Below are positions 1 through 17,795 of a stretch of DNA of 17,795 bases, in pieces (the first letter of the stretch is position 1; every line of letters begins with the position of its first letter). Under the pieces are notes generated by a model. It searched no databases. It saw only the letters and a program-made list of their open reading frames with translations, and had not been told where the DNA came from. A program made the position numbers and the translations under genes. The stretch spans positions 1-17,795 of the forward strand of contig JBBRXO010000056.1 of the NCBI GenBank assembly GCA_038248345.1, in the 5' to 3' direction. The DNA is from Armatimonadota bacterium (GTDB lineage: Bacteria > Armatimonadota > Hebobacteria > CAIYQO01).

Positions 1-36
1 CCTTCCCGCGCCGGGAAGGGGGCGGGGGGGGGTAGG
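1..36. repeat. REP-like CCTTCCC..GGGAAGG palindrome, probably truncated by the window start
   Basis: ccttccc-gcgcc-gggaagg hairpin followed by a G-run and taggt; same layout as 1168-1205 and 12787-12821. Confidence 0.6.
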
Positions 37-144
37 TAGACCAAGGCTAACGCCATAGATACGCTGTCAGTTTTTCATCTACAAATAATGAAGCTCGCTT
101 CATTACCGATTACTTTAACGAATTGCCTCCGCTAAAACGGGACA

Positions 145-165
145 AGTGACTAGCGACTAGCGACT
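145..165. repeat. Short tandem heptamer repeat (GACTAGC)n
   Basis: agt-gactagc-gactagc-gact, just past the capsid stop codon. Confidence 0.7.
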
Positions 166-169
166 TACC

Positions 170-1060
170 TCACCCCACCAGATCCACTATGGCGAAGGCG
201 GTGGGGGCGGCGATTACGCCGTCGACACGCTCTTCGGCGCGGAGCAGCACCTCGTGGCGCTGGAAGGCGCTGCGTATTTCGTCGCCGACGTTGTAGGCGG
301 CTTCGCTGCTGCGCGTGAGGGTGAAGTCGCGGCGGTCGCCGATGATGAACTGTTTCCAGTCACCGGCTAGGATCGCCGTCTTATTGCCGGTGCCCAGCGT
401 GGCGGGCACCTGGCGCGAGAAGATCACCGGCAGGCCCCAGAGCATATCCGGTGCGCCGCTGCTGTCGGCGGGGGAGAAGATGAAGCGTCCGTCGCCGTCC
501 TTGGCGGCACGCAGCAGCGACTTCACCCGCGGATTAGTGATGAAGCCGGTGGCCGAGTAGCCCGCGCTCTCAATAGCTGCCAGCGCGGCGGCGGTATCAT
601 CCACGATGTCGCCGGTAGAGGTGACTTTCGGCACCGTCGAATCCTGATAGATGCCGGTGATCGGGCCACTGGTGTCGAAGCCCAGGAAGGCGGTGTCTTC
701 CTTGCTGGCAAAGCTGTCTGCCAATAGCTGCGCCACCACCCCGGCGATGCCGCTGTTTGCATCGGCGATCAGCTCCTCGGTCACCGGCACCAGCACTGCC
801 AATTTGTGTGCGGTGAGCTGCAGGCTGTCGAACGATGGCGCGTCCACCCCGTCATCCTCTCCCTCGTTCACCCATTGTGCCGCCACGCCGCTCACTAATC
901 GCGGCAGTGAGAGCGTCAGGCTGGTCATCGGTATCACCTGCGCCAACCGGCGCACTACCGAGGCCACCCCCAGCCGTCCCAGGATCGCCTCGCGCACCGG
1001 CGCTGGCACCAGCACCCCACCTTGCGCTCCGTTTCCCTCTTTAAGTGGAAAAGTTCCCAT
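170..1060 (-). CDS. Phage major capsid protein, HK97 fold (296 aa, no delta domain)
   Basis: Motifs GGVLVP, AQWVNEG, PSFDSLQLTAHKLAVLVPVTEELIAD, LRAAKDGDGRFIF, LWGLPV, ILAGDW and AFQRHEVLLRAEERVDG are typical of HK97-family capsids. RBS AAGGAG upstream. Confidence 0.93.
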   Translation of the reverse strand: MGTFPLKEGNGAQGGVLVPAPVREAILGRLGVASVVRRLAQVIPMTSLTLSLPRLVSGVAAQWVNEGEDDGVDAPSFDSLQLTAHKLAVLVPVTEELIADANSGIAGVVAQLLADSFASKEDTAFLGFDTSGPITGIYQDSTVPKVTSTGDIVDDTAAALAAIESAGYSATGFITNPRVKSLLRAAKDGDGRFIFSPADSSGAPDMLWGLPVIFSRQVPATLGTGNKTAILAGDWKQFIIGDRRDFTLTRSSEAAYNVGDEIRSAFQRHEVLLRAEERVDGVIAAPTAFAIVDLVG

Positions 1061-1089
1061 GGTTTCTCTCCTTTTTTGGTTGTTGATAA

Positions 1090-1205
1090 ACCTACTCCCC
1101 AGCTCCCTTCCCTACAAGGGAAGGGGGAGCAAGGTTAGTTTTCTAATGGATAATCAATCGATCGTCACCCCTTCCCCTTGTAGGGGAGGGGATGGGGATT
1201 AGGTG
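1090..1205. repeat. Inverted pair of REP-like CCCTTCCC..GGGAAGGG palindromes between scaffold and capsid genes
   Basis: Two hairpins in inverted orientation. The 19 nt AGGGGATGGGGATTAGGTG (1187-1205) is identical to 12803-12821. Confidence 0.8.
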
Positions 1206-1213
1206 TTCCACCA

Positions 1214-1543
1214 TCACCCCCGCAGCCACCGTGCAAAGGCTGCGCCCGGGTCTGCCGGGGAGCCGGGGGCGGGGTTTACCCGCTCCGCCGTGTGCTCCGG
1301 GATGAAGAGGTAGTTGCGCGCCGAGTGCAGCTCAGCCACTGCCTCCGGCACGCCGCTCACCGCCCCGGCTTCATCTACAGCTACCCCGGTGCGATCCAAC
1401 AGCAGCAACGCCGCCTCCACATCGCGGCATCCGGCGCGCTGTAACTCCAGCGCCAGCGCCCCCTGCGTCACACTCGTGCGCCAGCGCGCCTCCAGCTCCA
1501 CCACCCGCGTCTCCGCCGTCGGCTCTTCCAACTCTTCGTCCAT
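1214..1543 (-). CDS. Phage capsid scaffolding protein, GP20-like (109 aa)
   Basis: ATG at 1543 follows GAAAGGAGGG. Acidic helical N-terminus, AGCRDVEAALLLLD, SGVPEAVAELHSARNYLF (YLF motif), Pro-rich linker and C-terminal amphipathic helix AAFARWLRG; directly upstream of the capsid gene. Confidence 0.78.
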   Translation of the reverse strand: MDEELEEPTAETRVVELEARWRTSVTQGALALELQRAGCRDVEAALLLLDRTGVAVDEAGAVSGVPEAVAELHSARNYLFIPEHTAERVNPAPGSPADPGAAFARWLRG

Positions 1544-1573
1544 ACACCCTCCTTTCACATACCAAATAGCGAA

Positions 1574-1618
1574 GGCGAGGGGCTGCCGCTGCAACCCCTC
1601 GCCTGGCACCGGTGTGCC
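1574..1618 (-). promoter_or_regulatory. Structured 5' leader: 5-bp hairpin plus 13-bp GC-rich, terminator-like hairpin
   Basis: Transcript reads GGCAC-ACCG-GUGCC A GGCGAGGGGUUGC-AGCG-GCAGCCCCUCGCC UUCGCUAUUU, between the promoter and the scaffold RBS. Confidence 0.55.
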
Positions 1619-1645
1619 TCAACGATTTCGTAGATTTACGGGTGG

Positions 1646-1674
1646 AATATAGCACACATACGTTTGTTTGTCAA
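1646..1674 (-). promoter_or_regulatory. Sigma70-type promoter of the scaffold-capsid operon
   Basis: TTGACA-17 nt-TATATT on the minus strand. Confidence 0.75.
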
Positions 1675-1690
1675 GCGCCGAGCGAGTTTA

Positions 1691-1708
1691 GTTACCTCAT
1701 GTGGTAAC
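1691..1708. promoter_or_regulatory. Palindromic candidate transcription-factor site
   Basis: GTTACC-T-CATG-T-GGTAAC, centred about 60 bp upstream of the predicted capsid-operon start site. Confidence 0.45.
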
Positions 1709-1746
1709 ATCGATAGGATCGTAGCATGGGCATATTGCTCCAATGC

Positions 1747-1858
1747 TTTAATTCACAGGATAGAAGGATAGTCAGGATAATAGCTGGAGTTATTAGCTGC
1801 GCCAGATAATACTTCCCGGCTCTTTTTTCCCTTTTATCCTTCTATCCTGTGAATTAAA
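1747..1858. repeat. 24-bp perfect inverted repeat element (CAGGATAGAAGGATA type)
   Basis: TTTAATTCACAGGATAGAAGGATA (1747-1770) / TATCCTTCTATCCTGTGAATTAAA (1835-1858). Confidence 0.85.
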
Positions 1859-1883
1859 ACGACAGAGGATAACTTTTCCGCGC

Positions 1884-1999
1884 TACCCCGGCATAAATGC
1901 CAGGCCTATCGTCATACGCCGGATAAATCCGGCTTAATCGGGGAAACAAGCCCCATTCATGGGGCGTATGACGATAGCCCAGTCCTTCAGGGCGGGGTA
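1884..1999. repeat. REP/REPIN-like nested palindromic element
   Basis: TACCCCG..CGGGGTA ends; CTATCGTCATACGCC (1906-1920) / GGCGTATGACGATAG (1963-1977); small internal hairpins. Confidence 0.75.
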
Positions 2000-2013
2000 A
2001 TAAACCGACAAAT

Positions 2014-2049
2014 GACTAGTGACTAGCGACTGGCAACGACTAGCGACTA
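2014..2049. repeat. Tandem heptamer repeat (GACTAGC)n
   Basis: gactagt-gactagc-gactggc-aac-gactagc-gacta. Confidence 0.7.
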
Positions 2050-2051
2050 AT

Positions 2052-2080
2052 TTGACATCCCTCCTCCCTTCCCCTATACT
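2052..2080 (+). promoter_or_regulatory. Sigma70 promoter of thrS
   Basis: TTGACA-17 nt-TATACT; predicted start site about 2087. Confidence 0.85.
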
Positions 2081-2086
2081 ATTTTC

Positions 2087-2152
2087 ATGAACTCTTTCCC
2101 GCGCTTTTGCGCTTGTGAGGCTGAGATCGTGACCACTACCGGGACGCCATAG
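2087..2152 (+). CDS. Leaderless threonine-rich attenuator leader peptide (MNSFPRFCACEAEIVTTTGTP)
   Basis: ATG lies 7 nt after the -10 box with no RBS. ACC ACT ACC GGG ACG codons precede TAG and overlap a hairpin; the ORF is upstream of thrS. Confidence 0.78.
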   Translation: MNSFPRFCACEAEIVTTTGTP

Positions 2153-2182
2153 CGTTGCCGGGAGATTTCGTGTGTTTGCTGC

Positions 2183-2216
2183 ATCCCTCCCGGATTTAAC
2201 TGGGGGGATTTTTTTT
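2183..2216 (+). terminator. Attenuator intrinsic terminator in the thrS leader
   Basis: ATCCCTCCCGG-ATTTAA-CTGGGGGGA followed by T8. The 5' arm CTCCCGG can pair instead with CCGGGAG (2158-2164). Confidence 0.82.
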
Positions 2217-2267
2217 CGATTTCAATATTGTCGGGGCGCCAGGTCGGTGCCTACCAAGGAGTATCAG

Positions 2268-4214
2268 ATGAGTGTAAAGGTAACCGTGAATGCCAGTGAG
2301 GATGCCGGGCGCAACCTGCTGAGCTGGATGAAACAGTATCACAAAGATGCGACGAAGACCGCTATCGCCATCCGCGTGGGCGGTGAGTTGCTGGATTTGA
2401 CCGCGCCGTTGCCGGTGGGGCAGGAGCTGGAAATAGTGCAGACCAGTGACCCGGAGGGGCTGGATATGCTGCGCCACAGCACCGCACACTTGATGGCGCA
2501 GGCGGTGCAGCACCTCTTCCCGGAGGCGAAGCCGACCATCGGGCCGTCCATTGAGTCCGGTTTCTATTACGACTTCGCCACGCCGCGCGGGTTCAACGAG
2601 GAAGATTTCGTCGCGATTGAAGCGGAGATGAAGAAGCTGGTGAAGCAAAATATCCCGCTGGTGCGCGAGGAGACTGACCGGCAGGCGCTCATCGGCACCT
2701 ACCAGCAGATGGGCAACCCCTTCAAGGTGGAGGTGCTGGAGGGCATCGCCGATGACACGGTGGCGGTGTACCGGCAAGATGATTACTTCGACCTCTGCCG
2801 TGGCCCGCACGTGCCCTCCACCGGGCGCATCGGCGCTTTCAAGTTGCTCTCTGTGGCGGGTGCCTACTGGCGCGGCGACGAGAAGCAGCCGATGTTGCAG
2901 CGTATCTACGGCACTGCCTTCCCCACCGCCGAGGATTTGCAGGCGTTCCTCACCATGCGCGAGGAAGCGCGCAAGCGCGACCACCGCAAGCTGGGCAAGG
3001 AGCTGAAGCTCTTCGCCATCAGCAGCGAGGTGGGAGCGGGGCTGCCGCTGTGGCTGCCTAACGGGGCGATAGTGCGTAACGCGCTGGAGACCTTCCTGCG
3101 CGCGGAGCAGGCCAAGCGCGGCTACCTGCCGGTGTATACCCCGCATATCGGCAAGCTGGACCTCTACCGCACCAGCGGGCATTATCCGTACTACAAGGAG
3201 AGCCAATTCCCGCCGATTATCTTCAATGAGAACGGCTGTGGCTGCGACGGCGAGACGGAGGAAGGCTACCTGCTGAAGCCGATGAACTGCCCGCACCACA
3301 TCATGATCTACAAAACAGAGATGCGCAGCTACCGCGACCTGCCTATCCGCTACGCCGAGTTCGGCACCGTGTACCGCTACGAGCAGAGCGGCGAGCTGGG
3401 CGGCATGACACGCGTGCGCGGCTTCACTCAGGACGACTCGCACCTCTTCATCACGCCGGAGCAGCTCGACCACGAATTCAAGCAGGTGGTCGACCTCATC
3501 CTCTTCGTTTTCCGCACCCTAGGGCTTAGCGACTACCAGGCGCGCGTCTCGCTGCGCGACCCAGACAGCGACAAATATGTGGGCGACCCGGAGAACTGGG
3601 AGAAGGCGCAAACGGCGATTCTCTCTGCCGTGAAAGACCTAGATTTACCCTACACCATTGCCGAGGGCGAGGCGGCCTTCTACGGCCCGAAGCTCGACTT
3701 CCTGGTGCGCGACAGCATCGGGCGCGAATGGCAGCTGGGCACCGTGCAGGTGGACTACAATCTGCCCGAGCGCTTTGAGCTGGAGTACATCGGCGAGGAC
3801 GGGCAGCCGCATCGCCCAGTGATGATCCACCGCGCGCCCTTCGGCTCGCTGGAGCGCTTCTTCGGCCTGCTCATCGAGCATTTCGCCGGAGCCTTCCCGC
3901 TGTGGATGGCCCCGGTGCAGGCGGTGGTGATCCCCATCGCCGAGCGCCACCAGGAGTACGCCGACCAGGTGGGGGCTACGCTGTTTGCTCTGCCCGCGCG
4001 CGTGAGTGTGGACAGCCGCAACGAGTCGATGCGCTATAAAATCCGCGAGGCGCAAATGCAGAAGATCCCCTACATGCTGGTGGTAGGCGACAAAGAAGCC
4101 GAGAACGGCACCGTAGGCGTGCGCCGCCGCGAAGGTGGCGAGGACCTGGGAGCGATGCCGCTGGCAGAGTTCGTGGAGATGCTGAAAGCGGAAAGCGCGA
4201 TACCGATGAGTTGA
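2268..4214 (+). CDS. thrS: Threonine--tRNA ligase (648 aa)
   Basis: RHSTAHLMAQAV, DLCRGPH, KPMNCPHH, RVRGFTQDD, AFYGPKLD, IHRAPFGSLERF. AAGGAG precedes ATG 2268; the track start at 2172 lies inside the attenuator. Confidence 0.98.
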   Translation: MSVKVTVNASEDAGRNLLSWMKQYHKDATKTAIAIRVGGELLDLTAPLPVGQELEIVQTSDPEGLDMLRHSTAHLMAQAVQHLFPEAKPTIGPSIESGFYYDFATPRGFNEEDFVAIEAEMKKLVKQNIPLVREETDRQALIGTYQQMGNPFKVEVLEGIADDTVAVYRQDDYFDLCRGPHVPSTGRIGAFKLLSVAGAYWRGDEKQPMLQRIYGTAFPTAEDLQAFLTMREEARKRDHRKLGKELKLFAISSEVGAGLPLWLPNGAIVRNALETFLRAEQAKRGYLPVYTPHIGKLDLYRTSGHYPYYKESQFPPIIFNENGCGCDGETEEGYLLKPMNCPHHIMIYKTEMRSYRDLPIRYAEFGTVYRYEQSGELGGMTRVRGFTQDDSHLFITPEQLDHEFKQVVDLILFVFRTLGLSDYQARVSLRDPDSDKYVGDPENWEKAQTAILSAVKDLDLPYTIAEGEAAFYGPKLDFLVRDSIGREWQLGTVQVDYNLPERFELEYIGEDGQPHRPVMIHRAPFGSLERFFGLLIEHFAGAFPLWMAPVQAVVIPIAERHQEYADQVGATLFALPARVSVDSRNESMRYKIREAQMQKIPYMLVVGDKEAENGTVGVRRREGGEDLGAMPLAEFVEMLKAESAIPMS

Positions 4215-4233
4215 GGAGGCAGTAGCCCGGTAT

Positions 4234-4304
4234 TTATCGAATATCCCTGGGAATGCAGGCGTCCCGCCTGCCCCGTAGCATGATATACGGCCTGCGTTCC
4301 CAGG
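4234..4304. repeat. REP-like GCAGGCGTCCCGCCTGC element
   Basis: 4234-4276 matches 10953-10995 at 40 of 43 nt; CCTGGGAATGCAGGC / GCCTGCGTTCCCAGG inverted arms. Confidence 0.8.
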
Positions 4305-4334
4305 AATATCCGATGACAGTTTAGAGGAAAGCTG

Positions 4335-5402
4335 ATGTTAACATGGACAGCAATGCTCAATTGGTTGAGCGCTATATGGGCTAAGAATATGTGGCGGGTT
4401 ATTGGGCTGGGTGCCCTGGTACTGCTGGTAATTGCGCTGGTGGCCGCCCCGTGGTCATTTAAGGGAAAACAATCAGTTACTCCGTCGGGATCAGCTACAG
4501 TACCCGCTCCCCTTGATAAAACCTCCATGCCGCAGGGAAAGGTCGCGAGTGTCGTATTTAATCGCTTTGACGGCGACGGACACACCCGTGTCGTCACCTA
4601 TCCGTTCAATTTTTCCGGTGAAGTGACAGCGCAGCAATACGCGCAGGCGCTGGCGGCGTTGCCGCAGATGGATTTTAACACTACCACTACCAACGATGAC
4701 CGATATGACAGGTTCCATTATCGCCGCCCCGAGATACGGCTGCAGGACGGTGAGTTGGAAGTTAATTATACCGATGTGCTGGAAATATCCTCGTTAAGTT
4801 CGCATCAGATGGGAGAATTTTTTGCCAAATTTGACTCCTGGTTCCTCACTCCGGGGGTTATACGCGTACGTTGGCTGCGCGAAGGGAAACTGGTAACTGA
4901 TTTTGCGGAATATGGACCCATTACTCAACCATTCAACAAGATTGGCGGAAATCCATACTATGCCAACCTGCGAACTGGTGAATTATTGCGCGGTTTCCCC
5001 GACAGAAGCTTCTTCGATTTTCGCTCAATTGAAGGGACGACGGAGTTTCTGAATAGCGGGAAGGTGAAGCAAGTTCCCGACGAGTTTAAGGCATTATTAC
5101 CGGAAGGGATGTCTCTGGCTACACCATCTTATCCGAAGATACCTTTAACTGAATCGAATGGGCGGTTAAGCTTCGATTTACCGGCAAATTTCCCTGTTGA
5201 TGAACCGCTCCGGCTGGCGGGTATTTCACTGGCCTATCTGCAATATCCGGGTGTCCAAGCCATCCAATTCACCTTTGGCGGTAAGGTACGCACCGGCAAA
5301 TTCATGCGTACGGATCTCGCGCAGCCAATTCACAACTACGATCTGATTTTGCCTTATCCTCCTGGCGCTGAGCGAGCTGATCTTTATCACCAGGCACCTT
5401 GA
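4335..5402 (+). CDS. Membrane-anchored protein with two putative GerMN-like domains
   Basis: N-terminal TM segment (VIGLGALVLLVIALVAAPW). Two segments resemble the GerMN C-terminal motif: FLTPGVIRVRWLREGK and LQYPGVQAIQFTFGGK. Confidence 0.55.
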   Translation: MLTWTAMLNWLSAIWAKNMWRVIGLGALVLLVIALVAAPWSFKGKQSVTPSGSATVPAPLDKTSMPQGKVASVVFNRFDGDGHTRVVTYPFNFSGEVTAQQYAQALAALPQMDFNTTTTNDDRYDRFHYRRPEIRLQDGELEVNYTDVLEISSLSSHQMGEFFAKFDSWFLTPGVIRVRWLREGKLVTDFAEYGPITQPFNKIGGNPYYANLRTGELLRGFPDRSFFDFRSIEGTTEFLNSGKVKQVPDEFKALLPEGMSLATPSYPKIPLTESNGRLSFDLPANFPVDEPLRLAGISLAYLQYPGVQAIQFTFGGKVRTGKFMRTDLAQPIHNYDLILPYPPGAERADLYHQAP

Positions 5403-5504
5403 TCTCATATACCCATTAGTTAGAAAACAGAAAGCGCTGGGGTGAATGTAGATCATCCCTACCGCTTACTACCTTCTATGTATGATATATCTGCGAAAAC
5501 TTAA

Positions 5505-5534
5505 TTGACAAAAGCGGGTGATGTAGTAGATAAT
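5505..5534 (+). promoter_or_regulatory. Possible sigma70 promoter of the glycosyltransferase (near-leaderless transcript)
   Basis: TTGACA-18 nt-GATAAT ending 9 nt before ATG 5544. Confidence 0.4.
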
Positions 5535-5543
5535 TGAGCAGAT

Positions 5544-6359
5544 ATGATGCGTATGACAGTCGTTATTAGTACTTATAACAAGCCAGATTGGCTGGAGAAG
5601 ACGCTGTGGGGGTATTCCGCTCAGAGTTTTCGGGATTTTGAAATCATCATCGCTGATGATGGCTCGGGGGAGGATACGCGGGCACGCATTGAGTTCATGC
5701 GCGCGCAGACTGGGTTACCCATCCGCCATATCTTCCATGAGGATGATGGGTTTCGCAAGTCGGTAATCCTCAATCTGGCCATCGAGGCTGTAGCAACTGA
5801 TTACGTCCTCTTTACCGATGGCGATTGCATCCCGCGGTGTGACTTCTTGGCGGCACATGCCCGTTACGCACAGCCGGGCACCTTCCTTTCTGGTGGTTAT
5901 TACAAACTCCCAATTGAAATATCCCAGGCTATTACCGATGCGGAGATTCTATCCAGCGAAGCGTTTAAATTTCCATGGCTGGTAACCAAGCGCGGGGTCG
6001 ATAAGCTCCGCGCCATAAAATTCGTTCTCCCTGGGTGGCTGAGCAATGCCGCCAATCTTCTCACCACCACCCGCGCTACGTTCAACGGTTGCAACACATC
6101 CGCCTGGACTGCTGACATCCGCCGCGCCAACGGCTTCGATGAACGGATGCGCTATGGCGGGCAGGATCGTGAACTGGGGGAACGGCTGGTGAATGCCGGC
6201 ATTTGCCCCCGCCAAATCCGCTACTCCGCCCTCCTCCTCCACCTCGATCATTCCCGCTCCTATCGGAATGAAGAGTCGCTAGCACAGAATCTCGCCATCA
6301 GGAAGCAGACGGTTGAGGAGAAACTGGACTGGACCGGGTACGGAATAATGAAGGATTGA
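5544..6359 (+). CDS. Glycosyltransferase family 2
   Basis: VVISTYN, EIIIADDGS, HEDDGFRKS, FTDGDC (DxD), NGFDERMRYGGQDRE, HLDH. Confidence 0.93.
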   Translation: MMRMTVVISTYNKPDWLEKTLWGYSAQSFRDFEIIIADDGSGEDTRARIEFMRAQTGLPIRHIFHEDDGFRKSVILNLAIEAVATDYVLFTDGDCIPRCDFLAAHARYAQPGTFLSGGYYKLPIEISQAITDAEILSSEAFKFPWLVTKRGVDKLRAIKFVLPGWLSNAANLLTTTRATFNGCNTSAWTADIRRANGFDERMRYGGQDRELGERLVNAGICPRQIRYSALLLHLDHSRSYRNEESLAQNLAIRKQTVEEKLDWTGYGIMKD

Positions 6360-6448
6360 CCTGGTAGCGTAATTGTGGGTTAAGGGATTATTTGCCCCGC
6401 CATCACCCTACATGGTAAAATATAATAGTACTAATAAGGGAGATTTAC

Positions 6449-7714
6449 ATGGAACGCACGTTAAGACAGGTTGACCCCGAAGTTGCCGGGATATTTGATC
6501 GCGAATTGGAGCGGCAACAGGATTCATTGGTGATGATTCCCTCGGAGAATTACGCTAGCCGCGCGGTGATGGCCGCCAACGGGTCTATTCTCACCAATAA
6601 ATATGCCGAGGGTTACCCCGGCCACCGCTATTATCACGGTTGCGAACTGGTGGATGAGGTAGAATTGCTGGCGATCGCCCGCGCGAAGGCACTCTTCGGC
6701 GCGGAGCACGCCAATGTGCAGCCGGTCACCGGTACCCAGGCGAACATGTCCGTCTACTACGCGCTGCTGGAGCATGGCGACACCGTACTGGCAATGGGGC
6801 TGGACCAGGGTGGCCACCTCTCGCACGGCAACAAGATCAACTTCTCCGGCAAGTACTACAATTTCGTTGGCTACGGCGTCGACCGCGAGACTGAGCTGAT
6901 CGACTACGACGTAGTGGCACAGTTGGCGCGCGAGCATAAACCCAAGCTCATCGTCGCCGGCGCTTCCGCCTACCCACGCACGCTCGACTTCCCGCGCTTC
7001 CGCGCCATTGCCGATGAGGTGGGCGCGCTGCTACTGGTGGATATGGCGCACATCGCTGGGCTTATTGCCGGTGGCGTTCACCCCAACCCCGTGCCCTACG
7101 CCGACGTTGTCAGCACCACCACGCATAAGACACTGCGCGGCCCACGCGCCGCGCTCATCCTCTGTAAACAAGAGTACGCCAAGGCCATCGACCGCGCCGT
7201 CTTCCCCGGCATCCAGGCTGGCCCGTTGATGCACACAATCGCGGCGAAAGCGGTGATGCTGAAAGAAGCGATGGCGCCCGAGTTCAAAGTATACCAGCAG
7301 AATGTCGTAAAGAACGCCAAGGTGCTGGCCGAGATCTTCCTGCAACGCGGCTTCCGCCTGGTTTCCGGCGGCACTGATAACCACCTGATGCTGGTGGATC
7401 TGCGCTCCAAGGGTCTCCTCGGCGGCCAGGGCGCCGATGCGTTGCGCGCGGCGAATATCATCGTCAACAGCAACTCCATCCCCTACGACCCGGCCGCGCC
7501 GTCCAAGTGGTCCGGCATCCGCCCCGGCACCCCCAGCGTCACCTCGCGTAACATGGCCGAGGAGAATATGGCGCAAATCGGCAACTGGATGTGCGACGTG
7601 CTGGAAAGCCCGGAAGACCTGGCCGTGCGCGAATCGGTGAAGGCCAGCGTCATCAGCCTATGCAAGCAGTTCCCCATCTACGACTTCATGTCGTATGCGG
7701 GGGAGTTTCGTTGA
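6449..7714 (+). CDS. glyA: Serine hydroxymethyltransferase
   Basis: [40 protein letters not shown] (PLP lysine), [15 protein letters not shown]. Confidence 0.98.
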
Positions 7715-7722
7715 TACCCATA

Positions 7723-7941
7723 CCACGCGCTAAAGCACGTGGCTAACAACTGCAAACACCGCGAAGCGGTGACGGAATATAGCCCAGGGCGCAAGCCCTG
7801 GGTATAATATCATGATATGTGTATCACCCCGAACGGGGTGAGGGAATAACATTTCCACCACCCTTCCAGGGTGGGAATATTTTACAAATTTCATACCCAG
7901 GGCTCACGCCTTGGGCTATATTCCGCCACCACTCCGTGGTG
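7723..7941. repeat. REP/REPIN-like cluster (TAGCCCAGGGC type)
   Basis: 33-nt imperfect inverted arms 7773-7805 / 7893-7925 plus several small hairpins (caccgc-gaa-gcggtg, caccccg-aa-cggggtg). Confidence 0.8.
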
Positions 7942-7997
7942 AAATACTTATTGTGGTAGGAACATCATCAAATGTCCTAAGTTGTCGCATTTTCACC

Positions 7998-8025
7998 TTG
8001 ACAAATGTCCCGTTAAGGCTACAAT
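7998..8025 (+). promoter_or_regulatory. Sigma70 promoter of the GNAT gene
   Basis: TTGACA-16 nt-TACAAT. Confidence 0.65.
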
Positions 8026-8060
8026 AGCAGTAGGAATTTAACGCGGAAAGGGGACACATT

Positions 8061-8603
8061 ATGAACGTCTATGGAACTCGTGTGCGGATCAGACCTACGC
8101 AACAGGACGACCTGCCGTTTTTACAATCGTTATGGAACGACAAGCAGGTGATGCAATACCTGGGTTACCCGGATGGTATGCAGGTGACGGAGCAGGGGAT
8201 GGCGCATTGGTGGGCGATAACCCCGCAGGCAAAAAGTACCGAGAGCAACACCAACACCTCCTACCTGGCGACTCCTCATTGTATGATCACGCTTCTGGAT
8301 GATACCGTCATCGGCGAGCTGGCTTACTCTATCGACAGCAACCAGCGCGCGCGGGTTGACCTGAAGCTGGCCGTCGCCTTCTGGAGTCAGGGCTACGCCA
8401 CCGAAGCGTTGAAGCTGGCGCTACGTGAGCTTTTCGCCACCGACGCTGCCAACCGCGTGATGGTGGAACCCAGCCCGGAGAACGCCACCGCTATCGCCCT
8501 CTACCAGCGCTGCGGCTTCCGCCCCAAGCCCACCGAAGACCACCCCAACCGCTGGGAATGCCGCCGCGCCGAATACGACGCCCGGCCGTTGGAGACGCTG
8601 TAA
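8061..8603 (+). CDS. GNAT family N-acetyltransferase, RimJ/RimL-like
   Basis: RVRIRPTQQDDLPFL, FWSQGYATEAL (motif A), ENATAIALYQRCGF (motif B). Confidence 0.9.
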   Translation: MNVYGTRVRIRPTQQDDLPFLQSLWNDKQVMQYLGYPDGMQVTEQGMAHWWAITPQAKSTESNTNTSYLATPHCMITLLDDTVIGELAYSIDSNQRARVDLKLAVAFWSQGYATEALKLALRELFATDAANRVMVEPSPENATAIALYQRCGFRPKPTEDHPNRWECRRAEYDARPLETL

Positions 8604-8607
8604 GTTC

Positions 8608-8850
8608 GTAGCATGGGCGTCCCGCCCATGAAATCGTGCGAGGAAAACCACGAAGGCACGAAGACACAAAGAGAAGAGGGGCAGGCGGACGACCGGGACG
8701 ACATGTCCGCTGTAGTTAGGACTTTTGTTGGGGCACATGGCATGTGCCCGCGATACAGGTATAGTATACATGACCAATTGAAGGTATGGTTACGCAGGGG
8801 GCACAAGCCTTGTGCCCCTACAACTGGGTTGTGGGTGGAACCCACGTAAG
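8608..8850. repeat. Mosaic cluster of REP-like palindromes
   Basis: GTAGCATGGGCGTCCCGCCCATG (8608-8630); CACGAAGG/CACGAAGA/CACAAAG octamers (8649-8671); GTTGGGGCACATGGCATGTGCCC (8727-8749) / GGGCACAAGCCTTGTGCCCCTAC (8798-8821); GGGTTGTGGGTGGAACCCACGT (8826-8847). Confidence 0.75.
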
Positions 8851-8860
8851 GATGGTTCAG

Positions 8861-9721
8861 ATGAAGTGGTCACCCATAGCCATAGTTGGCATTATCGCAG
8901 CAGTGGCGACAGTCGTTACTACGATATCTTTCATCGCGTATTTCACGTCTGTTTCAAGAGATAAACAGCAGTTAGTCGATGCTGTTTATCATCAGGATGC
9001 AGATGCAGCAGACAAAATACTTACGGAAAGTCGGCTGAATCCTGATGATGTATATGATTACACCCACTTTGATTCAATGACTGTATCATTGATGGCAGTT
9101 GCGATGATGGACAAAAACGAGTCAAAACAGATACCGGTAATCCTGGTATTGTTGAAGCACGGAGCAGATGTTAACAAAGAATCAGATGGATTTTTACCAA
9201 TCGAAAGCGCAATGCATAATGGGAATCACCAAGTATACCGGATATTGCTGGAGCACGGTGCCACCATGTCACCGATAAATAACTTCATCGCATCCGCAGT
9301 TCAAGGCGCAAATATGGACATTCTTAAAGATATTATAAATCGCGGAGCGAGCGTCAATGCTCGTAGCAAAAATGGAGCTACACCGTTACATATTGTCCCT
9401 AATTCAGCAGTGGCAGAATTATAGCTCGCCAAAGGCGCTGATATAAAAGCAGTGAACGCGGACGGCAATACGCCGTTACATAACGCTCATGATGCATACA
9501 TTGCAGATCAGCTGATCGCCAAAGGTGCCGATGTTAACGCTGTGAACAAGAAAGGTGATGCTCCGATTCACACGGCGATTATGAGTTACCATGATGATGT
9601 CGTCGAGATTCTACTCGCCTACGACGCTGATAAATTGAAAGTGAATGGAACGGGACTCACCCCGTTGCAATTGGCAAAAAAATATGAAGCCAGCAAAATT
9701 GTGAAATTGCTGGAAGAGTGA
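8861..9721 (+). pseudogene. Membrane-anchored ankyrin-repeat protein interrupted by an in-frame TAG at 9422-9424
   Basis: Track ORFs 8786-9424 and 9452-9721 share one frame. Reading through gives GATPLHIVPNSAVAEL*LAKGADIKAVNADGNTPLH, a continuous ankyrin repeat. N-terminal TM segment; TAAGGA before ATG 8861. Confidence 0.8.
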
Positions 9722-9786
9722 AAGCAGGAAATTGGAAATAAAACATTACTTTAACGCTGAACCTCAAACACCTAATCATCTTCGCC

Positions 9787-10936
9787 ATGGTAATGGCGAT
9801 GCTGATCTCCACCGCCCTCTTTTCGCGCAACCTGCATGTGCAGGCGAAGCCGGTGCCGGTGGAGATAATGAACGCCAAGGTAAAATTCCACGGCGATGCC
9901 GGGAAAGCCGACGCTAAATATTATTTCGTGGGAGATGCATCGTCTGCTATTGTCCCCGAAGGCTACACACCACTTTATCCGGTATCAGTTAACAGGCTGA
10001 TTGGCTTTATGGATAAAGAAGGTAAGCTGGTGATTGAGCCACAGTTCGCCTCTATCGGTGGTAGTAGCATGGGTTCAACTTGTTCTGAATGGAAAATGGG
10101 GGTGTATCGATAGAGATGGAAAAACAGTAATCCCATTAGGTATCGACTTTGATTATCAGAAGTTGCCAATATATTTCAGGGAGGGCTGTTGCTACATCTC
10201 CGAAGAACCGAAGCCGTATGTCTTAAAAGATGCAATAGAATACCCACAGTATTATATCGATGTGAAGGGGAATAATTTACATCTAAATACTGAGTCGCAA
10301 GGTGGCACTTTTTTTGACAACGGGAAAGCATTTATTAATAGCAAAAAAGAAAAGGGCTGGGTGCTCATAGATAGGAAAGGAAAAATATTGTCCAAAGCAT
10401 ATGACGGAATCGTTAGAATTTATGATGGTTTGAACGGTTCGATATATGAGACAATGTTGCCAGATATAATGGATATCTAGGATGTCATGCCCGGCGTTTA
10501 CGCGTCTACAAAATATGGGGTATATCTTTTTCACAATGACTTGGCGATGGTGATGAATTACTCAGATGGCGATCCCCAATTTGGTTTCATCGATAGTAAG
10601 GGTACTGAAGTCATTGCACCAACCTACTTTAAATTGGGTTGTTTTAGTGAAGAATTGGCACGCGTAAAAATTGGCAATAAATGGGGCTACATCAACAAGT
10701 TGAATCAACTGGTTATTAAGCCAAAGTATGAAGATGGGGATGACTTCCAGGAGGGTTTGGCGGCAGTAAAATTTAATGGTAAGTACGGCTTCATCGACAA
10801 AACGGGCAAAATGGTGATCAAACCAAATTACGACGATGCCGGTAAGTTCAAGTGTGGGCTGGCTCTGGTGCAAGAGAAAGAAAAATGTGGTTACATTGAC
10901 GCAGTGGGCACGGTGGTGTGGGAACCGATGGAGTAA
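9787..10936 (+). pseudogene. Secreted WG (KWG)-repeat protein with a frameshift near 10060 and an in-frame TAG at 10478-10480
   Basis: Three ORF pieces: GFMDKEGKLVIEPQF, then a +1 shift to VAWVQLVLNGKWGCIDRDGK, then TAG, then KWGYINK..FQEGLAAVK..YGFIDKTGK in the same frame. The start position is uncertain. Confidence 0.8.
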
Positions 10937-10952
10937 GCGGGTATCCAAACAC

Positions 10953-11123
10953 TTATCGGGTATCCCTGGGAACGCAGGCGTCCCGCCTGCCCCGTTGGAC
11001 GATTATTGGGGGATTGCAGGGGTAAGAGGACGAGGCCATTGCTAGCTGTTAATCCGCTAGCCGCGATCTTCAGCCACTTAATGCCACAACCCTAAGGCAG
11101 GCGGGACGCCTGCGTTCCCAGGG
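10953..11123. repeat. Inverted REP pair (GCAGGCGTCCCGCCTGC family)
   Basis: 28-bp perfect inverted repeat 10964-10991 / 11096-11123 between convergent genes. Confidence 0.85.
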
Positions 11124-11646
11124 GTGCCACCACCATACTTGTCTGCGTCACCGGCACCAGCGGCTTTTTCGGCGTATCGAAGCCCCAGGTGTTGTGGAAC
11201 CAGGGGGCGCAGAAGAGCGCGATGACTATGCCGACGCGGGCGGCGTCGGCCAGAGTGAGATCGGCGAAGCTGCGCGTGGAGATGAGCAGGTTCCACCCAA
11301 ATATCAGCGGCAACGCTGCCAGCGCCACCACCCAGCTACCCGCGTGGATATAGTGGTAGGCCATGGCGTTGATCACCATCCCCCCGCCCCAGAGCAGGCC
11401 GATCCACAGGATGAGCTCGGTATCAAATCCGCCGAAGAGCTTCAGGTAGCTAAGGCTGACGATGAGCGCGGCGGTGTAAATGGCCAGATAGACAGTAGAC
11501 CAGATGACGGTATTGATTAGCAAACCCATCACCGACGGGCCACTGTGATACTGGTTGATCAGCTCGTCTGTGCTCTGTGCCACAGCGCTACCGAGGGAGA
11601 TTACCAGCAGAAATATTAGCAAACTTAGCAGGTATTTGTTTCGCAT
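11092..11646 (-). CDS. Hypothetical membrane protein (signal peptide plus about 4 TM segments, 184 aa)
   Basis: MRNKYLLSLLIFLLVISLGSAVA signal peptide and several hydrophobic segments; the last codons lie within the REP. Confidence 0.7.
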   Translation of the reverse strand: MRNKYLLSLLIFLLVISLGSAVAQSTDELINQYHSGPSVMGLLINTVIWSTVYLAIYTAALIVSLSYLKLFGGFDTELILWIGLLWGGGMVINAMAYHYIHAGSWVVALAALPLIFGWNLLISTRSFADLTLADAARVGIVIALFCAPWFHNTWGFDTPKKPLVPVTQTSMVVAPLGTQASRLP

Positions 11647-11651
11647 AGCGC

Positions 11652-11680
11652 TTGACAACCCTTTCAAAACAGCCTAAACT
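11652..11680 (+). promoter_or_regulatory. Sigma70 promoter of cysK
   Basis: TTGACA-17 nt-TAAACT; the -10 is overlapped by CTAAAC-N7-GTTTAG (11674-11692). Confidence 0.65.
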
Positions 11681-11788
11681 ACCAATGTTTAGTATACATA
11701 GCGGAATGGTATGATATAAACACTAGTTGACGGTAGTTACCATTCAACTTATAGTTTACACTGCAAGTGTGTGGAAAGGAAGAGCAAA

Positions 11789-12727
11789 ATGAAATATGGA
11801 GCTGATGCGACGAAATTAGTGGGCAATACCCCGCTGGTACGCCTAAACCGCGTTACCGACGGCGCTGCCGGTATGGTGCTGGCGAAGCTGGAGATGTACA
11901 ACCCGGCGAGCTGCGTGAAAGAACGCATCGCCGTGTCGATGATCGAGGCGGCGGAACGCGCGGGGTTGATCGGGCCAGATACCATCATTGTGGAGCCTAC
12001 CAGCGGCAATACCGGTATCGGATTAGGCATGGTGGCGGCGGCGCGCGGCTACCAGTTGATATTGGTGATGCCGGAGTCGATGAGCGTGGAACGCCGCCAG
12101 GTGCTGAAGATATTCGGCGCCAAGCTGGCGCTAACCCCCGCCGCTGACGGCATGACCGGGGCGGTGAAATATGCCACTGAGCTGGCGGCCTCCGACAGCA
12201 AATACTTCCTGCCGCAACAGTTCAGCAATCCCGCTAATCCGGAAATCCACAAACTGACCACCGGGCCGGAGATCTGGAATGATACCGATGGTAAAGTGGA
12301 TATATTCATCGCGGGCGTGGGCACCGGCGGCACCATCACCGGCGTTGGCGAGTACCTGAAGAGCCGCAACCCCAACGTGAAGATCATCGCCGTGGAGCCC
12401 GCGGCCTCGCCCACGCTCACCAGTGGCGGCAAAGGCCCGCATCCCTTCATGGGCATCGGCGCCGGTTTCGTCCCCGAGGTGCTGCGGCGTGACCTGCTCG
12501 ATGAGGTAATCACGGTGCCCAGCGAGGCCGGCACGCAGATGACGCTGCGCCTGGCGCGCGAAGAAGGCCTCTTCGTCGGCATCAGCAGCGGCGGCGCAGC
12601 GTGGGCGGCAGTGGAAGTGGCGAAACGACCGGAGAATGCCGGCAAAATAATAGTAACCCTCTTCCCCGACAGCGGCGACCGCTACCTGAGCACGCCCACG
12701 TTTCAATCGGTGTTGAAGGAAGAGTGA
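11789..12727 (+). CDS. cysK: Cysteine synthase (O-acetylserine sulfhydrylase, 312 aa)
   Basis: [24 protein letters not shown] (PLP Lys), [49 protein letters not shown] before ATG 11789. Confidence 0.93.
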
Positions 12728-12769
12728 CTTAGGAAGTAGGAAGTAGGATATCACCACCGGGGTATCGTT

Positions 12770-12823
12770 TTCACCTAACCTCCATTCCCTTCCTTGCCGG
12801 GAAGGGGATGGGGATTAGGTGAA
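12770..12823. repeat. REP-like long hairpin after cysK, possibly a terminator
   Basis: TTCACCTAACCTCCATTCCCTTCC-TTGCCG-GGAAGGGGATGGGGATTAGGTGAA; preceded by TAGGAAG heptamers (12730-12748). Confidence 0.75.
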
Positions 12824-12897
12824 GCGTGCGCCCTACAGTTTTTCACCATCTTTGTAGCTTTCACCCGCCCTGGCGCGTGTTTGAACTTATTAACCTA

Positions 12898-12973
12898 AAC
12901 GTGAGCTTCGCCCACAACCCGATCCATCTTCTAAATGGTTTTTGTTGACAACGTGGGTGTGGGGGCGCACGTT
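12898..12973. repeat. Imperfect inverted repeat related to 8826-8847
   Basis: ACGTGAGCTTCGCCCACAACCC matches the reverse complement of 8826-8847 at 18 of 22 nt; partner arm GGGTGTGGGGGCGCACGTT. Confidence 0.55.
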
Positions 12974-13087
12974 GTGATTAGCACGCGATTATAGCATTAA
13001 TCTCCAACAATATTTCACCAATCATACAACAAAATCATCAGAAACATGGTATAAATAATAATAGGAGAAGATGGTAAGGAGGTGCGC

Positions 13088-16000
13088 ATGGGCGATACCG
13101 TCCATAGCAATAATACTCTAGCGAAGCTGTCAGGCTATTTTGCTGTCGCAGTAGGCGTGACCGTGGTACTTGGCTGGCTCTTCGATATCGCCCCATTGAA
13201 GAGCGTATTGCCGGGCTTCATCATCATGAAGGCCAATACCGCTTTTGGCTTTATCTTGGCCGGTACCACGCTGGTGTTGCTGGCGGATTCCTCCGCTACT
13301 GCGTGGGCACGCCGGCTGGCACAGGTGTGTGCCGGGGCGGTGGCGCTACTGGGTCTGCTCACTTTGTGCCAGTATCTCTTCGGCGTCGATTTTGGCATCG
13401 ACCAACTGCTCTTCCACGATCCTGCCGGTGCGGTGGCCCCCCTCTCCCCCGGGCGCATGGTTCCGCTTACGGCAATAAATTTCCTCGTGCTGGGGGCCGC
13501 GTTGTTGCTGGCGCAATATCATAAAAATATCAAGGCCATGCAGTGGCTGGGGGTATTTATCGGTTTTATGGGACTGGTACCACTTGTCGGATATCTGTAT
13601 CGGGCAACTACCTTCATCGGTATCGGCATGCACACTGAGTTGGCCGTGCATACGGCCGTCCTCTTCATCATCCTGTCGGCAGGATTGCTACTATTATTCC
13701 CCACCGAAGGGATGATGCGGATAATGACCGGCGCTACCCCGGGCGGGTGGCTAATGCGACGGATGGCACCGTTTATTGTGGTAATTCCGCTGCTACTTGG
13801 CTGGCTGCGCATCCATGGCGAGCGTGCCGGATATTTTGAGAGCGCCCTCGGCACCGCGCTGATGATGATTACCGTGATACTGATATCGCTCATTATCATC
13901 TGGTGGGCTGCGCATAAGCTTGATAAAGACGATAACCAACGCCGACAAACTGATGCCCAAATGCGCTCCTCCGAGGAGCGTTATCGCCGCCTCTTCGAGT
14001 CAGCGCAGGACGGCATTCTCATCCTTGACGCTGATACTGGTGTGATCGTCGATGTCAATCCCTACCTGACACATATGTTAGGTTACACCCATGAGGAACT
14101 GCTCGGAAAGCGACTCTGGCAAATAGGCGCTTTCACTGATATTGTCGCCAGTGAAGAAGCATTCCTGGAATTACAGCGAAAAGAATATGTACGCTATGAA
14201 AATTTGCCGTTGGAAACCAAACATGGTAGTAGCGTAGATGTTGAATTCGTCAGCAACGTATATGAGGTCAACCACGGGAAGGTGATCCAATGTAACATCC
14301 GCGATATCACCATTAGGGTCAGGGCGGAGGCGCACCGGGCGCTGGCCATGCAGGTGTTGGCAACGTTGAACCGGAGCAACGATATCACCATGCTCGTGAA
14401 GGATATCCTGGCGCTCATCCAAAAAGCCACTGGCATCGAGGCGGTGGGCATCCGTTTGCGGGAGGGCGAGGACTATCCATATTATGAAACTAGCGGCTTA
14501 CCCGATTCGTTCCTCAAGACCGAACGCTACCTCTGTGCGCGTGACAGTAATGGCGATATCATCCGTAACGAATGCGGGGTAGCGCAATTAGAGTGTATGT
14601 GTGGAAGCATTATTTGCGGACATGCCAGTGCGCAATTGCCGATATATACCGAACACGGGAGCTTCTGGACGAACAGCACAACCGAATTTATGGCGACAAC
14701 CACCGAGGTGGAACGACCGCCCCGCATGCATAACCGGTGTATCAGCGCTGGATACGAATCAGTCGCGCTGATCCCCTTGAGTTCCGGCACTGACATCATC
14801 GGTCTATTGCAACTCAATGATCACCGGCGCGGGATGTTCACCGAAGAGATGGTTATGTCGTTAGAAGAGATCGGCGCGAGTATCGGCATTGCGGTGGCGC
14901 GCAAACGGATGGTGGAAAAGGTACGTGAGAGCGAGGTACGCTACCGCACCCTTGCTAATTCAGGGCAGGCACTTATCTGGACCTCGGGACTGGACAAGGC
15001 GTGCGACTACTTCAACGAGACTTGGCTTCAGTTCACCGGCCGGACACTGGAGCAGGAATTGGGAGATGGCTGGGTGGAAGGGGTGCATCCGGAAGACCTT
15101 GACCGTTGCATAAAAACCTACGTCACGGCCTTCTGCGTACGCGAGAAATTCAGTATGGTGTATCGCCTGCGGCATGCCAGCGGCGAATATCGATGGCTGC
15201 AGGACGACGGCACCCCCCGTTTCGATAGCGCCGGAATTTTTCTGGGTTATATCGGGCATTGCCTGGATATCACTGCGCGCAAACAGGCGGAGGAGGAAAT
15301 CCACGCCTCGCGGGATTTGCTCCACACCATTATTGAAAGTGCGCCCATCCGTGTGTTTTGGAAAGATGCCGAATTACGCTATCTCGGCAGCAACAGCGTT
15401 TTTGCGCGCGATGCGGGGCTTTTGTGCCCGGAGGAGTTGATTGGCAAGGATGACTTCCAACTGAGCTGGCGCGATCAGGCCGAACTGTACCGTGCCGATG
15501 ACAAATGGGTAATGGAGACCAACACGCCGAAACTCGGCTTCGAGGAGCCACAAACCACGCCCGACGGCCACCCTCTTTGGCTGCGGACGTCTAAAGTTCC
15601 GCTCTGCAATGCCGAGGGCAAAGTCATTGGTTTGCTGGGCATGTATGAGGACATCACCGAACGCAAACGGGCGGATGCGGAACACGAAACGTTGCAAACG
15701 CAGTTTGCGCAGGCACAGAAGATGCAAACCGTCGGCCAACTGGCCGCCGGGGTGGCGCATGACTTCAACAATCTGCTCACTGGGATCACCGGTTTCACCC
15801 GGTTCGCCTTCAATTCCGTACTGGAAGGGTCGCAGGAAAAAGAAGATTTGGAGGAGGTGCTCAAGTTAGCGAAGCGCGCGGCAGACTTGACCCACCAGTT
15901 GCTGGCCTTCAGCCGGCGGCAACCGCTGCAGCCAGTGGATATACATATCAACGGGCTGGTCAGTGACCTGGCGAAGATGCTGGGGCGGGTGCTGGGCGAG

Positions 16001-16837
16001 CATTTGAAGTTAAAGTTTGAGCTGGAGGCGACGCTGGACCTGGTGAAGATCGACCCGGGGCAGTTCGAGCAAGTGCTGGTGAATCTGGCCGTCAACGCGC
16101 GCGACGCCATGCCTGATGGTGGCGCACTGACTATCGAAACCGCCAATGTGACCCTGGATGAGGAATATGCCCGCGTTCATAATGGCACGATACCGGGGCC
16201 ATACGTGATGCTGGCCGTCAGCGATACCGGTTGCGGCATGGATGCCGAAACCCTCTCGCATATGTTTGAGCCATTCTACACCACCAAAGGTGTCGGCCAG
16301 GGCACCGGGCTGGGGCTGGCGACGGTATACGGCATCGTCAAGCAACATGACGGCAATATCTGGGTGTACAGCGAGGAAGGTATGGGGACTACCTTCAAGG
16401 TCTACCTGCCGCAGGTAATTGAAGAGACTGACGTCATGGCTGTTGCGCCGGCAGCGGTATCATACACCGGCAGCGAGACGATCCTCGTTGTCGAAGATGA
16501 CGCCGTTGTGCGCGAAGTCGTGCGGCGAAACCTGGAAGCATATGGATATCAGGTATTCACCGCCGCACTACCCTCACTGGCCGAAGTCATACTGGAAGAG
16601 AAGGGTGATGAGATCACTCTCCTTCTCACTGATATGATGATGCCGGAACGCAGCGGATCTCAGCTATATGAAGCGCTACGCACGCGGTATCCACGCTTGC
16701 GTGTGCTCTACATGTCCGGGTATACTGAAAACGCTATCGTAGATCACGATATTATTAGTTCGGGTGCCCCGTTCATTCAGAAGCCATTCACGGCGGAGAT
16801 GCTCGGGAAAATGGTTCGATCAGCATTGGATAGGTAA
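13088..16837 (+). CDS. Hybrid sensor histidine kinase: multi-TM, PAS, GAF, PAS, PAS, HisKA/HATPase, REC (1249 aa)
   Basis: AAGGAGG before ATG 13088. About 7-8 TM segments; PAS ends RDIT/LDIT/EDIT; H-box AHDFNNLL; NLAVNARDA, DTGCGM, FEPFYTTK, GTGLGL; receiver LVVEDD..TDMMMP..KPF. Confidence 0.96.
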   Translation: MGDTVHSNNTLAKLSGYFAVAVGVTVVLGWLFDIAPLKSVLPGFIIMKANTAFGFILAGTTLVLLADSSATAWARRLAQVCAGAVALLGLLTLCQYLFGVDFGIDQLLFHDPAGAVAPLSPGRMVPLTAINFLVLGAALLLAQYHKNIKAMQWLGVFIGFMGLVPLVGYLYRATTFIGIGMHTELAVHTAVLFIILSAGLLLLFPTEGMMRIMTGATPGGWLMRRMAPFIVVIPLLLGWLRIHGERAGYFESALGTALMMITVILISLIIIWWAAHKLDKDDNQRRQTDAQMRSSEERYRRLFESAQDGILILDADTGVIVDVNPYLTHMLGYTHEELLGKRLWQIGAFTDIVASEEAFLELQRKEYVRYENLPLETKHGSSVDVEFVSNVYEVNHGKVIQCNIRDITIRVRAEAHRALAMQVLATLNRSNDITMLVKDILALIQKATGIEAVGIRLREGEDYPYYETSGLPDSFLKTERYLCARDSNGDIIRNECGVAQLECMCGSIICGHASAQLPIYTEHGSFWTNSTTEFMATTTEVERPPRMHNRCISAGYESVALIPLSSGTDIIGLLQLNDHRRGMFTEEMVMSLEEIGASIGIAVARKRMVEKVRESEVRYRTLANSGQALIWTSGLDKACDYFNETWLQFTGRTLEQELGDGWVEGVHPEDLDRCIKTYVTAFCVREKFSMVYRLRHASGEYRWLQDDGTPRFDSAGIFLGYIGHCLDITARKQAEEEIHASRDLLHTIIESAPIRVFWKDAELRYLGSNSVFARDAGLLCPEELIGKDDFQLSWRDQAELYRADDKWVMETNTPKLGFEEPQTTPDGHPLWLRTSKVPLCNAEGKVIGLLGMYEDITERKRADAEHETLQTQFAQAQKMQTVGQLAAGVAHDFNNLLTGITGFTRFAFNSVLEGSQEKEDLEEVLKLAKRAADLTHQLLAFSRRQPLQPVDIHINGLVSDLAKMLGRVLGEHLKLKFELEATLDLVKIDPGQFEQVLVNLAVNARDAMPDGGALTIETANVTLDEEYARVHNGTIPGPYVMLAVSDTGCGMDAETLSHMFEPFYTTKGVGQGTGLGLATVYGIVKQHDGNIWVYSEEGMGTTFKVYLPQVIEETDVMAVAPAAVSYTGSETILVVEDDAVVREVVRRNLEAYGYQVFTAALPSLAEVILEEKGDEITLLLTDMMMPERSGSQLYEALRTRYPRLRVLYMSGYTENAIVDHDIISSGAPFIQKPFTAEMLGKMVRSALDR

Positions 16838-16839
16838 AG

Positions 16840-17795
16840 ATGATACCGTCAGAGAAGACTAACATTATAACGCCTGACATCCTCATCCTGGTAGTGGATG
16901 ATGAGGAGTTCATCCGCCGGCTGGTATCTCGCAACCTGAAGGAACAAGGATACGGGTACGGATTTAGTTGCGTGCTGGCTGAGAGTGGTGCGGCGGCGCT
17001 CGTGGAGTTGGCCGCCCGCCCGTTTTCGCTAATGATCACTGACCTGATGATGCCCGGCATGACCGGGCTGGAACTGCTGGCGGCAGCGAAACAAGTGCAA
17101 CCGGATATCGCCGTGGTCATGCTGACCGGGGTGGATAGCTCTTCGACGGCCGTTGAAGCGCTGGCGCAGGGGGCCTACGGATATGTGATAAAGCCGTTCC
17201 AGTCTAACGAACTGCTGATCAACGTGGTCAATGCATTGCGCCGGCGCGATCTGGAGATACTACGTAGCTCCTATGAGCGGCAACTGGAACAAGAGGTTTT
17301 TGAACGCACCCGCGATATCCATGAGCGCGAAGAGGAGATCACCCTGCGGCTGGTATCGGCGTCCGAGTACCGCGACAACGAAACCGGGACGCACATCCGC
17401 CGCATGGCCCTCTATGCCGCATTGCTGGCGCGGGACCTGGGCTGGGCAGAAGACCAGGTGGAGCTGATGCGCCTGGCGGCCCCCATGCACGATATCGGCA
17501 AGATCGGGATACCCGACAGCATCCTGTTGAAGCCGGGGAAACTCACCCCGGAAGAAGAACAATTGATGCAACAGCACACTATCATCGGCACCCGGATACT
17601 GGAAGGTTCTGTGTGTTCGCTGTTGCAAATGGCGCAGACGGTGGCACTCAACCACCACGAAAGATGGGATGGCTCCGGCTACCCCAACCGGCTAGCAGGT
17701 GAAATGATACCCGAATGTGCGCGTATCGTGGCAATAGCCGACGTCTACGATGCCCTGCATTCTGACCGAATATACCGCCGGGCATTCTCCGAAAC
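16840..17795 (+). CDS. Response regulator with REC + HD-GYP phosphodiesterase domain, RpfG-like; 3' truncated by the window
   Basis: Manual translation from ATG 16840: ILVVDDEE..TDLMMPGMTGLEL..KPF..EYRDNETGTHIRR..MHDIGKIG..HHERWDGSGYP..ADVYDAL..RIYR. Open to the window end; not in the ORF track. Confidence 0.95.
   Translation, partial: MIPSEKTNIITPDILILVVDDEEFIRRLVSRNLKEQGYGYGFSCVLAESGAAALVELAARPFSLMITDLMMPGMTGLELLAAAKQVQPDIAVVMLTGVDSSSTAVEALAQGAYGYVIKPFQSNELLINVVNALRRRDLEILRSSYERQLEQEVFERTRDIHEREEEITLRLVSASEYRDNETGTHIRRMALYAALLARDLGWAEDQVELMRLAAPMHDIGKIGIPDSILLKPGKLTPEEEQLMQQHTIIGTRILEGSVCSLLQMAQTVALNHHERWDGSGYPNRLAGEMIPECARIVAIADVYDALHSDRIYRRAFSE

Follow-up and report, generated by a model that had tools for sequence, protein, structure and literature searches.

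PBSX of Bacillus subtilis and the tailocins are host-kept, damage-induced, replication-less particles that come with lysis genes, each encoded in one contiguous locus. PBSX and R-type tailocins kill by means of a contractile tail; tailocins lack a head, those of the F-type having a long tail. Family 3 encapsulins are not known to be accompanied by portal, terminase, scaffold or tail partners, and a cargo gene or biosynthetic cluster lies adjacent to them. GTAs, as defined by Kogay et al. (2022) in the accessible text of PMC9662315, are built of Caudoviricete-derived tailed-particle proteins encoded by a fully endogenized, often multi-locus genome; they are mostly inherited vertically and co-diversify with their hosts, their own genes exceed the capacity of one particle, and the particles hold mostly random host DNA, which is delivered to other cells. 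In the same text, the GTA of Brachyspira hyodysenteriae (VSH-1, BhGTA) is induced by DNA-damaging agents with large-scale lysis, and its genome is likely dispersed, with the terminase apart from the structural cluster (PMC9662315). For CcGTA, two-tier control with antitermination has been described (10.1101/2023.11.12.565669, accessible part). GTAs other than those of the alphaproteobacterial type are, according to the part of PMC11841831 available, not findable by homology: they resemble prophage remnants and are split over loci. An RNA switch relevant to this comparison is that of the BglG/LicT (RAT) antiterminators, in which a short internal-loop hairpin overlaps an intrinsic terminator and the protein is needed (PMC5393181, accessible part).

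The scaffold-capsid operon studied here lies on contig C56 of an Armatimonadota draft genome (2.98 Mb, 95.7% complete); this contig, with its 17,795 bases, is the entire stretch of DNA that was analysed and is called the window below. We propose, on the basis of sequence and with a probability of roughly 0.65, that the operon is one of five scattered modules encoding a host-domesticated, SOS-controlled GTA-like particle; that the modules form a host-kept, co-regulated tailed-particle system we regard as very probable. The following features were located in the window:

1..169, no strand: contig end past the capsid stop, non-coding and repeat-containing (sequence, BLAST)
170..1060, minus strand: HK97-fold major capsid protein, 296 aa (PF05065, E 7e-53; phrog_10 major head protein, E 2e-64)
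1068..1073, minus strand: ribosome-binding site of the capsid gene (sequence, AAGGAG-like)
1105..1190, no strand: dispersed palindromic repeat separating the scaffold and capsid genes (BLAST)
1214..1543, minus strand: capsid scaffolding protein, 109 aa, ATG at 1543 (PF06810, phrog_194)
1548..1554, minus strand: ribosome-binding site of the scaffold gene (sequence, AAGGAG-like)
1564..1604, minus strand: hairpin of the operon leader, predicted to act as intrinsic terminator (fold prediction)
1600..1624, minus strand: conserved leader hairpin, predicted antiterminator or protein-binding RNA (12/12 aligned leaders)
1646..1674, minus strand: sigma70-type promoter TTGACA-17-TATATT with extended -10 (TG), 11/12 matches
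1653..1666, no strand: LexA-type palindrome (AAC-N4-GTT family) in the promoter spacer, likely SOS operator (lexA/recA-trained matrix)

The first-pass annotation had described an intact scaffold-then-capsid pair with good ribosome-binding sites behind a near-consensus sigma70 promoter, with nothing but repeats and the divergent thrS upstream, no terminase, portal, integrase or pseudogene debris there and 169 non-coding, repeat-rich nucleotides past the capsid stop. This description holds: no phage genes adjoin the operon, the gene pair is confirmed by the Pfam and PHROG matches and the AAGGAG-like sites, the promoter is kept ahead of the scaffold gene in 6/6 carrier genomes, palindromic repeats (23–38 BLAST hits over 15–17 contigs) and then thrS lie upstream, and sequence and BLAST agree on the repeat-rich end. 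Overlooked at that stage were the LexA-type palindrome (1653–1666) and a conserved leader attenuator RNA (1573–1624). Taken alone, the scaffold promoter is modest evidence, because a scan of positions 1–2400 returned three such sites as compared to 1.2 ± 0.9 in shuffled sequences. The capsid protein, encoded by the sole PF05065 gene of the source genome, has neither an N-terminal delta domain nor a protease fusion, and the scaffold gene, present in a single copy in 5/5 genomes tested, matches PF06810 with 39 bits at a cut-off of 35. The repeat between the two genes is not conserved, the gap measuring 34–301 nt at five other loci. In the 780-contig assembly of G009 the scaffold gene sits at a contig end and the capsid gene starts after a repeat and a divergent gene, possibly due to a misjoin. 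The left end of C56 lies inside a dispersed repeat (24 hits on 18 contigs), and contigs from three DNA sequencing runs covering the stretch gave no usable sequence to the left of it.

Close relatives of the capsid were found in one family. Matches were obtained in 16 of the 61 genomes searched; besides the source genome itself, five were close (72–86%), all of the same family, and the remainder showed 23–31% identity. Among 8,000 scored candidates from a protein collection, 12 proteins matched at 68–100%, followed by the next at 25–31%. In a profile search of 1.84 billion representatives an isolated 50% cluster scored 553 bits, and the second-best cluster 192. In IMG/VR seven loci matched at 27–41% over partial lengths, and among 50,697 GenBank phage records there were 1,157 capsid matches, the best at 31–34% identity; matches covering most of the capsid length stay at or below about 34%. 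An intact or cryptic prophage was rejected as an explanation: close phage relatives of the capsid were not found, no contiguous packaging-head-tail region with integrase, repressor or replication genes was seen, and the neighbours at the loci read in these draft genomes are host genes. In 5/5 other carriers, host-type genes and not head-completion genes come after the capsid stop, and these neighbours differ from genus to genus; the conserved synteny with thrS on which domestication might have been argued was therefore not observed, other neighbours being found in each genus. Patchy presence had been named as speaking against domestication. The pair is indeed patchy, being present in 6/12 family genomes, but the modules are all present or all absent together.

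The six carriers among the 12 family genomes are the same for portal, terminase ATPase, capsid and tail tube, and in each of them these genes are surrounded by unrelated host genes. The stand-alone modules of the source genome, on separate contigs, are the capsid, the portal, the terminase, a head-completion/short-tail cluster and a gene for a 59-aa protein; each module gene is single-copy in carriers, and no carrier showed a damaged copy of any gene read. A promoter scan of the genome led to the large terminase (C158) and the 59-aa gene (C15), and a palindrome scan to the tail cluster (C127). The portal, terminase and tail genes whose search the first-pass annotation had recommended were all found elsewhere with the same promoter type. 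The Pfam profiles PF03237 and PF04466 had missed the terminase in the source genome, false negatives given its recovery through the promoter scan, and the portal profile PF04860 matched in G005 only, best in the ordinary prophage of that genome (C82), which stands in contrast to the dispersed modules. A gene with a strong palindrome on C37 was found in the source genome only (1/31) and was not counted as a module. The SPP1-type portal is a single gene standing alone on another contig in 5/5 carriers read (present in 6/12), and its promoter resembles that of the capsid.

These partners bear on the suggestion that capsid and scaffold alone form an encapsulin-like nanocompartment. The operon stands alone, as such a compartment would, and PF05065 also includes the phage-capsid-like (family 3) encapsulins, with which the capsid shares its location outside a prophage. 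In contrast to those encapsulins, it has scaffold, portal, terminase and tail partners under the same regulation, no conserved cargo gene was found beside it at the capsid loci of relatives, and none of its 23 solved-structure matches is named encapsulin. Because the capsid operon is co-regulated, and occurs together, with a portal, a tail cluster and a terminase whose catalytic motifs are conserved, neither the scaffold-assembled protein compartment nor the bare decoy capsid offered by the first-pass annotation is supported, and we consider the nanocompartment extremely improbable.

The terminase is encoded in two genes, an ATPase of 243 aa (phrog_38, E 2e-62) and an RNase-H nuclease of 236 aa (PF17289, E 3e-16). 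ATPase orthologues from the six carriers share 63–87% identity, with open frames of 248–303 aa; the split point is identical in 6/6 carriers, and the nuclease gene is next in 5/6, the sixth contig ending in repeats. Catalytic-type motifs, namely Walker A/B-like, coupling and acidic nuclease motifs, are invariant in five and four aligned sequences. When the two halves were modelled as a pair, they scored 0.88 as compared to 0.00 for the best of three controls, at a docking mark that is reached by 116/157 solved pairs and 2/215 mismatched pairs; the runs agreed 100%, the partner pLDDT was 81 and the contacts were formed between new C- and N-terminal extensions. The halves are thus predicted to dock, a result that may reflect their likeness to solved full-length terminases. 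Two half-length PHROG profiles each match one half nearly end to end, therefore split terminases probably exist in some phages too. A small terminase was not found with PF03592, the sole family searched.

The C127 cluster comprises adaptor, closure, terminator, tail tube with an Ig-like domain, chaperone, tape-measure-like, distal-tail-like and hub genes, where the tape-measure and distal-tail labels follow from position, helical or glycine-rich make-up and a weak match in an ordinary prophage-like locus instead of from family hits. The tail tube orthologues of the six carriers are 54–73% identical. C127 ends inside the hub gene, and fibre, holin and amidase are missing from the source-genome assembly; in four relatives the genes that come next encode a tip protein with a LamG domain and a holin-like protein of 70 aa, followed in three of the four by an amidase (missing from G003) and in two of the four by a second small membrane protein. 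The main rival of the GTA reading arises here, namely a domesticated killer particle, PBSX-like or a headed bacteriocin, which would carry host DNA as ballast and kill relatives with its LamG-tipped tail. The SOS-type operators described below, the lysis genes and the SOS induction they suggest would also fit a killer, as would the weak YqbQ-like match of the hub (E 0.23) and a LamG fibre whose sequence varies between genomes. No sheath gene was seen in the four complete tail clusters read, and a PBSX or R-type particle was rejected, as neither a contractile sheath among the tail-cluster proteins scanned nor a single locus was found. Moreover, a conserved portal and terminase would be a cost unneeded for killing, and the tape-measure-like protein (140 aa in the source genome, range 133–188 aa) is within the RcGTA size range (113 + 83 + 20 residues; PMC7296036, accessible part). 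Hence, we consider a killer particle unlikely.

Dispersal of the GTA-like modules is best seen in G003, where the 90-kb contig C151 carries the terminase at 25 kb, the capsid at 50 kb and the tail cluster at 78–86 kb, thus 25–30 kb from one another, between lpxC/fabZ/lpxA (lipid A), ddl/ftsQ (cell division) and ligA/rplT/infC (translation). The modules of this genome span at least 60 kb of host chromosome, with portal and 59-aa gene on other contigs; since three of them are spaced along one contig, the dispersal is real and not an assembly effect. No integrase or replication families were detected in the 55 proteins scanned with Pfam, mostly from this contig. ComEC family proteins were found in 12/12 family genomes and are not discriminating, because carriers and non-carriers have them alike.

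All five module promoters carry a palindrome that is also found ahead of lexA and recA. When 14 regions upstream of lexA and recA were searched without supervision, AAC-N4-GTT was recovered in 5/5 lexA and 2/9 recA regions; these seven sites alone were used to build the scoring matrix, and the other seven recA regions were left out. In those 7/9 regions no convincing box is present, and recA seems to lie inside an operon there. When 1,534 upstream regions were ranked with the matrix, the portal, terminase and 59-aa promoters were equal top and those of capsid and tail 17th, the terminase and 59-aa promoter windows being scored at hand-set coordinates, as the starts of these genes were absent from the gene list. 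The module palindrome resembles the motif GAAC-N4-GTTC given for Gram-positive LexA in the accessible part of PMC3323433. As expected for a LexA regulon, the operator is common to lexA and recA and overlaps the promoter, and from its position ahead of these two genes the palindrome is likely a LexA operator. The combined promoter pattern occurs at 4–34 places in each of five carriers as compared to 0–4 in the reversed control, and in five non-carriers at 0–3 places as compared to 3–6. In genus g3 many copies of the boxed promoter have no gene behind them, therefore the motif alone is no marker of a module.

Between the promoter and the scaffold gene the leader carries a predicted intrinsic terminator, whose U-tract is degenerate in the source genome and clean in most orthologues, and upstream of it a hairpin, the 3' arm of which is the 5' arm of the terminator; in this hairpin a lower stem of 4 bp and an upper stem of 5 bp are separated by a GA/A internal loop. 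This hairpin is present in 12/12 aligned capsid and tail leaders plus a 13th leader. In the alignment 99% of cells are paired and 4/9 pairs change on both sides, giving a covariation of 0.424 as compared to 0.181 when shuffled and at most 0.131 when slid, a value that is overstated, given the relatedness of the sequences and the fact that the structure was derived from the same alignment. The 5' part of the leader alone folds otherwise in 2/12 cases. With -7.5 to -12.7 kcal/mol the hairpin is much less stable than the terminator, for which -22 to -54 kcal/mol was calculated, therefore read-through would need a protein. Generic matches to the hairpin number 39 in the genome (both strands), of which two have a terminator behind them, namely those in the capsid and tail leaders; Rfam gave nine sub-threshold matches in positions 1–2400, none on the leader.

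The protein in question is likely the 59-aa protein, whose gene has a boxed promoter in 5/6 carriers and was not found in G001, a 77% complete assembly. A profile search of 401 phylum genomes returned the same five carriers and three others. In a prophage-like cluster of G191 and on the IMG/VR contig L261, a 59-aa homologue lies directly ahead of a sigma70 promoter, two tandem copies of the leader element with terminators and then a protease-capsid-neck operon; the two loci are mutually related and amount to about one independent case. G061 has a looser element after a weak 59-aa homologue, and G027 a terminator-like hairpin that did not score as the element; weak matches in G002 and G008 (E 0.006, within 252-aa frames), as well as those in G261, were excluded from the orthologue count. 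Since distant homologues adjoin the same element in two phage-like loci, the 59-aa protein is likely an antiterminator acting on the leader RNA, and we infer that protein and leader may be a phage late-gene antitermination pair inherited together with the structural genes. Assignment to DUF2292/YezD was rejected, PF10055 giving no match at E up to 10 in five genomes. The protein has no family match, the Atlas hits of a homologue were below 0.9 and Foldseek returned none at E 0.001; its two AlphaFold models are weak (pLDDT 54 and 64). Such phage-derived control could respond to an infecting phage, and patchy presence is typical of defence genes, which together would suit a system for anti-phage interference in which heads and tails, made upon damage or infection, mis-package or divert phage DNA or adsorb to receptors. 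Interference would require less than a full set of portal, terminase, tail and lysis genes, the modules show no island-like clustering and each gene is single-copy, hence this decoy function appears improbable.

Selection on the modules was estimated as dN/dS by the Nei-Gojobori method. In the two closest genome pairs the values are 0.10–0.28 for 11/11 genes (G000–G001) and 0.12–0.27 for 7/7 genes (G003–G009), and the purifying selection to be expected of a domesticated pair was thus detected. At larger distances the values are 0.13–0.67 for G003–G011 (0.32–0.67 in 10/12 genes); the tape-measure-like gene reaches 1.0 in the comparison of G003 with G005, which belong to different genera. Between genera the synonymous distance is compressed, and the dN/dS of thrS itself rises to 0.29–0.31. 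Congruence with the host tree, another sign of domestication proposed earlier, was found in part: the portal, terminase and tail trees (3/4 module trees) branch in the same way as the host tree of the six carriers, while the capsid-scaffold tree deviates at one node within one genus, with 42% support. Codon adaptation of 12 module genes is host-like, lying at the 55th–92nd percentile of 1,880 genes. Among 12 family genomes, carriers as a single clade were rejected (AU p = 0.002; markers ThrS, RecA and RpoB, with missing data), and capsid, portal, terminase and tail orthologues were not found in six family genomes, one of them 98% complete, so that either repeated loss or old horizontal spread is needed.

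Carriers that do not form one clade and dN/dS values that rise with distance are also what an old prophage might leave that was broken by rearrangement and kept by weak selection or co-opted piecemeal, making no particle; the repeats interrupting several intergenic regions and the split of the terminase point the same way. Against such remains stand the low dN/dS in close pairs, the intactness of the genes and their joint presence or absence, a copy of the same promoter and operator at each module, and terminase halves that are divided at one conserved point and predicted to dock. We therefore regard prophage remains as very improbable. A dispersed GTA-like system, which had been one of the alternatives of the first-pass annotation, is strongly supported by the shared promoter type, the purifying selection and the largely host-congruent module trees, with genes for portal, terminase, head completion and tail elsewhere in the genome and, in relatives, for lysis as well.

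For the GTA-like particle we propose the following sequence of events. LexA would repress all five promoters and be cleaved in the SOS response. Transcripts of the capsid and tail operons would halt at the leader terminator as long as the 59-aa protein is scarce; once accumulated, this protein would bind the hairpin at its GA/A loop and block folding of the terminator, resulting in a delay and a threshold. Scaffold, capsid and portal would form a prohead without a maturation protease, and the re-associated terminase halves would fill the heads with host DNA; non-specific packing is suggested since no contiguous genome is present, no replication or integration gene lies beside the modules and a small terminase was not found. 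A non-contractile tail with the tape-measure-like protein of 133–188 aa and a LamG-domain tip would be added, holin-like proteins and the amidase would lyse the producer cell, and other cells would import the DNA and use it in recombination or repair. At even odds, this would be an independently evolved GTA, the first in Armatimonadota, with five LexA-rewired modules, a two-chain terminase without small subunit and an undescribed antitermination pair as commitment switch.

Compared with the described systems, the modules encode Caudoviricete-derived proteins that could form a tailed particle (Pfam and PHROG matches), and they are endogenized at five loci among host genes, three of them on one 90-kb contig of these draft genomes; by the criteria in the accessible text of PMC9662315 the system is a candidate GTA, not a member. 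As predicted from its genes, it shares with RcGTA and CcGTA a Caudoviricete-derived head, a short non-contractile tail and a very short tape-measure protein, as well as genes at several loci (five for RcGTA, in the accessible part of PMC9662315) and, in 3/4 module trees of the six carriers, an inheritance that looks vertical. RcGTA-like membership was rejected, as there is no close homology or synteny and portal type and gene layout differ: the capsid is distant (profile E 8e-18 to Rcc01687, which ranks after two phage capsids), which suggests an independent origin, the portal is of SPP1 type, a separate scaffold takes the place of the protease, the terminase is split in two genes, a LexA-type box lies inside each module promoter, and capsid, portal, terminase and tail each occupy a separate locus, whereas RcGTA has one head-tail cluster. 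With CcGTA it has in common two-tier control with antitermination, in Armatimonadota a prediction from sequence, by means of a leader hairpin and the 59-aa protein in contrast to the GafZ element in promoter DNA (10.1101/2023.11.12.565669, accessible part). BhGTA, compared by its description, is similar in its likely dispersed loci, separate terminase and damage induction (predicted here) and differs in belonging to another phylum; a split terminase and an RNA attenuator are not mentioned in the accessible description (PMC9662315). The likeness to PBSX and tailocins consists in host-kept, replication-less genes with lysis functions and predicted damage induction, as read from the genes, whereas the Armatimonadota modules are dispersed, include head and terminase and show no sheath. 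Finally, a leader hairpin with an internal loop overlapping the terminator recalls the BglG/LicT system, as far as the accessible part of PMC5393181 describes it, in contrast to which the 59-aa protein has no family match, the RNA no Rfam match, and phage morphogenesis genes are controlled. In the literature searched, from which most subscription papers fell outside, we found no description of an Armatimonadota GTA or domesticated prophage capsid, of a split terminase large subunit, or of a phage late-gene antiterminator consisting of a small protein and an RNA hairpin.

Taken all together, these results provide a genomically well-supported GTA candidate in another phylum, detected via shared operators and co-occurrence, and the prevalence and repeated domestication of GTAs become testable questions. 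Direct SOS control, if true, bears on the idea that GTAs serve DNA repair, and the split terminase with no evident small subunit offers a handle on the origin of non-specific packaging. The 59-aa protein and the leader RNA look like an undescribed antitermination system, also present in phage-like loci. If the proposed reading is true, the shared promoter and leader would provide a homology-free route to dispersed GTAs in other phyla.

Away from the five dispersed phage-like modules, all of which it precedes, the boxed promoter (a sigma70-type promoter with a LexA-type palindrome) was found dispersed in many copies in G003, G009 and G011, with conserved flanks and no gene behind it. Matches to the promoter pattern, modules included, numbered 14 in G003, 24 in G009 and 34 in G011. 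These gene-less copies may represent a mobile cassette carrying the promoter, or genes for small RNAs.

Examples of gene-less boxed promoter copies in G003, G009 and G011, by locus
L182
L197
L201
L204
L222
L231

The tail cluster of G003 lacks an amidase, and the same genome carries, about 290 bases downstream of a boxed promoter (L220, contig C131), a gene that was labelled amidase-like from reading its sequence. In the source genome, a stand-alone gene of 213 aa on contig C37 (L078:2233-2871) is accompanied by a strong palindrome; its product matches a virion protein weakly (E 0.06) and the gene is present in one of 31 genomes. Close to a further palindrome match on contig C58 stand three related genes in tandem (9348-12877) with no assigned family.

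Homologues of the 59-aa gene, the module encoding a predicted antiterminator, were observed together with two tandem hairpin-terminator units upstream of phage-like head operons in L251 (4710-6312) and in the IMG/VR contig L261 (3000-3650). This arrangement is a candidate for an undescribed phage antitermination system. A 110-aa gene of G061 (L260:1495-1990) contains two repeats of the small domain of the 59-aa protein; 3' of it lie a sigma-like gene and a less strict form of the leader element (the hairpin that overlaps a terminator), in the context of a mobile element.

Contiguous prophage-like clusters of ordinary type were seen in G005 (L027, contig C82), G014 (L102, C129) and G023 (L103, C175), that of G005 lying alongside the dispersed system in one genome.

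Within the window, palindromic intergenic repeats of several families, with 5 to 38 BLAST matches in the genome, occupy four stretches, and similar repeats also separate the two halves of the terminase and lie where contigs break off.

Palindromic intergenic repeats in the window
1-60
1105-1190
1745-1860
1884-1999

The stretch at 8786-10936 is low in GC (40-47%), its ankyrin-repeat and WG-repeat-like genes being broken into short frames, and is possibly acquired and decaying.

Upstream of thrS, a Thr-rich leader peptide precedes the gene together with a terminator.

2087-2215, forward strand: leader peptide of 21 aa, with three consecutive Thr codons, and terminator

Of the 10 family genomes checked, 8 were found to have a similar peptide that shares the short motif of this one. 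From these sequence features, thrS is likely to be under ribosome-mediated attenuation.
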